From: Paragordius varius | Taxonomy: Eukaryota > Animalia > Nematomorpha | Length of the DNA: 64,000 bases | Direction of reading: 5' to 3' | NCBI GenBank assembly: GCA_964247055.1 | Contig: OZ176053.1 | Coordinates: forward strand, 6,386,001 to 6,450,000 | The notes under the pieces: generated by a model | The model's database searches: none | What the model saw: the letters and a program-made list of their open reading frames with translations, nothing else | Told to the model about the DNA's origin: nothing | Program-made: the position numbers and the translations under genes | In this document: positions 1 through 64,000 of the stretch, in pieces | Position numbering within the stretch: position 1 is the stretch's first letter | Layout of the letters: the number at the start of each line of letters is the position of its first letter

Positions 1-244
1 CAAAAAGCCGTAATTTTAAGGTAAAATTTATTTGGGTTTAATTATGACATCAAAAAAATTTTGTAAAAACGAATCTGTTAAAAAAAATTTAACAAAATTT
101 TGATAATCGTATTTTATGGTATTTTGGAGCATAGTAAAAACGGTAGAAAAACACTTTAATACATTAATAACACTTTTCTATATTATTCAATGACGTAAAT
201 TCTATTACCTCAAAATTTTGAATAAAACATTGGTTCGTCTAAAA

Positions 245-513
245 CAGGTCTTTATCTTAAAAATTACGATGGCCGCATTCTAAATATCTATGGATTTTCA
301 TAAAAAATTTATTACATTTCAAACATAAGACATCAAAAAGAAAACGGAATGCAACATTTTTTCTCGTTCTTGCTGTTTGGAGAGATTTATGTAGAAAAAA
401 TTGTCTAGGGAATATTAATTTTATCAATATTAACACATTCTTGCAAATTATTGACTCCAAATTTTACGCGGGCAGCGAGAAAGTCTTGGAGGGCGGCGTG
501 TAAGCCACCTCTG
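245..513. mobile_element. Degenerate non-autonomous hAT (Charlie-like) MITE
   Basis: Starts CAGG at 245 and ends CACCTCTG at 513. Near-identical 8-bp flanks GTCTAAAA (237-244) and GTCTAGAA (514-521) resemble the nTCTAGAn target of Charlie-type hATs. TIRs are poorly conserved. Confidence 0.5.
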
Positions 514-748
514 GTCTAGAAAAATAAGAACTTTTTTTGTGATTTTCACATATAACTAAATGAAGTCGGAAAAATCATTTATTTTAAATTTTGAGGTGAT
601 TAAGCACTATAAAATTATATGGCAAATTGTTTATCTTACGTTAACGTTTGGGGTAGTGCACCCCAGAGCAATCGAAAATTTGAACTTATAAAATATTAAG
701 GCATTGGGTCGAATTCTATTACATGCTTTTACCTTTTTAGGCGCATAA

Positions 749-1622
749 TCTATATATTTATAAAAATGGAAAATGCTGGCTTTGTGATCTGGTACAGGAA
801 AACCGGTAGACCCAATCAAATCCAAATATCGAAAAAATATAATCATTAATAAATGTCCCGACAATAGCTTCGCCCTTTTTTTTAAATAGGCCCCAGTTCG
901 GGCCCACCCCGTATGAAAAACGGGTTTTTTTTGAAAACAGAAGTCCACAAAAATCGTGTCTTTGAGACAATTTTCTGGAGAACATGTTGGACCATTCAAT
1001 TTCAAATATAATTTTTGTTTACTTATTTTCGATTGCGCCGAACATAGTCGAGCCACTTTTTTGATTTAGGCCCTCTTTTTACCCGCTACCCCCGTAAAAT
1101 GCCATTTTTTTCAAAAAACAAAGTCCACAAAAATAATTTTTCGCCCTAGGTATGAGACCGTAAAAATTCAATATGGATTCCACGTCCAGTCAAGCGTTTC
1201 TATGATGATAGCTGCAGGGTAAGGAGCTACCCGCTAAAAACTGATTTTTCATGTAACTTTGTGATCTGTTTCCGGAAAACCGGTGAACCCAATCAAATTC
1301 AAATATCGAAAAAATATAATCATTAATGAATGCCCCGACAATAGCTTCGCCCTTTTTTGGAATTAGGTCCCCAGTTCGGGCCCACCCCGTGCGAAAAATG
1401 GGTTAAGTCAATTTTCCGGAGAACATGTTGGACCATTCAACTTCAAATATGATTTTTGTTTACTTATTTTTGATCGCGCCGAACATAGTCGTCTCGCTTT
1501 TTTAATTTAGTCCCACTTTTTGCCCGCTCTCCCCGTAAAATGCCATTACCCCCCCCCCCCCCCCCCCCCCAGAAGTCCGAAGGACTTCCTCGGGCTGCGT
1601 AGCAGCACAAGATTTACGCTAG
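749..1622 (+). mobile_element. Non-autonomous Helitron-like element
   Basis: Insertion signature A|TCTATATAT...CTAG|T (A748, TC 749-750, CTAG 1619-1622, T1623). Two 3' hairpins: GAAGTCC-gaa-GGACTTC (1572-1588) and GCTGC-gta-GCAGC (1594-1606). Two internal copies of a module of about 300 bp (about 780-1140 and 1255-1545). No TSD. Confidence 0.75.
1549..1570. repeat. Poly-C tract (C22; G22 on the minus strand)
   Basis: 22 consecutive C residues immediately before the Helitron 3' hairpins, in otherwise AT-rich DNA. Confidence 0.95.
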
Positions 1623-2189
1623 TTTAAAATAAATCGCATAAAAAAATATAAAATTTTATAAAAATGCTCATTAACTTTTCACGGCGGCCATTACAACAGG
1701 CATATAAATGTATATTATGATAAAAAAATGTAAATATTTAACTTTTTAAGCTCACTTATGGCATTTTACCAGCTAATTATTTAATCAGCTGTTTGATTCA
1801 ATTATACTGTGGTATTCCAATTCGGAACTCCTGAGGTTAAGAAATGTAAAAAATATAAATTTATTAATTGAAATATAGGAGAACAATATTTGATAATTAA
1901 ATTGTGATCACCACCTATAAAACAGTAGTTAATTTACAAGTTGCTCGGTGGTACAAACTACCCCGAAATGAAATTGTCTTCTTGTAAAGGTAATGAAGTT
2001 TAAAATATATTTTGTTGCTGTTGAAGATTTTAGCTCATTATTCTGATAGATGATTTGTTCCGCCTAAATTTATGTTAAATGATTGTTTTTTTTAAAGAAA
2101 ATCATTCTTTTCCGGCATTATCAAATGTGAAAAGAGGGTCTTTCGTATTTTAAGTTGTTTTCATATCGTTTCCACCATATCAAAATATA

Positions 2190-2720
2190 CGTTTCAACAC
2201 TATTTTGCTAAAATAATTTTTTAAAAAAGTATGCATTTTTCAGAACCAATTTGTTTTGATCTCCGGTGCGTCCAAAATCGGGATTATAAAAAATAATCTG
2301 ATAAAATATATATACATATTCTGATAGGAAAATGTATTAGGAATATTGTGGTTTTAGTTTTGGCCTACATTTTTGTGATAAGTGCTCCATATCAGAAAAT
2401 GCCAAAATTTGCGCACATTTTTTTTAATATTTTTTTTGATGAAAGCTAGAGGCTCATTCCAAAGAATATTACTAATACATATCATAAGCTAATTATAAAA
2501 AGAATAATATTTTTTAAAAAATTTAATTTTTAGATGTTGACTTCGAGAGTATTAAAATTTTGGAACTTCTAATATGGGCTAGTCCTCTTAAAATAAACGC
2601 AAAATGCCGGGATTGCGCGATGAAAATTTTAAATATACGCTAAATTATAATATCTACTATTTTTGAAAATGCATACTTTTTTCAAAAATTTAGTTTTCAG
2701 AAAAATTTTGTTGAAACATT
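2190..2720. repeat. Degenerate inverted-repeat (foldback-like) element
   Basis: aaaaaagtatgcattttt (about 2223) mirrors aaaatgcatactttttt (about 2666), and aatgtattaggaatatt (about 2331) mirrors aatattactaatacat (about 2465). Confidence 0.4.
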
Positions 2721-3701
2721 TTTCCTTCTATTTCGAGGCAAACGGTTTAAAACACTTTAAGATATTATTAAAACACTTTATCTATATAATTCGCTAATTC
2801 TGAACATTTCTCGCTTCAGAATTTTAATTATAAATGTTCGTTTGCCTAAAAATTTGACGCATTGTAAAAACAATTTTTATTTAAAATAAATTTGAAGACC
2901 AACGAATATTTTTATTAAAATTCCGAGATGATATAAAAGTTTTAGATTGTGGAATTATTTGGGAAAAGTATTTTTATAATATATTAAAGGGTTTGTAAAC
3001 CGTTTCCATTATGACTAAAAATAGTAAACTTCCACAAAATTTTGCTAAAAACTAAATTTTGAAAGAAGTACATATTGTTCACCTAAAGAAAAATATTCAC
3101 AAACGAGAAAATTTTGGAAATATCCAAATTCGGAAAAAGTCCCATATCTCAAAAATGAGCTCGATAAGTTATTTTTTTTCATAGATCTGTAATACCATAA
3201 AGAATCAGAAAATTATAAAAATTTAAGATCCAGAAAATTGACCCCAAATTTTATTGCACAATGTATGCCCTTGCCAAATTTTCTATTCTACCGGTTTTCG
3301 ATAGCGCAATTATCTAAGAAAAAACGTTCTTAACAGCCTTTTGGGGTATTTTTAAATCTCAGAGCGATGTGATATTTGAATATCGTAAAAAGTATCTAAA
3401 GTATTAAGCCGAATAGAAAAATATGCTTTCTTTAGCTTTTTCGGCGCATTATACATTTTGTGAAAAAAATGTAAATTTGTAAAAAAATTCTCATCTCAAC
3501 TATATTGCCGGCATTTTTTTTCTCTAATTATTTTTATTTGCTAATGGAACAGGCAACTAAATTATGGTTAGAAAATGTAAATGATTAACTTAAACACTCT
3601 ATTACCTTTTAGGATAGTTTTATATCACAAAGCGATTTAAAACTGTAACTTATATGTATTTATTGAGCAGAATTAAAAAATATGCGTTCTTTAGTTTAAG
3701 C

Positions 3702-5242
3702 CAGGGCTTCTTAAACTTTTGTATTTCCGACCCCATTTATGATTGCGAGTTTCTTAACGACCCCAACAAATATAAAAAAAATAATAGTTTCTTCGAAATA
3801 ACACTTAGAAATTTTGTTGATAATATTTATCAGGATTATTTCGGTTTTGAGAGATTGACAAAAATAAATCTACATTTTTTATAAATTTCCATAACATTTT
3901 CTGATTCATACTAAAATTATACAAGATACTAGCTGGCCCTGTCACGCTTCGGTGTGGCGTAGTCTCACCGATAATTATTCTTAATAATTTGCAATAAATT
4001 GAGTTAATGGGGATAAAAAATAATGATAAACATATTTAATAAAAAAAATGTCTTTAATTATTCTTTTACGGGTTTTTGCATAGGCTGAAATCTTGTGTAC
4101 TCGAAATTGACCATTTTTAATCTGTCCAAGGGATATAAAAAGTAAATCATTTATGGTTCCTTTTTAAAAAAAGAATAATATTATACAAATTCCCCAGAAA
4201 TGTGTTTAACTGAACTCGTATGGCCTCTTAAGCTTTTTGAAAATTAGCTCCAAAACTACGCCTATTTTTATGGCGTTTCAGTTTTAGACCGGTAGAATTT
4301 TAACGACAGACCTATATAGAAAAAGCGCTGAGTTAAATTTGCCTTTATAGGGCAAATATTTGGAATCATCTTTGATACCATCGTCTCATGGGTTATTCGA
4401 AAAAATACCTCATCACTAAAAAATCGTTATATGATGGTTAGGGAATAAAGGCCCCAAATTAAGGGCTAATAAAAAACCCCGACCTTAAATTTTTACCTAG
4501 TTAGGGGTAATATTTCAAGCTATTAGCTCATATGGCTTCATATACTTTCTATAAATTAGCTTAAAAAAACAATATCTATATAGTGGCGCAGTTTTAGCGG
4601 GTATATCCTTACGGCAGATAAAATTAAAAAAACGCAAGACTATAATTTTGCCTTTTAACAGTGAATAACTTAACTTAGTGAATTTTAACAGTCTCATATC
4701 CTGGGCAAAAAATTATTAAGTTTTTGAAAAAAATGGCATTTTATGGGGGAACGAGTAAAACGAGAGTTTAAATTAAAAAAGTAAGCCGACTAGTTCGGCG
4801 TAATCGAAAAAAAGTAAAAATAATCATATTTAAAATCGATTGGTCCAACACGTTTTCCGGAAAATTGTCTCAAAGACACGATTTTTCTGGACTTCTGTTT
4901 TCAAAAAACCGTTTTTTACACGGGATGGGTGCCGAACTGGGAGCCTAATTCAAAAAAAGGGCGAAGGTATTGTCGGGGCATTCATTAATGATTATATTTT
5001 TTTGACATTTCGATTTGAATGGGTCTACCGGTTTTCCGGAAACAGATTACAAAGCAATGATTAGAATGAAAATGCTGGTATGAACAGCCTTTCCGAACCA
5101 GAAGATTTGATATATTTATCTACGATGATTGTTATTTTTCCTTATAATAATAATTTCACCTGTTAAAAACATTTTTCGTTAGATTGTATTTTTATCACTC
5201 GCGACCCCTAATAGGTTGCGACTCATAGTTTAAGATGCCCTG
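3702..5242. mobile_element. Non-autonomous hAT element carrying a nested Helitron-like insertion
   Basis: 16-bp TIRs CAGGGCTTCTTAAACT and CAGGGCATCTTAAACT (1 mismatch). Perfect 8-bp TSD GTTTAAGC at 3694-3701 and 5243-5250. Confidence 0.85.
3929..5060 (-). mobile_element. Helitron-like element, same family as 749-1622, nested in the hAT
   Basis: The plus strand reads A|CTAG at 3928-3932, followed by hairpin GTCACGC-ttcg-GTGTGGC. 4730-5055 is the reverse complement of the module at 780-1100. The 5' end is uncertain (5060-5077). Confidence 0.65.
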
Positions 5243-5389
5243 GTTTAAGCGGATCATAGAAAAAATTGTTTTTGACAATGTATATTGTAAAATCCTCATC
5301 TCAAACTTTCTGCCGCCATTTTTCTATATATTTTAATGGCTAATGTAACAGGCAAATAGATGTATATTTGGAAAAATAATTATGTTTAA

Positions 5390-5962
5390 CACTTCGATTC
5401 AATTTGGGGTATCAAAATACCCCATACTAAGTTTGAGTTAGGATTTTTAAAAAACTACTGAAGGAATCGGTCCCAATTTAAATTTATGCTTCTATCCTAA
5501 TGTATAAATATGCCAAAACATCTAAATAAAATTTTGTTTTAAAAAAAAGTTCCATGTCAAACTACTTCGACGCCATTTTTATTTTGCAAATTTTTTGCAA
5601 AATATCGTCTTGATTTAATTTTAAGGGTAGAATTAAATCTAATTTTTTATTTAGAGTACATCTAAAATTTTGTGAAATAGAAAAAGCGGGTTATTTTGTA
5701 ATATTTTTCAATTTTACCATTGCACACATGTCACGTGACTAAATTTTTACCTTTCGGTTTTAGCTTAAAATAAGTAATATCAAATATTTTTAAATATATT
5801 TTTTTATATATTTTGGTTTTGTAATGTTATATATGTGCAAAATTTTGCCATGGTCTCGATACCTTTCATATTTTTTAAAGAATTTTATTTTAGAGAGGCC
5901 TGGGGAATTTAACTACCCCAATTAGAATCGAAAGACTAAAATGAATGTGTTGTATCCAAGTG
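5390..5962. mobile_element. TTAA-flanked MITE, copy A (piggyBac-like target)
   Basis: TTAA (5386-5389), then CACTTCGAT...ATCCAAGTG, then GTAA. The internal sequence is closely similar to copy B. Confidence 0.7.
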
Positions 5963-5966
5963 GTAA

Positions 5967-6586
5967 CACTTTGATTCAAATTGGGGTATCTAAATACCTC
6001 AGATTTGAGTTAGGATTTTTAAAAAACTACTGAAGGAAACGGTCCCAATTTATCACTTGGATTTAATTTGGGGTATCTAAATGCCCCAGACCAAATTAGA
6101 GTTAAAAAAAAAACTACTAAAGGAAACGGTCCTAATTTAAATTTATGCTTCTATCCTAATCAAAAGTATATGAATTTGCCAAAATATCTAAATAAAATTT
6201 TGTTTTGAAAAAACCATGTCAAGCTACTTGGACGCCATTTTTATTTTGAAAAATTTTTGCAAATTATCGTCTTCATTTAATTTTAAGGGTAAAATTAAAG
6301 CTAATTTTTAATATAAATTACATCTAACATTGAAAGAGATAAAAAAGCGGTTTATTCCGTAGTAATTTTTAATTTTACCATTCCACACATGTCACGTTCA
6401 CAAAATTTCTACCTCTCGGTTTTAGCTATGAATAAGTTATATCAAGTATTTTTAATAAGTGCACAATTTTGCCATAGTTTCGATTCCTTCCATATTTTTT
6501 AAAGAATTTAGTTTTAAACAGGCCTGGAGTATTTAACTACCCCAATTTTAATCGAAGGACAAAAATGAATGTGTTTTATCCAAGTG
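5967..6586. mobile_element. TTAA-flanked MITE, copy B (tandem with copy A)
   Basis: GTAA (5963-5966), then CACTTTGAT...ATCCAAGTG, then TTAA (6587-6590). It contains an extra partial duplication of the 5' block at about 6052-6135. Confidence 0.7.
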
Positions 6587-6845
6587 TTAAAGTGTAATTT
6601 TTAGTGCTGTATGTCAGAATATTTTTTGATTTTACCATTTAATATTTCTTTCATAAAATATTGTAATATTAGGTAAGCCAATAACTTTATTTTTTTCGTG
6701 GATGTGTATAGAGCGTAAACACTTTTGCTTGTGCTGTTTACTGTTGTAGTATGAGGTTTGTAAAACATATATTCATTTTAATTCAGCCGTTTTTTTAATA
6801 AAAATTCTTTAAACCGTCGAAGGAAATTTTAATAGTGGATCACAT

Positions 6846-9800
6846 ATGAAGAAAGTTCGTAATTATAAATTTTCTATCATAAATTCCCCTGGATTCTATG
6901 AAGATGATTTTCAAGCAAACGAATATAAATCATCCCATTCTTTGAGCCCTCATTCTTTAATAAAAAAGGATTTTAATTACGAAAATAACTCGACTGCAGA
7001 TACTCATAAATATAAAGATAATCATTTTCAGCATAATAAAAACAGTAAATTTCGGTTGAAAGATGTAATTTTTTTGGATTCATCACACCATTCCAAACCA
7101 ACCACCAATAAACTTTTAAAAAAATCACGTAATAAATTTTTATTTAGAAATTCTTCCTTATCTCCTATATTAAATTATAAGCGATCATCCAGAAAGATTG
7201 AGTTTTCTCCCCGTTTATCTAGCCTTAATTCACGCAAGCCTATTAAAAAAAGTAAAAGTACCACGAGTTTTGGTTCATTCGATCGTGGGGAATATGCACA
7301 TTCCAAGGGGTTTAGCCCTCACAACGCTTTTAGAGTTACTTTTAACCGTTACTCTCAAGATGTATGTAAATTGTTTGATAAGACACGCATTTTAAATCAC
7401 TTTGATCAACAAACACATCCACAAATTCAATCTTCCTCACATGAGGATACATTGACTAAAAGAAGTAATAAACGGCATTTAGCAACAAATCAAAAAAATT
7501 CTGCTACATTGTTGCCCTTAACACCTGACGATGATTCGAAATTGCTTTTATCACCGGAAACTAATGATGCTATCAGCAACACAGAACTTAAGGATTCTTG
7601 CGATGAACTTGAAGAAAAGGCCGTGGCTTATTCGCCAAATGGTCGATTTATGAAATTCGACGAGGAAGTTGGAAGGGGCTCCTTCAAAACTGTATACCGT
7701 GGGCTGGATACTGAGAATGGGGTTTACGTAGCTTGGTGTGAATTACAGGTATCTATATACATATTTTTACAAATAGATAAAATTTTTGACAGTCTGCTTT
7801 TTATGGAGATTAGTCATAATTAAAAATTAAATGTATGCGAAATATTTTTTTATCGATTGAACCATTTTTTTCTAAGTTTTATGGACATTACGCAGATGTA
7901 TTTTATGTGATATTATCAATATTCGATTTTTTGAAATTCATTAAGCAAATTTGTATTTCTTTTTAATGAGTTAAAAATTTAAATTTTAGTGTGAGGTTCT
8001 AATATCCTAATTGTCTGCAACATTTTTAGCGATGTGTTTAGGTGAGTTAGTACACTTTATAAAATATACGTGACCAGATAAAGGTGTGCTAACCATTCGT
8101 TTTTTAATCTAAACATTATATGAAAATATTTTTTTAATAAATATTTGTTTTAACCATAAACTATTATAAATAATTCGAATACTATATACATTTTTCACGA
8201 ATTTTAATCTTTCAGATGATGATTACATTTTTCTATTTTTAGCACTCTTATTATAACTGTATAATATAACTAACAGCTTTTTCGGTTCATTTGACTATGT
8301 ATGCGCTTTATGAATTTTTGGTTTTCTTATGATATTTTAAAAACAATTTTTGGAAATCAAATCACGTACTAACTTTATGAGTTTTGACCTAAGTCTTATA
8401 TGATAAACATTGTATACTTCATGCACATTTGAAAAAAATTTATATGTAAAATATTTGGGTGGATATTGATAATATAATAAATATATTTAAAAAATATTAG
8501 TGATATAACTCATATATATATTGGATAATTTTGTAATAACTTTTATTGCGTGCGTGAGTATGTGGAAAGGTGGATTATCAATAAATTTTTATATTTATAA
8601 CAACCATATAGCTCTCTTTTTATGGTATTATAAAGATTTAAAAATGTTATAATTAAATATGCAATTATCGATTAAAAATGATGAATCATGATTGGGTTAT
8701 GATGTGTGGAGAGACACATGTATGTCTATTGCTAAATGGCAAGCAATCACATTACAGTTATAGCTATAGTATTGGTTATATAGTTTAAATTGGAGAATAA
8801 ATTTTAAAATTAAACCAACCCTTGCTTACATATTTAAATTTTTTGCCCATCAATATATTTTTTTAAACTATATATTGAAAAAATTAATAATAAACAACCT
8901 TAAATATATTAATTGGTAAAAAATGCAAAAACTAATTACATGTTCATTTCCATCCATGTACGTGAAAAAAAAACATTTATTTTTTAACCTTAATTAGGGG
9001 AAAAACCAAATCAGAATAACAATTTTTTGTGAACAATGTTAAACTTATTGTATTGTACCTAGATAAGGTATTTACCAATTTTACATTTTTATTACAATGT
9101 AGAATAAAATCCGCTCAAACAATTATAATGGCGTAAAATAATGAAAAAAATGATCAAATTGTAGTTAAATTAATATATAATAATTAATAATTTTAGGAAA
9201 AAAAGTTATCTAAAGCTGAGCGCCAACGCTTCCGTGAAGAGGCCGAAATGTTAAAGAATCTGCAACACCCAAACATTGTCAGATTTTATGATTATTGGGA
9301 GATGCTTATGCCCAAACGCAAAATTATAGTTTTGGTGACGGAACTTATGACATCCGGGACATTAAAAACGTAAGTAACTTTTTTATTTTAATCCAATTCA
9401 ATTTTTTTTATCCAAAATTAATCGTTATGATTGATTGAGTGACAAGATATTCCTTGCACAAAAACAAACAAATTATTTAACCTTGATATTACAATACTAT
9501 ATTTATTTGTAAGTGTTAATCCGATAAAATAGAGTGAGTGACCAATTTAGTAACAATATTTGTTTTATTTGTAAATTTATTTATCTACTAAAGCCTCTGT
9601 ATTCAAAATCGAACAAATGCTATATTAACCAAAATCATACTCACAGCATAGTTTGTAACAAACGTTTTCTTGTTCCCAGCATACATAAACTTTGTGGGGA
9701 ACGATTTTACTAGGGATTATTTTTCCATATTAGCAAGTTAAGATTTTTTATTGTTTGATAACAAGTGTTAAATTGTTTGCTAAAATATATATGAATGAAA

Positions 9801-12800
9801 AGTTTGAATATTCGTTTGATAAGCAACGCATGCTTTTATAAACAAATAACTACTTACACTCTTACTATTTGAATATTTACAAATATATGTTTATTTATAC
9901 ATACTAGTTATTTAACACCATTTTAGCGTATTACGCTGGTTTTTTCATCAAATTTGTTTACATAAGAGTTTTTTAATGTATAACTCAGATTTAAACATCA
10001 AATTATTTTATTAATCAAAACAGGAGAGACACTTTCATTAGATTGTATTGATCAAATTTGGTGTTAAAGTATATTTATTGATTTTTTATTAAGAACTAAG
10101 CGTTTATTAAAATTCACTATCATGAGATATGTTATTAATCTCTAGTATAAATGGTGATTTTTCCATTTTTGACCAAATCTTTTAATTCAATAAAATTTAC
10201 CCAGGTTTTGTGTTTCTTTTGAAGGATTTATATATATTATTTTAATATGACTAGAATCCTTCAACCAACATTTATCGCAAATAAATTAAGTTTTACAAGA
10301 GAATTTAAAAGTTTGACGTTACAATATCAAGCACTAAAAAATATAGCTAAGCAAACCAACACATCACTGGTTAAAAAGAGTATTCTACTTTAAGCAAGTT
10401 AAATAGTTGGCTAAAGGACTTAATTATTAAGTTGGTCCTATCATGTTGAAATTTGACCGAGTATCTAAACATAACAAATATTTAATTACAATGGACCCCC
10501 TATATTAACCCCAATTATGGGAAAAAATACATGATTTAGTATGCGCATCATGACCGTTTTTTGAGAAAAATATTTTTTTTCAAAATTAATTAATATTTAT
10601 TTTTTTCTTATTAAATATTAACCCATTTAAGTTGGGGTAAGGTTTATTTAACCTTAAACGATATTCAGACACTATACTTTATTTGAAAATTGCAATGGTG
10701 ACAGCTCATCAGCGTAAGCCAAAATTTAAAGGCGCTGTTTATTTCTAGAAGCTCATTCATTATAAGGGACTGGGGGGGGGTTACTCTATGTTATTTTGTA
10801 AGTCCATTTTATCATACAAAATTTCGGACATTCAGCGACCAATAGTTGTTGCGATTAACTCTTTTATCATTTTTTATATCACCGATGGCATATTAATCAA
10901 TGTATTATAATTTATATTTTAATCAATAATATTGCAAAATGTTCTTGCATTTTAGCCAAAAAATATTGCAAAGTTAGATTATGTTTCGTTCATCACATAA
11001 TAAAACACAATGGAATGGAATATATATTTTAATGATAAACATAATTATAGTTTTTGGACCGATATTCAATAATTTAGGTGCAACAATATTTACATAGACG
11101 TTAACCGAATTTTTAGTTAAGCTGGGAATCATTTTTAATACCTTTGAGCTATTATTAAATCATCAATAGCTTCTTAGTTTAAAAAAAGGCATTACATTGT
11201 TTGACATGAAGTGTTAAATTTGGTTACCTAAAAGACCTATATATCCAACGTGCATTGGTTAAGTTTTAACTTTATCTTGAAATAAATAATTAACATTCGA
11301 ATCGCAATGTGTTATTGATCATATACCGCAAATTTAAATATGTAATATAGAGAGAAATGTATCGTTCACCTACTTTTTAATGTTGCTGCTTACTTAAATT
11401 ACAGTTTGACTATAAAAATGTTAATTAGCTCTCGAAATGGTGTTGTAAGTTTAAAAACTTTTTGTATGAATGTCTCACTTCAATGCCTAATTTATCCTTG
11501 CACACGCTTAATGGGAGACATAAAAATGTTTAAACGGTTTCACTCACCACACTACGTACAAGATGTGGACATCAGACATTACTATTGATTTTATCGTACA
11601 ATTATTGTACATTTCACGTTACTTCGTTTGACAGTAAAATAGTCATTTTTTGCGTATAGAGCATAGCAAACTGTAAAAAGTTTAGCTTACCATCTATCTT
11701 TCTTACGTTTTATTGACATAGCAAGCATTACGTAAATATCTACCAATATTCGTCATATGATTGTATACACATTGATTTTTCTAAAGTTTCTTTAATAGTA
11801 ATGCAAAAACTTTTTATTGGTACAAAGAATGGATTTAAATTTAAATATCTTTTTTTCTTTTATACTATTACTATATGGATGGCCGCCTTTTTCAAATTAT
11901 ACCCTCACAGGGCTTTTAAATGTTGTTTATGATAATTATCATCTACTTTTCTTTTTTAATAAGATGGGGTTCATCGTACAACCGTTTTAGGTTTTCTTTA
12001 ATGTCCATTTTTGCTGAGTCAAACACAAAAATTTTTGTTAAATATATTATATATGGATATTTTTTGCATAAGGGTCATGATACGGATAATAAGCCATGTA
12101 TTTTCCCACAATCAGGGTTATGAGGAGGTTTATATATGATAAATAAAACTTGGAGAATCGATTTGATCTGCCTATTTGTGGTGCAAATCATATAATGCAA
12201 AGCAATTTATAATAGTTATTTTTTATTATATATTTACCTTTATTATATGATTGTTTTGCGATGCTTAGGTATCATGTTTTATGCGCGCGATCTAATTACA
12301 TCATTCAGAGTGATTATATGTATAAACATAAATTATGCGCCATATATAATAATTTGTTAGATATAATTAAGTAATTTTGCTTAGTTTCTCCCTAAAAATA
12401 AAAGTTTTGTAATTATTTACCCCTGAAAACTTTAAAAAATTCTTACACAAAGGCACTATTCGTTCACTTTCTTTATTTTATTAATTTAAAATGACTTTTA
12501 AAAATTTAGGTTTTTGAATCTATAGTTTTTATATAGAGGATTTTGAAACTCAAAAACTGTATAAAAACTTTAATTTAACTCCCTAATTAATTGATTAATA
12601 TTATTTAATATCTTTAATAATGAAATTTATAAAAAAGGGCTAAACTTTTGGGTATAAAAGGCGTTTAATTGTTTGAATAAATCTAATGCCATAACAAATA
12701 TGATTTTTCTTTTATAAATCAAACCCTTGCAAATCTTACTGTTTACTGTATTATTTTCCGAATCACATATATTTCAATATATAAAAATCGAAGTTTAAAG

Positions 12801-15800
12801 TTCAATTTTTAATTCTAAATAGCTAATCCTATTATAGAGATCGCATAAAAATGCTTACACAAATTAAATTTTTGTTTGATATCTTAAATTTTTATTCTTA
12901 GCCACAAAAAATGTTTAATTTAATTTAAAACTTTTTTATACTTAAATAAAATTTTCATGTCATATGCCTGTTTATAGAAAATTTTCATAAAAATATTAAA
13001 AGAGGTAATTTTAAAAAGTATTTTATTTTTTTCTGGATATATTTTTCTTTACTTCACAGGAATTAGCCATTTTATTTTACAAAGCATAGAGATATATGAA
13101 ATATTTATGCAAATTTTAATATACGTATTTCATTGTATATAGCACGTTTAATTTATGCAAATATGTGTCTCCTAAGAGTTTTTTTTTAATTCTTATAAAG
13201 TCCTTTCATATTTATCCTTTTTGCCAATGATTAAAACTAAGAATTAATATTATTAAGCATTTAATTTTATTGAAATTTCGCTAAAAATAACACAACGTTT
13301 GTACCTCAAAAAGAATTGATTTGTCATATAAAACTTGTTTTATAATATAATCATAATGTTTATATTAATGTAACTTTTTCGGTGATGCGAACACCGTTAA
13401 CCATTTATATGTAATTGTTTAGCGATCATCAATCATTTATTACAAAATTTAATATGTTTCACTGAAATTATTATTAGATTTCTTTTAAAAAAATGGATAA
13501 AACATTGATATCTTAATTTATATATATAGAATATAATTATAAATTTACGCTTGTATGACGGTTTTGCCAATTGAAATGTCTAAATTTGTGTTTTACAACA
13601 ATGTTAAAAGTAAAAAGGTAATTCACATTTTTTTGTAACAAGGTTAAAATAGCATAAAAGCATTAGCGTATAAATTATGGCCTAAATGGATGGTTAAATT
13701 TTTGATATCCATAATTTATAACATTTCCAATTAATTTTAAAGAAAATTTATTTATATCTAAAAAATATCTAGTGAGCGAAAATTTTTCGTTGTATAAAAT
13801 TTTAATTAGATGTTTCTAATATGGCTTGGCTATAAATTAATTAAATTTTTATGTTTTTCTGTCTAAATTTAAACGCATTGCTACGGTAGGTATTGTAAAT
13901 CATGTGGTTTAACGGACTAGACTAGTCATAAGCTAGAAAAATAAAAAGCTTTTATCTTGCATGTATATGATATAAAAAGAAGATATAAAGATTTATTTTT
14001 TTACATAAATATCCACAGTTCAGCAGTATCTTTTGGTTGTTTATAAAATATTTAGCCAGGTTTTAGAGTTCTCTCCCTTTAATTTATAATTTTGATTTGA
14101 AAAATCGGCTTTCGCACAGTAATTAAATGTTAAATACTGTACAACTTACAAAATGTTTTATACATTAAAATATAAATCTTCTCGGCACATCTTTACGTTA
14201 AAGATGTGTTTAATAAGTATGCATAAACCTAGACTATTTAGTCTATTAAAAGAAAGTGATGTACTTTGTACAATTTGCCGATTCCAGATTTTTGGAAATA
14301 AATATAACCAAATAAGTTTATATTTATCTTACCGTATTTGCGGCAAAATATCATTGAACTTTATAATAAAAACAATTAAGCTGTCTGTTATATAGTATGG
14401 CTGGTTTATGAAAGAATGTTCACCGCCGAAAATAATTTTAACATTTTTTATGTACTTTTTTTTGATTCATTGTCAGAAACCCTTACCACATTTAATAATA
14501 AAATTTTATTTAGTTTTTTTATGCAAAATATTATTTTTTATTATTAATTTTTTTAAACATTATGATTTAAAACGAAGGTTTTTTCCGCATAGCAATGTAA
14601 TTTATTTTATATGTGAAAGCATAAAAAAATTTAGTAAAATAAAAAGTTGTAATAACTTTTTAAACCTATTTAAAGTTAATTTACGGGTTTGACCATGTAT
14701 ATGTTTTTACCTTGAGGAAATTAACTATATATATATATATATATAAACGATTTCCTTTATTTCAATCGATAACAAAAAACTTGTGAATTTTATTAAACCG
14801 TAACTTAAAAATATATATAAAGGTTGATTTTATTACATAAAAGGCTAAATTTAAATATTTATGTTTCTTAGGTATATCAAACGGTTTAAGAAGCTCAACA
14901 TTAAAGTCCTCAAAAATTGGTGCAAACAAATTCTGAAGGGCCTTAATTTTTTACACACCAGAGATCCGCCCATCATTCATCGAGATTTGAAGTGCGATAA
15001 CATCTTTATTACTGGGAATACGGGGTCAGTTAAAATCGGAGATTTGGGCCTCGCAACGCTCAAAAAATCTTCATTTGCTAAAAGTGTAATCGGTAAGTTA
15101 GCTCTTAGATTATTTTCAAAAATTATATTTAATTATAAATTGAAAATGCCCCATCATGTAATGTTACATTATCGTATGTTATTTTGGAAAACGTTTTTAT
15201 TTTTAAGTATTGACCCTTTTTTGAGTTAATTAACTAAAATCATTAATTATCTGTGTGTGTGTTAAATGAACTCAATTCGAATAGGGTTCAATTTTTTGAA
15301 TAAATAATTAATTATTTGTGTTTGTCTTAAATATTTGTTTCAATAATATTTTTATTTAAAAAAATTTTTTAAAAATTAAATTGAACACATACATTGTTTT
15401 AAAACGAACGTACTCAGAAAAATCAATTAGCACAGATGCTTAAAAACGATAATGGTAAAGATAACCATTACACATTTTCTCTCGTTACATTACCATGGTT
15501 TTTTACATAATATTTATAATGTTAAATTTAATGCACCATAAAAAATTTAACATGATCTTCAGACTGATAGATAGATAGTATTGATAAATATGTATAATTA
15601 TATCATTGTTGTTTTGTTATACGGAAATATAATTATTATATTTATTACCAGCCATTTTTTAATTCGCAGAGTTAAACATAATATTTTTTATGGAAAAGGC
15701 TAATTTTATAATTTTTGAATGATTATTACATAATACATAAAAGAGTCATATTATTGGTTTTTAAAATTATCAATCTACAGTATAAGAAACCAATATTCAT

Positions 15801-18800
15801 ACTTATATATTATTTATCTTTTATATGCACCATATTAATATTTCATGACCTTTTTGTCCGCGATGACATATTGGGTTAGTTTTATATCCCCGAACTCAAT
15901 CTTGTAAATAAACTACTGTTTTGAAAGTTATTTTACTAAAAATTTAATTATCACACATTGTTATCATCCTGTATTTGATAAAAAAGCTTTTAGTTTTTAC
16001 AGGTTTGTAACTTCCAGACTCTAAAATCGGTACAGCTTCAAAACACACTTGAAATAAACAGCTGATTATAAAATTAATAAATATCAAGCTTTTGCTGGTC
16101 AAATGCAACCTGAAAGCTTTTTAAGGTTAATTATTTAACCATAATAAATTCATAGAAAAAATAGCGGCCAAAAAGGATGTAGATTTTTTTATTTTTTATG
16201 AAAATTCGTATAATCGGGCTAAAGAAAGCATATTTTAAATTCGGATTAATACCTGATATATAAATTGCTCTGGGATGGATATAAAATTACCCCAAAAAGG
16301 CATAAAGTGTTAAGGACCCTTTTACCCAAAATGGCTTTTTACTGTATATACTCAATTATTAAATCTTCATATAAATTTTATTTTTAATTTTTGGTGAGAA
16401 TCCGTTAGTTTTATATATGTTAACTTTTTAATTTTTATACCCTTCTGCACCTTAATCAATCTTAATATAGCAAAATAATTGCATAATGTGTAGGTCATTT
16501 CAGATAAATATATTTAGTGGTGAAATAATTTGGTGGAAAACAACAAATATCGATATTTTTTTGATAACACATTATAATCTATAAGTAAATGTAATTATTG
16601 CCTATGCAGTTAATGAATGTTTGTTATGGATTTTAGCATGTCTGTATATACAAACATATCCTTAATAGAATAGATATGCTACTATGGTAAATTCATACAG
16701 GTTAGGAAGATGTTTAATACAATTTATGAATAAAAAGTTAAACAATGTGTGTAAACAAAAAGGTAGACTTACTATTTTGCGTTTTTATTACATTTACCTA
16801 ATTTACAATTACAACATTTTATTACTCTAATGTTGAACTTTACACAAAATAATTCAATATATAGTACAAAAATAAAAATGCACATATATGATGGAAATAG
16901 AATAATTTATGCAATATATTTTTCGTTTAAGTTTGAAACAATTTAATAATAATATAAGTTTTTAGTAATAAGTCAACCATTTTATGTTAACTTATTTGGA
17001 CCTTATGAAAAAATAACTATTGTTTTGTAGGCACACCCGAATTCATGGCACCCGAGATGTACGAGGAACACTATGATGAAAGTGTTGATATTTACGCCTT
17101 TGGAATGTGCTTGCTAGAGATGGCTACCGGAGAATACCCATATTCTGAATGTCAAAATGCCGCGCAAATTTACAAACGAGTGACCACGGTATTAATCATT
17201 TTTTTCTTCATAATTTTATATTATATATATGATAAAGAGCCGTATAAGTTGTTTTAATGTAGTAATAAGAAAAATTGGAGATGTCACTTTTCTGTCTCTA
17301 GTTTCGATTTCACGTTATTTTTATAAAATGGATAAAATGTATCGTTTTAAGTACTCTTTTGTAAAAATGCAGATTCCATACATGTCAAATTGTTAAAATT
17401 GTTACTTTACCATAACTCAGCCACAAAATTTAAACATTAAACGCTAATTATATATATATATATATGCAATTTTTTAAATTTTATTGGACCGCTAGGAACT
17501 ACTGCTCTATTTTTCAAAGTTTTAGAACCGTTTTTAGAATTAATTTTATATCAAAAACGGTGTAATGGTTTTTGTTACCTTATAACGCTCAATCCCTGGT
17601 TATGTTTCTTTATTATAAATTATGATTTTTTAGCCAATAATGTTGCTTTTTTCAAAAGGGCGTGTCATTAATTAATTTTTCTTTTGTTTGATGATAGGGC
17701 GTTAAACCCGCTGCTTTGGACAAAGTCGAGTTAGCTCCGTTACGCGAAATCATTCAAGGTTGCATTGATGTTAAATGTGATAAACGATACACGGCCAAAA
17801 GTCTCCTCAATCATGAGTTATTTATGGAAGACTGTGGATTTAAGGTATTTAATTTATCATAAAACTCTATTATAATTATATTTATACCATTAACAGTTTA
17901 AATTCACCCTTGAACAATTTAAATCACGCTAAAATAAATTATTTGTTTTTTAAGATAAAAATTACCTTTTTTAGAATATTTTAAAATACAAACGTTTGCT
18001 AATAATGCTTAAAAAATAATAAACTATGTCGTAAAAATATATAATGAGTTATATTATCCCGAAAAAACATAATTTATTGTTAGGGTGAATTTGAATTAGG
18101 GGTGAATTCGAATTATAAATGGTATATATAGATAAAGCTATCATATAAATTTTTTTGTTAATCAATCTTCTGGTCAATTTTTTTTCCGTAAACTAAATGG
18201 GTGAAGGAAATATATAAGGTTATCATCCTACAAAATATCTGATAGTCTCGTTTAAAATTTAGGATGTAATTCCTATTTCTATGTTTTCCAATGGTTAGAT
18301 TGAATTGGTTTCAACGGAAGAAAAAACAACTGTTGATATGGTTAATCTTCAAGTTTTGGATGCTAGTAATAACAACATCACATCTTCCAACAACATCAAC
18401 CCTATGCCAATTAATCCGTCTAGCCCAAGTTTTAATAATGCGAATACTGTTACATCTCTGAATGCGATAACTGAAACCGCTCAGGTGATATTGGAAGGAA
18501 ATAGTGAACCAACCTCCTCTCAACATAACAATATTAACAACAATATTGTTGTAAATAGTATTACTGAAAATGGGTCCAACTTAAGCGACAATCGTGTCGT
18601 AAAATCTCTTTCCAACATGGAAAATCCAGCGCTGAATGGTGGCGTTATTGCTAATAACTCAATTACATCACTTCAAAAAGGTTTGGTACTTCAACTAAGG
18701 TTACATGTCGTAAATCCTACCAAACGAAAGGATAAATGTAAAAATAATGAAGCCATACAATTTGACTTTGATGTTCAACAAGATAATGCATTGGAAGTTG

Positions 18801-21800
18801 CACAAGAAATGGTAAATTTTATTATAAAATAATTAATATTATATGATGAAGTTTTGGTTTGGTTGTTTATAACTCTTGATGCGCAAATTTTTTTCCATGA
18901 AGGAATATATTTACCATATCTTTGCATTGTTTGGCAGTTAAACTACACTGCGCAAAGTTAATTTTATTCAATGTTATAAGAATAATGAGGGAGCTTTGTT
19001 TGAATACATTTTTATCTTTATATTAATTGTTTCAACTATGTATATATATAGGCCAGTTCTGGGTTCTTTCAAGAGGACATGGAGAATATTCGAAGTGTTG
19101 CTAAACTGATTCGGGAACGAGTTGCTTCAGTCGTAAAAGAAATTCAGCAACGCGATAAAGAGGAACATAATCAAACACAACAGTCTCAATTAACGGCAAT
19201 CGTTAATCAAACTCCCATAACTCAACCAGTTAAATCAAACGCTGTTTCTCAATCACAACCCCAATCTCAAATCTCTTTAGCATCACAACACAGTGATTTA
19301 GTGAATAATGAAGAAAGCAGTAGAAATGTGGCAAAAAGCGTTAATACCATCAATGATTTAGATCTTGCAGGAACTTCTCAAACCGTCGATGATGAAATGG
19401 AACCAAAAGGATCAACTTTAACCAGTAATAATGCAATTTCTAGGGATAATACCCATCAAACCACCCCATTATATATTACGACTTCAACTAGTGTTTTGAC
19501 AGCCCAAATCATACATAATGTCGGTACATCTCTTAATGTATCTACCCTCACCAATGAAAATAATACTTTCCCTTCAATTAATGGTAAAACTGGCAATGAA
19601 ACTACTATTGCATTATCCGAGACTTGTAATAAAGAAAAGTTTGATACTTCCACCCTCTCCACCCAAAATGTGTTATTAAATGCGGCACAAATCGTACAAG
19701 ATTTACTGTTATCTGATGAGGTGGTTTTTATTTGTTGATCGATACATTTTTTGTATTCACTACTCTTATAATCACTCATTCTTTTAATATGGCTCTTTTA
19801 AATATCATCTACAAGAAATTATCTTAAGTTGAATATCTTGCACTTTTTCTGCAAATTATTTTTTAGGATATATTGCTTAAAGTCACATATTTTTGCACGA
19901 ATTAACTAGTTTCTGAATATATACCATTTCCAGTTAAGTTCGTCCTAATTCAATGATTGAAAAGGGACGAACCTGAAATGCAAAACTATTTATTAAATAT
20001 TTATTAAATTGATGTAGATTAAATGGAAAGAAATATAATAAAACTATTAAACATAATTTAAATTATCAAAACGTTCATGCTGTGTGTAAACCATGTATTT
20101 ATCACTACTTTTGGTTTATTATAAAATGGATAAATATTTTAATTTTGATTCTATTTTATGCTCGTTTTATTTAGCAACATTCTACCGAAAACATTCCCAA
20201 TGTTCGTAAAAATTTAACTAATAACCCTCCACCAAATACTGTTCATGTTAATTCAGTGGCCAAAATTTATGAAACCTCAACTCTTGAGCAACTTGGTCGC
20301 GTTGATCATGTTAATTATATCGTACCTGTTCCTGTTATAGTCCCTTCTCACCTTTTCTCATCTATACCGACCGTATTGAATCCCATCATTGAGGGTATAT
20401 ATATACATCATTATAATACACAAAACATAACTTACTTATAATTTGGTTTCAAAAAAATTAATTTGAACCTTGATTTTTTTCCATATATTTTTTATCAATG
20501 TGATATATTGAGAATGTATTATCAATATCTCTATAAAAAATATGGTATTTTCTATAAAAAAATCTTTTACTTTTATTTTTATCATCCTCTATTATCATTA
20601 TTTTTCATCTCAACATATATTCTTTTAGAATCACCTGAAAGCCCAACACCTGATACTGTCCCTCACACGCCTAAAGAATCGGTACATTTATATCTTATAA
20701 TATGTAATGGAGTTTTTTATAAATATTTTTATTAAATTAAGTATCATTTATTCTATTATCATCATATAATTTATTTTTATGTAAAAGATAATCACTGAAG
20801 ATATTGTTAAAACTGAAACAAATCCTCCACCTCCTTATTCAGATTCTGAGTACACGGATTCAGCGGTTTCCTTTGACAGGTTTCAAATATAATTATCAAG
20901 TTTTAATAATAAAACATTGAGCACTATTTTATAATTAATTTAAATCAGTTTTTATTTTTTATAACGAGCGCTAAAAAACTGTTTTCAACTCATTCCACCT
21001 TGCCATTTGATCAATCTCTTTTATTTTTAATAAACTTTACGCTATTTTTTAATTGTTAGGCCCGTATTCTAGTTAGACATTTTTAGAATTCAATCTATTA
21101 TTATAAGGAATGTTTTTATTAATTAGTTAACTAATTTCTCTTCTTATAGTCAAAAATCATCCAATAAAGACATTGCCCTTGACAATCAAACTACCTTTAA
21201 TTCAACAAACATCCAGAATACCAATTTGAACACAGCGTATTTATTATTTTTCTTTTAATATATTTTACAATTACAATATGATTTCAGATTCAAAATAATT
21301 TTTGCCAAAAACCGTAACTATTATTAAATATTAGGGGTGTTTCTAGTCAAACGATAATTATTTTTAATAGCGTTCAATACCTTTTTTTATTTTGGAGGGA
21401 GAAAATTTATACAAACATCATTCAAAATTATTCAACTACTATGTACTAATCACTTATATGCTAAACTAAAGATAAATACCATATTACAACATTTTTTCCA
21501 TATATTATACAATATTTTAGCGTTGCACATTCACAAAGTGGTACTTCAACGCCTTCAATAATGCAATTACCGACTGGGATTTCAGCTTGTCTTTTACCAA
21601 AACTTGGTGTTCTAAATTATGACCGAGATAACGGTTTGATTGAATTGGTTTTAGAGTGTGTGAACGATATTACTGGCAAACAAATTACCACGACGTTTGA
21701 ATTTACACCTGATGCAACAGATCCACAAGATATTGCTTCGAATTTGGTAAAACGCTTAAAAATTTTATTTGGTCGTCACAATTAAGTATTAGTGAATTTT

Positions 21801-24800
21801 TATTTTGAAAAAATATGGTTTTTTTAAAAAAAATCTTATTGACTTTCCCGTGAAAATGTTTGTTTATAAATGATTTTTTACACTTAACCAAAATTTTAAA
21901 TCTCATATTTATATATATACATCAACCATTGTATTTTTCATTGATGTTTTTATTTTGATAATACGTTATATTAATAATTAAAATTCTATATTATTTGATT
22001 GGCGATCAGGTCGCTTTTGGTTTGAACAAAAATAATTTATGATAACTTTATATTTTTTACTAAAAACTGTTTTGGATTAAATCAGACACGTCAAAAAATT
22101 GGCTTATTAGTTAAAATATATAATATATGGCTGTTTACTTTGTGCATAATTTTAAAGTAAGAGTGCCAAATTAGACCAAATTTTATTATACATATACTCA
22201 CATATTTTTAGATTCAACAAAATCTTTTATCATCGCTACATTTTGACACGTTTATCAAAGATCTGATAAAATTGGTAGAGAAGGTTAAGATAAACGAACA
22301 AAACCAAATTTTTACAACATCGCAACCTCAAATTATGGATAAAAATTTGGAAAATTCTTCTACCACAGAATCAAGACCCTTATCGGTAATTGTAATTATA
22401 TTAGATTTACCTTGTATTTTCTTTATTTAATGATTCAAACCTTATTTTAAATATTTTGATAAAGTTTTCTAGCGGCTTTTAATTCATGATAAACAATGAA
22501 CATTTATTAATGTTATCTTTAATTATTAAATATTTTAAATTTATCCAATTTTATATTTTTTTTAACCAATAGCGACTCTCCAATAAGGCAATCGTAACAC
22601 CACCTATTCCCTCGTCCCCTCATCCCTATTCATTAAACGAGGAGAAATATACTCTTTCCGACACAAAAAATGAAATGGTTAAACAACCTATAAAACCTGC
22701 TGTAAATCATTCCAATGTGAAAGAAACTGAAAATAATGTTTCCATTGAACCACCCCCACCACTAAAGGTTAATTTAGAGTTCACGTATGAAAACAAACCA
22801 ACAGAAAAAACTAGTATTATTACGCCTCCCGATGCTATGATATCCAATCTTTCATCCAAAGATGGTACACATGCACAATCTCTCATCATTAAACAACAAA
22901 CGGACGACAATATCGCCTCAACTGATTATCATTTCAGTCACAGGAATAGTGCACCGGCTAATGATTCAAATGTTAATCCCGTTGTAATTAGTACGCTTGA
23001 AACCTCTAAAGAAGACAATACCAACAATAATGTACCAATCATTAATTTAACGTTGCAAAAGGACGTTTTGATGACCAAAGTAGCCGTCCAAAAGTTACAA
23101 GAAAAATTGGAGGAACTTCAAGCCCAAATTGATACTTCAACCCTTAATTTGAACAATCAAACAGCAGTAGCAAATGCCCCCAAGGGCTCGAGTATTACAC
23201 ATTCAAACGCACAATCAGTCCTAGGATCCCAGCATTCTATAAACTCTCATTATCAACCAGTTACTAAGGTGGTTGTTGTTATATTTTTAGTTAAATTTTT
23301 TGTTTTTCTTTCATTGTTTAATAAATATTTTTTATGTAGGAAACCGTTGCTAACACCCAAAACTTTGATCATGCCTTATTAGAAAGTGTACCCTCAACCA
23401 CTGTATCACTGACTAATAATCAACCTTCCACACTGACTGATAGTAACACTACTATGAATATGTCACAATCTACTCTGGCTTCTTACAGTTTAAAGGAATC
23501 GGTTATGTCCTCGATGCCGCCTTATGCATCTCACCGAAATTCATTTTCCGGTACTACGATTAACAAAGTATCATCCTCCCAAACGAATGATAACGCCATA
23601 GTTGCTAATCCCTTATCAGTGAATGATTTTGGGATAAAAAATTTGACCAATAACTATAATAGTTTTTACAGTTTACCAACAAACGGAACTAATATGCCGT
23701 ATCCCAATGATAATTCAATGTTCCCAAGGAGTGTTGAAAATCAATCATCCTACATGTCTCATGCCTATGGAGGAATGAATATGAACATTGCCCCGTACGG
23801 ACCACCCGGTTTTTATTCTATGGCCCCGGGTCCATTTGGTATGAGTGGTGGAGGAGGAGGGGGAGGTGTAAATCAAGTTGGTGGTCCACCCTTCTACTAT
23901 CCCCCTAATCAACAGTCACAGTGCGATAATCGTGGATCAATGTATCCATATTTAGGGGGACCATGTACGACCACAGGTATTGGAAATGCTATGGCGGGGT
24001 CTGTACCCACGCTTCCACTTTTACCCATGACACCATACTTTTGGGCCGGTCCTAGCATATACCCCCCTAATGGACCGGGTGGTCTTATGTTTCCAGCCGC
24101 TCCTGGTCCCCTGACTGCACAACAACCCTATTACAATGGCGGACCTTTTGGATGGCACCACCAGCAACACATGATGCCTCCTCAATACCAATCCCATCAT
24201 AACAATTTTTTTCCACCGGGTTATTTGCCAAACGGTCAATCCCCCTACTATTATCCATTTCAACATCCTCCACAATATGTACCAAATCCCTCGCTCCAAA
24301 CCTCTTCAGCCGGTATTCAAAATGAACGCTTAGACGAGGATGAATATACCGAAGTTATGGAGAATGTTTTAAATCGCAATGACTCTGTTACATCAAAACA
24401 TTTACAGGATGCACCTATTGTATCTTATTCGAGCGCATGTATTAAACCAAACATTCCACCAATAAGTAATAAAACTGCCATGGTATATCATGGGACGCGT
24501 TCCTTAATCCTCCCTAGCGCAAAGGAAACCACAAATAATAACATTCATAAGAAAATATCCGTACATGACAATAACAAAAATAGTCAAAATGGCAATCCCA
24601 ACGAACTAGGTTCTCCACGCAAACCAAAAGATGAAAATAATCCTGACTTAGAAATGCTCAATAATAATTTACACAAGGTGTTTAATATATCGGAACAAAC
24701 TAAACAACATGCTGATCGCTATAAGCCCAAGGTAGAAATTGATTTCAAAAAAGCATCCTTGCCAATATTAACTAAGTTTAACAAAAACCCATCAGAATTA

Positions 24801-27800
24801 ATGAGAGATGTCTTATATGATTCATGTAATATTGCCTTAAAGCGTTGTGATTCCCCTACAATACATGTATCATCAAATCAAATTTTATCAAACGAAGCAT
24901 CTATAGATACCAAAAATGTTAATATAACGATTTCTTGTCAAACATGTTCTGTTGTCTCTACTTTCATATCTCAAACAACGACACGAATGGGACGATTTTT
25001 AATTTGTAACAATACAAAAAACGATGATAGTATACAAAAACCAAATATTTTACAATCCATACCAACTACCCAACCTATCGCGTTAAGTTTGGATTTTCAA
25101 AATGTTCATTATGCGCAATCTAATGTTAATCAAGAAGATAAGCAAAACATTTATGATGCATACATGGAATCTGTTAATGAATTTGATAAAGAGAAGGTAT
25201 TTTTTAGGAGATATAAATGAAATGATCAAATAGCATTTTTGACTATTAAATTAATTTATTTTTAAAACGTATGTATGTTAGCAACATGCGATAAAAAAGG
25301 ATTTTCACCAAAAATGCAAATCTTGATATAAAATTTATTTTTTCTATGCAAATGCTTACGTGGAAGTTAATATTATTTAAGTTAATATAAAAACAAGTCT
25401 TAAAAATTAATTTTATAAATTTTACGATTGATTAGCTTTAAGACAATCTCGATAACTCATTTATTATCACACAAGTCACTTTTATATCTTTATAAGGATG
25501 TCATGCAATATTTTAATAATTTTTTATGATTAAACATTTATATATATGTGTGTGTTAAGGATGAATCTTCCCTATTTTCCATACACTCAAGTCCATTCTC
25601 AATTAGTAGAGGGAGTCGGAGTAGTTGTAGCAGTGAAACCCGGAGCCTAACCTCTCACAATAGCAGCGGCAAGGAAGATGGCGATTTTCATAAAAAAATA
25701 TTTAACATTGAGCGTAGTCCTCATTCACACAGATTTAATCATTCACATGAAAAGAATGATATGCATGCAAGTTGCAATAATCACAAGAATAATAAAAATA
25801 ATAACAAACTGGATGTGTTTTTTGCCCCCTTAGGAAACAACTATGAGTTTGACCTTCCAGACGTACGAACATTAGATGAGGATGATGATTTGAATATATT
25901 GGGAGGCTCGAATCAAGGTTCCTTCGATTATTATCTGCATGAACGGAAAACCTCTAGTGCCATCCCTCCTCAAAACCTAACAAAAACATTTTATAATGGC
26001 TCCCATCAACAATCCACTTCCAAAAAACACAGTACTACACCATCCTTTAAACATGTTGCAAATCGCATTCATCACCATAACTATTCGAAAAAGCGTTACA
26101 ATATTCATAAAAATAAAAATTATGCTTGTGTCACTCAATCTCAGAGCCAAAACGTATCCTCCATGTTTGAGAATCGGTATATGTATGCACCAATACAAAT
26201 TGAAAGCAAAATGCAATCTTTAGAGCATAATGGTCAAAATAACCAGCAGAAGGATGCGCAGTATGCAGTGTACTCGAAACCAACTTCCATTTCCAGTCAA
26301 TCTATAGATTTGGATAATCGCTTAAAACAGCAAAAATATATTGGAAACGCAACGGAAAAAAATAATTTGTTGCTACCACGCAATATGCATTATCGGAATA
26401 GCCCATTATGTTTTACCAATGGAAACGTACAACTAACAAACAACAATTTTAACGATATATTTCAATCATCATTCCTCGGCAATTCCGTTAATAATTCTCT
26501 ATCATTGGCATCAACTAGAAATATGAAATCTAGTGATAGAAGTTTAGTTAAATCATCTACAAGTGGTCCTAATAACATGACAAAAGTTACGCGACCATCT
26601 TTACCCTTTACCAGTTGTTTCCTAATGGTTAATCCATGCAAAAGCAGCACTGTACTAAGCGAAGATGAATTTCTTTCATCTGACGGTTTCTTGAAAGAAA
26701 TCTCGAATGTTAATACTGCTAACATCATTAAAACAAAAAGAGTTGGAGAGGAATGTATTAAAAACTACAAGACTCATATAAAAAGCCAAAATCATTACAC
26801 CATAAACAGTACCACTCTTTCGTCAAACACCCCATACAATACTATACATAATTCAATGGTTCACCATAATAATACGGGAGATAATTTTCAGCCAAAGACT
26901 GGTAGTGTACTTTTGGGCGTTCGATGGTGTAAAAGTGAAGAAAATTTGAAGAAATTAGCTCAACTCTATGACAAAACCGTTTCCAAATATAGTCGCTTGC
27001 AACCGATTGAAAGAGCCTTAGATACAATGTGTTCTATTGCTCAATGTGATTTACATAAAATCTCACCGGATGATCATGTTAATGGTTATGTGCCCAACGC
27101 TAATTTCATTATTTCCAATCATTTTGATCGGAGTTCCTCTCCCATTCACAACAATGTTAGGCCAAGTGAAACAGATAGTAAACCGTTTACGCTATGTTTA
27201 AAGGGCGATGATAATGATAATAAAAATATGGAAAGCACCACCAATCATCCACAGATTCCTTTTTCAAATCAAAACCATCATATAGCTGCAAATAATTACA
27301 TTCCTTCGTATGACGAAGATAGCGGTCAATATGGATTTGGTAGTCCGAATTCATACGACTTCAATAATAACAATAATGCAAACAACAGCAGTCCATCTCA
27401 AATGTGTCCAGTAGCTTATCAACGTTCAGCATTAATGGATGGGAACAATAATATAATTTCGACAAATATGTTTGGCCATCAACATGGACGATACAGGGCT
27501 TCGGATCATCAATCCCATTTCTGTAACTCTTGCCGCAATAAGGTATGGTGGTCAAAATCAACTATACATCAATTTTTTTGAATAAAATATCGAAATTTAT
27601 GCGTTAGCTAAATGCCGTTTAATATTTCAAAACAGTATTCTTTCAATTAGTTAAATATGATTTGTACAGTAAAAATTAATTTTAAGACAAAACGTAACAA
27701 CTTATGGATAAATATTTTTTTTTAAAAAGACAGCCATACTTTTATAATAATATTTATTAGCCGAAATGATAACAATGATTAAGAGTGTTATTTCATTTGT

Positions 27801-28186
27801 ATCAACCTTAAAACAAATTAAATAAAATAAATAAGGTTGAAAAAATAAGAGTCTTTAAAAAATATTTGTCTTAATTTTTATTGTATATGTGTCTTTAGTT
27901 AATAACAACGGAAGCTAACTCAAAAAGGCCCCTTTATCTTGAAGATTACGAAGATTATGATGAAAATTATCAAAAACTGTTATCAAGGTATGAATATTTA
28001 TATTGTAAATCTTTTGGTATTTTTCGTAAAAAATTGTTATATTTTCCACATAGACACAAAGCTGAACTTGCCATTATGCTTTACAAACAACAAACAGAAA
28101 TTGAACAGTATAAACACCTTAGATCGTATTATAAATTATTTGCTCCAACATCGCCTCCAAATAAGTTTGACACAAACGGATTCTAA
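6846..28186 (+). CDS. WNK: WNK (With-No-lysine K) serine/threonine kinase, 18 exons, about 2797 aa
   Basis: [11 protein letters not shown] (catalytic Lys in subdomain I), VAWCELQ (Cys replacing the subdomain II Lys), [18 protein letters not shown], activation loop [19 protein letters not shown]1 motif EAIQFDFD, a CCT2-like segment, GRFLI (RFx[VI]) and a C-terminal coiled coil [22 protein letters not shown]. Exons: 6846-7748, 9197-9369, 14872-15092, 17031-17188, 17698-17844, 18299-18811, 19052-19720, 20175-20394, 20629-20681, 20788-20879, 21150-21236, 21521-21746, 22212-22385, 22573-23268, 23340-25196, 25560-27542, 27899-27987, 28054-28186. All introns are GT-AG with consistent phases (8394 nt in total). 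Small exons in the low-complexity region are less certain. Confidence 0.95.
14726..14745. repeat. (TA)n microsatellite
   Basis: TA run in WNK intron 2. Similar runs occur at about 17450-17465 and 52698-52727. Confidence 0.85.
17885..18124. mobile_element. Small TA-flanked foldback element (TACCATT termini) in WNK intron 5
   Basis: TA|TACCATTAACAG...AATTCACCCT on the left mirrors AGGGTGAATT...AAATGGTA|TA on the right. Same family as 50705-50939 and 57885-58213. Confidence 0.75.
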
Positions 28187-29058
28187 CACGCAACTATAAA
28201 AATTGCGATACCCTTATTCAATATTTAATTATCATTTTATGAATTTCGATCAAATGTAAGCGCTTAAAACAGCATATAGTATTACTTTTATTTTCTCGAT
28301 ATATATTGGAATATTTTAGCTTATGTGCCATTTTTATTTCAATTATCTTTTTTAAAACAGACATCACATATTCCCAAAATTATTTAATGCACTTGTGATA
28401 ACCCTGTGTTTATTATGTTAGCAATTTATATATTTTAATTTTTCATTTTCTATTTCGCCGATGGTTTTGGTTTCACCAATCGAGCGCATTATATTTATAA
28501 AACAACACTGCCTTTAAACTAATTAAAAATGGGTGTCGGACAATTATTAAATCTTAAAAATTTTATCATTGGATCAATAATATTTATATCGTAAAATTGT
28601 AAACGCCCAAAAAGGTTTTATGCAGATATCCCATTAAAATTATATTGATTCAACATTTTTTACTCTAGATCAATATATGACTTTAATTTTTATCTCCCAA
28701 CGTATTATATGTCCACCCTATTTCGGTGTCATTTAAAATGCCTAGAATACAACATAATTGGCTTGCTACGATAGTAAAAATATATCAATATATCACAACT
28801 TTATTTGTCATATAATTAATTAAGTTACTTATTATTACACACATATAAAAAATAAATTGAGTTTTTTTATCCTTTTATTTGTAAAAAAGTAGTTAATCGA
28901 TAATACTGATATAAAAACATTAACAATAATTAATTTGGTAAAAATTTTGTAGATTTACATTACATTGAATATCAATATATTGCAATGGTAAAAAAATTAT
29001 ATAACGTTAGTAGTTGAATATATGATATTATGGGTTAAGAAAAAAAAATGTAAAAGTC

Positions 29059-31486
29059 TTATGAAGTTTTTTTGGTGTATCCAATCACATTATAAGCGTT
29101 AACATGCATATGCTTCCGATCGCGCCATAACCATTTGTTGAGAAAGCGTCCAAGTATTGCCAGAGAAACGTAGAAAGCAAATACGACTACCAAAAATAGC
29201 ATTATTTCAAACGAACTTAAAACGTAAAAAATGGGATAAACCCATATATCCCCGGCGTATCTAACCCAAAACAACCTGCATAAATAAATATATATTAATT
29301 TTTAGGTTTTTTTGTATTTTATAGATAAGTAACTTTTTAGATGACTATGTCATTTCGAATCTATAAGAGTTGCTGGTAAAACGTCTTGAAAAAAACAAAA
29401 TGCAAAAAATGTGCAAACAACTTTTTTAATGGAGCTTATGATCATTAGGCATGGCTAAATATGTACAATCTTTAACCAAAAAAACCATGTTATCAGTTAT
29501 AATAATTTTTGTTTTTATATTTTATATATTGTATTTGTTTAAAAATCAATATTTATGCTTATAAAACAGGCTTAAAATTCATTTTAAAAATTTGCCCATT
29601 TAAATTAAATAGTGACAAATATAATATAATTGAGCATTATTGGTAAAAAACAGACTACTAATCAAAAATATGGATAAACAATTCAAACAAAGCATTCAAA
29701 GTAGTCTAAATCAAATGCCCAAATTTTATTTCCGTAAAACTAAACTCCCAAAATATATCAAACGAACAGATAATAAATGAGAGGTCACCAAAAAATATAG
29801 GGCCATATAAATAAATATTATTTTCAACGTTTCATCCTACAGTGTGGAACATTAAAAGGAAAATACGCTAACTGGCAGAAAATTTTAATTACACAATAAT
29901 TATAAAACGATTATTAAAACCAATTATAATATATTACAGATTAGAATTTTGAATGATTATGATAAATAAAAACGAATTGTCTTTTGCTTATTATAATTAT
30001 GTTTTTATATAAACAAAATAATAACTAACCGTTAAGTTATAATCCAATATACATGTAGCGTCAATAAATAAATACATATGTCGAAAAATTGTGGTCTGTA
30101 AACTATTTTCGCCATATTAGATTTAATCATGACTCCAGGCATTTCATTTGGGCAAAGATTTTATATTATTTTAAAGGGAGAAACCGAATTAAAATAGGAT
30201 GAAAATATCAAATTATTTAACTTAAATTTGGTGAAGATCAAGGAAATTTGGGTAGGACAGATATATATTGGTAAAAAGATGTTTAATGAAATTAGTATTA
30301 GTATATAATTGTGCTGCGAGGCGCATGCTGGTCACGGCCGCAGAGTGTTTCACTAGTTAAACCTTAGATTAAATAAGAATATTTATTTGCGACCTAAAAT
30401 TATCTCTGGGGTTACAAATTATCATGTCAAAGGTGCAGCAGTTTAAGCACGCTAATCATTCTATTTAAAAGTGCCCCTCAATGTAAAAGTCAAAATGAAC
30501 CGAACATTTCTACGCCAATAGAAAAAACGGCATTATAATGTTTCATTATGAGCTTGCAAAGACAGAAAATTATCAAGGAGACTACTTAATGAAAAGACTC
30601 CACATGAGGAAAAAAGCTAAACTGATTGACTGTAAACCATAAAATTCCCATTTTTACAGGATGTGGGCTGAATATAGGGGCAAATTCAAAAAGGATACAA
30701 CTATGATTGGCGCATTAACACTGAAAAACAAGCTATTACCAAATTAGAGACCTACATGCTATCCAGAAAATTATTTTAAGGCTAACATATTAATTATACT
30801 TCAATAGTTATCTAACATAGTATATCAACATAAGGTCCCCGTTATTTAAAAATTAAAATAAAAAATCAACATATAATTCCAATTCATATAAATTTTAAAA
30901 AGATTTAAGACTTACCATGCATAATATACAGATATAAATCCAACCAAGTGGTTAAATGATTTTTTAAAAGATGAATAATGATGTCTTGTTAAATATGAAT
31001 CTATTAGTAAAAATGTCACCGGGCATGTGTGCTAAAAAATTAATTTATGTTTACTAGAATATTATTATGCCAGAAAGGAATGTATGCATCCATGTATTCG
31101 GGGTAAACAAGTTCTCTGTTTATAAAATATAGAATCCAAAAAAGTAATGATACAATCTATCAATATATGGTAATAATACAGTTCCCAACGGAAAACATAT
31201 TGTGTCATATAAATAATCTCGAACACCTATTAGTCTAAACTCTTTTTTCCAGTGAAAAAATGAAAATACATCACTAAGCATCGCAATAGTAAAATATATT
31301 AGTTGAAGATGCTAAATTATATAAAATCTTTACCAAACACCATATTGTTAAATATTTATAATCACCGGCATAAGTCCTTTTTGAGGGCACATCTATCACA
31401 AAGATATGAAAATAAAGATCACATAAGTAAAGGATGAAAACAGTAGAATGAAAAATAAATTGTAAAAAGCTGAGGCTCGAAAACAT
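29059..31486 (-). CDS. AIG1: AIG1/ADTRP-family multipass FAHFA hydrolase, 5 exons, 239 aa
   Basis: The spliced product has KYLTIWCL-HLQLIYFTIAMLSD, RDYLYDTICFPLGT-IVSLLFWILYFINRELVYP, WHNNIL-HTCP and IWVYP. These align without gaps to AIG1 motifs as I recall them (KFLTFIDLVIQAVFF, RDWMLAVLAFPVGVFVVAVFW, WLNHGMHT, MWVYP). The catalytic Thr and His are retained. Exons (-): 31334-31486, 31180-31311, 31055-31156, 30916-31031, 29059-29275 (720 nt). Confidence 0.9.
31032..31054 (-). other. Ultra-short 23-nt GT-AG intron (AIG1 intron 3)
   Basis: GTAAACATAAATTAATTTTTTAG. Removal puts the catalytic His codon (31029-31031) in frame. Confidence 0.85.
31157..31179 (-). other. Ultra-short 23-nt GT-AG intron (AIG1 intron 2)
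   Basis: GTATTATTACCATATATTGATAG. Removal joins FPLGT to IVSLLFW without a gap. Confidence 0.85.
31312..31333 (-). other. Ultra-short 22-nt GT-AG intron (AIG1 intron 1)
   Basis: GTAAAGATTTTATATAATTTAG. Removal restores the frame; retention gives a stop at 31274-31276. Confidence 0.85.
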
Positions 31487-31604
31487 AGGGGTTTACATAT
31501 ATTAAAAACAGATGTTTTACCAATAATCGCATAACGACATTTATTTTGAGATGCATTTAAGAAATTTTTCTCCGTTTCGTGAGATCATAATGGAGCTTTA
31601 AATA
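31487..31604. promoter_or_regulatory. Putative bidirectional promoter / shared 5' region
   Basis: Only 118 bp separate the divergent ATGs at 31486 (-) and 31605 (+). No specific core motif was identified. Confidence 0.5.
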
Positions 31605-34600
31605 ATGGATTATATGTTGCCGGCAGAAAAATCATCTAGTCGAACAGAAAAATGGATTGAAAATCATTTTTTAAACGGAGAGCATATATTTGATATAACA
31701 TCTGAATTTAATATACTTAAAGTCCAAAACATGAAATCCGACAAAAGAAAAAGATGTTCAAAAGATCCAAATGACAATTCCGAATCATTAACATTACGCC
31801 AGGTAGTTCAGACTGAAACAAGCATCGGTATCAATCGCCCGCCTTTGAATTCTATATCTTACTCTCATGTCATAGATGTTCATAAGAATAACTTACTGAT
31901 TAGCGGGTCAATCTCTAATTCATTATTATCTTTACCCAAAAATAATAATGCGATACAGATGAACCTATCTAAAGATGAACCAATAATAAATAATATATCA
32001 CCCGTATATCCATCCTTACCAAATGATTTCATTAATGAAAATTATTCAGACATTTGGAGAAAGCAGCAAGAGGCTAATCAATTGCAACAAATGCAAATGC
32101 AATGGCTGATGTTTGCATCAGCTATGATGGGGCAGATGCCCGCCAATAATCAAACTGGGTCACAAACACCCTTTTTACCGCATCCGTTAGCAGCAGCGCT
32201 TATGATGCAATATCAATTAGGTCAAATGCCTATCTTACCGTTCGGAGTGCAAATGCAAAACTTTAACCCTTATCATATGTTTGCTAATCAAGATTTATTA
32301 AATAAAAGTAAACAAGCGTGCAATCTTACTTGGTGTACTGTTAACAAGGCTCAACCTTCCATAATATCCAGTGCTCTGCCAGCTTCTATAGCACCAATGC
32401 CTATCCCATCAACTTCCATTGCCAGACGTATTACAATTGATCAAAACAACCAAATGAATACGAGTGCTCCCACTCCAAAATCGATTGCATTTTTAGCTAA
32501 TCCTGATGAAGGCGATTCTGTTGTTAGGGGATATTCGAGAACATCTAATTATTCTTTAGCTAATAATAATGAAACTTTGGCACAAAAAATAAATAATACA
32601 AATGATCAATCTTTTCTTTTTCGTAAAAAGAGTTGCGATAGTCACTGTGAGAATCAACAACAATCATCATACAGGTATTGGGATCCTGCCAAAAAGTGTT
32701 GCACTATCAACAATAATTATTTCGATTACAAAGATGGACAAAAGCAAACTATTGAATCAAATCAAAATGAAAAATTTGATGGTTTGATTCATGATAAAAC
32801 GTGCGCTAATCATTTGAGCAAATTATTATCGTCTGCTATTTCATCATCTCAAATTCATACACCTGCATCTATAGATGGTAACCAATATAACCATCATAAT
32901 GATAAAGTAACGGAATTATAATTTTTGATTCATTTATATATTTGATTATTTTTCATCTCAAAATTAAAAGTGTTTATTTTAAGATACGATTGAATCAAAT
33001 TCGGTCAAATATGGTTAAAAATATTATTTTAAATATTGTGGTATCTCAGCATATTTGAAACATCGCAGAATTATTTTTTACGTTTTTAGTTTTAAATCAA
33101 TACAATGAAAGACTCAAATTGCTTAAAATCGTTTTAGCTCTGTTTGATATTGCGGCTGACCTAACTTTTATAATCGACCTTTCTCGGAATTACCAACATT
33201 ATATCATATTTCTAACTTCAATGTCTGGTTTTCAAATCTTTTTTTAAATAAATAACTTAAGCTTTGAAAAGACCCTTGTTGGTTTTGTTTAAATAAATAT
33301 ATTTTTATAAACCCAATATATAAATGACCAACGTTATTGTTGTTAAATGATGAATAAATTCGAAATCAAATCCTGAGATTCAACCAGATCCGCAAAAAGT
33401 ATAAGTGGTTGGATAAATTTGAAAGAACTAAGCGGCTACAGTTTATAACTGCTTTAGAACCGTTTTGATTTTTTAGTTACTGGTTTAGCACTGAAAATAT
33501 TAAAAACCAGAATCAAAACCGGTTGCGATATTTTTATATGCTTTATAACCAGTATCGTAAGATTATCGATTGCTATCGGCTATCGATATACGGAATTTTG
33601 GACGGTAAAACGTAGCCTGTTTTAAATAACATATAAAAAATATTATGGCAATCAATTATAACATATGGCAATAATATTTGACATTTATAAACGAACGCCC
33701 TATCCCAACAAAAAAATGATTTATATAGTTTGAAAAAATTTAACGTCATCGACGATACAAATTTACCCTTCAACATTTTGAACTCGCTTTTTAATATTTT
33801 TAAACACAATAATTTATGCGTTTGTCGGCATAGCTTACTTTAGACCATTTTAACGGTTATAAAAATCGATGTATACTTTTAAATGCGAACAATAAAATCG
33901 AAAAATCTCGATGACAAGTACTAAAATGCTTACTAAAATAATATGTTATAGCTAATATCCCCTTACATATTCTAATTTATATATATATAAAAAAATATAT
34001 TTATTTAAATTTGCTTTTTTTGTTTTATTGACCATAACGAAATCATACTTTAATTTTAGACTTTATAACAAATTATAACTAATAATATGGCTCTTAACTA
34101 TGTATATTTTATAGTTTTACTATCTTAAGCTAAAAAAATTATTTGCGATTTTTATAAATGGATGTTAAAAACACAATTGATTTCTATCAAAGATATAACA
34201 TTCTCAATAAAACAAACATTTTACTGATGCTACTACAATCGAATCATTTTATGTAATTTTTATTTTGTTTTATATATATTATGTAGAAAAACATATTTTT
34301 TATGTAACTCTTGTAAACGATATAAGCAGTACTATAGTGTATAGTGGTTGTTGGTTAGTTTAATGATGATAAAAAAATAAAATGGATTTTTTTTTCGTTG
34401 ATATATAGAGTAGCCAGTCTGCCAGTCTTCATTTTATGTAATATGTACATTCAAGTGATTGTACATAGTAGTGACTTTTGTATTCATTTTATGCAATGTA
34501 TAAACTTAACACACATACACATATTGTATAAAAAAATTTTATACTGTAATGTACAAATCAAGTCTGACAATATTACATAATTATGGATGCAGCAGTATGA

Positions 34601-37600
34601 TGGCATCTATCATTAATTGCCTTAAAAAAAATTTTAGTTTAATTATATGTAAAACCATTTTTAGTTCTATCAATCTCTAATCAATTAATCTTTAATCTTA
34701 TATGAATGTTGAGTTACGATTTTTGTTAGTTTGTTGACCATCTAAAAAAATTTTACCTTTTTTATGATACTATGAAAAAGCCAAAAACAATCTGAAAAAG
34801 GTTTTTTTTTATGAAAAAATGTTTTAAAATTTTAATTTATATAACAAATAATCCAATAATTGTGTGTACAATATCATTTTTTTGTAGCGTATGTATGGTT
34901 AAATATTTTAACACTATTTTATGAGCAGATTAGTTTGCCATACGCTCGCTGGTTTCTACTTTGCTTTATTTTTTCCGATTAGTAAAAATGCAAATATAGG
35001 TAAAATTAAAAAATAGCTTTTTTTCTAAAACGTCGTTGATCGTAAAAATTGTTTGTTGTAAAGCGCGTGTGAGTGAATTTGTTTTTGTATACTAATCTAA
35101 TTTATATTTTTTACTCTGTCGGACGACTGAATGACGACACCCCTACCTTTTATATAATTATGTCGCCACTGTCAATACTATGTGGTAGACTATTATGTCT
35201 ACAAAACATTTTATTTTTTAATTTGATTTAGAGGTATTTAATAATTTTTTTAAATAAAAAATATGCAAATAGCATTAGGTATTACAATAAAAATCAAATT
35301 TTATTATGCTTAAAGAAGAACAAGGATTTTAAATTTTCATGTAATCTTATATATTGATTTGCGTTTTTTTTTATTCTTTATTGGTATTCAGGAGATTATT
35401 TTACACATTGGTTATATTTTTATGATAAATTTTATTTTAACGACCTATTTCCTTTTTAGAAAAATGCTAAATTAACATTTTTGACTTTTTGGAAATGTCA
35501 TATTTGTAATTTATCATCTCACTATATTGTTTGCCAATAAAAATAGTCCCTTTTTATCATAACGTCTAGTATAGATCACATTTATATTAAAAAATATTGT
35601 AATCTCTTATGGTGTAAAAGAAATCACCGCCACATATAGAATAACATTTGTCCGGTTCGCCCCCTTACATTTTCATTTTATACAATGTTAAAAATTCCCT
35701 AGTACAAATATAATTGAAATTATTTAGCTAACATATTGCATGTATATAAAAAAGGGGTAATCCCCAAAAATATTGCGTAAATAATATGTAAAAAATGGCA
35801 GCAAATAATTAAGTAATTTTTTTCATTAATAAAAATGATATTAATTATATAATATCTATACATTTCAAAACTTATTCTTTTAACACTCTCTGACCTTTTG
35901 GGGTTTTATATCGCAAAGCGATTTGAAATTTGAATATCAAAAATATTTAAGGTATTAAGCCGAATTTAAAAATTGGCTTTCTTTAGCCTTTTAGGCGCAT
36001 TATATAATTTTTTTTTCAGAAATATAAAATTGTAAAAAACCCTTATCTTAAACTTTTTTGTCGCCATTTTTTTATAAAATGAATTAGCTAATGCAATAGG
36101 CAAAAAATGTATATTATGGTTAAAAAATGTTAATAATTAATTTATCAGCAAAAATTTGCTATATTTATATTTTAATATAAGCTGTTCGTTTTAATCTTGT
36201 TTTGGAGCTGTACCAACTACACTCTAGAAGTCACATAACTATAAAAATATAAGTTTTTTTATCTAATACATGAGAACAATGTTTGATAATTAAATTTAAC
36301 TAAAATAACTTTCGAAACTGTAGTCTATTTACAAAATTGAGCTTAGGGACATAAAACTACTCCAATATGTTAACCAGCACGAAAAAATGAAAAGGTCATA
36401 AGTGTTTAAAATTTTAGCTTAAAATAAATGATATATTTAAATAGATAAGATGGCTGTCAAATTTTAATTTTAAATACATATGGTTCCAAAGCCATAATTA
36501 TAACATTCATACTATTTTTAGGCATTTATTCATTTTGTAACATATATTCTAATTATTTTTAAGGTTGTTAAACTATCACCAAAATCATGCATGACAAATA
36601 AGTTGTCACGGTCCCCCACCTCTCCACAAAGTAAATATTTTTATTAGATTAGATGTTTTATTTAAAATCAAAAAATTATATCATTAATTTAAATAGTAGT
36701 GAAAAAATTATTTGTTTACAACTATTGAAAGAATTTTGTAATACTTGATTTACACATAAAATTTAAAATACCTACCTTTTTCTAAATATATAATTGATTA
36801 TATGACTCATCATTTTTTTATATAATGTTTCGCCCAAAACTATAAATTGTTAAAATATGTTAATCGGCAAAGCCATAATAATGTTAATCTTGCTATAAAT
36901 TTAAAAAATACCTTTTCCGATATTTTTATATAATTAAAACGACCGTTAATTTATTATTTTATAATCTTCGTTGGATTGTCTCATTTATAACTTAATTTAA
37001 ATTATTGCAATAACTTTCAAAACAATGTAATTATTATTTATTATACATATATTAACATTTTGGATACTTTCATCAATTTGAATGACAAATGATTTATATT
37101 GTTATTATACAAAGTGATTACAAATATTATCCACCCCTCATATTATGTTATTTTATAATTCCTAGCTATTCTACCTTTGGGCAAAAAAATGAAATTTTAT
37201 GGTTCAACCGGTTCACAAGATTCATTAACTCTTTCCCGCGTTTGTCAAATGCAAAAAGAAATAATGTCACATCAACCCTCAATTACAGGTCAAAAAATAA
37301 GGAGCGGGATGGGTAGTCAGTTGAATTTTAATATTCAAGTATGTATTAACTTTATAATTTTACGATATAATAATAATAATAATATATCCGATTACATTTT
37401 ATTCAATGGGTTTTCAACTAATCAATGTTTGAGATTCGATTTAACAACATATATTTAATTTTGATGCTCAATCATTAATTTGTTTTAATCAGCAAAATTT
37501 TTTTATCCTTGTTATTCGACAGCTCTTATTGACATTTCGGTTTTTAAATGGCTAAAACATGTAATTTAGGTGTATAAAATTTTTCAATTTTTAGTTAAAT

Positions 37601-40600
37601 ATTTGATATAGTTGAAAGAAAAATACAGTGTTCCTATTTCATAAAAAGAAATGTAGTGTTTTAGAAGTAGAATATTAATTCAAAGTTTTATTAAACCATA
37701 TAAAGCAAAATAAATGTATTTTTTCACTATATGAATATATTATTGCAATTATTTTTAATAATTATATAAGGAAATCATAAGCAGACGATTTTGTTAATAT
37801 AACATTAAACGACAAACTCACATGTTGAGTTCGCTAAACACTATCTAATCATCTCCCACCAGTAGATCAAGGCCCTTGAAAGTTATCGTTTGGTAACATA
37901 TTGTGAAACCTGCTCTATTAATTAACATATGTCGGTTTGAAATATTAAAATTTTTTCATGTAAAAGAGTGTCTCTCTGGTAGACCCCTGAACTGCGAACG
38001 CTAAGTGCCACAGTTATGATAACCCAACTCAAACTTAACAATTGGCAGAATCATTACATTCATTACAAAAAACAATAAATGTCTACTAGCTATGGGAAAG
38101 ATGTAAACTTATTTGGGTCCCACACAATTTGAATGAACATCAAATCGAAAATCGCAAAGTGATTTGTGAAATCTTAGTTCAACGTCACAAAAAGAAATCA
38201 TTTTCGCATTGAATTGGGAGTGATGAGAAATGACTTATTTTGTAAATCCAAATGAAAAAATCGCGGCTTTTACATCAAACTATTCCACCTACAACAACGC
38301 CAAATCGTTTCGACAGAAAATCATGCTTTGTGTCTGGTAGGACCAAAGGGGTATTATATAATGAACTTTTGAAGTCTGTGAAATCGTTATTTCACAACAC
38401 TATCGCTAACAAATACATAATTAAAACTCTGCAATATTATAACATATGAGCCAGACATGACAAGTAATTTTGCTACATGACAATGCTTCGTTTCACACAG
38501 CAGAACCATCGAAGACATCTTAAAATCCCTTTGTTGGGAAATTCTTTAGCATCTTAACACTCCTTACCTGGTGCCATCTGACTTACAACTTCGCATCAAT
38601 GTGGCACACCTTCTCCAAGTCACTCCACTAATTTTGAAGACGTTTAAAATTGGTATGGTGAATGGTTTTCCGCAAAGAGAAACAGTTTTTCCAGGCACGG
38701 CATTTATAAACACCTGAGAGATGAGTAAAATGTGTAGAAGCCGATGTACATTGTATAAAATAAAAAATTGATTTTCATTCATTGATACCGAAATCTCAGT
38801 TAAACTTATGATTACACCTCTTAATAGAATCAAATTTATTAATTATTTGAAACTATTTTCTATTAACATAGTAGTTTTTTCAAAACTGCTTTGATTTTCA
38901 TAAAATGTAAAACATGTAATGCGCATAGTTTCTAATAGCAATATTCATAGGGTTCAATAATTAATTCTTGTTACGATTTTTAAATTCCCAAACATCGTGC
39001 TTTGATGATGATGACGGATATCCCTTAGTTTAAACACAAACTTTGGGGCAGTTGGGACACCTCAGACCATAGCGTTCTGTTGTTAAATATCTATGCGTGA
39101 TTTGAATGTTCTGTAATTTTTTGAATCTGATCCATATATACCTATGCCTTCCACGTTTTCTAGCCTCTTCTAGGTCTACCATGGCCGCTTTTTCTATGTT
39201 ATCGAATCTCATCCTTGGCCGAAAAATTTGTTGCAGGGTTGAAAATTTTTCATTTATTAAACACGATGTTTTAAAAAAGGCGCAACAAGAATTAAATACG
39301 CTACATTTTTTATCTTATGAGATACTTAAGCAAATTTTTTTAAAACACCTCTATCAAATGAAAATAGTTACATATATTTAATTTTATATATATTATTTAA
39401 ATATCATTTGCAAAAATATATTCATAGAGCGTAAGAATATTTTTTTTAAATCTTATATTTAGTTAAATTAGATCAATATTATATCTTGATTATTTTTTTA
39501 GGAGAGTAATGGAAAACGTTTGAAAAAGGATGAAGTAATGAGCTACCATTTCCTGAAAGGTAATATATAATTTTTTATATAATATATATTATAGTTCAGT
39601 GAAAAGAAAAGCTTTTTTAATCAAACGCATCATTTTTTCAATTGTCTTTGCTTTAAAAAATGTTGCGTTTGCCTGTGTTTCAAATTATTAGGTGAATGAT
39701 AAGCTATCAGAATTTCAAAACAATCGGGACAGTCAAACGCCATAAAGAAAAAATTAAAAGCCAAACAGCTGATTATATTTTGGATTTATTTTATATTAAC
39801 ATTGTGCTTAACTTTCATATTTGGTTTTTTGAGAAGATCTTGCTAATTTTTTATATTCTAAAATGAAAAAGCTTGACTTATTGCAACTAGTTTAATCATA
39901 TCATTACACGTGACTTAAGCTAAAAAACTATAAGCAGTTGTTTAATTTATGATTTTTGTATTCTTTGTGAAGACCCCCATATTGCCTAATCATTCATTCT
40001 ATCTCAAAAATTGGGTTTTTTAAGAAAATAGGCCCCAAAAATTTAATATATAAAATTACGGTCATATATATTCTTTCTTAATTTTCCCAAAATTTTGTTA
40101 TTTTTTTAGATAATCAAAAATGCACAATCGCCGTTTCCCCCTCAGATAATAATCACAAAGAATCATTTATTTATACTCCACCCTTAAACAATGGTACGGA
40201 AGCCTCGTATTTCCCCATTGGTCTGAAATCACCTGTAAAAACTAACAAACCAACCCTAATTTGTTCTTCAATATTGCCTCAACAAAATGCTGCCCACAAT
40301 ATTAAAAATAATGTGGAAACTAAAATATCTCATCCATTTGATCCCATAGGTTTGAGTATGGCATTTAATGCACCGCCAACACAATTATTGCTTGCACATC
40401 AACAACAGCAATTTATGTTAGCAGCAGCAATGATGGGTAATCCCGGCTTTAACCCTTTAAATCCTAGTGGTAGTTCTGAGCCATCTTTGTTTCCTATGGT
40501 TCCACCTACATCCTTGTCTATGTTCCTTCCTCATCCCCCTTTTGTGAACAACAACACAAATAAGTTGGAGAACAAAAATTACGGCGTTACAGTTACATCA

Positions 40601-43087
40601 TCGCAACAAACACCAAGTCCTAAGCCAGATTGGGATCCAAATAATATTATGCAACAGAATCAAATGGTGAATGAAGCGCAACATCAACAATTTCTGGCAG
40701 CCGCATATTTCATGTATTGTCAACAACAATCGTATATGGCATCTCTTGCCGCAAAAGGAGGACCTCAAAATGGCCCGCAACCGATCAACCAAAATTCACT
40801 GTCCAAAAATCAAGATGATGGATTAAAAGCTTCAAAACAGCCAAATAGTATGCCTGATCCAACTGGAATGAAAATTCACCGCGATCAGGATGACGCGGTG
40901 TTAGCTATGTGCACAGAAATAAAAACGATTCCATCAAATAAAATTGTCAAAATCGATAAAGATCAACATGAAGATGATAATAAAAATTATACATCGTCTA
41001 GTTTGGGTATTGGTATGAAATGTAGCACAAACGCTATTACTAGCAGCTTCTCTAAAAATGTTAATACGACAAAAATAAATATACCTGGGCTAAGCGAATA
41101 TGTTGCATCTTTACCACCACCTGCGTGTACCCATAATATAAACACATTGCCTTACATACCCAGGACGGAGAAATTTGTTTGCTCATCATGCGATAAAGTA
41201 TTTATGAAACAAAGTCAACTCACGCTCCATTTAAACGTACACTTGTTAGAGAAACCGTTTAAATGTGAAGCTTGCCAATCGTCGTTCCGTAACAAGGGTA
41301 TGTTGCAAAAACACAGGTGTATGGCTAAACTTAAAACAACTTCATCATTTTTATCCCAACACAGCCATCGAATGCGCTCTCGATATTCTGATGATATGAC
41401 CCCATTAGCCCAGGAACAACTTAATGGGGAAAATAATGCCTCGGAAGGGGCCAGTGTATCTTTGTTGTCAAACAATGTACATAACTTATCATACCATGAG
41501 ACCATAAATGATGCAATATCGTCTGTCCTTAATTTTGCAAACTTGCAATCACAATCCCTAGCCCATTCATCAAGCAACAAAATGGATGAAAATTGTTCGA
41601 ATAATCTCAGCAGTAATAATATTATCATGCCTAAAAATAATAATACTGGTGCTAGCACTAAAAAGAACAATAATTTAGGCGATCAAATGCATACCGTAAG
41701 TAAAAACAATACGTTAAACACTGATCCTCGTCCCTTTAAATGTGAAGATTGTCAGGTTGCTTTTCGCATTCAAGGTCATTTATCCAAACATCTGCGATCG
41801 AAAATGCACATTACTGGTTTAGAGAAAAATGGGAAAGTTCCAATCGGCACCTACGCGTTTTTTGATCAAAGGGCCAGCTTAAATGACATTGACACAACGA
41901 GTTGTACGGCATCCTTAGGTATTGTATTGATAATATAATTTTGCATACCATAAATTTTATTAATAGTAAATATCATAAAATAAGGGTTTAAAGTGAAAAG
42001 GAATGAACAGTTTAAACTCTTTTATTTAAGACATAAACTAAAAACTCAATGACTGTTTTTTAATTAATCCCGATTTTCACAACCTTAATTTATTTAAGTT
42101 TTATAACAATTAAGGGTTTCAAATTGTAAAAAAAAGACATTATCTTAGTTTTTAAGTCCAGCGCTCTCTTTAAAACAGTTTAAAGTGTCTTTTTTTTAGG
42201 TTTTATATTGTAATTATCTGTGGATCATATAATATTTTTTATTTCAGTCACATATAATATTATTATCATTTTATATATAATTTATTCATACATGATTTAT
42301 AGAGAGTTTGCATAAGTTGTTGAAACAAAATGACCTATTCACTCAAACGGCCACAACAATTACTACTTCAGCACTTGGTAAAAATTCAATAGTTGGCCCA
42401 ATCATGTGTCAACCGAATGAGGAATCATGCATGTCTAGCGATTTATCCATTAAATTAAATAATTCTACCACTGAGAACCCTGTGACAAAAATATGTGTTT
42501 CACCCATTTTTACACAACAAGCTAATGATAAAACTTTCGTATCTACTAATAACAAAACGACAAATATAGAAGAATCGAATCCTTTGGACAATTATAAAAG
42601 CATTGATACCTCAATCTCATTTGCTGAAAAATTATTATCCACCTCTTCAAGCGATAATAATGTTGCAGGAAATATTGGCACTTCAAAATCGATCCCTCCA
42701 CCTCCCAAAAAACGCCATCTTGCAATATTAACCAATAACGCATCATCGAATGATTGTTTGCAATCATCAAATTTAAATATTGGGCATACAGAACAAAATG
42801 AAACCGATAAGGGCCAACAACAACACACAAACAATGTAAAAACAAAAGACAAAAAGAAAAAATCCGAAATCAATGATACACCTATAGAGGAAGACGAATA
42901 TACTAGATTATCCAATCTTACCCATTCATCATCTAAATCAAATAATGTGGGAACGAATGGTGAAAAAACCATCGTAGCAACAAACTCAAGCACCCCAAAT
43001 CACCCCAATGAACATACAAATGATGCCTTGTACAATCTTGATATATTATGTTCAGCCACCAGTTTTTGTAAAAAAATTAATGCCTAA
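31605..43087 (+). CDS. shn: Schnurri/SMA-9/HIVEP-like C2H2 zinc-finger transcription factor, about 1365 aa
   Basis: CSSCDKVFMKQSQLTLHLNVH, CEACQSSFRNKGMLQKH and DPRPFKCEDCQVAFRIQGHLSKHLRSKMH...GKVPIGTY...DIDTTSC match the C-terminal triple-finger cluster of Drosophila Schnurri. Proposed exons: 31605-32877, 37166-37338, 39502-39559, 40110-41918, 42303-43087 (4098 nt, phases consistent). The last two exons are high confidence; linkage of the first three is inferred. Confidence 0.75.
35880..36400 (+). repeat. Uninterrupted copy of dispersed repeat R1 (shn intron 1)
   Basis: ggtattaagccgaattt...ctttagccttttaggcgcattat...gctaatgcaataggc matches 3395-3560 and the flanks of the Helitron at 749-1622. 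Confidence 0.6.
37765..38823 (+). mobile_element. Decayed mariner (Mos1/mauritiana-like) transposon in shn intron 2
   Basis: Broken-frame translation gives AMGK..WVPHNLNEHQIENRKVICEILVQRHKKKSF, GSDEK*, PNRF..MLCVW*DQRGIIYNELLK, VILLHDNA, PSD, FASM and KCVEAD. These follow the order of the Mos1 DD34D transposase. 3' TIR remnant aaacttatgattacacctct; 5' remnant aggaaatcataag. Multiple stops and frameshifts. Confidence 0.9.
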
Positions 43088-44139
43088 ACATGGCTATTAT
43101 TGGTGACATAGTTTATACCATGAACAAAGTCTTTATTAGGAAAATCCTTTACATTTTTCAAAACTATAGATAAAAAAGAATTGTGGTGCATATATACCTA
43201 AATATTTGACGCATTATAGATAACCATATATTTTATGATTGTCCCTGAAATTTGATATTCTTTGACCATATAATATGATTGTAAATTCAAATTGCCTATT
43301 TTTTGTGTAATATTAAAATGAAACAAACATTTGAATATTTGTAAGATACATTTGCATTTTGCCGATTAACTTTTTGTTTATCATTGCATTAAAAATCCTA
43401 ATACCCTATATGGGTTTTAAATTTATAACATTAGACAACTATAAATTTTATGCTACTTTTCGCTTAGAATTTTATAATTTTAGTTGGTTAGTCATTTTAC
43501 ATAGATATTACTATTCTCTTATATTATGTAAATTGTGTGAGAAGCATTTGATTTTTTTGTGCTCACCTATCATTTATATATAAAATTATTTGTTAATAAA
43601 TAATTATATAAAATATAACCTAATTAGGTTTAATTTGCCTTAAATTGAATGCGATAGAAATTTATAATATAATCTAAAAAAAATATTAATCAATTATGCT
43701 AATAGAATATATTTTTACATCGATTTTTGGTCAAAAATGTTTGTATTTGTCGAATTTTCGTAAATTTTTACTTCCTCCTGATATCATAATTCACATTTAT
43801 TTATTAAGACTTCTTGATTTTATTTATAAAATTTTGTAAAATTAATTAGAAAAACCAAGATTTATTTTGCAATTTTAATAACGTTTTTAAATATAATATC
43901 AAGGTCCTCTTTAAGAAAAATTACGGTGGTCGCATCTTAAAAACTAAAGCTCTAGTTTTATATTTCATCAGCATGAGTTGATTATAGGTAAAAATAACTA
44001 GCAGGAAAATGATTATAAACGTGGATAATGTTATAAACCTGGGATTCATTTCGAAATTATATACAGTATGCATTTTGGCGTCTACCAGCTAATTTTATAA
44101 CCAGCCAAATGAAAAAAATGGTTTAGCAAATGTTAATAT

Positions 44140-45280
44140 TAACACACAAAATTATTTCGTACTGCTTATAAGAAAGAGGATCGAAGTGATTTACATAGGC
44201 TTAATTTGATGATTTTGTCTTACTAAATTTTGTAAATATTATAGCAATTTTCGTTTACATTTTATTTTATTGTTGATACATATTTAAATGCGGAATTTTG
44301 TGGATTTAATAAATATAATGGAAATTTTTATTGATTTTTGTTAATTATTACTAATGAAAATAAATTATTTAGATTTTTATTGATAAATACTTGTATATTT
44401 ATATTTTGATTGTTTTATATTGTTAATTTAATTAATGTAGATATTATTTTTCTCTGATTTTTATATTTTGCGTCGTTAATTATTTATAATTATTTAATAT
44501 TTTTAAATTGATAAATACAGGTAAAAATAATACGGTGTGTAATAATTATTAAATATTTTTGATAGAGAAATTTTTGCGGTTTTCAATGTATTCAGTAAAA
44601 AATATTTTTGTTTAACAATGATAATTATTATTAAATATAAATTAGCGGTTTTAAAATATTGAGGAAGTATTTGTTTTTGTTTTACATTGTTCATATTCTA
44701 AATGATGAGCAATTATTGAAATAATTACTAAATATAAAAAATTTATTTAAATTAGTCGGATATTATAAATGTATAAATATCAAATACAATAATATTAATG
44801 TCGGAAAATTCTTTTTATGTTGCTGTTTTTGAAATAAACCTATATTTTTATCAATATAAAAAATAGTTAATAATTATAAATAAATAACAATGCAAAAGAT
44901 AAAAAAACAAAATTAAATATATATATTCAAACCCGAATATTTTTACCTGTATATTTAATAATTATAAATAATTAACAAGAAAATGAATAAAATACAAATT
45001 TTATATAGAGGTATTTATCAATATTTAAAAAAATATTAGTAATTAATTTTAATTAGTGATAATTTACAAAAAAATCAAAAAATACCTATTTTACATATTC
45101 GTTAATTTATTTATAATCCATAAATTTCCGCATCAAAATACGCATCAACAAAATTCAAATACTAGCGAAAATTGATATATTCACAAAATCTAGCAATAAA
45201 AAATATCCATCAAATTAAGCACATCAATCAATCCTCTTTCATATAAGCAGTAAGAAATAATTTTGTGTGTTAGTATTTTA
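44140..45280. repeat. Large degenerate AT-rich inverted repeat
   Basis: ttaacacacaaaattatttcgtactgcttataagaaagagga (about 44138-44180) mirrors tcctctttcatataagcagtaagaaataattttgtgtgttag (about 45232-45273). gcggaattttgtggat mirrors atccataaatttccgc. The centre is at about 44750-44800. Confidence 0.7.
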
Positions 45281-45349
45281 CCAATTGGACCATTCCTTTC
45301 AACAATAAAATTAGTTAACAGACACTAAAATGAATACTGTAATATATAC

Positions 45350-45474
45350 CATTTCCCAGTCTAAATAAACATTTTCCCAGTCAATCGAAACATTTTCTCA
45401 GTCAATCGAAACATTTTCCCAGTCAATAAAAACATTTTCCCAATCAATAAAAACGTTTTCCCAGTCAATAAAAA
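45350..45474 (+). repeat. 21-bp minisatellite, 6 units (CRTTTTCCCAGTCAATMRAAA), left TIR
   Basis: Units counted directly. Confidence 0.9.
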
Positions 45475-45831
45475 CGGTTTTATTTTTGATGATAAATATC
45501 AAAACAAGATATAAAAATAACTTTTAACCATTATCATCGTAATATTAGGATATTATTTTTTATAAAAACACAATTATTATATGACAATTCTAAATATATT
45601 CCAGTGCACAATCATCAATGACTTATTCTTTAAAAATTATATTTTTGGAATTTGAGATGTTTTTAAGATAAGATTTTTTATTAATGGTTCGCATTAATAT
45701 TTGCCGAACGCTTCAAAACAGTTTTTAAACATTTCAAGTTTTTCCATTAGAATACTGTCGGAAAAAAATTCTAAACAAAAATTTTTTTCGATAAATTTAA
45801 AAATATTAAGTAAAAAGATATTTGACTAAAA

Positions 45832-46105
45832 CAGTGGTGTCTAACCAAATGGCTTTGCGGGCCGCATTACTCAAAAAGCACAGCGTTCCGTTCGATATAT
45901 TTCATAAATAATTTTTCGATTAGACGTAATACTTTAAAATACAAAAATATAACAATTTTTTTTAATTTGTTACAAATTTAACAGACTCATTTATTATAAT
46001 TGCGTAAGAAATATGAAAATTACTAAGATTTTGTGATTTTATGGATTTCTAAATTTTTAGCTGGCCGCACAAAGATACTCGGCAGGCCGCGTTGGGCACC
46101 CGATA
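45832..46105. mobile_element. Degenerate hAT-like MITE in the foldback spacer
   Basis: 5' CAGTGGTGTCTAAC...GCGGGCCGCA and 3' GGCCGCGTTGGGCACCC are typical Charlie-like ends. No clear TSD. Confidence 0.5.
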
Positions 46106-46482
46106 AACCAAATGATAAATATTAAAATTAGGGTAAAATTTATGTTTAAGATCCAATAGGAGGTGTTAAATGACCTTTCAGATAAAAATGGTATATTTTT
46201 ATAAATTTTATTATTTAATCCGTAACTATAGATTTTATAATTTAGCCACAGATATTGATGCGAACCATCGATAAAATAAAAAATCTTATCTTAAAAACAT
46301 CTCAAATTCCAAAAATATAATTTTTAAAGAATAAGTCATTAATGATTGTGCACTGGAATATATTTAGAATTGTCATATAATAATTGTGTTTTTATAAAAA
46401 ATAATATCCTAATATTACGATGATAATGGTTAAAAGTTATTTTTATATCTTGTTTTGATATTTATCATCAAAAATAAAACCG

Positions 46483-46692
46483 TTTTTATTGACTGGGAAA
46501 ACGTTTTTATTGATTGGGAAAATGTTTTTATTGACTGGGAAAATGTTTCGATTGACTGAGAAAACGTTTCGATTGACTGGGAAAATGTTTCGATTGACTG
46601 GGAAAACGTTTCGATTGACTGGGAAAACGTTTTGTTTGATTGGGAAAATGTTTCGATTGACTGGGAAAACGTTTATTTAGACTGGGAAATGG
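46483..46692 (-). repeat. 21-bp minisatellite, 10 units, right TIR
   Basis: Units such as tttcgattgactgggaaaacg counted directly. This is the reverse complement of the left array. Confidence 0.9.
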
Positions 46693-46966
46693 TATATATA
46701 AAAAAATTATAGTGCCAATATATGTTAGAATAAAAACGAACATAGATTTGTTTTAACCTAAAAATGGAGATATTGATAAATAATTTATTACATTGTCACA
46801 TATACATTGTAAATATGATTAATTACATAGCTGGTATCTGATATATAACCTTATGTAATTAGCTAAAATAATAAGTCACATATATAAATTTTGGCATTTT
46901 TATCAGGATTGCGCTAAATGTTTAATTATAATAACTATCGATTTCTTCCTTTCAATAAAAGAAAAA

Positions 46967-49900
46967 TCAAAAATTTTGCAAAATATTGCACAAAAAGGCT
47001 TTTCGTTTTTTATCTAAGAGATACTGTTGATGAAGTAATAATTCATTAGTTAACATATCATTGACAATATGAGAATTATCCTTGGATGATCCTGTAACAT
47101 CAACTAATTTGGCAGAAGGTCGTATCAATATACGCCCAAAGATTGAAGCTAATTATTAAATAATTAAATCAAATCCATAATGATTTTTACTTTAAAAAAT
47201 AAGTATGTGATAATCAATATAAGAGAGAACAATTTAAAATATACCTAATAATTCATAGCTAACGCCATTTTGCGAAGAATAATCTAACAAGCATTGCAAA
47301 AATGCGACCAAAAACTTAAGAGTATCACGATGTACTAGAGGCATTTTGTCCATTATCTAAATATGTAGGGAAAGAGTTTTATTTATTTTTTTAACCTTAA
47401 ATACGCTTAACAACATTCAAATACATCTAAAAGAGAAAAACCGATACGGGGGTTAAAAATTATCGTAAATATAAATCACTTTAATCTTATTATTACTTGG
47501 ATTTTATAAAACTGGGCTAATTTTAGCAATTGTGATGGTTTAAAATTTGTAACCAATAATAAAAAGTAAAATAATCATTAAAACTTATTTTATTGATTAA
47601 AATAATATCAGTACACAGTCTAAAATTCCAACGTTCCGCCGTAAATATTATAATTGAATAATAAATTTGATCTATAAAAATGTTGATTTACTTCTCCAAT
47701 ATGGGGAAAATTTTCATTAATATTCTTACGAACCCTCCTACGAGCAGGCGGAATTGGCAATGATGTTATATTGTTGGGGTTTTGTTTGGCATTATTGGTT
47801 GATGCATGAAATGTATGTGTTGAATGATGATTGTGATGGTCTTTAGTTATTTGCCCTAATATATTTATCAAAGTAAAAATGATTGGAATGCCTTTTTTTT
47901 AAATGAGACGATTGGCAAAAAAAATATTAAAACAGTAATGAAACTGATTTTAAAACCGAAAAAACCTTTAAACGGTCCTGAAGCCGTATATAATTTGTTT
48001 TCTTTTTTAAATCAATCAAATATTGGCTTTTTTATTGGAATTTTATTATAAAATTATTAATTGTTAAGATTTTTTCAGAAAAAATATAATATATTTATAT
48101 TTTTATGGTTAGACGGTAAGATTAAATAGACAATAAAATAAAACAAATTTTCCTAATATAACATTTCGTTTTAGGCTAATAAATAAAAACGTAAATTGGT
48201 AACATAAAACATTATATGCAATTGTAATCATAAATGTTATAAAGGAAAAATCGCGGTTCAAAAAAGTATAGCTGTATTAAAAAAATATTTGTCCTCTATT
48301 TTCTTTGTCTAAATATTTTAAATTTTTGCTATAAAAATATTTTATTTTATCACACACTCTAATGACTAAAAGGCATATCAAACCTTCTAAATTAGTTTCA
48401 TCAACCTCTTCATCAACGTGCAAAACAGTAGAAACCAAATTTTCATAAAATTTGACTGGAAAGACGGGTTCGCGCAAAGCTTCGAGAAATATTATAAGCG
48501 CATCGCAAATGGAATGGACGTCGCATTCTGTAATATGGAGAGATTAAATTTATTTTTTTCCCCATAAAATATAAAAATTGAAAATATAATCAAAACGAAA
48601 AAAATATACATGTAAAAGTCATAACTCTTCTTTAAAAAGGAAATAATAATATATGAATGATTTCAAATGCAAAAACAATAGAAAAAATTAAGAGACAAAC
48701 AAACATGTTTAACTTTAAATTATAGTTATGATACCTTTAATTAATGAGGTGCCAAAGTCAAGCGAATCTCGAATTACATTTATCTCTTCGATTGGCCCAG
48801 GTTTTTGAAACAAATCTGGCTAAACCAAAAATTTAATTTTCTCATAAGTTTAAATTTTAAATACTTAAACAAAATTTATTAATTGAACCTAACTCGCGCC
48901 GTTAATAACACTAATCTTCCTGATAAAATGTATTTTATTGATTATTTGAAAAAAACACCCTATTTTAATTTAAAACCTTTTATATTATTGATATACTAGC
49001 TGTATATTCAACCCTAAGAAAGCCATCTATAAAACCCCTATATCTTACTGATTTACAATATGGTGTTTTTATTTGGGGATTATTCTTTTTAATGGTTAAA
49101 ACTTAGCTTTAGAAGTTGGCTATGACCTTATTTTTGTCCATATAAATAGATTGTATTGCAGTCTTATAATGACAAATTTAGCTTGTATATACATTATTAA
49201 ATGCCCTTTGTAAATTGATTATATATAAATTATGTATAATGGTTAAAATATACCGCTTTTATCCCTCGTTCCAAAATTTGTGCTACCATAATCCAAATTT
49301 CGCACGGGACATGTGCGTTGAGATCTAGGAGCGAAAATGATAAGTAATTTTTAGATTCTATATATTTTATTGCATCCTTTTTATGATTTTGCAGAATAAG
49401 ATTGGTCGGGATATCAGTTTGCGCAGTGGGATCATTTACTGCATGTTGGGATAATTCGTCGTCAAACTACATTGCAATATGGTAAAAGTATTTAAATTAT
49501 TGCATACATGAAAATATGGAATCATAAACACAAAACAAGACTAATATTTCTTTGTAAAGATCAAAAAATTTTAACCTTGATTTTTTTATGCATAACCAAT
49601 TGTTTGAGTCCCATAATAGGGAATAGATATGTAAATTGACGCCACCTCAAATATATAGCAAATTGTGATTATTATTTAGGTTATATAAAATATCAATTAA
49701 AAAGTATGGATGTCTACAGGAAATGTGAAATTAATTTGGAAAAACCCCAAGTCCAATAGTTGTGTAATAAGCTAACACGCACGAAACTAGTAATTACCAT
49801 TGATAATAGTTTTCTTGTATCGCTTTATATTAAATTTTTTATTACAATTTGTTTTTTTAGCAATTTTGCAATTTTTTATTGTTAATAAATTACTATGTAA

Positions 49901-52693
49901 TTGTAAAAAACTTACATATAGTTAAAATAATTGTTTCATGTTACAATTCACACAAAAATTAATAAACTTAATAAATTCGTTTTTTATTTATATAGAAATT
50001 CGGATAATGATATGAAAAAATTAAAACCAAATCTATCAACGGTTTTTCAACCGCACTATGGTAGGGAAGAGCGCCCTTTTCCACCATTTCTTCCAAAGAT
50101 GCTCCGAAACAACTTTTTACATACGTACCGATAACCGATATGTGTAAAGGGCAACGGATATTTAACAAAGAGTTAAGGTTAATAAACTTAAAAAAAGGGG
50201 TAAACTATACTTTAAAAGTTGTATAACAAAATATATGAAAAAAAAGGATATGAAAAAATCTTTTCCGTTTTCCAAATGCAATATAAGTATATCGTCAAAT
50301 GAATCAGCGCCAGAATTCAAGAGGGGTGCTTGTGTTTTTGTGACGCAACATGTGATTGCTATGGGACATTCTTCGCCTTTAAAAAGGAACAAAAAACTTT
50401 ATAACAAAGTATTTTTGATTTTAAACCCCATATAATGTGATTACAACTATCTTATTTATTCTTTTAGCGTAAAAAATTCCAAAATATCTAAATGTATTAA
50501 ACAAAAACATAAATGATAAAATGGTCTTATAAAACAAAATATATCCGTATTTTGCAGTTTTAATATCGAAATATTAATTAAAAAAATCGTTTAAATTTCA
50601 ATTGAATTGGTATGATAATCACCAAATAACTTTCTTAAATTTAAAAAAAAAAGATGACACTCTGAAAAGTTTAAATATGATTTCAATATAAAATTCTATA
50701 TTAATAAAACTCATTATTAATATGAAATATATGTTTATAGTATAGTTTATATTTTTTCAGTATTATTTTAATTTAAAACAAAATTTTTATTTTTTAAAAA
50801 ATATATAAAATATAGGTAATTTTTAATCTTAAAAACATATATTTTATTTGAGGGTGAATTTGAATTGTTCGAGGGTGAATTTCAATTGTTCAAGGGTGAA
50901 AATGAATTGTTTAAGGGTGAAATTGAATTGTAAATGGTATATAATTATTTAATGCCAGCCAAATAGATTGAGAAAATTAATTATTGAATATATTTATTAA
51001 TCAAAAGCAAACTTAATATTTTGGACAAATATACAGTTATTAAAAAAACTTACCTGGGTAAATAAAATTAGATTCGGCATATTTGTGGGGAGAAATCGAA
51101 AGCCATGATTTACATAAAACCTTGGTACCAAATTTGGGTGTAAATTCGAATTGAAGTGGGACCTGTCCGACATTCGTCAAAGTGATATGTTTAGTTTTCT
51201 TCTCCATGAAATGCGTTTTATTAAAATTAACCTGCAAAAATATAAATATTTAAAAATTTATATGCGGCGATTGAAAAATTAATATATATTCGGATTAATA
51301 AATTATTCATTTTTAGTTTATATTTAATTTTATTTTTACGTTTGACAAAAATTACTTGTCGTAATGAAAATTCACTTTAATAAATTCATTCAATTTAGCT
51401 GATTATAATCCCAATATTAATATTATATATATTATTTTAAACAAAATATTAAAGAATGTGTGTAACCATTGAATTTATTCGTGATTATATAAATATTAAT
51501 AAAAATTACTTCCAAAGTATCTAATTCGGCATGTGGTAAATATTCATTTTCAATTTTATCAATATTTTTCATAGCATGCTCATACACCTGTTTAAAGCGG
51601 CTTTGGTCTGTAATATTGAGCTGTAAAGATGACAAAAAGTTTATGATAAAAACAAAAAGTTTCATTTGTGATTTTAGGATAGAACCCATAAAGACCATAT
51701 ATAATATAAAGAGCAAAAAATCTTTCATACATACCTTTAAATTAAACAGAGCGCTAACTGGTTTATGATCACTGAGCCTTAATTTTGGATGACTTCGATA
51801 CCGGATAAGAATAATTTTTTCAGGATTCAGGGATCGCCATAGAATTCTATCACACCATGAAGGGACACGTGCTTTTTCACTGAGTACAAAATAAAAATTG
51901 TTTTTAATTCATTATAATAATCTCAACAATAAATTTGATAGATATTTAAAACATAAATTTTGGTATATAGTTATTTCGTTATGCGTATAATTATTTATAA
52001 AACATTAGGATATATATTAGTAATCATAATGATTTAAAACAAATTTATATAAAACTAACCTAGTATCATAATGATCAGTTCCCGGATCATATTTATAGGT
52101 TGGGGGGAAATCAATGGGTCCCTCTTCGAAACCGTCAAATATTCTTCCGAATTCTTTTTGGCGAGATAACTACAGAAAATAATATTTATGTAAGGCCGAT
52201 TGAAATAAATATTAACACAAAAATTATGCGCCAAATACTTAATATTGAGCATTTTAAACTAAAAGTAAATTAATATTTTGAAGTTAGGTAACTTAAATTA
52301 TATGAATAAAGAGTATGTGAAAAAAATAGTTGACAAATCGTTATTTAATACAAAAAAATATTTTCTAAAAATTAAAACAGATCATATTGGAATGTTTTCA
52401 TATTATTAATTATTCATCAAAATAAATCACTTGATCAAATTTCATGAGCGTATCAATTTGATTGTTTGATATTTGTTCCTTAGCATGTGATTGATTATCG
52501 ATATCGATGCGGTAATTTAGATCACCAAACCAAAATAAGTAACTATTTTTAATTTATGTAGCAACAAAATTGTAATAAATTAAAAAGACAAGGATAATAA
52601 ATATTTTACTCATGATCCAATATACTAATGCCACCAAATTGATTGAATTGAATTTTATTGGCTATATCATTATAATCCTATCGAAAAAAAAAC

Positions 52694-52730
<37 letters not shown>

Positions 52731-54647
52731 AATTAAAAATTCATTTATCGAACTTGATTCCGTCTTTCCAATTCATCGGGATGTGCAGCAAAATGTGAAT
52801 TGACAAAACACAAAGGCGTTCCGTATAGAGTAAAACGGATGGCAACACCACCTTTATTTCCCTATTAAATTAAATTTAATGTTTAATAATGAAAATTTTC
52901 AATATTTAAGTATTAAAATTTATATTTTGTTTTTTAGGTGGCAAAATAAATTTGCCCATAATTAATTATACGGAATTAATGATTTTGCATATGTCAGATA
53001 TATATATGACAGAGAATTGTTATGACCAATCTACAATGTGAAAATGATAAAAAAAATAATAATAGCGTAAAAATGAAAAAAGTAAAACTCTATATATAAA
53101 CATTTTCTTAAAAATGAAAAAAAGTCATCTGGAGATTTTTTATTTCATGTTCGATTTAATGTTTACTGTTTTGTTGGCACAATCGAATGTAATTATCAAA
53201 GAAAAGGTATACCATTTTTCCTAGCAGACCTGTCCCAATCGTTTCACTCCCAATGTCACTTATGTGACGCAATAAATCCTTTTTGACAAACACCACCAAC
53301 ATTATACCTACATATATAAGACAAAACAACCATTTAAATACTTAATTTCTACTTTTATAACAAAACAGAAATTCAAAGTACTCTTGCCGCTTATTGTAAA
53401 ATAAAATTTAACATGCAAATATGGATGAAAAATGGGAATGACCGTATTATTAAAACGTCATATTGATAATTAAAATTGAATATTTGTTTCAATAATTATA
53501 CGGAATTAACTTACCGACAAGCCTGACCAAATGTAATTTTACGTAAGGAGAAAAGGGGGTAATTTCTTCAATCTCAGTATCCTTAATTTCAAGAGCAGGG
53601 TGCAATGATGTTTTACGCAAAGCATTTGGATGAGTTTTTATATGAGAATCTGCCATTTTTCCATCATCATTATCGCTAAAATTCTCAAGTTTTCTGGTTA
53701 AATTGGTGACTAGATGGCCCGCCGAAGACATGTCTGTATTATCATCTATTAAAGAGGCTCTTGGTGTGCTGTAACGAGAATGTGAAAGTATACTATCATC
53801 AGATGCCAAATTTAAGGCCTCTAACCCAATATCTGATGGAGGGTGGTGTGTTGTACCTATATATTGAATGATAAAAAATGTTGGTTTTTGATAGAATAAT
53901 GCGAAACTTATAGTACACCATAAACTATTAAACCCAAAGAAATTATTGATCAAGATATGATTAATTTTAATTTTGCAATGCCAAAATTAGATCCAAATTT
54001 ACAACAGAATTATATACGTAAAGTCACATTAAAAAAACCTTTACCCTGATCATGAGATGAATATTTTTCTTTCATTCTGGACAGAATTTTGTCAGATTTT
54101 TCGGGCTGATCAGAAGTGTCTAAAAGAGAGGATGAGGAGACATGTTTGAGAGATGATTGCGTTTCTTTTGGCAATTTTTGTTTGTTAATATTTTGTGAAT
54201 ACTTTTTGGGACTGATATAGTAATTTTGAATATTTTGGCTAATGTTTCCCCATTTTTTACCATAATACTTGTTGTAATGATTAACAACTTTTCTTAAACA
54301 TTTATCACAAGCAGTTAACCATTCTGCTTCTTTGTGAGATTCATAAAAAATATATGCCTCGGTTCTTAAATCCAATTCCTGAAAACTAAAAATAATTTAT
54401 TATTAACCCCAGCGCAACAATATCGGCAGGCTTAGATGATTCTTCAGGATAATCGCCCAACCAAGGTGACAAATCTTCATTAACTGTTTGGCCATTAACA
54501 TTCCAAGAGCCAATAAAAATCCTTTGATGAAATTATATAAAACTTAATATCCTTTTCCTTTGTAAATTCACTTTTATGCTTAGACAAATGTTCTTTTATC
54601 ATTTCATCCCTGTCTATCACAGGTGGTTTCGTAAAGAATTTGCTCAT
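46967..54647 (-). CDS. OCRL: OCRL/INPP5B-type inositol polyphosphate 5-phosphatase with ASH and RhoGAP-like domains, 20 exons, at least 988 aa
   Basis: [89 protein letters not shown] motif [15 protein letters not shown], RhoGAP VPCEIW and [13 protein letters not shown]. Exons (-): 54544-54647, 54408-54521, 54045-54385, 53515-53856, 53213-53307, 52754-52861, 52610-52677, 52431-52542, 52060-52169, 51735-51879, 51510-51620, 51054-51231, 50252-50376, 50028-50141, 49254-49466, 48735-48819, 48384-48527, 47692-47855, 47245-47356, 46967-47148 (2967 nt). The start codon is uncertain; the frame is open to an acceptor at 54747. No CAAX. Confidence 0.92.
50142..50251 (-). other. U12-type (minor spliceosome) AT-AC intron, 110 nt
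   Basis: 5' site ATATCCTTT, branch-like CCTTAAC at 50172-50178, 3' site TTTACAC|. Removal gives GKDFF-ISVIGTY, a gapless match to OCRL GKDYF-LTISGNY. Confidence 0.85.
50705..50939. mobile_element. 5'-truncated copy of the small TACCATT foldback family in an OCRL intron
   Basis: Four 21-bp units (AGGGTGAATTTGAATTGTTCG-like) end in AAATGGTA|TA. The body matches 57990-58213. Confidence 0.75.
54386..54407 (-). other. Ultra-short 22-nt GT-AG intron (OCRL, inside the Gly of GFQE)
   Basis: GTTAATAATAAATTATTTTTAG. Removal gives DIVALG-FQELDL. Confidence 0.85.
54522..54543 (-). other. Ultra-short 22-nt GT-AG intron (OCRL, before [10 protein letters not shown])
   Basis: GTTTTATATAATTTCATCAAAG. Removal gives [16 protein letters not shown]; retention leads to a stop at 54495-54497. 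Confidence 0.85.
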
Positions 54648-55137
54648 TTTTAATTGATTTGGATAAGTACCATGCCAAAATGTATGGGGGTAAAAAGACC
54701 TCTGCAAAATTTTACTTTGAAAGTATTTAGCCAGTTCATAAAAGCATCTGGATGAAAAATAATTCAATATAAAAATTTATTTTATCTTATCATTGGTTGT
54801 TTTTTTAATATATTAACGCTTTATAAATATGTTTTTATTTAAAATTTAATGATATCAATTATTGTGACATAGTAGTAAATTTATTCGGGCGCTTCCAAAT
54901 ATTTGGTAGATTCTGTGTGGGAGGTAACCCCTGTCCCAAAACATATGAAACCGTAGACATGAGGTATGAAGCGTTCACAGTGGAGGTAGGAGCATTCCTA
55001 GTGCATTTTCTAGATGCCTCGATCCATATTGTGGTTCTCAACCTTTAGCAAAAAACTATTTTCATGAAAGCTGTTTTTTAAAAATAAAAAGCTATTTATT
55101 TAATAAAAAATTTTATTAGGGCTTGTAACTTCTAGAG

Positions 55138-55380
55138 TAGGGCTCTTCATGAATAGGTTGGCGGGCAGCATTTTTTGATCGAAACGAGGATGCGCATTCA
55201 AAAAATATATGAGTATTAACAAATATTTTAGATTTCAATTTGACTCTAAAAACTATATTTATATTAACAATTTCTGCTCTTAATTATTTCACCATTTTGT
55301 TAGATTTTGCATTTTTAATTTCTAGCGGCCTATAAATACTAATACGGCCCAACCGGCGGTACGCGTGTTGGTCACCCCTG
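55138..55380. mobile_element. Non-autonomous hAT (Charlie-like) MITE
   Basis: Perfect 8-bp TSD TTCTAGAG at 55130-55137 and 55381-55388. Ends TAGGGCT and GTTGGTCACCCCTG (imperfect TIR). Confidence 0.75.
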
Positions 55381-55789
55381 TTCTAGAGGTTATAATTTGA
55401 ATATATCCCAAATCCAAATGAAACAGCTGATTTTGTATTTATGATTAGCTAAATGTGCTCCAGATATTTTAACTCATTAAATTTTATTTTTAGCCAGATT
55501 TATTTTTTTACTATTCTTTGGCTTTGTGACATCAGGATATTTTTTACTTTTTAATATTTTTAGAATATGCGTCTAAAGGACATGGAATTTATCTAGCCCA
55601 ATTTTTTAATGCTCTAGGGTACAGAACTCCTTTATACGCGATCACTCCTAAATTTTGTGATCTCATAATTTTGGCAAAAATAGAAATTTAATTCAGTAAT
55701 GATCTTTGTATAAAAATTATAAACAATTATTGGGTGTGTGCAAAAAAGCTTTATATTTGACATCAAGTTTATAAATAATAAAAAAGACA

Positions 55790-57240
55790 TTCTCAGTTTT
55801 AAACCGGTAGACCCCTACCCACAAACCTATATGGAAGCGCTGAATTCTTTGCATTTATAGGGCATTGGAATCATCTTAGATACCATCGTCTCACAGGTTA
55901 TTCGAAATATCACCTCACAACTCAATAATCATTATATGAAGGGCATAAAGGGATAAAATAACCCCTAATAAAAACCCCTGACCTTAATTTTTATCTAGTT
56001 ACGGGTAATACAAATTTTAATGAGCTCATATAGCTTCATAAATTTTCTGTAAACTAGCTCCAAAACAACTCAATTTCTATATAGTGGCACAGTTTTTGGC
56101 GTGTAGCTCCTTACCCAGTGGCAGGTTTAAATAAAGCGTTGGGCAAAATTTTGTATATGGGGAATATCTGGAATTATTATGGATTCCATATGTTCCCATA
56201 GGTTTTTGGAAATAATGTTTCAAAACTTAAAAAATTATAGATTCGCATTTTCAGGGCGTAAAACTTTATTTAGCCACTCATTAAAATTCCCTATGTTAAA
56301 ATATTTGTTTCTTAAGGGGTAAAAAATATTTTAGGCCCTTATTGAACTCACACAGTGTCTATAGGTTTTTTGAAATTTGGCTCCAAAGTCACGCTGTATC
56401 GATATAGTGGCACAGTTCTAGACGGGTAGCCCACTACCCAGAGGGCAATAGATGAAAGACGTTCGATAAAAAATTTTGCCTTTATAGGGAAACACCTGGA
56501 ATCACCATTTATTCCATATGATATTAATCGTTTTTGAATGATTTTAAAACTAAATAATAGTACAATGATAGTGCATTATTCAGGGGGTGAAGGGCCTAAT
56601 TAAGGGCTAATTTTTAAAAACCGCACCACATAAATTTTTTCCTTGTTACGGGTAATATTTAAGCACCGATTCAACTCTTATGGCCCGATAGGTTTTCTAA
56701 AATTTAGCCCACACGCTATTTCAATATGACGGGCAGTTTTTAGCGGGTATCTATTTACCCAGCAACCAATATAAAAAACACGACTAAAATTTTTGCCTCA
56801 GAGAATACCTGGAGTTCTTATTTAATTTTTATGTTATACTTGGGAGAAAGATATATAAAAAAATTATTTTTGTGGACTTGGTTTTTTTGAAAAAAATGGC
56901 ATTTTACGGGGGAGGCCGGTAAAAAGAGCGCCTAAATTAAAAAAACGAGCCTACTATGTTCGGCGCAATCGAAAATAAGTAAAAAAATAATTGAAATCGA
57001 ATACAACACGTTTTCTGAAGAATTGTCTCAAAGATATGATTTTTGTGGACTTGTGTATTCAAAAAAACCGTTTTTTACACGGGGTGGGCCCAAACCGGGA
57101 GCCTAATTAAAAAAGAGCGAAGCTGTCGGCGAATTCATTAATGATTATATTTTTCGACATTTGGAATTGTATGGATCTACCGGTTTTCTAACAGATCCTA
57201 AAGCCAACATTTTCGATTTTTATAAATATATATATATATT
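55790..57240 (-). mobile_element. Third copy of the Helitron-like family, with tandem internal modules
   Basis: 56860-57230 is the reverse complement of the 5' part of 749-1100. 55830-56110 matches 4320-4610. The motif atagtggcacagtt...tacccag recurs at about 56080, 56404 and 56730. The 3' CTAG end was not found. Confidence 0.65.
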
Positions 57241-57616
57241 AGGCACCTCATATTGCTTTTGTTTCGAGATCTAAGAGAGTATTGGGTTCTTTTATACTAA
57301 TTTAAACCAGATTATTCATTAGTAAAAGATCCGCCAAATTATATTATTTTTTAAATCCAAAAACCCGAGTAACAAACATCGCAATAAATATATTTATTGT
57401 GATAAAAATAAAATGATAACATAGAGTTAAAATAGTAATAAATGAGTTAGACATTTGTTTCGTTTGTCACAGCGTTCTCTTCATTATTGAGGCTAAAAAA
57501 TGAATAAACATATAGTGCTCGGTTTTTTTAATATTGTGTATTGTGACCATAAATTACTCTGACAAAAATTTCCAGCTTTTTAAATTTTTTTCCAAAATTA
57601 TTTTATTATAAAAGAT

Positions 57617-60600
57617 TTAAAAATACCATTGTTTAGCTTCTTCAATTGAAACAAGTGGTCCATATAACATTTCATACTGGCGCAGTTTAAACTTAGCCAC
57701 AATCAGGCTCTGTTGCATTTTCCATTCTTTTGTTTTGCAGGTGAGATTATTGCAGTGGTGTATTAAAAATCTATTTTTGGCTTCTTGCACCGTATTTTCA
57801 AAAGATAACGTTTTGCCCATGTTCTAAATTAGTCAGAAGAAGTTTTTAATTACTACTCATATAAAAGTTAACACTAACTTAATATACCATTAACAATACA
57901 ATTTCACCCTTGAACAATTCAAATTCACCCTCGAACAATTTGAATTCACCCTTGAACAATTAACTCACCCTAAAAACAATTATGTGTTTTTGAACTAATT
58001 TAACTCATTATTTATATAATATATATCTTTATGGCATAGTTTATTATTTTTATTTTAAACAAAATTATATTTTTTAAAAATATATTAAAATATAGGTAAT
58101 TTTTAATTTAAAAAAACACATAATTGATTTTAGGGTGAATGTGAATTGTTCGCAGGCGATTCTTCAAGGTGAATTTTTGAATTGTTTAGGGTGAATTGGA
58201 ACTGTAAATGGTATAATATAAAATTAGAATAGATAAATAAACAATAGACTTTATAATAATATTGCAAATATTTATAGTCAAAGTCATTGCAAAGAAGCTA
58301 GACACCTAAGTTTAAATAAATATGATAATATATATCATTATACCAAAGATATTAAGCCACAGAGGCCGTATTTGTCGATTTTGCGAATATGATTGCGCAA
58401 AAATTTGAAATATATATGTTCCAATCCCAATAATAGTAAGCTTAGAACTATCCCAGCACCCAATAATGTGAAGGCCGAAATGAAATTTCTAAGACCTAGG
58501 GGGTGACTTGTATCATTTTGATTTTTCTTAGTTTTGCAATCTCCTGCCAGCCAAAAATGTTGCAATCGATCCATATCGCCTGCATAATAAATTAAAACAA
58601 ATTTTACAATATATTATATGGAAGGAAGAGCACAATAAAAAGAAATTTTAAGTGTCAGTATTAACTATAATCATTCGAGTCGCTTTTGACTAAAAAAAAT
58701 TGTTTAATCATTGGATGGCTTACTTAGGTTTGCCGGAACCATAATAATAAAAACAATACCGTTTTCCTGATACTTCATAAGAGTTGAATCAACTATTGAT
58801 TTTAAATCAGAATCTTTTGGGAAGGCCAGGGAATAGCCAGTCATAGCAAACCAGGATCCAACCGTCAATATTTTGCATTGATCATCTCTTCCCACAAGAT
58901 ATTCGAGAACGCGACCATCATAAATAAAAGCATCCAAACTTCTAAAATTAGCAATTTTATGAATAGTTTATCAAATGGTAAAAAAAATATTTTTATTTTA
59001 CCCATTTTTTACGGCACTAATTCCGTCTCGAACGTGACTTTTATTGTATATTTCCATATAGCTATACATTTCAGGATAATTTCGTTTTATGTTCAATGCA
59101 GATGGGCTGAACATTACAGTTCCATATCTGAACGGAGGCTCTTTTAGATAAGGATTACGTAACTAAAAAGTTGACATAAATTTAAACTTTTTATACAAAT
59201 AAAGAATGATTTTTCTGAAAATCTAATCATCTGTGCCTAGGCTCCGTTAGTTTTTAATTATATTTATATGCCATAATAAGACTAATAAATTTTGTTTGGT
59301 TATTGACCGTTCAAAAAAGTATAACCGATTTAACAGCTTTAAAATGCAGTCTTTCGTAGGCATAAGTCAATCAATATTACATTATATGTTGTAACTAAAT
59401 TAAAGTTGCCTAATCTATTTTATTTAAGCTTTTACCATAATCTATATATTTAATTACACGAAATAATTTTTTGGGCTTAAATGAATTTATGAATGCTTGT
59501 CGAACCCAAAATATTTTAATTATTTTAAGTTTTTCTTCAAAATTTTTATAATATTGTAAAAATTTTAATAAATGATTCACCCTTGTATCATGTATGCCCA
59601 CAAAATCGTAATGATCCTCTTTGGAAATCATAAATGCTGCCAAATTCGCCGTATAACTTGCAATAAACACCATGGCAACCATGGACCAAATCGTTATAAG
59701 GTAGCGACTTGTGTGACTTTTTGGCACATCAACCTGCACCGAAGCTCCAAACAAAATGGCCCATGCTAGCCATATAGACCGGAAAACGGAAAAATTTATT
59801 GGTTGAACTATGGAAGAAAATAATTCCTTTAAGATCAGCAATTAGATGGTATGAGTAAATATACATTTCTAGTTTTTTTCATAAATTATTGCCAGATAGC
59901 ATTTTTCAGCAAAGGGAAAATTTATTGGCCTACATCTATTTTTTTCACTTTTTACTGTTATCAGCCAGTAACAATGATCTTTGATGTTTTTGTTTTCTCG
60001 CAATAATTATTGAAAAACTAGCAATGTATATTTAATCATACTGTTTTAATAACCTTTATTAGAGGATTTGGTGTCGTATCTTGGACTAATATACTCATAT
60101 AAGAATATGGATAACGCAGCAGCATGTATGCAAATCAAAAGTATTAAGATCCAAGTCAAATAATCAAACGGTTCTAGGAATAAAAAATTTAGGTATTAAA
60201 ATTGAGTTCTTGCATAAATAAATAATGCAATTAGACCGAACCCACATTGGCATAAAATATACCGGCGAAAAGAAAATTTTATAGATACTTTTGTATTGGT
60301 GTTAATATATAACATATTAATATGATTTGTAACAGATTAAATATTTTAAATGATATTTCTGGCGTATTAAATTTTAACATTAGATTAAAAATAATAATTA
60401 TAAAAAATAGTCTTTCATATACCTTAAATTATAATTTTTTTATGATTTTAAAGAAAAATAGATTAATTGTGATTTAAAATACCAATTAACCGCACATGTC
60501 TTAAAGATGCGTTTATTGCGACATATGCTAAATTAGGCAATAATTTCAAATTATTATGGTGTTTTCATAGTCAAAGTTGTAAGTCAAAAAATCTTTTATC

Positions 60601-63600
60601 TGTCATTTTCAAATCGATTTTATATAAAATAAAAAAATCCTACCCAAAAATGCGATAGGAGATATAGAGCCAGTTCTGAGCGAAACCGCAATAGCAATAC
60701 CCGTTTCCAAAAAAGGGATGGAGAAATCTATGGTTTGTGAGTGCTGAGAAGTTATAGTAAGGCCAATAGACATATCAAAATGTTCTGCTATAATTTCATC
60801 CACGATAATGTCAGTTTTGCTCTTAATTTAAACAGATAACGATTAATTATTATTACCTAAAAGTTAACTTATCAAATTAAATTATGCAAATATTAAAATA
60901 AAAAAATCATATTAATTGATATTTATTACACAAAAAATAACAATAATTAAGGGACTTTTGAATTTTGAAGAAAATTTATGCTATTAGATCAGCAAATCAT
61001 ACCTTTTTAGCATCTAGGGCATGAGCATCTGTAACATACATTAGCTCATATGAAAAGCTTAAGTCTTGGGATAACTTTTCCAAAATGTCCACAAAGTAAC
61101 CTGAACAACAATGCTTTGTTTTTGACATTCTTTCATTTCTAAATAGGGAGATAATATAGGCTTAATAAGCAAATATATCAAAAAATAAATTTCCTACTGT
61201 AAATATTAAAATCGGTCTGGTTTCAGATCATTCATCTATTAACAAATAAAAAATATAAATACTCCTTGTTACAAAAAGATTTTTTTGGGATTAGAGTTAG
61301 ACCCTGGACCATTTGCTTTTTTGAAACCGATCAGGGTTCCACGGTTATGTTTTAGTAAATTTTAAAAGTATTTTTCGAAAAATGAAATTTTATATGACTT
61401 TTCACAATGTATCAAAATAACAGCTAATTCTGAAAAACCACAATAGGAACTGGAACATATAGCTTTCTTTGACAATTTTTTTTGAAACTGACCCGTTTAT
61501 TTAAGTTTTGGTTTTAAACCTGTGAACACTTTTAACAATGAAAACAATCCTGACTTAGAACTTTTTTGGTATTAATATTTGAATAACCAGCCCCAATTCG
61601 GGGTTAATTTTGCTTACTTTAGTTTTAATGTGTAACAAGCGACACCTCCATCACAACTAGAAGACGAAGACGCGTGTTTTGGTGATCTTAAAACTTTATC
61701 ATTCAAATCCATTGATATGACAAATGGAGATTCTTCTAATGTCAAAATTCTCAGGTGAATACGTTCTGGTATACCCTTTGGTGGCACGTGGGCGTTACCG
61801 GGCCATACAATATCTTTGATTCTAAGTCCACCAGAAGATCTCCAAACACCAATCTAAAATATAGGTGAACTTAGCTCTATTATATATTTTTAATTAGTAT
61901 CAATTAAATTATAACTCGGCGAAATATTTTATATATAATTATTGAGTTTTTGGAACAAACATTATAAAAATAGCAAAGGTGTTATAAATGTGACAAAATA
62001 AATTTTTTTAACCCAAACCTTCGTCCAGGAGCGCTCATTGTTAAAGTTTATTATGTTAAGGATGATGCTTTGAGACACACCAACAGAATCAAACGTTATT
62101 ATCTTTTTATTTGAGCCGTGAGATATGTTGGTATTTAATAGATACCTTTAACATATATAAAATTAATATAAAACGATATTAATTCCTATATTACCGAGCG
62201 CCTATTTACCCTAGCTATTTTACACCAATCAAATTTATTAGGTTAATTTTAGAATTAGCTTTTATATCCATCCCCTATACCGCCTTCTTTCTGCTTTCAT
62301 TATCATAAAACGCTATTAGTTTACTATTTGAAAATAATTGGCCATAGCCATTGTTTGGGATTTATTAAGGTCCATTCATTTTAATATTACATTTTTAAAT
62401 TAATAAGAAATTGGACCGTAAAATTCGATAGTTAATACTTTGTCTGAAGCTCTAAAAGAAATATATTAGAGGGTGAAAAAATTGGGAAAAACAGGCATTA
62501 ACTAGCAATCAGCATACACTGTTTAATTTTTGATTTAAAAAAATACTTAATGTTTCTGTTCCAATGGCTATCTATAATTTACTTAGATTCCACAATGATA
62601 ATCGAAAATGCGTTAAGTCTAAACTATTCACATATTTTATATAAAACCATGTAATTATCTAATACTTGTAAAATAGCTCTCCGAAACCGTTACCATTTTC
62701 TTTTGGCTCATAATTATACAAGTCATCATGGCAAACCAAACTTTTATTGTTAAGCTTTATATAGTTGACGAGAGCAGATTCATTCAAAGTTTTCATCATG
62801 TTGTTGATGGCATCAATGAAAACGGATGCGCCGATTTCGATCTGTTCCACTAAGGATTCAGGTGTAGTATCATAATGTACGCCAAATAAGCCAATAGGGT
62901 ATGTCTATATTATATGTTATACCATATAAACGATTTAGGAATAAATGGAGATAAAATAACTCTCTAAACTTATTAACCATCATTTATTTGTTTTATATTA
63001 TTAGTATTTTTAAAATTGGTAATTTATTAGTATTTAATGCTTATCATAAACCTTTGGACATTTTTACGGTGCCTTGAAGTACAATATATACATATCAAGG
63101 TTACATATTTTTGGGATACGAGTTAAATATGAATATTAGTTATAACTACAAATTATATTTTTTTAAGAGCTCAATATACAGTATGCGCATTTGTTTTAGT
63201 CAAATCACATTATTGTTGGCCAAAATAATAGAGTACCGTATGTTATAAAATAAATTTTGTCTATAAATAAAATAAATTTTTATGTTGTAACATAGAAAAA
63301 AAATGTAATTTTAACGATTCGCTGTTTTTTTACACATACGCTACTATATTGCCATGAATTGACCAACATTAAAGTATACTATACCATAATTTGGGATATT
63401 TGTAAATTTAAATATTTATAGCCCTTGTTGAAAAAATACTAAAGTGGCTAAAGGATTCGATTTTGGCTATATATCAAAAAGTTATATCTATATTGAAATG
63501 CTCGCAAGCCCTCAAACCCGTAAAAGATACATTTTTTCAAAACATATACATCACAGGGATATTCAACCTATCCGATTGATAGGATTTATAAATGTACGAT

Positions 63601-63713
63601 AAATTATTATACATTATTTTTATCAAAATCGGCAAAATCATTGAAATCACCAACAACACATTGAGTTACGATCCACATATAATCCGTTCCAGTGATTTGT
63701 AGTTTATTTGCCA
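57617..63713 (-). CDS. Nmdar2: NMDA-type ionotropic glutamate receptor, GluN2/NR2-like subunit (5' part unresolved or outside the window)
   Basis: [69 protein letters not shown] (M1), [10 protein letters not shown] (M2), [11 protein letters not shown] (M3), [33 protein letters not shown] (M4). The tail GKTLSF..HCNNLTC..WK resembles Drosophila Nmdar2. Exons (-): 63613-63713, 62666-62904, 62019-62145, 61618-61853, 61003-61138, 60644-60821, 60054-60173, 59581-59807, 59002-59162, 58760-58941, 58344-58579, 57617-57823. Phases are consistent. Confidence 0.92.
57885..58213. mobile_element. Complete copy of the small TACCATT foldback family in the last NMDAR intron
   Basis: TA|TACCATTAACAAT, then 21-bp units (AATTCAAATTCACCCTCGAAC-like), mirrored by AGGGTGAATT...AAATGGTA|TA. 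Confidence 0.8.
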
Positions 63714-64000
63714 CTAAAATTATTATAAAATAATGCATTATCATTTACTTTGCATAAAATCTGCTTAAAAATGCAGCCTTCTCCATATTTTTAAAGGTTG
63801 CTTTTCATTAGTGCCACCTAATGTTCGATTATTATTATTATTATTGACGTGTTTCGCATATCGTTTTAGATCTGACTACCAAAATTTTATAAATTAGTTT
63901 AGTTATTTCACCGATAGTTATACATGACAATTGACTCCGTAAATTTTACTTATGATAATATCAGATATCGTATGATTATCATAACATTTAATGGAATATA

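What the first reader, a model, noticed from the sequence alone, without database searches (positions are those of the whole stretch)
31032..31333. Three consecutive 22-23 nt introns in the AIG1-like gene of an animal that otherwise has ordinary and kilobase introns
Seen: no long ORF exists here, but removing three GT-AG segments of 22, 23 and 23 nt gives a 239-aa protein. It aligns without gaps to AIG1 across every junction, and the catalytic His is the first codon after the third intron. The same gene also has a 1640-nt intron. Across my 55 modelled introns, five are 22-23 nt and all others are 60 nt or longer, so the range 24-59 is empty. Known: introns this short are typical of ciliates, chlorarachniophyte nucleomorphs and dicyemids, where short introns dominate. 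Most animal U2 introns are well over 40 nt because U1/U6, the branch point and U2AF must fit. Inference: this lineage may run a distinct tiny-intron splicing mode alongside conventional splicing. All five introns are non-3n lengths; stop-free 21 or 24 nt introns would be invisible to my method.
Basis: partly seen in the sequence, partly recalled or inferred. Interest (0 to 1): 0.9.

Follow-up and report, generated by a model that had tools for sequence, protein, structure and literature searches.

The report
Three 22-23-base introns, hairworm AIG1
An intact lipid-hydrolase gene (AIG1 family) of a horsehair-worm relative is split by three very probably genuine introns of only 22, 23 and 23 bases. 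They sit exactly where a related hairworm and a bristle worm have ordinary introns, which would make hairworms a third animal group with introns under 30 bases, but no RNA was available to show the cutting.

Summary
On the minus strand (29059-31486), removing GT..AG segments of 22, 23, 23 and 1640 nt gives a 239-aa FAR-17a/AIG1 protein. It matches the Pfam profile across every junction and keeps the catalytic Thr and His.

New here: the closest relative is the AIG1-like protein of the hairworm Gordionus (48.7% identity), and a neighbouring WNK-like kinase gene is syntenic. All four introns lie at the same alignment columns and phases as introns of Gordionus (67, 38, 45, 17561 nt) and the annelid Capitella (527, 60, 47, 289 nt). 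They are therefore ancient introns shrunk to 22-23 nt, not pseudogene lesions.

Short-read contigs from two other runs carry the segments unchanged, so this is not an assembly artefact. The two probable RNA runs I could lay hold nothing of this stretch, so splicing itself is unproven.

I read these as ordinary U2-type introns recognised across the intron, in a lineage whose minimal intron length has dropped to about 22 nt. Nothing supports a separate splicing machinery.

Published work reports animal introns under 30 nt only in dicyemids and myxobolid myxozoans. Flatworm microintrons share the 5'-clustered layout but peak at 37 nt. This scan has already flagged the same intron class on many other pieces of this genome.

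The parts
31334..31486 (-). AIG1-like exon 1 (codons 1-51; holds the conserved Thr47 in KYLT)
   Evidence: ATG at 31486; aligns to Gordionus P0001 up to ..LTIWCL
31312..31333 (-). tiny intron 1: 22 nt, phase 0, GTAAAG..TTTAG, 14% GC
   Evidence: Same alignment column (60) and phase as the 67-nt Gordionus intron and the 527-nt Capitella intron. Present unchanged in the X5 contig and spanned by the X4 contig.
31180..31311 (-). exon 2 (44 codons)
   Evidence: Pfam PF04750 profile positions 44-86
31157..31179 (-). tiny intron 2: 23 nt, phase 0, GTATTA..GATAG, 22% GC
   Evidence: Same alignment column (109) and phase as the 38-nt Gordionus intron and the 60-nt Capitella intron. Covered by the X4 and X5 contigs.
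31055..31156 (-). exon 3 (34 codons)
   Evidence: Pfam PF04750 profile positions 87-118, 33.3 bits, E 4.3e-8
31032..31054 (-). tiny intron 3: 23 nt, phase 0, GTAAAC..TTTAG, 13% GC; it has an in-frame TAA
   Evidence: Same alignment column (143) and phase as the 45-nt Gordionus intron and the 47-nt Capitella intron. Covered by the 825-nt X4 contig.
30916..31031 (-). exon 4 (begins with the conserved His130-Thr)
   Evidence: Pfam profile positions 121-157; alignment; catalytic His-Thr pattern from PMC8394805
29276..30915 (-). ordinary intron 4: 1640 nt, phase 2, GTAAGT..TGCAG
   Evidence: Same alignment column (181) and phase as the 17561-nt Gordionus intron and the 289-nt Capitella intron.
29059..29275 (-). 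exon 5, including the stop codon
   Evidence: Pfam profile positions 160-206. 45% identical to Gordionus P0001 residues 173-225. Four synonymous differences in the X4 contig.
54522..54543 (-). same intron class in another gene: 22-nt intron (GTTTTA..AAAG) in the OCRL-like inositol 5-phosphatase
   Evidence: removal gives ..[17 protein letters not shown]..
54386..54407 (-). same intron class in another gene: 22-nt intron (GTTAAT..TTTAG) in the OCRL-like gene
   Evidence: removal gives ..ADIVALGFQELDL..

Best explanation
These are genuine GT-AG (U2-type) spliceosomal introns. They descend from introns already present in the protostome ancestor of the AIG1 gene and have shrunk in this hairworm lineage to what looks like a lineage-specific minimal length of about 22-23 nt. 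The gene is a working FAR-17a/AIG1-family Thr/His membrane hydrolase. I infer that the tiny introns are recognised across the intron (intron definition) by the normal spliceosome. The signals would be a reduced 5' signal (GT plus A or T), an adenosine about 7-9 nt upstream of a T-rich ..TAG 3' end as branch point, and no real polypyrimidine tract. The 1640-nt intron of the same transcript has textbook GTAAGT..TGCAG ends and is spliced conventionally. Any unspliced tiny intron puts a premature stop in frame, so mis-spliced RNA should be removed by nonsense-mediated decay. Shown: the sequence, the restored frame and homology, the orthologous positions and phases, the presence in independent DNA contigs, and signs of purifying selection. 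Inferred: actual removal from RNA, the branch point, intron definition and decay of unspliced RNA.
For: Gene model and intron ends. The Pfam profile is contiguous across the junctions. The best homologue among 1.84 billion representatives is Gordionus sp. m RMFG-2023 AIG1-like (CAK9295359.1 = XP_065316065.1), so two annotations give the same protein. Exact spliced alignment gives Gordionus introns of 67/38/45/17561/44 nt and Capitella introns of 527/60/47/289/1455 nt. The first four are at the same alignment columns (60, 109, 143, 181) and phases (0, 0, 0, 2) as the window's 22/23/23/1640. Identity is 48.7% to Gordionus against 30-35% to other phyla, and the convergent WNK-like neighbour is collinear in both genomes, which supports orthology. 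An 825-nt contig of run X4 spans all three tiny introns, and a 290-nt contig of X5 is identical over introns 1-2. X4 depth is flat over exons, introns and spacer, so it behaves as DNA. In the X4 contig 8-9 substitutions fall in 319 nt of the long intron against 0-1 in 505 nt of exons plus tiny introns (Fisher p 0.003 or lower). The listed coding differences are 4 synonymous and 2 in the non-conserved tails. Retaining any one intron gives a premature stop. Two more 22-nt introns restore catalytic motifs of an unrelated gene in the same window. Animals with introns under 30 nt and canonical U2 and U2AF are documented in PMC13644364.
Against: There is no RNA evidence. The two probable RNA runs under the same species label laid no contig on 27600-33500, and their word share was 0.00. 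No protein of this gene from this genome is in the 15-billion-protein collection, so no public annotation supports the junctions. Branch point and recognition mode rest on five sequences and on analogy. The fifth intron of Gordionus and Capitella has no counterpart here, so the C-terminal end of the model is less certain.
Confidence: 0.82

Rival explanations
1. One reading: the lineage runs a mechanistically distinct tiny-intron splicing pathway, with altered or extra spliceosome components, alongside conventional splicing. The two intron classes would then be truly separate.
For: The lengths are very sharply grouped (22, 23, 23, 22, 22 nt). A 5' splice site and a branch site about 10-14 nt apart are hard to reconcile with U1 and U2 binding at the same time. 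The tiny introns have weaker 5' ends (GTAAAG, GTATTA, GTAAAC, GTTTTA, GTTAAT) than the long intron (GTAAGT). The authors of the flatworm microintron study also suspect a separate functional role (PMC6530080).
Against: Nothing in the window bears on the machinery: no snRNA gene was found. In myxozoans and in Stentor, equally short introns coexist with canonical U2 snRNA and U2AF (PMC13644364). The same intron positions are short in Gordionus and Capitella too, so a shifted minimum explains the data. Other unchecked notes on this genome report intermediate lengths of 24-35 and 41 nt, which blur the gap.
Confidence: 0.08
2. The segments are not removed. The gene would then be a pseudogene, or a locus whose transcripts carry premature stops and are degraded.
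For: No RNA shows the splicing. No public protein exists for this gene in this genome.
Against: All three interruptions have GT..AG ends and sit exactly at ancestral intron positions and phases. All exons stay open. The catalytic Thr and His are kept. Substitutions between samples avoid the exons, and four of the six listed coding differences are synonymous. The same pattern recurs in the OCRL-like gene. Decay of a dead gene would not respect any of this.
Confidence: 0.05
3. Assembly artefact: longer introns were collapsed, or the consensus carries insertion or deletion errors.
For: None found. It is only a general concern for long-read assemblies of AT-rich genomes.
Against: Short-read-derived contigs of X4 (825 nt, covering 30597-31420) and X5 (290 nt, identical to the window) cover the tiny introns with no joint there. 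Four runs from two samples hold 80-93% of the sampled 31-letter words of 30916-31486.
Confidence: 0.01

Closest known systems
Ultra-short introns of Dicyema japonicum and myxobolid myxozoans (Hadjez et al. 2026, PMC13644364)
   Same: Animal GT-AG introns of about 20-27 nt. The 5' signal is reduced to GT plus A. There is little or no polypyrimidine tract. A few A residues lie upstream of the AG as the likely branch site. The hosts are parasites. The introns occupy conserved ancestral positions.
   Different: In those lineages the short introns are the bulk of all introns (median 22-27 nt), in small compact genomes. Here they share a transcript with a 1640-nt intron (17.5 kb in the sister hairworm). 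The genome resembles Gordionus, which is 64% repeats. The phylum is different (Nematomorpha, Ecdysozoa) and is not mentioned in that paper.
Flatworm microintrons (Opisthorchis, Schistosoma, Echinococcus, Macrostomum; Ershov et al. 2019, PMC6530080)
   Same: A sharp short-intron class coexists with a kilobase class. The microintrons cluster next to each other and sit preferentially at the 5' end of genes, exactly as in AIG1 (three tiny introns, then a long one). They lack a polypyrimidine tract. They are easily missed by annotation software.
   Different: The flatworm peaks are at 37 and 90 nt, not 22-23 nt. Flatworm microintrons have splice sites closer to consensus, whereas here the 5' sites are weaker than that of the long intron.
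Ciliate and nucleomorph tiny introns (Paramecium about 25 nt, Stentor 15-16 nt, Bigelowiella nucleomorph 18-21 nt)
   Same: Similar length range and a hard lower limit. Retention gives a premature stop, so decay of unspliced RNA can act as quality control (established knowledge; Bondarenko and Gelfand 2016, PMC5014332, listed).
   Different: Those genomes have essentially only tiny introns and are not animals.
FAR-17a/AIG1 family (human AIG1 and ADTRP, FAHFA hydrolases)
   Same: The PF04750 match runs through the exons. The conserved Thr (KYLT) and His-Thr are present. The length of about 240 aa and the hydrophobic multi-pass character fit.
   Different: Only 30-35% identical to non-hairworm members. 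The His three residues before the catalytic His in vertebrates is Asn here and in Gordionus (WHNNILHT). Activity is untested.

Membership tests
U2-type GT-AG spliceosomal intron | GT at the 5' end and AG at the 3' end | tested here: met
   All three tiny introns and the long one
U2-type GT-AG spliceosomal intron | Removal restores one open frame with uninterrupted homology | tested here: met
   720-nt CDS. Pfam profile positions contiguous at 86/87, 118/121 and 157/160. No gaps at the junction columns in the alignment.
U2-type GT-AG spliceosomal intron | Same position and phase as introns of orthologues | tested here: met
   Columns 60, 109, 143 and 181 with phases 0, 0, 0 and 2 in the window, Gordionus and Capitella
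U2-type GT-AG spliceosomal intron | Absent from mature RNA | tested here: inconclusive
   The probable RNA runs X10 and X12 laid no contig on the stretch. Only DNA-like runs cover it.
U2-type GT-AG spliceosomal intron | Branch-point adenosine forming a lariat | not testable with these tools
   Candidate A residues lie 7-9 nt upstream of the AG, judged by eye in five sequences only
Animal ultra-short introns of the dicyemid/myxobolid type (PMC13644364) | Length under 30 nt | tested here: met
   22, 23 and 23 nt, plus two of 22 nt in the OCRL-like gene
Animal ultra-short introns of the dicyemid/myxobolid type (PMC13644364) | 5' splice signal reduced to GTa and 3' signal to AG | tested here: inconclusive
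   Three of five start GTA and two start GTT, and nothing is conserved beyond that. Four of five end in TAG and one in AAG. Five cases are too few for a logo.
Animal ultra-short introns of the dicyemid/myxobolid type (PMC13644364) | Short introns dominate the genome (median under 30 nt) | not testable with these tools
   Only 64 kb is available. The same gene has a 1640-nt intron and the neighbouring WNK-like gene has a 240-nt intron, so dominance is unlikely.
Flatworm-type microintrons (PMC6530080) | Clustered together at the 5' end of genes, alongside kilobase introns | tested here: met
   Introns 1-3 are tiny and adjacent, and intron 4 is 1640 nt
Flatworm-type microintrons (PMC6530080) | Length mode near 37 nt | tested here: not met
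   22-23 nt here
FAR-17a/AIG1 (PF04750) Thr/His hydrolase | Pfam domain match | tested here: met
   Exon 3 scores 33.3 bits and exon 5 scores 26.7 bits, both above the 24.5 cut-off. Exons 2 and 4 score 19 and 18.7 bits on their own. Together they cover profile positions 44-206 of 206.
FAR-17a/AIG1 (PF04750) Thr/His hydrolase | Catalytic Thr and His conserved | tested here: met
   Thr47 in KYLT and His130-Thr align with the invariant residues. The residue pattern is taken from PMC8394805.
FAR-17a/AIG1 (PF04750) Thr/His hydrolase | FAHFA hydrolase activity | not tested
   Needs an enzyme assay
Processed or decayed pseudogene | Frame disruptions at arbitrary positions, lost catalytic residues, neutral substitution pattern | tested here: not met
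   Disruptions occur only at ancestral intron sites, the residues are kept, and substitutions avoid the exons

The most novel reading that the evidence does not exclude
Hairworms of this lineage have a hard intron-length floor near 21-22 nt that the textbook spliceosome cannot reach while U1 and U2 are bound together. In that case 5'-clustered tiny introns would be spliced by a modified early-complex pathway, operating in the same nucleus and on the same transcripts as exon-defined kilobase introns. A side effect would be that part of the reported 'rampant loss of universal genes' in Nematomorpha is an annotation artefact, caused by tiny introns that gene predictors reject.
Probability: 0.12. 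Interest if true: 0.85.

Novelty: new variant of a known kind. Interest (0 to 1): 0.64.

Why it matters
A paper of September 2026 (PMC13644364) states that animal introns under 30 nt are known only in dicyemids and myxobolid myxozoans, and links them to genome reduction. A hairworm lineage with 22-23-nt introns would be a third, independent origin.

It would also be the first in which such introns share transcripts with kilobase introns in an AT-rich genome. Repeat-richness is inferred from the related Gordionus (64% repeats) and was not measured here. If it holds, genome compaction cannot be the explanation.

AIG1 gives a clean natural series for the same three ancestral introns: 527/60/47 nt in an annelid, 67/38/45 nt in one hairworm and 22/23/23 nt here. 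That series makes the question of how short an animal intron can be testable by swapping introns between close relatives.

There is a practical side. Aligners and gene predictors with default minimum intron lengths will break such genes. No protein of this gene from this genome is in the public collection searched. Low BUSCO scores and inferred gene losses in hairworms should therefore be re-examined.

Tried and rejected
1. RNA evidence. Both run searches and the single read-laying run gave only DNA-like coverage. The probable RNA runs X10 and X12 laid nothing, so splicing could neither be shown nor refuted.

2. A blind statistical scan of the window for GT..AG segments joining open frames. 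Chance open frames in the long ORFs swamped it, and no length peak was visible. 64 kb is too little for this approach, so I dropped it.

3. Searching for this genome's own AIG1 protein or a transcript-derived copy. The exon-5 search of 1.84 billion representatives and a full-length search with the Gordionus protein found none.

4. The spliced 239-aa protein was not handed to any database tool, because it has no reference and pieces had to be searched apart.

5. A lead from earlier notes says that long introns in this genome are tiny introns filled by transposons. The 1640-nt intron has no other copy in the window and no convincing terminal inverted repeats. X4 joints and a depth bump at about 29373-29938 hint at a repeated piece. 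This stays unresolved.

6. snRNA or tRNA genes in the window: none.

7. A fifth intron at the position used by Gordionus and Capitella: there is no GT at the homologous site, so I left it out of the model.

8. Full modelling of the WNK-like gene for more intron pairs was abandoned after one junction, a 240-nt intron at 18812-19051.
Full report
**What is in the sequence**

The gene lies on the minus strand of the window. No long ORF covers it. Joining 31486-31334, 31311-31180, 31156-31055, 31031-30916 and 29275-29059 gives a 720-nt CDS of 239 codons plus a stop.

The removed pieces are:
- 22 nt (31333-31312, GTAAAG..TTTAG)
- 23 nt (31179-31157, GTATTA..GATAG)
- 23 nt (31054-31032, GTAAAC..TTTAG)
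- 1640 nt (30915-29276, GTAAGT..TGCAG)

The finding's coordinates, 31032-31333, run exactly from the last base of intron 3 to the first base of intron 1. The tiny introns are 13-22% GC, against 32% for the CDS. Retaining any one of them gives a premature stop at codon 71, 115 or 134.

**Is the protein real?**

Scanned one exon at a time, exons 2-5 hit Pfam PF04750 (FAR-17a/AIG1) at profile positions 44-86, 87-118, 121-157 and 160-206. The profile therefore runs on across each junction.

In the alignment with orthologues there is no gap at any junction. Thr47 (KYLT) and the His-Thr that opens exon 4 align with the invariant residues. PMC8394805 describes the catalytic pair of human AIG1 as the conserved Thr43 and a His that is followed by Thr and preceded by another His three residues earlier. 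That pattern identifies the aligned His.

**Whose genome, and what is the orthologue?**

I searched exon 5 (71 aa) against 1.84 billion representative proteins. The best hit was P0001. This protein is recorded both as CAK9295359.1 and as XP_065316065.1, 'androgen-induced gene 1 protein-like', of Gordionus sp. m RMFG-2023. That is the Montseny horsehair worm genome, and two annotations give the same product.

My model is 48.7% identical to it, against 30-35% to Capitella, Priapulus and Nucella. It shares the unusual WHNNILHT and YLTIWCL motifs. A tblastx comparison of the window with the Gordionus locus shows a collinear series of matches. Window 18689-28141 (+) matches L004 36110-29342 (-), where a WNK-type kinase gene is annotated. 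This gene is convergent with AIG1 in both genomes.

The window's composition (about 28% GC) resembles the 26.9% reported for Gordionus. I conclude that the window comes from a nematomorph that is related to Gordionus but clearly distinct from it. Earlier scan notes reached the same guess. The AIG1 orthology and the synteny are my own test of it.

**The key result: the intron positions are ancestral**

An exact spliced alignment of P0001 on its locus gives Gordionus introns of 67, 38, 45, 17561 and 44 nt. The same procedure for Capitella teleta (P0015 on L002) gives 527, 60, 47, 289 and 1455 nt.

In the protein alignment, the window's four introns and the first four introns of both other species fall on the same columns (60, 109, 143, 181). 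They also have the same phases (0, 0, 0, 2). The Priapulus gene is intronless.

Three arbitrary lesions could not hit three ancestral intron sites with GT..AG ends and restore the frame. These segments are the same introns, shortened. Introns 2 and 3 are short in all three animals: 60 and 47 nt, then 38 and 45 nt, then 23 and 23 nt. Each appears to sit at its own lineage's minimal intron size.

**Is the DNA right?**

| Run | Evidence |
|---|---|
| X1-X4 (two samples) | hold 80-93% of the sampled 31-letter words of 30916-31486 |
| X4 | an 825-nt contig covers 30597-31420, including all three tiny introns |
| X5 | a 290-nt contig covers 31133-31420 without a single difference |

No joint was reported at any tiny intron. 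X4 word depth is flat over exons, introns and intergenic DNA, so these runs behave as DNA. Assembly collapse is excluded.

The X4 contig carries 9 substitutions. Eight of the listed ones lie in the 319 nt of the long intron, and at most one lies in the 505 nt of exons plus tiny introns (Fisher p 0.003 or lower). In exon 5 the listed differences are four synonymous changes inside the domain and one His-to-Asn change in the unconserved tail. Exon 1 has one Ser-to-Arg change at codon 6. This pattern fits a gene under purifying selection. The difference list was truncated by the tool, so it is partial.

**What could not be shown**

The two probable RNA runs under the same species label (X10, X12) laid no contig on 27600-33500, and their word share was 0.00. 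No protein of this gene from this genome exists in the collections searched. Removal of the 68 nt from RNA is therefore inferred, not observed. One earlier scan note (s1-305267) says RNA showed tiny introns being removed in another gene of this genome. I could not check that.

**The intron class within this window**

The OCRL-like 5-phosphatase gene has two 22-nt GT..AG segments, at 54522-54543 and 54386-54407. Removing them restores [10 protein letters not shown] and ALGFQELD.

Across the five tiny introns, the 5' end is GT followed by A (three) or T (two), with nothing conserved beyond that. Four end in TAG and one in AAG. All are AT-rich, with A residues about 7-9 nt before the AG. The long AIG1 intron has a consensus GTAAGT 5' end. 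This is the same reduced-signal picture described for dicyemids and myxobolids, but five cases are too few to prove it.

The WNK-like neighbour has an ordinary 240-nt intron (18812-19051), where the matching Gordionus blocks lie only about 70 nt apart. So not every short Gordionus intron is tiny here.

**How it most likely works**

I read these as normal U2-type introns recognised across the intron, in a lineage whose lower limit for intron length has fallen to about 21-23 nt. Deletion bias would drive unconstrained introns down to that limit. Others stay long or are lengthened.

Premature stops on retention would let nonsense-mediated decay clear unspliced RNA. Two-peaked intron length distributions with a sharp minimal peak are usual in animals. 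In flatworms the short class clusters at gene 5' ends (PMC6530080), exactly as in AIG1 and in its Gordionus orthologue.

Organisms with equally short introns keep canonical U2 and U2AF. I keep it as a low-probability rival.

It conflicts with other unchecked notes of 24-35-nt and 41-nt introns in this genome.

**Novelty**

Full-text searches for Nematomorpha or hairworm together with intron found no report. The Gordionus genome preprint does not contain the word intron. The 2026 survey of 51 animal genomes names only myxobolids and Dicyema and does not mention Nematomorpha.

This is therefore a new lineage, and a new variant, of a known phenomenon. The lengths match dicyemids and myxobolids. 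The gene architecture matches flatworm microintrons. I infer a repeat-rich genomic setting from the related Gordionus (64% repeats); repeat content of this genome was not measured here.

The scan has already flagged the same class on many other pieces of this genome. The contribution of this locus is a particularly clean three-species series of orthologous introns.

Noticed in passing
window 18689-28141 (+) versus L004 36110-29342 (-): A WNK-type kinase gene lies tail-to-tail with AIG1 in both this genome and Gordionus, matched collinearly by tblastx. Its CCT-like domain is readable at 18299-18829. Pfam found no domain in the long C-terminal ORFs at 22675-27581.
   Followed up: partly
window 18812-19051 (+): The intron between ..EVAQEM and ASSGFFQED.. 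of the WNK-like gene is 240 nt (GTAAAT..TATAG). The matching Gordionus blocks are only about 70 nt apart. So some introns are longer here than in Gordionus.
   Followed up: partly
window 54386-54407 and 54522-54543 (-): Two 22-nt GT..AG introns in the OCRL-like inositol 5-phosphatase gene. Removing them restores the ALGFQELD and [10 protein letters not shown] motifs.
   Followed up: partly
window 27600-27796: Run X4 word depth is about 6200 here against 300-800 elsewhere, with many loose ends at 27665-27747. This suggests a high-copy repeat just beyond the 3' end of the WNK-like ORF.
   Followed up: no
window 29373-29938 (inside the 1640-nt intron): There is a depth bump (about 1160) and several X4 joints to other places (27732>29572, 29589>33285, 29938>29506, and a 62-nt skip at 29593-29656). 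These suggest a dispersed repeat or structural polymorphism inside the long intron. No second copy is present in the window.
   Followed up: partly
window 27600-33500, runs X4 and X5: X5, labelled as another organism (B) and at low depth, matches the window perfectly over several contigs. X4 (organism A, high depth) differs by about 1-2%. Species labels and actual relatedness may not agree.
   Followed up: no
L001 3663-21223; L003 501-1181: Intron 4 of the Gordionus AIG1-like gene is 17.5 kb, against 1.6 kb here and 289 nt in Capitella. The Priapulus caudatus AIG1-like gene has no introns at all.
   Followed up: no
window 29059-29130 (-): The phase-1 intron near the C-terminus, shared by Gordionus (44 nt) and Capitella (1455 nt), has no counterpart here. 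The ORF simply runs on for a longer, unconserved tail. X4 carries a 6-nt insertion just past the stop codon.
   Followed up: partly
window 31605-32921 (+): A 438-codon Gln/Asn-rich ORF lies 118 nt from the AIG1 start codon on the opposite strand, so the two are divergently oriented. It has no Pfam domain and no tblastx match in the 10 kb upstream of Gordionus AIG1.
   Followed up: partly

Follow-up and report, generated by a model that had tools for sequence, protein, structure and literature searches.

Two 22-nucleotide putative introns at the positions of human OCRL introns 8 and 9 in a predicted phosphatase gene of the hairworm Paragordius varius

Introduction

How can a conserved phosphatase be encoded by a gene in which the residues around its catalytic motifs lie in three different reading frames, separated by two segments of only 22 nt? 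The question is raised by a locus on the minus strand of the window, by which we mean the whole stretch of 64,000 nt that was analysed (contig OZ176053.1, positions 6,386,001 to 6,450,000), which is AT-rich eukaryotic DNA with 21–36% G+C in 2-kb windows. Animal introns have long been held to be no shorter than ~30 bp, as stated in a recent survey (PMC13644364), and the hairworm genome preprint makes no mention of introns. An initial annotation, made from the letters of the window, had read the two segments as tiny GT-AG introns and had proposed that they are ancestral introns that shrank.

Results

A predicted OCRL/INPP5B-type gene on the minus strand

The 5-phosphatase gene lies on the minus strand between ~54650 and 46970. 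The model was searched exon by exon, and the joined protein was used in local translation only, for frame checks. In the PDB, exons 2 and 3 matched human OCRL (4cmn_A, catalytic domain; E 4e-4 and 1e-3, respectively), exons 7–9 also matched OCRL, and exon 10 matched the OCRL ASH-RhoGAP structure 3qis. Four exons (6, 7, 8 and 9) matched Pfam PF22669 with E-values from 3e-6 to 7e-14. Two later exons matched the OCRL-like ASH domain (PF21310, E 1e-14 and 1e-11), and a further open frame matched a RhoGAP-like domain (PF00620, E 3e-5) at 24.3 bits, just below the 24.5-bit cut-off. The first 11 exons form an open frame of 550 codons in which every catalytic motif is present. Judged by its sequence, the gene is an intact inositol polyphosphate 5-phosphatase gene of the OCRL/INPP5B type, with predicted 5-phosphatase, ASH and RhoGAP domains. 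Three 5-phosphatase loci were found in the assembly, and the present locus is the only one of the OCRL type, with ASH and RhoGAP parts. Its features, in the order of transcription, are as follows.

54544–54647, minus strand: exon 1 as modelled, with ATG at 54647, MSKFF...KDI and the AA of a split Lys codon; the open frame reaches upstream to 54776
54522–54543, minus strand: putative tiny intron 1, GTTTTATATAATTTCATCAAAG, 22 nt, phase 2 in the Lys codon; position of human OCRL intron 8 (Arg241)
54408–54521, minus strand: exon 2, 114 nt, ends ADIVAL; corresponds to human exon 9 (102 nt)
54386–54407, minus strand: putative tiny intron 2, GTTAATAATAAATTATTTTTAG, 22 nt, phase 2 in the Gly codon; position of human OCRL intron 9 (Gly275)
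54045–54385, minus strand: exon 3, 4cmn_A match followed by a lineage-specific insert
53515–53856, minus strand: exon 4, rest of the insert, ends with an additional G; preceded by a 188-nt intron
53213–53307, minus strand: exon 5, ends GLLGKM; preceded by a 207-nt intron
52754–52861, minus strand: exon 6, ends ERRNQ; preceded by a 351-nt intron; Pfam PF22669, E 5e-9
52610–52677, minus strand: exon 6b, ends ILDH; preceded by a 76-nt intron that is absent from human OCRL
52431–52542, minus strand: exon 7, ends KFDQ; preceded by a 67-nt phase-2 intron at the position of human intron 12 (Glu415)
52060–52169, minus strand: exon 8, LSRQKEF...GTDHYDT; follows a 261-nt phase-0 intron that is compatible with human intron 13 (Gln452/Leu453)
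51735–51879, minus strand: exon 9; preceded by a 180-nt phase-2 intron at the position of human intron 14 (Ser489)
51510–51620, minus strand: exon 10, 111 nt; preceded by a 114-nt phase-0 intron at the position of human intron 15
50252–51249, minus strand: two ASH-domain exons (PF21310) with an ordinary intron between them
48280–48543, minus strand: open frame with part of a RhoGAP-like domain (PF00620)

In gene order, the intron lengths are 22, 22, 188, 207, 351, 76, 67, 261, 180, 114 and then ~278 nt. Of these 11 mapped introns, the two that come first in the modelled gene are tiny, and the others measure 67–351 nt. The same gene also carries a probable AT-AC (U12-type) intron.

Excision of both segments restores a single frame

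On the minus strand, the first segment (54543–54522, 22 nt, GT..AG) is read as GATATTAA, GTTTTATATAATTTCATCAAAG and GATTTTTATTGGC, and the second (54407–54386, 22 nt, GT..AG) as GCGCTGGG, GTTAATAATAAATTATTTTTAG and TTTTCAGGAA, where the middle element of each is the segment itself. The flanking coding stretches are 3 stop-free pieces in translation frames 2, 0 and 1: (i) MSKFF...KEKDIK, up to 54544; (ii) the piece ending in ADIVALG, 54521–54408; and (iii) the FQELD stretch, from 54385. Excision of both segments yields one open frame that runs through GSWNVNG and GFQELD, and the resulting junctions, KDIK/ and IVALG/FQELDL, are ungapped against human OCRL. Both segments are in phase 2, the first splitting a Lys codon (AA/G) and the second a Gly codon (GG/T). 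If left in place, the frames meet a stop codon 16 and 7 codons beyond the respective donors. Retention of either segment would therefore bring a frameshift and a stop within 7–16 codons, so that only spliced mRNA can encode the enzyme. Checked on the minus-strand sequence and its translation, the initial annotation was correct in its coordinates, lengths, motifs and phases.

No other GT/AG pair at either site preserves the homologous residues. Two variants were ruled out: a 29-nt segment that uses the alternative acceptor TTTTCAG reaches a stop, and a 33-nt candidate puts the reading in a non-homologous frame. The donors of both segments begin with GTT, and the acceptors are TTTTTAG and ATCAAAG. 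A T at position +3 is rare among ordinary animal 5' splice sites, and GTT donors are weak by animal standards.

Both segments coincide with named introns of human OCRL

The borders of the human exons can be read from the splice-variant table (Table 1) for human OCRL (NM_000276.4), which assigns c.723-1G>A and c.824G>C to exon 9 and c.825-2A>G to exon 10 (PMC12142645); human exon 9 is thus c.723–c.824. In the same source, skipping of exon 8 is written p.Met187_Arg241delinsIle, and a variant at the exon 9/10 border is written p.Gly275_Phe276insArg (PMC12142645). From the borders c.722/723 and c.824/825, it follows that human introns 8 and 9 are both in phase 2, in Arg241 and Gly275. In 4cmn_A, the Phe of FQELD (Phe276) is residue 63 of the chain, and the human residue number is therefore the chain index plus 213. 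The first full codon of worm exon 3 aligns to Phe276, so that the split Gly falls on Gly275; residue 2 of worm exon 2 is paired with residue 30 of the chain (Phe243), so that the split Lys falls on Arg241. The position and phase of both tiny introns agree exactly with human OCRL introns 8 and 9. The initial annotation had placed phase-2 introns in human OCRL at the equivalent Arg and Gly codons, and the variant table (PMC12142645) together with the 4cmn_A alignments bears this out.

The agreement extends to the downstream part of the gene. The 67-nt intron (phase 2) lies in the codon aligned to Glu415, as does human intron 12 (c.1244/1245); the 261-nt intron follows the residue aligned to Gln452, which fits human intron 13; the 180-nt intron (phase 2) lies in the codon aligned to Ser489, as does human intron 14 (c.1466/1467); and the 114-nt intron follows the residue aligned to Gly534, as does human intron 15 (c.1602/1603). 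The phase-0 intron of ~278 nt after exon 10 was matched to human intron 16, exon 10 and human exon 16 both being 111 nt long; this assignment depends on the exon length and on a presumed numbering of chain 3qis. Since five further introns coincide with human introns 12–16, the gene keeps most of the ancestral exon-intron structure. The 12 nt by which worm exon 2 exceeds its human counterpart are probably four extra codons inside the exon. The 351-nt intron (Met/Gly, aligned to human Met352/Gly353) may be human intron 11, whose border is not fixed by the table. No human partner exists for three worm introns, which lie inside the insert, in the Gly of VRLVG (phase 1) and between Gln and Asp after ERRNQ. 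Conversely, human intron 10 (Lys313/Val314) has no worm partner, the nearest worm intron being 8 codons further on.

Ancestry of the two introns

The two tiny introns are best explained by inheritance, as predicted orthologues of human OCRL introns 8 and 9 from the common bilaterian ancestor. A codon-for-codon match with the human gene points to ancestral introns that would have shrunk, rather than to insertions, errors or new gains. The proposal of the initial annotation that these are ancestral introns follows from the match in position and phase and from the five additional shared positions, and shrinkage is the step that we infer from them.

Introns at these places are not universal. In an invertebrate contig (L001, from Logan), the coding sequence is uninterrupted at both places and the exon concerned carries an intron at another point; the contig shares with the worm the phase-1 intron in the Gly of VRLVG. 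A 5-phosphatase paralogue in the same genome (L003, contig 3), which looks synaptojanin-like, has no intron at either place. The uninterrupted L001 indicates that introns 8 and 9 were lost in some lineages, and, as both L001 and L003 lack them, the argument for ancestry consists of the match between worm and human together with parsimony. A word search for close relatives with exon 3 gave no candidate, and one with the open frame of exon 9 gave only fragments, none above 62% identity and none recognisable as coming from a hairworm relative.

An origin from mobile "introner" elements was rejected, as both 22-mers with their flanks are unique in the 110-Mb assembly. The 22-mer of intron 1 is single copy in the genome, and near-matches to intron 2 are no commoner than those to a reversed control pattern; being single copy, the two segments are not mobile insertions.

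The segments in DNA of other samples and selection on the flanking exons

DNA contigs from four runs (X1, X3, X4 and X5) were compared with the window; X3 is filed under another organism label, and X4 and X5 represent one individual. The X1 contig (record 8) spans 53990–54900 with 0 mismatches, and the X3 contig (record 15) spans 54367–54582 with 0 mismatches and 0 gaps. The X4 and X5 contigs (records 24 and 32) are ~5% diverged from the window (50 mismatches in 926 bases), and all of their gap letters are explained by indels outside 54386–54543. The 22-nt length is real and stable. Because X4/X5 differ by ~5%, the four runs and the assembly do not derive from one faulty data set. In the contigs of all four runs, the tiny introns are present just as the ordinary ones are, and no spliced or otherwise joined form occurs. 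In a search of sequencing runs with words from the locus, 5 runs contained it, 0 of them on record as RNA; older runs marked "RNA?" under the same species label contained none of the words.

Among the differences listed between X4/X5 and the window (40 of 105), all 10 in exons 2 and 3 (2 and 8, respectively) affect third codon positions and are synonymous when read in the spliced frames, a pattern with a chance probability of ~(1/3)^10, or about 1 in 59,000. In exon 4, which belongs to the lineage-specific insert, 8 of the 18 differences listed alter the residue. The result for exons 2 and 3, in this sample of the differences, shows purifying selection in the very frames that do not exist until both 22-nt segments are removed.

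The frame logic, the flanking homology, the intact downstream gene, the constancy of the 22-nt length in a diverged individual and the synonymous-only differences in exons 2 and 3 all favour the original claim of tiny GT-AG introns. The conclusion that both segments are genuine spliceosomal introns of the U2 type, with splicing itself deduced from the genome, is supported.

Composition and a possible branch element

The initial annotation had described the introns as almost pure A/T, and their interiors are indeed A+T at 34 of 36 positions, which is only mildly richer than the 81% of the gene's longer introns (P 0.02); the 76-nt intron of the same gene reaches 89%. It had further noted a central ATAWATT/ATAATT run that could be either a branch signal or base composition. 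The run occurs in all 5 homology-supported tiny introns of the window (2 in the OCRL-type gene and 3 in AIG1), with P ~0.001 against composition-matched shuffles and P 0.012 for the three AIG1 introns alone, and its distance to the 3' end varies from 3 to 10 nt among the five. In a fresh test on chaperonin genes elsewhere in the assembly, the run was found in 1 of 3 introns below 30 nt (two CCT genes). The pattern was therefore rejected as a required signal, and of the two readings this small test favours the second: base composition, to which a loose TAAT/CTAAT-like branch element may at most be added. The 3' end of intron 2 is TTATTTTTAG and that of intron 1 is TTTCATCAAAG; they show no clear branch-site consensus, and the TAAT-like element that is present is expected in 44–69% of composition-matched shuffles. 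A 13-mer, TTTTATATAATTT, that is common to intron 1 of the OCRL-type gene and intron 1 of AIG1 was also discarded, given that its distances to the splice sites differ and that two hits occurred in 5 of 100 shuffles. The ordinary short introns of the same chaperonin genes show CTAAC.

A class of tiny introns in this genome

The initial annotation had regarded the two segments as a replicate of a class of tiny introns 23 kb away. A scan of the window for GT..AG segments of 16–40 nt that join two open frames of at least 30 codons gave 32 candidates at 22–23 nt compared with 14–27 for five control dinucleotide pairs, a difference too noisy to serve as evidence; it recovered the five homology-supported introns, among them the three of AIG1 (31333–31312, 31179–31157 and 31054–31032), in agreement with that claim. 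Outside the window, a TCP1-alpha-like gene has one 24-nt intron, and a second CCT gene has introns of 27, 28 and 36 nt in succession at its 5' end. The exon matches in nine chaperonin genes are for the most part hundreds of bases apart. Among eight tiny introns, a small sample, 2 start with GTT and 6 with GTA, with no further consensus.

It is well supported that the OCRL pair is a further member of this class of tiny introns and not a new class. With the pair, the window has a second such gene, human introns named in the literature are matched to the exact codon, and polymorphism gives evidence for selection in the spliced frames.

Discussion

We consider it highly probable that both segments are genuine U2-type introns of a working OCRL/INPP5B-type gene, orthologous to human introns 8 and 9 and reduced in this lineage to near the minimum that its spliceosome accepts; splicing, the branch site and the direction of the size change are predictions from genomic DNA. 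The pre-mRNA would be read as exon 1, GT..AG, exon 2, GT..AG, exon 3. The ancestral introns 8 and 9 would have shrunk in place, while the other introns of the gene would have stayed at 67–351 nt. From what is generally known of mRNA quality control, nonsense-mediated decay would act on mis-spliced RNA.

The alternative that survives best accepts the introns as real and holds that they are inefficiently or conditionally spliced, their retention being regulatory or merely noisy, as in microsporidia. The weak GTT donors would fit such poor recognition, and a median splicing efficiency of ~25% for very short microsporidian introns is cited in the survey (PMC13644364). The strong purifying selection on the exons, on the other hand, implies that enough correctly spliced mRNA is made, and we regard this alternative as rather unlikely.

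That the locus is a decaying pseudogene, in which two frameshifting insertions resemble introns by chance, would account for the broken unspliced reading, and yet all other exons are open, all catalytic motifs are retained, each of the 10 differences listed in exons 2 and 3 leaves the residue unchanged when read in the spliced frames, and both segments sit at the positions of human introns 8 and 9 in the same phase. Neither of the other two 5-phosphatase loci found in the genome is of the OCRL type. We judge decay to be very improbable.

In their size and AT-richness, the segments resemble the sequences that ciliates eliminate, which would suit their removal or bypass without the spliceosome, either by somatic elimination of DNA of the ciliate IES kind or by translational frameshifting. 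The ends, however, are GT..AG rather than TA..TA, ordinary human introns have the same positions and phases, and all four DNA runs retain the segments, with no joined form; for frameshifting, two successive +1 shifts over 22 nt, with stops in between, would lie beyond known recoding. Such mechanisms have an extremely small likelihood here. An assembly or sequencing error, namely, two spurious 22-nt insertions in a continuous exon, has nothing in its favour except the oddity of the size, and its probability is practically nil, as the X1, X3 and X4/X5 contigs carry the same 22-nt segments without indels and as error would not result in GT..AG ends at known ancestral intron positions.

Beyond this gene, we think it probable that the lineage evolved a discrete class of spliceosomal introns of 22–28 nt by in-place shrinkage of ancestral introns, and that an ordinary animal splicing apparatus would remove them beside the 60–350-nt, kilobase and U12-type AT-AC introns of the same gene. 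If true, animals would have arrived at introns below 30 nt a third independent time, and for the first time in a genome without global compaction. One could then ask what decides which intron turns tiny, here the first two of the modelled gene. The tiny introns are tied codon for codon to named human introns of a disease gene with known exon borders, and tiny, ordinary and probable AT-AC introns come together in one predicted transcript, which offers a compact test case for the shortest intron that an animal spliceosome handles. In practice, gene finders with a minimum intron length would break the OCRL gene and similar genes.

Comparison with known systems

Across the 51 animal genomes of the survey (PMC13644364, Mol Biol Evol 2026), introns below 30 bp are reported only from myxobolid myxozoans (Myxobolidae) and Dicyema japonicum, where they occupy conserved positions, have reduced splice-site motifs and a median of 22–27 bp, and make up most of the intron population of compacted genomes. 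The worm introns are similar to these in being AT-rich GT-AG introns of less than 30 bp, at conserved positions and in a parasite lineage, and, in a small sample, their splice-site motifs may likewise be weak. Unlike them, the worm's tiny introns are a minority class beside introns of 67–351 nt and a probable AT-AC intron. Most introns of the worm gene are longer than the myxobolid and Dicyema type, in which most introns are that short (median 22–27 bp).

Human introns 8 and 9 interrupt the same codons in the same phase 2, flank the exon with (G/S)WNVNG and precede GFQELD. By contrast, the worm introns, at 22 nt, fall below the ~30-bp limit, and worm exon 2 is 12 nt longer than the human exon.

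Outside animals, tiny introns of about 20–33 nt occur in Paramecium, of 15–16 nt in Stentor and of 18–21 nt in the Bigelowiella nucleomorph, and in Paramecium the frameshift or stop that follows intron retention is thought to let nonsense-mediated decay police splicing. The lengths in ciliates and in the nucleomorph are comparable with those in the worm, and there too retention gives a frameshift or a stop. These systems are unicellular, however, and their whole intron population is tiny, whereas the worm has an animal genome with a mixed population. Ordinary animal genomes have a size peak of "minimal introns" at about 50–90 nt. The worm introns are like this peak in forming a discrete short class beside a long tail in the same genes, and, at 22–28 nt, they lie at roughly half the usual animal lower limit.

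Modelled start codon, catalytic-domain insert and probable AT-AC intron of the OCRL-type gene

The OCRL-type gene, which encodes 5-phosphatase, ASH, and RhoGAP domains on the minus strand, includes the following features:

54647, minus strand: modelled start codon
54290-53540, minus strand: lineage-specific insert of ~190 residues, running from the 3' part of exon 3 into exon 4
50142-50251, minus strand: probable AT-AC-type intron, preceded by an exon ending in ...GKDFF

The modelled ATG lies 34 codons upstream of the split Lys that aligns with human Arg241, and is level with human Met206, which is among the alternative start codons that PMC12142645 names for exon 8 of human OCRL. Upstream of this ATG, the reading frame continues without a stop to 54776. 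The insert is located within the 5-phosphatase catalytic domain and is divided by a 188-nt intron. Compared with the diverged individual represented by the public DNA runs X4 and X5, all listed differences in the exon 3 part of the insert are synonymous, and 8 of the 18 listed differences in the exon 4 part are replacements.

The intron at 50142-50251 begins with ATATCCTTT, contains CCTTAAC, and ends with AC; judged from these motifs, it is a probable U12-type AT-AC intron. The AC end is ~27–30 nt away from CCTTAAC, a spacing on the long side if CCTTAAC is to serve as a U12 branch site. On this reading, the OCRL-type gene combines 22-nt, ordinary, and minor-spliceosome introns.

A sequence shared by 2 tiny introns, and a possible repeat family in the window

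On the minus strand, the window has 2 copies of the 13-mer TTTTATATAATTT (54530-54542 and 31314-31326), and both are within tiny introns, namely OCRL intron 1 and intron 1 of AIG1, the other window gene with such introns. The chance expectation was 0.34, and 2 copies were reached in 5 of 100 shuffles. The offset of the 13-mer from the splice sites differs between the 2 introns.

Similar stretches (GGGAGCCTAATT.AAAAAAG and flanks) are present at 3 window sites (about 1056-1089, 4929-4966, and 57084-57122), and their likeness suggests a dispersed repeat family. They were among the false candidates returned by the scan of the window for short GT..AG segments joining 2 open frames.

Short introns in chaperonin genes

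Short introns are also present in 2 chaperonin genes elsewhere in the worm assembly (G000):

G000:C6:5287100-5288100, minus strand: TCP1-alpha-like gene (L005)
G000:C2:9804400-9805600, plus strand: second CCT gene (L006)

In the TCP1-alpha-like gene, ...DIRSQN and VTACKTIANIVK flank a phase-1 intron of 24 nt, GTATAAAAATTTGTTAAATTATAG. It is followed downstream by a 60-nt intron, in which CTAAC is located ~24 nt upstream of the AG, and then by a 71-nt intron. Three consecutive short introns are present at the 5' end of the second CCT gene: ...IAAAK is followed by one of 27 nt, ...RAMLK by one of 28 nt, and ...AILRE by one of 36 nt. The 27-nt intron of L006 and the 24-nt intron of L005, both multiples of three, each contain an in-frame TAA.

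Divergence among DNA samples

Across 52735-54900, X4/X5 diverge from the window by ~5% (50 mismatches in 926 bases), and both are filed under the species label that is also given to the best run containing the OCRL-type locus. The run X3, filed under a different organism label, is nearly identical to the window. Together, these observations suggest, as a lead only, cryptic species or mislabelled samples; sample mislabelling in Chordodes hairworms was reported by a 2026 preprint.

Comparison with the OCRL genes of another invertebrate and human

A Logan contig of another invertebrate (L001, 9507 bases) contains a compact OCRL gene with 5-phosphatase, ASH, and RhoGAP domains. This gene does not have introns at the Arg241 and Gly275 positions and instead has an intron in the codon preceding the Trp of ...WL. 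The Gly codon of VRLVG is interrupted by a phase-1 intron both in this gene and in the worm OCRL-type gene; human OCRL lacks this intron.

What the first reader, a model, noticed from the sequence alone, without database searches (positions are those of the whole stretch)
59100..61030. NR2-like NMDA receptor subunit has lost the canonical glutamate-binding residues
Seen: S1 reads [15 protein letters not shown] where GluN2A has SLTINEERSEVVDFS, so the Arg that binds the agonist alpha-carboxyl is His (codon 60741-60743). The loop NGKHG...WNG is replaced by [15 protein letters not shown], which disturbs the aromatic lid. S2 reads GTVMFSPSA for GTVPNGSTE (Ser to Pro, Thr to Ser; 59100-59108). The YD motif and the gating SYTANLAAF are intact and the frame is open over 12 exons, so this is not a pseudogene. 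Known: this Arg is nearly invariant in ligand-binding iGluRs. Inference: a glutamate-insensitive, alternative-ligand or modulatory NMDAR subunit.
Basis: partly seen in the sequence, partly recalled or inferred. Interest (0 to 1): 0.72.

Follow-up and report, generated by a model that had tools for sequence, protein, structure and literature searches.

The report
Hairworm NMDA receptor subunit without glutamate-clamping arginine
The only NMDA-receptor "glutamate-binding" (GluN2) gene of this horsehair worm is intact and under selection, but it lacks the arginine that every other known GluN2 uses to hold glutamate, so hairworm NMDA receptors probably do not sense glutamate in the usual way.

Summary
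A minus-strand gene has 15 GT..AG exons, 12 of them in the window, and encodes a 1104-aa GluN2 ortholog. Alignments to solved GluN2 chains place His (codon 60741-60743) at GluN2A R518, a one-residue deletion at S511, Pro at S689 (59103-59105) and Ser at T690 (59100-59102). The S1 hairpin (KWG...WNG) is rewritten.

- **Conservation elsewhere:** all 111 other protostome GluN2 proteins compared keep this Arg and both Trp/Gly motifs. So do a nematode and a hagfish GluN2.
- **Ortholog:** the closest relative is the GluN2 of the hairworm Gordionus. It has Asn at the Arg site, so the loss is old and lineage-wide.
- **Selection:** synonymous sites between the two worms are saturated, yet the pore region is 90% identical. 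Within-species variants are 12 synonymous to 4 conservative replacements.
- **No backup:** the genome has no second GluN2 and the locus has no alternative S1 exon.
- **Partner subunit:** GluN1 keeps its Arg but carries T518I, S688D and D732E.
- **Human precedent:** GluN2A R518H gives no current even at 10 mM glutamate.

The most likely reading is a functional channel subunit that no longer binds glutamate canonically. No RNA or physiology was available. This is a new variant of a known kind.

The parts
63613..63713 (-). Exon 4 of 15 (amino-terminal domain). Exons 1-3 lie beyond the window end at window-equivalent 64075-64223, 65623-65816 and 65974-66795, with the ATG at 66795.
   Evidence: Spliced mapping against the Gordionus ortholog, GT..AG borders
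62666..62904 (-). Exon 5 (amino-terminal domain)
62019..62145 (-). Exon 6 (end of amino-terminal domain)
61618..61853 (-). Exon 7: start of S1 ([13 protein letters not shown], with the E413 equivalent kept), a variable loop and two S1 cysteines
61003..61138 (-). Exon 8: S1a, containing [11 protein letters not shown] and the first half of the rewritten hairpin ([11 protein letters not shown]). The KWG motif of other protostome GluN2 is H-A-L here.
   Evidence: Pfam PF10613; alignment columns
60644..60821 (-). Exon 9: S1b, containing the second half of the hairpin (SKTDII in place of ..WNGL.), the S511 deletion, T513 kept, and His at the R518 position
   Evidence: Alignment to PDB GluN2 chains; Pfam; 111/111 Arg in other protostome GluN2
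60741..60743 (-). Codon cac = His at the GluN2A R518 position (model residue 695). Gordionus has aat = Asn.
   Evidence: contig of run X6 identical over 60713-60863
60054..60173 (-). Exon 10: pre-M1 and M1
59581..59807 (-). Exon 11: M2 pore loop (LFGASV) and M3 with [11 protein letters not shown]. It is 93-96% identical to Gordionus.
   Evidence: Pfam PF00060, E 1e-16
59002..59162 (-). Exon 12: S2a, GTVMFSPSA, with Pro at S689 (59103-59105) and Ser at T690 (59100-59102)
   Evidence: Alignment to PDB GluN2A
58760..58941 (-). Exon 13: S2b. FIYD (Y730, D731 kept), a hairworm-specific Arg two residues after D731, the S2 cysteine, and TGY (Y761 kept)
   Evidence: Alignment to PDB GluN2B/2A
58344..58579 (-). 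Exon 14: end of S2 (second S2 cysteine) and M4
57619..57823 (-). Exon 15: start of the C-terminal domain. The frame runs to a stop at 57619. A further 3' exon, as in Gordionus, was not excluded.

Best explanation
This is the single GluN2 (NMDA receptor subunit 2) ortholog of a horsehair worm. It is a working channel-forming subunit.

On the hairworm stem, after the split from nematodes, lobe 1 of its ligand-binding clamshell was rewritten:
- The arginine that clamps the agonist's alpha-carboxylate was lost. It is His here and Asn in Gordionus.
- S511 was deleted.
- The KWG...WNG hairpin over the pocket was replaced.
- In this species, S689 became Pro, which has no backbone N-H.

The pore, the gating helix, the disulfides and the pocket residues that also matter for folding and trafficking (E413, T513, Y730, D731, Y761) were kept under purifying selection.

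I infer that the subunit no longer binds L-glutamate in the canonical way. My favoured reading is that its clamshell survives as a structural and gating module that needs no amino-acid agonist, an 'agonist-blind' GluN2. Control of the receptor would then fall to the GluN1 site, which is also modified, or to voltage and other signals.

Shown: the sequence facts, orthology, uniqueness in the genome, the shared loss in two genera, and selection. Inferred: loss of glutamate binding and the mode of gating.
For: - Residue mapping onto solved GluN2 chains.
- Arg 111/111, the hairpin Trp residues 110-111/111 and both Gly 111/111 in other protostome GluN2. The nematode Haemonchus and a hagfish also keep WNG and/or Arg.
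- Gordionus ortholog P0001/P0154 has Asn at the site and the same S511 deletion and hairpin loss.
- In the tree the two hairworms form a pair (support 100) with a long stem of 0.71 and short tips of 0.2 and 0.07. They sit inside protostome GluN2, separated from the genome's own GluN1-like gene.
- Radical replacements at conserved columns are confined to S1. Seven of 12 there score BLOSUM62 <= -2, against 0 of 11 in M1-M3 and 0 of 7 in S2.
- Between the genera pS exceeds 0.75, while dN is 0.075 in M1-M3, 0.16 in S2 and 0.42 in S1.
- Within-species coding variants are 12 synonymous to 4 conservative. I estimated this by hand at P about 2e-5 if neutral, assuming about 24% synonymous sites.
- The genome holds one GluN2-like locus only, with no alternative S1 exon.
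- The other iGluR loci of the same genome keep the Arg.
- In human GluN2A, R518H and S511L give no current at 10 mM glutamate, and R518A raises the EC50 to about 8.9 mM. Residues whose alanine mutants cut surface expression most (Y761, Y730, E413) are the ones kept here. Those that matter least for surface expression (S511, S689, H485) are the ones lost (PMC12199545).
- Pocket positions differ between the two worms (H/N, P/S, hairpin tip). This fits relaxed constraint better than a new specific ligand.
- An AlphaFold model of the Gordionus LBD-TMD is confident in both lobes (pLDDT 85-95) but below 50 at the hairpin tip. Its 50 best PDB matches are all GluN2 chains.
Against: - There is no RNA, cDNA or physiology for either worm. 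All runs that hold the locus look like DNA.
- T513, D731, Y730, Y761, E413 and a Ser at T690 are kept and could still serve a ligand.
- Both worms carry a new conserved Arg two residues after D731. It could supply a replacement cation, and its orientation could not be checked.
- In rat GluN2A, engineered pocket mutants (D731L/F) lose function rather than become agonist-independent (10.1101/2023.08.03.551817). An agonist-blind GluN2 therefore has no experimental precedent.
- Only two hairworm genera were available.
Confidence: 0.45

Rival explanations
1. Alternative-ligand GluN2. The remodelled pocket binds a different small molecule, for example one with an amino group but no alpha-carboxylate, and that molecule gates the receptor together with the GluN1 site.
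For: The amino-group contacts (T513, D731) and the distal-group contact (Ser at T690), with Y730, Y761 and E413, are kept. What is lost is specifically the alpha-carboxylate clamp: R518 in both worms, and the S689 N-H in this species. There is precedent in insect IRs and in other iGluRs with changed key residues, which are proposed to sense other molecules (PMC6307864). S2 remains well conserved between the worms, with dN 0.16.
Against: The substituted pocket positions are not conserved between the two hairworms (H vs N, P vs S, and only about 4 of 13 hairpin residues shared). A specific new ligand would predict conservation. The kept residues also have folding and trafficking roles.
Confidence: 0.25
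2. Still a glutamate subunit. Glutamate binds with low or moderate affinity through compensating residues: protonated His here, the new Arg after D731, or a rearranged hairpin.
For: A hairworm-specific Arg at D731+2 is conserved in both worms, where 104/111 other GluN2 have Thr. His can carry a positive charge. Most of the pocket floor is kept.
Against: Gordionus has Asn, which is uncharged, at the site. Human R518H, R518L and S511L give no current at 10 mM glutamate. A residue at +2 on a helix would normally face away from the residue at 0; this is my own geometric reasoning and was not modelled. Pro at S689 removes a backbone donor in this species.
Confidence: 0.2
3. A decaying gene, or one re-purposed for a non-channel role: a relic GluN2 on its way to loss in a parasite with heavy gene loss.
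For: The genome has few iGluR loci, about 7. S1 and the amino-terminal domain evolve fast (dN 0.42-0.51). No RNA evidence exists.
Against: There is a 1104-codon open frame with 14 clean introns. The gene is also intact in Gordionus despite saturated synonymous divergence. The pore and M3 are 90-96% identical. Within-species variants are 12 synonymous to 4. The disulfide cysteines are kept.
Confidence: 0.05
4. Artefact or RNA-level rescue. The His is an assembly error or a rare allele, or A-to-I editing turns CAC into an Arg codon in the mRNA.
For: CAC is one edit away from CGC, and iGluR transcripts are classic editing targets. Not every read-level difference was displayed.
Against: A contig from another study (X6) matches exactly over the codon, and no variant at 60741-60743 is listed in four runs. 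Gordionus has AAT, which editing cannot turn into Arg. No inverted repeat pairs with the codon. The S511 deletion and hairpin loss are independent of this codon.
Confidence: 0.03

Closest known systems
Protostome GluN2 (Drosophila Nmdar2, nematode NMR-2 type) and vertebrate GluN2A-D
   Same: Full ATD-S1-M1-M2-M3-S2-M4 layout. [11 protein letters not shown] gate. The M2 loop LFGASV is like chelicerate and annelid GluN2. The S1 and S2 disulfide cysteines, Y730-D731, Y761 and E413 are present. The tree places the gene inside this clade, and its ortholog's best structural matches are GluN2 chains.
   Different: It lacks R518 (His here, Asn in Gordionus) and S511, and it lacks the KWG and WNG motifs that 110-111 of 111 members keep. 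It has Pro at the S689 position.
Human GRIN2A p.Arg518His (Landau-Kleffner / epilepsy-aphasia variant)
   Same: The same residue change at the same position.
   Different: In humans it is a loss-of-function allele, with no current at 10 mM glutamate (PMC12199545; 10.1101/2020.08.06.240010). Here it is the fixed wild-type state of the only GluN2 gene, embedded in further pocket changes.
GluN3 subunits (GluN1/GluN3 glycine-gated receptors)
   Same: An NMDA-family partner of GluN1 that yields receptors not gated by glutamate.
   Different: GluN3 keeps the Arg and binds glycine. This gene is not GluN3 by the tree. Solved GluN2 chains are the best matches for three of its four S1/S2 exons; the first, weakly conserved S1 exon matches GluN3A marginally best (E 0.013).
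Insect ionotropic receptors (IRs) and other iGluRs with changed key ligand residues
   Same: iGluR-fold subunits that lost one or more of the Arg/Thr/acidic triad and are thought to sense other ligands (PMC6307864; the point about IRs is from my own knowledge).
   Different: Those are expanded, divergent paralogs outside the NMDA clade. This is the one-to-one GluN2 ortholog, with its amino-terminal domain and NMDA-type pore.
Trichoplax AKDF leak channel and GluN1-D732L/F (agonist-independent iGluR subunits)
   Same: They show that a pocket substitution can free an iGluR subunit from needing its agonist (10.1101/2023.08.03.551817).
   Different: There the change is at the acidic residue (D732 equivalent), which is kept here. 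The equivalent GluN2A mutants lose function instead of becoming constitutively active.

Membership tests
Ionotropic glutamate receptor superfamily | Bipartite S1/S2 ligand-binding domain interrupted by an M1-M2-M3 channel, then M4 | tested here: met
   PF10613 on exons 8 and 9 and PF00060 on exon 11. The order of exons is colinear with the Gordionus protein, which carries PF01094, PF10613 and PF00060.
Ionotropic glutamate receptor superfamily | SYTANLAAF gating motif in M3 | tested here: met
   [17 protein letters not shown] is encoded at 59581-59807.
GluN2 (NMDA receptor subunit 2) | Orthology: groups with GluN2 rather than GluN1, GluN3 or AMPA/kainate | tested here: met
   The best solved relatives of three of the four S1/S2 exons tested are GluN2A-D. 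The tree puts the hairworm pair inside protostome GluN2, separated from the own-genome GluN1-like gene by a branch with support 97. All 120 best relatives listed for the ortholog are annotated or Pfam-typed as GluN2-type iGluRs. GluN3 was not in the tree, and the first S1 exon's weak best hit was GluN3A (E 0.013).
GluN2 (NMDA receptor subunit 2) | GluN2-like three-dimensional structure of LBD and TMD | tested here: met
   Tested on the Gordionus ortholog as a proxy, not on the window protein. The model has mean pLDDT 72.9 and both lobes at 85-95. The top 50 Foldseek PDB hits are all GluN2 chains, with E about 1e-40.
GluN2 (NMDA receptor subunit 2) | Arginine clamping the agonist alpha-carboxylate (GluN2A R518) | tested here: not met
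   His here and Asn in Gordionus. Arg in 111/111 other protostome GluN2.
GluN2 (NMDA receptor subunit 2) | Remaining glutamate contacts: S511, T513, S689, T690, Y730, D731, E413, Y761 and the H485 lid | tested here: inconclusive
   Kept: T513, Y730, D731, Y761 and E413. T690 is a conservative Ser. Lost: S511 (deleted), S689 (Pro) and the H485/Trp lid (Ala).. The S689 and T513 columns vary among invertebrate GluN2 anyway.
GluN2 (NMDA receptor subunit 2) | Conserved D1 hairpin motifs (K-W/H-G and W-N-G) | tested here: not met
   W-to-A, G-to-L, W-to-T and G-to-I at columns that are 110-111/111 conserved. The same columns are changed in Gordionus.
GluN2 (NMDA receptor subunit 2) | Gating by L-glutamate with GluN1 as obligatory partner | not testable with these tools
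   A GluN1 ortholog exists in the genome (L001). Assembly and agonist response need expression and recording.

The most novel reading that the evidence does not exclude
Hairworms run an NMDA receptor that is not a glutamate receptor at all. Both subunits (GluN2 without its Arg; GluN1 with T518I, S688D and D732E) have abandoned the canonical glutamate/glycine co-agonist scheme. Either an unknown ligand gates the channel, or the GluN2 clamshell is permanently 'satisfied' and the receptor works as a voltage- or modulator-controlled cation channel. This would be the first natural NMDAR without a glutamate site.
Probability: 0.3. Interest if true: 0.8.

Novelty: new variant of a known kind. Interest (0 to 1): 0.62.

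Why it matters
The alpha-carboxylate-clamping arginine is treated as the signature of amino-acid-binding iGluRs, and in humans its replacement by His is a null disease allele. Here the same change is the fixed state of an animal's only GluN2, kept under selection in two genera. That is a natural experiment on what a GluN2 clamshell does when it no longer binds glutamate. Two questions become directly testable in oocytes. Can an NMDA receptor gate with an unliganded or differently liganded GluN2? Which compensating changes allow folding, trafficking and gating without the agonist? It also bears on how the nervous system of a behaviour-manipulating parasite with heavy gene loss is wired.

Tried and rejected
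- **Word-index search with the S1b exon.** It found no candidates, so no further hairworm fragments could be added.
- **Exact look-up of P0001.** It failed. The longest isoform, P0154, gave the Gordionus locus L006.
- **P0156.** It looked like a second close relative (681 bits). It is an ordinary GluN2 with Arg and WNG whose score is inflated by an internal duplicated segment. P0002 shows the same kind of artefact.
- **dN/dS.** No ratio could be given because synonymous sites are saturated (pS 0.78-0.98 in the domains). I report dN by domain and the within-species synonymous-to-replacement count instead.
- **Alternative canonical S1 exon.** None was found in the window plus 10 kb upstream, or by the family profile genome-wide.
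- **Editing-type inverted repeat at the His codon.** None.
- **RNA evidence.** No run on record as RNA holds the locus, and the laid contigs cover introns, so they are DNA. Table 3 omitted 159 rows, so a minor allele at the codon in run X1 is not strictly excluded.
- **Joined model.** The joined 1104-aa model was built and aligned only inside local scripts. It was never sent to a search or folding tool. Exons were searched one by one by reference, and the Gordionus protein served as the proxy for folding.
- **Tiny introns.** Earlier notes report 22-30 nt introns in this genome. None is needed in this gene; its shortest intron is 60 nt (58942-59001).


Full report
**What is in the window**

The window is AT-rich (GC 21-36%) and belongs to a 110.5-Mb, 44-contig animal genome. 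On the minus strand, stop-free segments between about 63700 and 57600 spell an ionotropic glutamate receptor. Pfam finds the ligand-binding family PF10613 on the two S1 exons and the channel family PF00060 on the M2-M3 exon.

I mapped the exons against the closest relative, with borders chosen to keep frame and GT..AG. This gives 15 exons, 14 introns of 60-1399 nt, an ATG at window-equivalent 66795 (2.8 kb beyond the window end, read from the genome as L005) and a stop at 57619. The product is 1104 aa.

**Checking the observation**

The S1b exon (60644-60821) aligns to solved GluN2A-D chains at E about 1e-8. In native GluN2A numbering the alignment covers 497-547. It puts the window's His (cac, 60741-60743) opposite R518, T opposite T513, and a one-residue gap opposite S511.

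The S2a exon aligns to GluN2A 672-723, with Pro (59103-59105) opposite S689 and Ser (59100-59102) opposite T690. The S2b exon aligns to GluN2 with Y730, D731 and Y761 kept. The first S1 exon keeps the TLEE motif (E413).

The stretch from VT to the S1 helix has the same length as in GluN2A but shares almost no residues.

**Is the change more than ordinary divergence?**

A profile-free search of 1.8 billion representative proteins with the M2-M3 exon returned GluN2-type sequences. A word search with the closest relative returned 120 proteins annotated or Pfam-typed as GluN2-type iGluRs, from arthropods, annelids, molluscs and nemerteans.

In an alignment of 111 of these, the Arg is present in 111/111. 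The hairpin Trp residues are present in 110-111/111 and both Gly in 111/111. Y730 and D731 are present in 111/111. A nematode (Haemonchus) GluN2 keeps WNG and Arg, and a hagfish GluN2 keeps the canonical S2.

By contrast, the S689 column is H/N/S and the T513 column is K/M/T in these invertebrates. Pro at 689 is nevertheless unique, and it removes a backbone N-H that contacts the alpha-carboxylate in GluN2A (contacts as listed in PMC12199545).

**Whose gene is it?**

The best hit, P0001 with its isoform P0154, is annotated as 'glutamate receptor ionotropic, NMDA 2B-like' of Gordionus sp. m RMFG-2023, a horsehair worm. It is 96% identical in M2-M3, 73% in S1b and 58% overall.

Gordionus has the same S511 deletion and the same loss of KWG and WNG. 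It has Asn (aat) where the window has His, and Ser-Ser where the window has Pro-Ser.

In a maximum-likelihood tree the two hairworms pair with support 100. The stem is long (0.71 changes per site) and the tips are short (0.20 and 0.07). The pair sits inside the protostome GluN2 group, and a branch with support 97 separates that group from the genome's own GluN1-like gene. The AMPA/kainate-like genes served as outgroup.

The loss therefore happened on the hairworm stem, after the split from nematodes, and was followed by slower evolution.

**Is the gene alive?**

Between the two worms the synonymous sites are saturated (pS 0.78-0.98 across the protein's domains), so the split is old. Yet both frames are open. 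dN is 0.075 in M1-M3, 0.16 in S2 and in M4, 0.42 in S1 and 0.51 in the amino-terminal domain.

At columns that are at least 95% conserved in other GluN2, the hairworms' shared replacements are radical only in S1:
- S1: 7 of 12 replacements score BLOSUM62 <= -2, with a mean of -1.25.
- M1-M3: 0 of 11, with a mean of +1.36.
- S2: 0 of 7, with a mean of +1.14.

The four S1 cysteines and two S2 cysteines are kept.

Contigs of four public runs from three studies cover the locus, introns included, so they are DNA. Of the 16 listed coding differences from the window, 12 are synonymous. The other four are conservative: I1001L, F861Y, H682N and V639M. With roughly a quarter of sites synonymous, that split has a probability of about 2e-5 under neutrality; this is my own binomial estimate.

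No difference is listed at the His codon, and a contig of run X6 (another study) matches exactly over 60713-60863. Because the tool omitted 159 rows, a minor allele in the deepest run cannot be strictly excluded.

**Is there a canonical copy or exon elsewhere?**

Profile searches of the whole genome with PF00060 and PF10613, and a protein search with the M2-M3 exon, find about seven iGluR loci:
- this gene;
- a GluN1-like gene on contig 3;
- two kainate-like genes;
- three near-identical AMPA-like copies on contig 7.

None is a second GluN2. These searches score only the best candidates, so a very divergent copy could be missed. All the other loci keep the Arg. Canonical S1b segments from 111 GluN2 proteins, plus the Gordionus segment, hit only the known exon in the window plus 10 kb upstream.

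**The partner subunit**

The contig-3 gene is GluN1 by its best solved relatives. It keeps P516, R523 and W731. It has Ile at T518, Asp at S688, Glu at D732 and Q-R-A in place of WNG, in a loop four residues shorter. In human GluN1, D732E alone raises the glycine EC50 1457-fold (PMC12199545). Both agonist sites of the hairworm NMDA receptor are thus non-canonical. Gordionus GluN1 could not be reached with the tools.

**What the change should do**

In human GluN2A, R518H, R518L and S511L give no current at 10 mM glutamate, and R518A shifts the EC50 to about 8.9 mM. R518H is a loss-of-function epilepsy allele that still reaches synapses.

In the same study, alanine mutants lowered surface expression in the order S511A > WT > S689A > T690A > H485A > T513A > R518A > E413A > Y730A > Y761A. 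The residues the hairworms kept (Y761, Y730, E413, T513) are those most needed for a well-behaved protein. Three of those they lost (S511, S689, the H485 lid) matter least for surface expression.

The replaced pocket positions also differ between the two worms. The AlphaFold model of the Gordionus LBD-TMD is confident in both lobes but not at the hairpin tip, and all of its 50 best PDB matches are GluN2 chains.

Together this favours a clamshell kept as a structural and gating module whose amino-acid site is no longer used. I put that at 0.45. Rivals:
- A new ligand that needs the amino-group contacts but not the carboxylate clamp (0.25).
- Residual glutamate binding through compensation (0.2). 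The best lead is an Arg two residues after D731, present in both worms where 104/111 other GluN2 have Thr.
- Decay (0.05).
- Artefact or editing (0.03). Gordionus's AAT cannot be edited to Arg, and no editing-type duplex is seen.

A caution applies to the favoured reading. Engineered GluN2A pocket mutants lose function rather than become agonist-independent, so an agonist-blind GluN2 would be new biology.

**Comparison and novelty**

By architecture, tree and fold this is a GluN2. It fails the family's most conserved functional feature, the Arg, and the two hairpin motifs. Full-text searches found no paper on hairworm NMDA or glutamate receptors. The broad survey of metazoan iGluRs treats Arg plus the acidic residue as the mark of amino-acid ligands, and it did not include Nematomorpha (PMC6307864). 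I class the finding as a new variant of a known kind.

**Limits**

There is no RNA and no physiology, and only two hairworm genera were available. The joined protein model was used only in local scripts. Database, family and structure tools saw single exons by reference or the Gordionus protein.

Noticed in passing
L001 (G000:C3:722000-731999), + strand, about 5461-8438: The GluN1 ortholog of the same genome keeps R523, P516 and W731. It has T518I, S688D and D732E, Q-R-A in place of WNG, and an S1 loop four residues shorter. D732E alone lowers glycine potency 1457-fold in human GluN1 (PMC12199545).
   Followed up: partly
G000:C7 at about 5.644, 5.876 and 6.073 Mb (L004 holds the first): Three near-identical AMPA-like iGluR copies lie about 200-230 kb apart, which suggests a recent segmental triplication. 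The whole genome shows only about seven iGluR loci.
   Followed up: no
window 57779-58315: A very high-copy repeat sits in the intron before the last mapped exon. Summed contig depth is 10^5-10^6 against about 500 for neighbouring sequence, with many internal joints. It includes a 21-nt tandem repeat at 57892-57961. A second, weaker repeat lies at 59927-60105 in the M1/M2 intron.
   Followed up: no
window 59110 and 60782: There are replacement polymorphisms inside the ligand-binding domain in other samples: F861Y, two residues before the S689 position, and H682N in the S1 helix before the pocket strand.
   Followed up: partly
window 58760-58941 (model residue 907): A hairworm-specific Arg lies two residues after D731 ([10 protein letters not shown]). 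It is conserved in Gordionus, where 104 of 111 other GluN2 have Thr. It may be a compensating charge. Its orientation was not modelled.
   Followed up: no
window about 47000-54550, minus strand: The neighbouring gene is an OCRL/INPP5B-like inositol 5-phosphatase with a RhoGAP-like tail. Motifs such as [16 protein letters not shown] and PSWCDRILW appear in the frame listing. Earlier notes of the scan report 22-nt introns and an AT-AC intron in it.
   Followed up: no
window 46433-46795 and 45364-45523: Tandem repeats stay open in all three minus-strand frames (for example TFSQSIE units), downstream of the phosphatase gene.
   Followed up: no
P0156 and P0002 (database proteins): Two public GluN2 entries carry an internally duplicated M2-to-M4 segment. 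This is probably an assembly or annotation artefact, and it inflates their scores.
   Followed up: partly
L006 (Gordionus locus), P0154 versus P0001: Gordionus isoforms differ by a 16-residue insert right after S1, before M1. Whether the window gene has an equivalent alternative exon in the 470-nt intron 60174-60643 was not checked.
   Followed up: no
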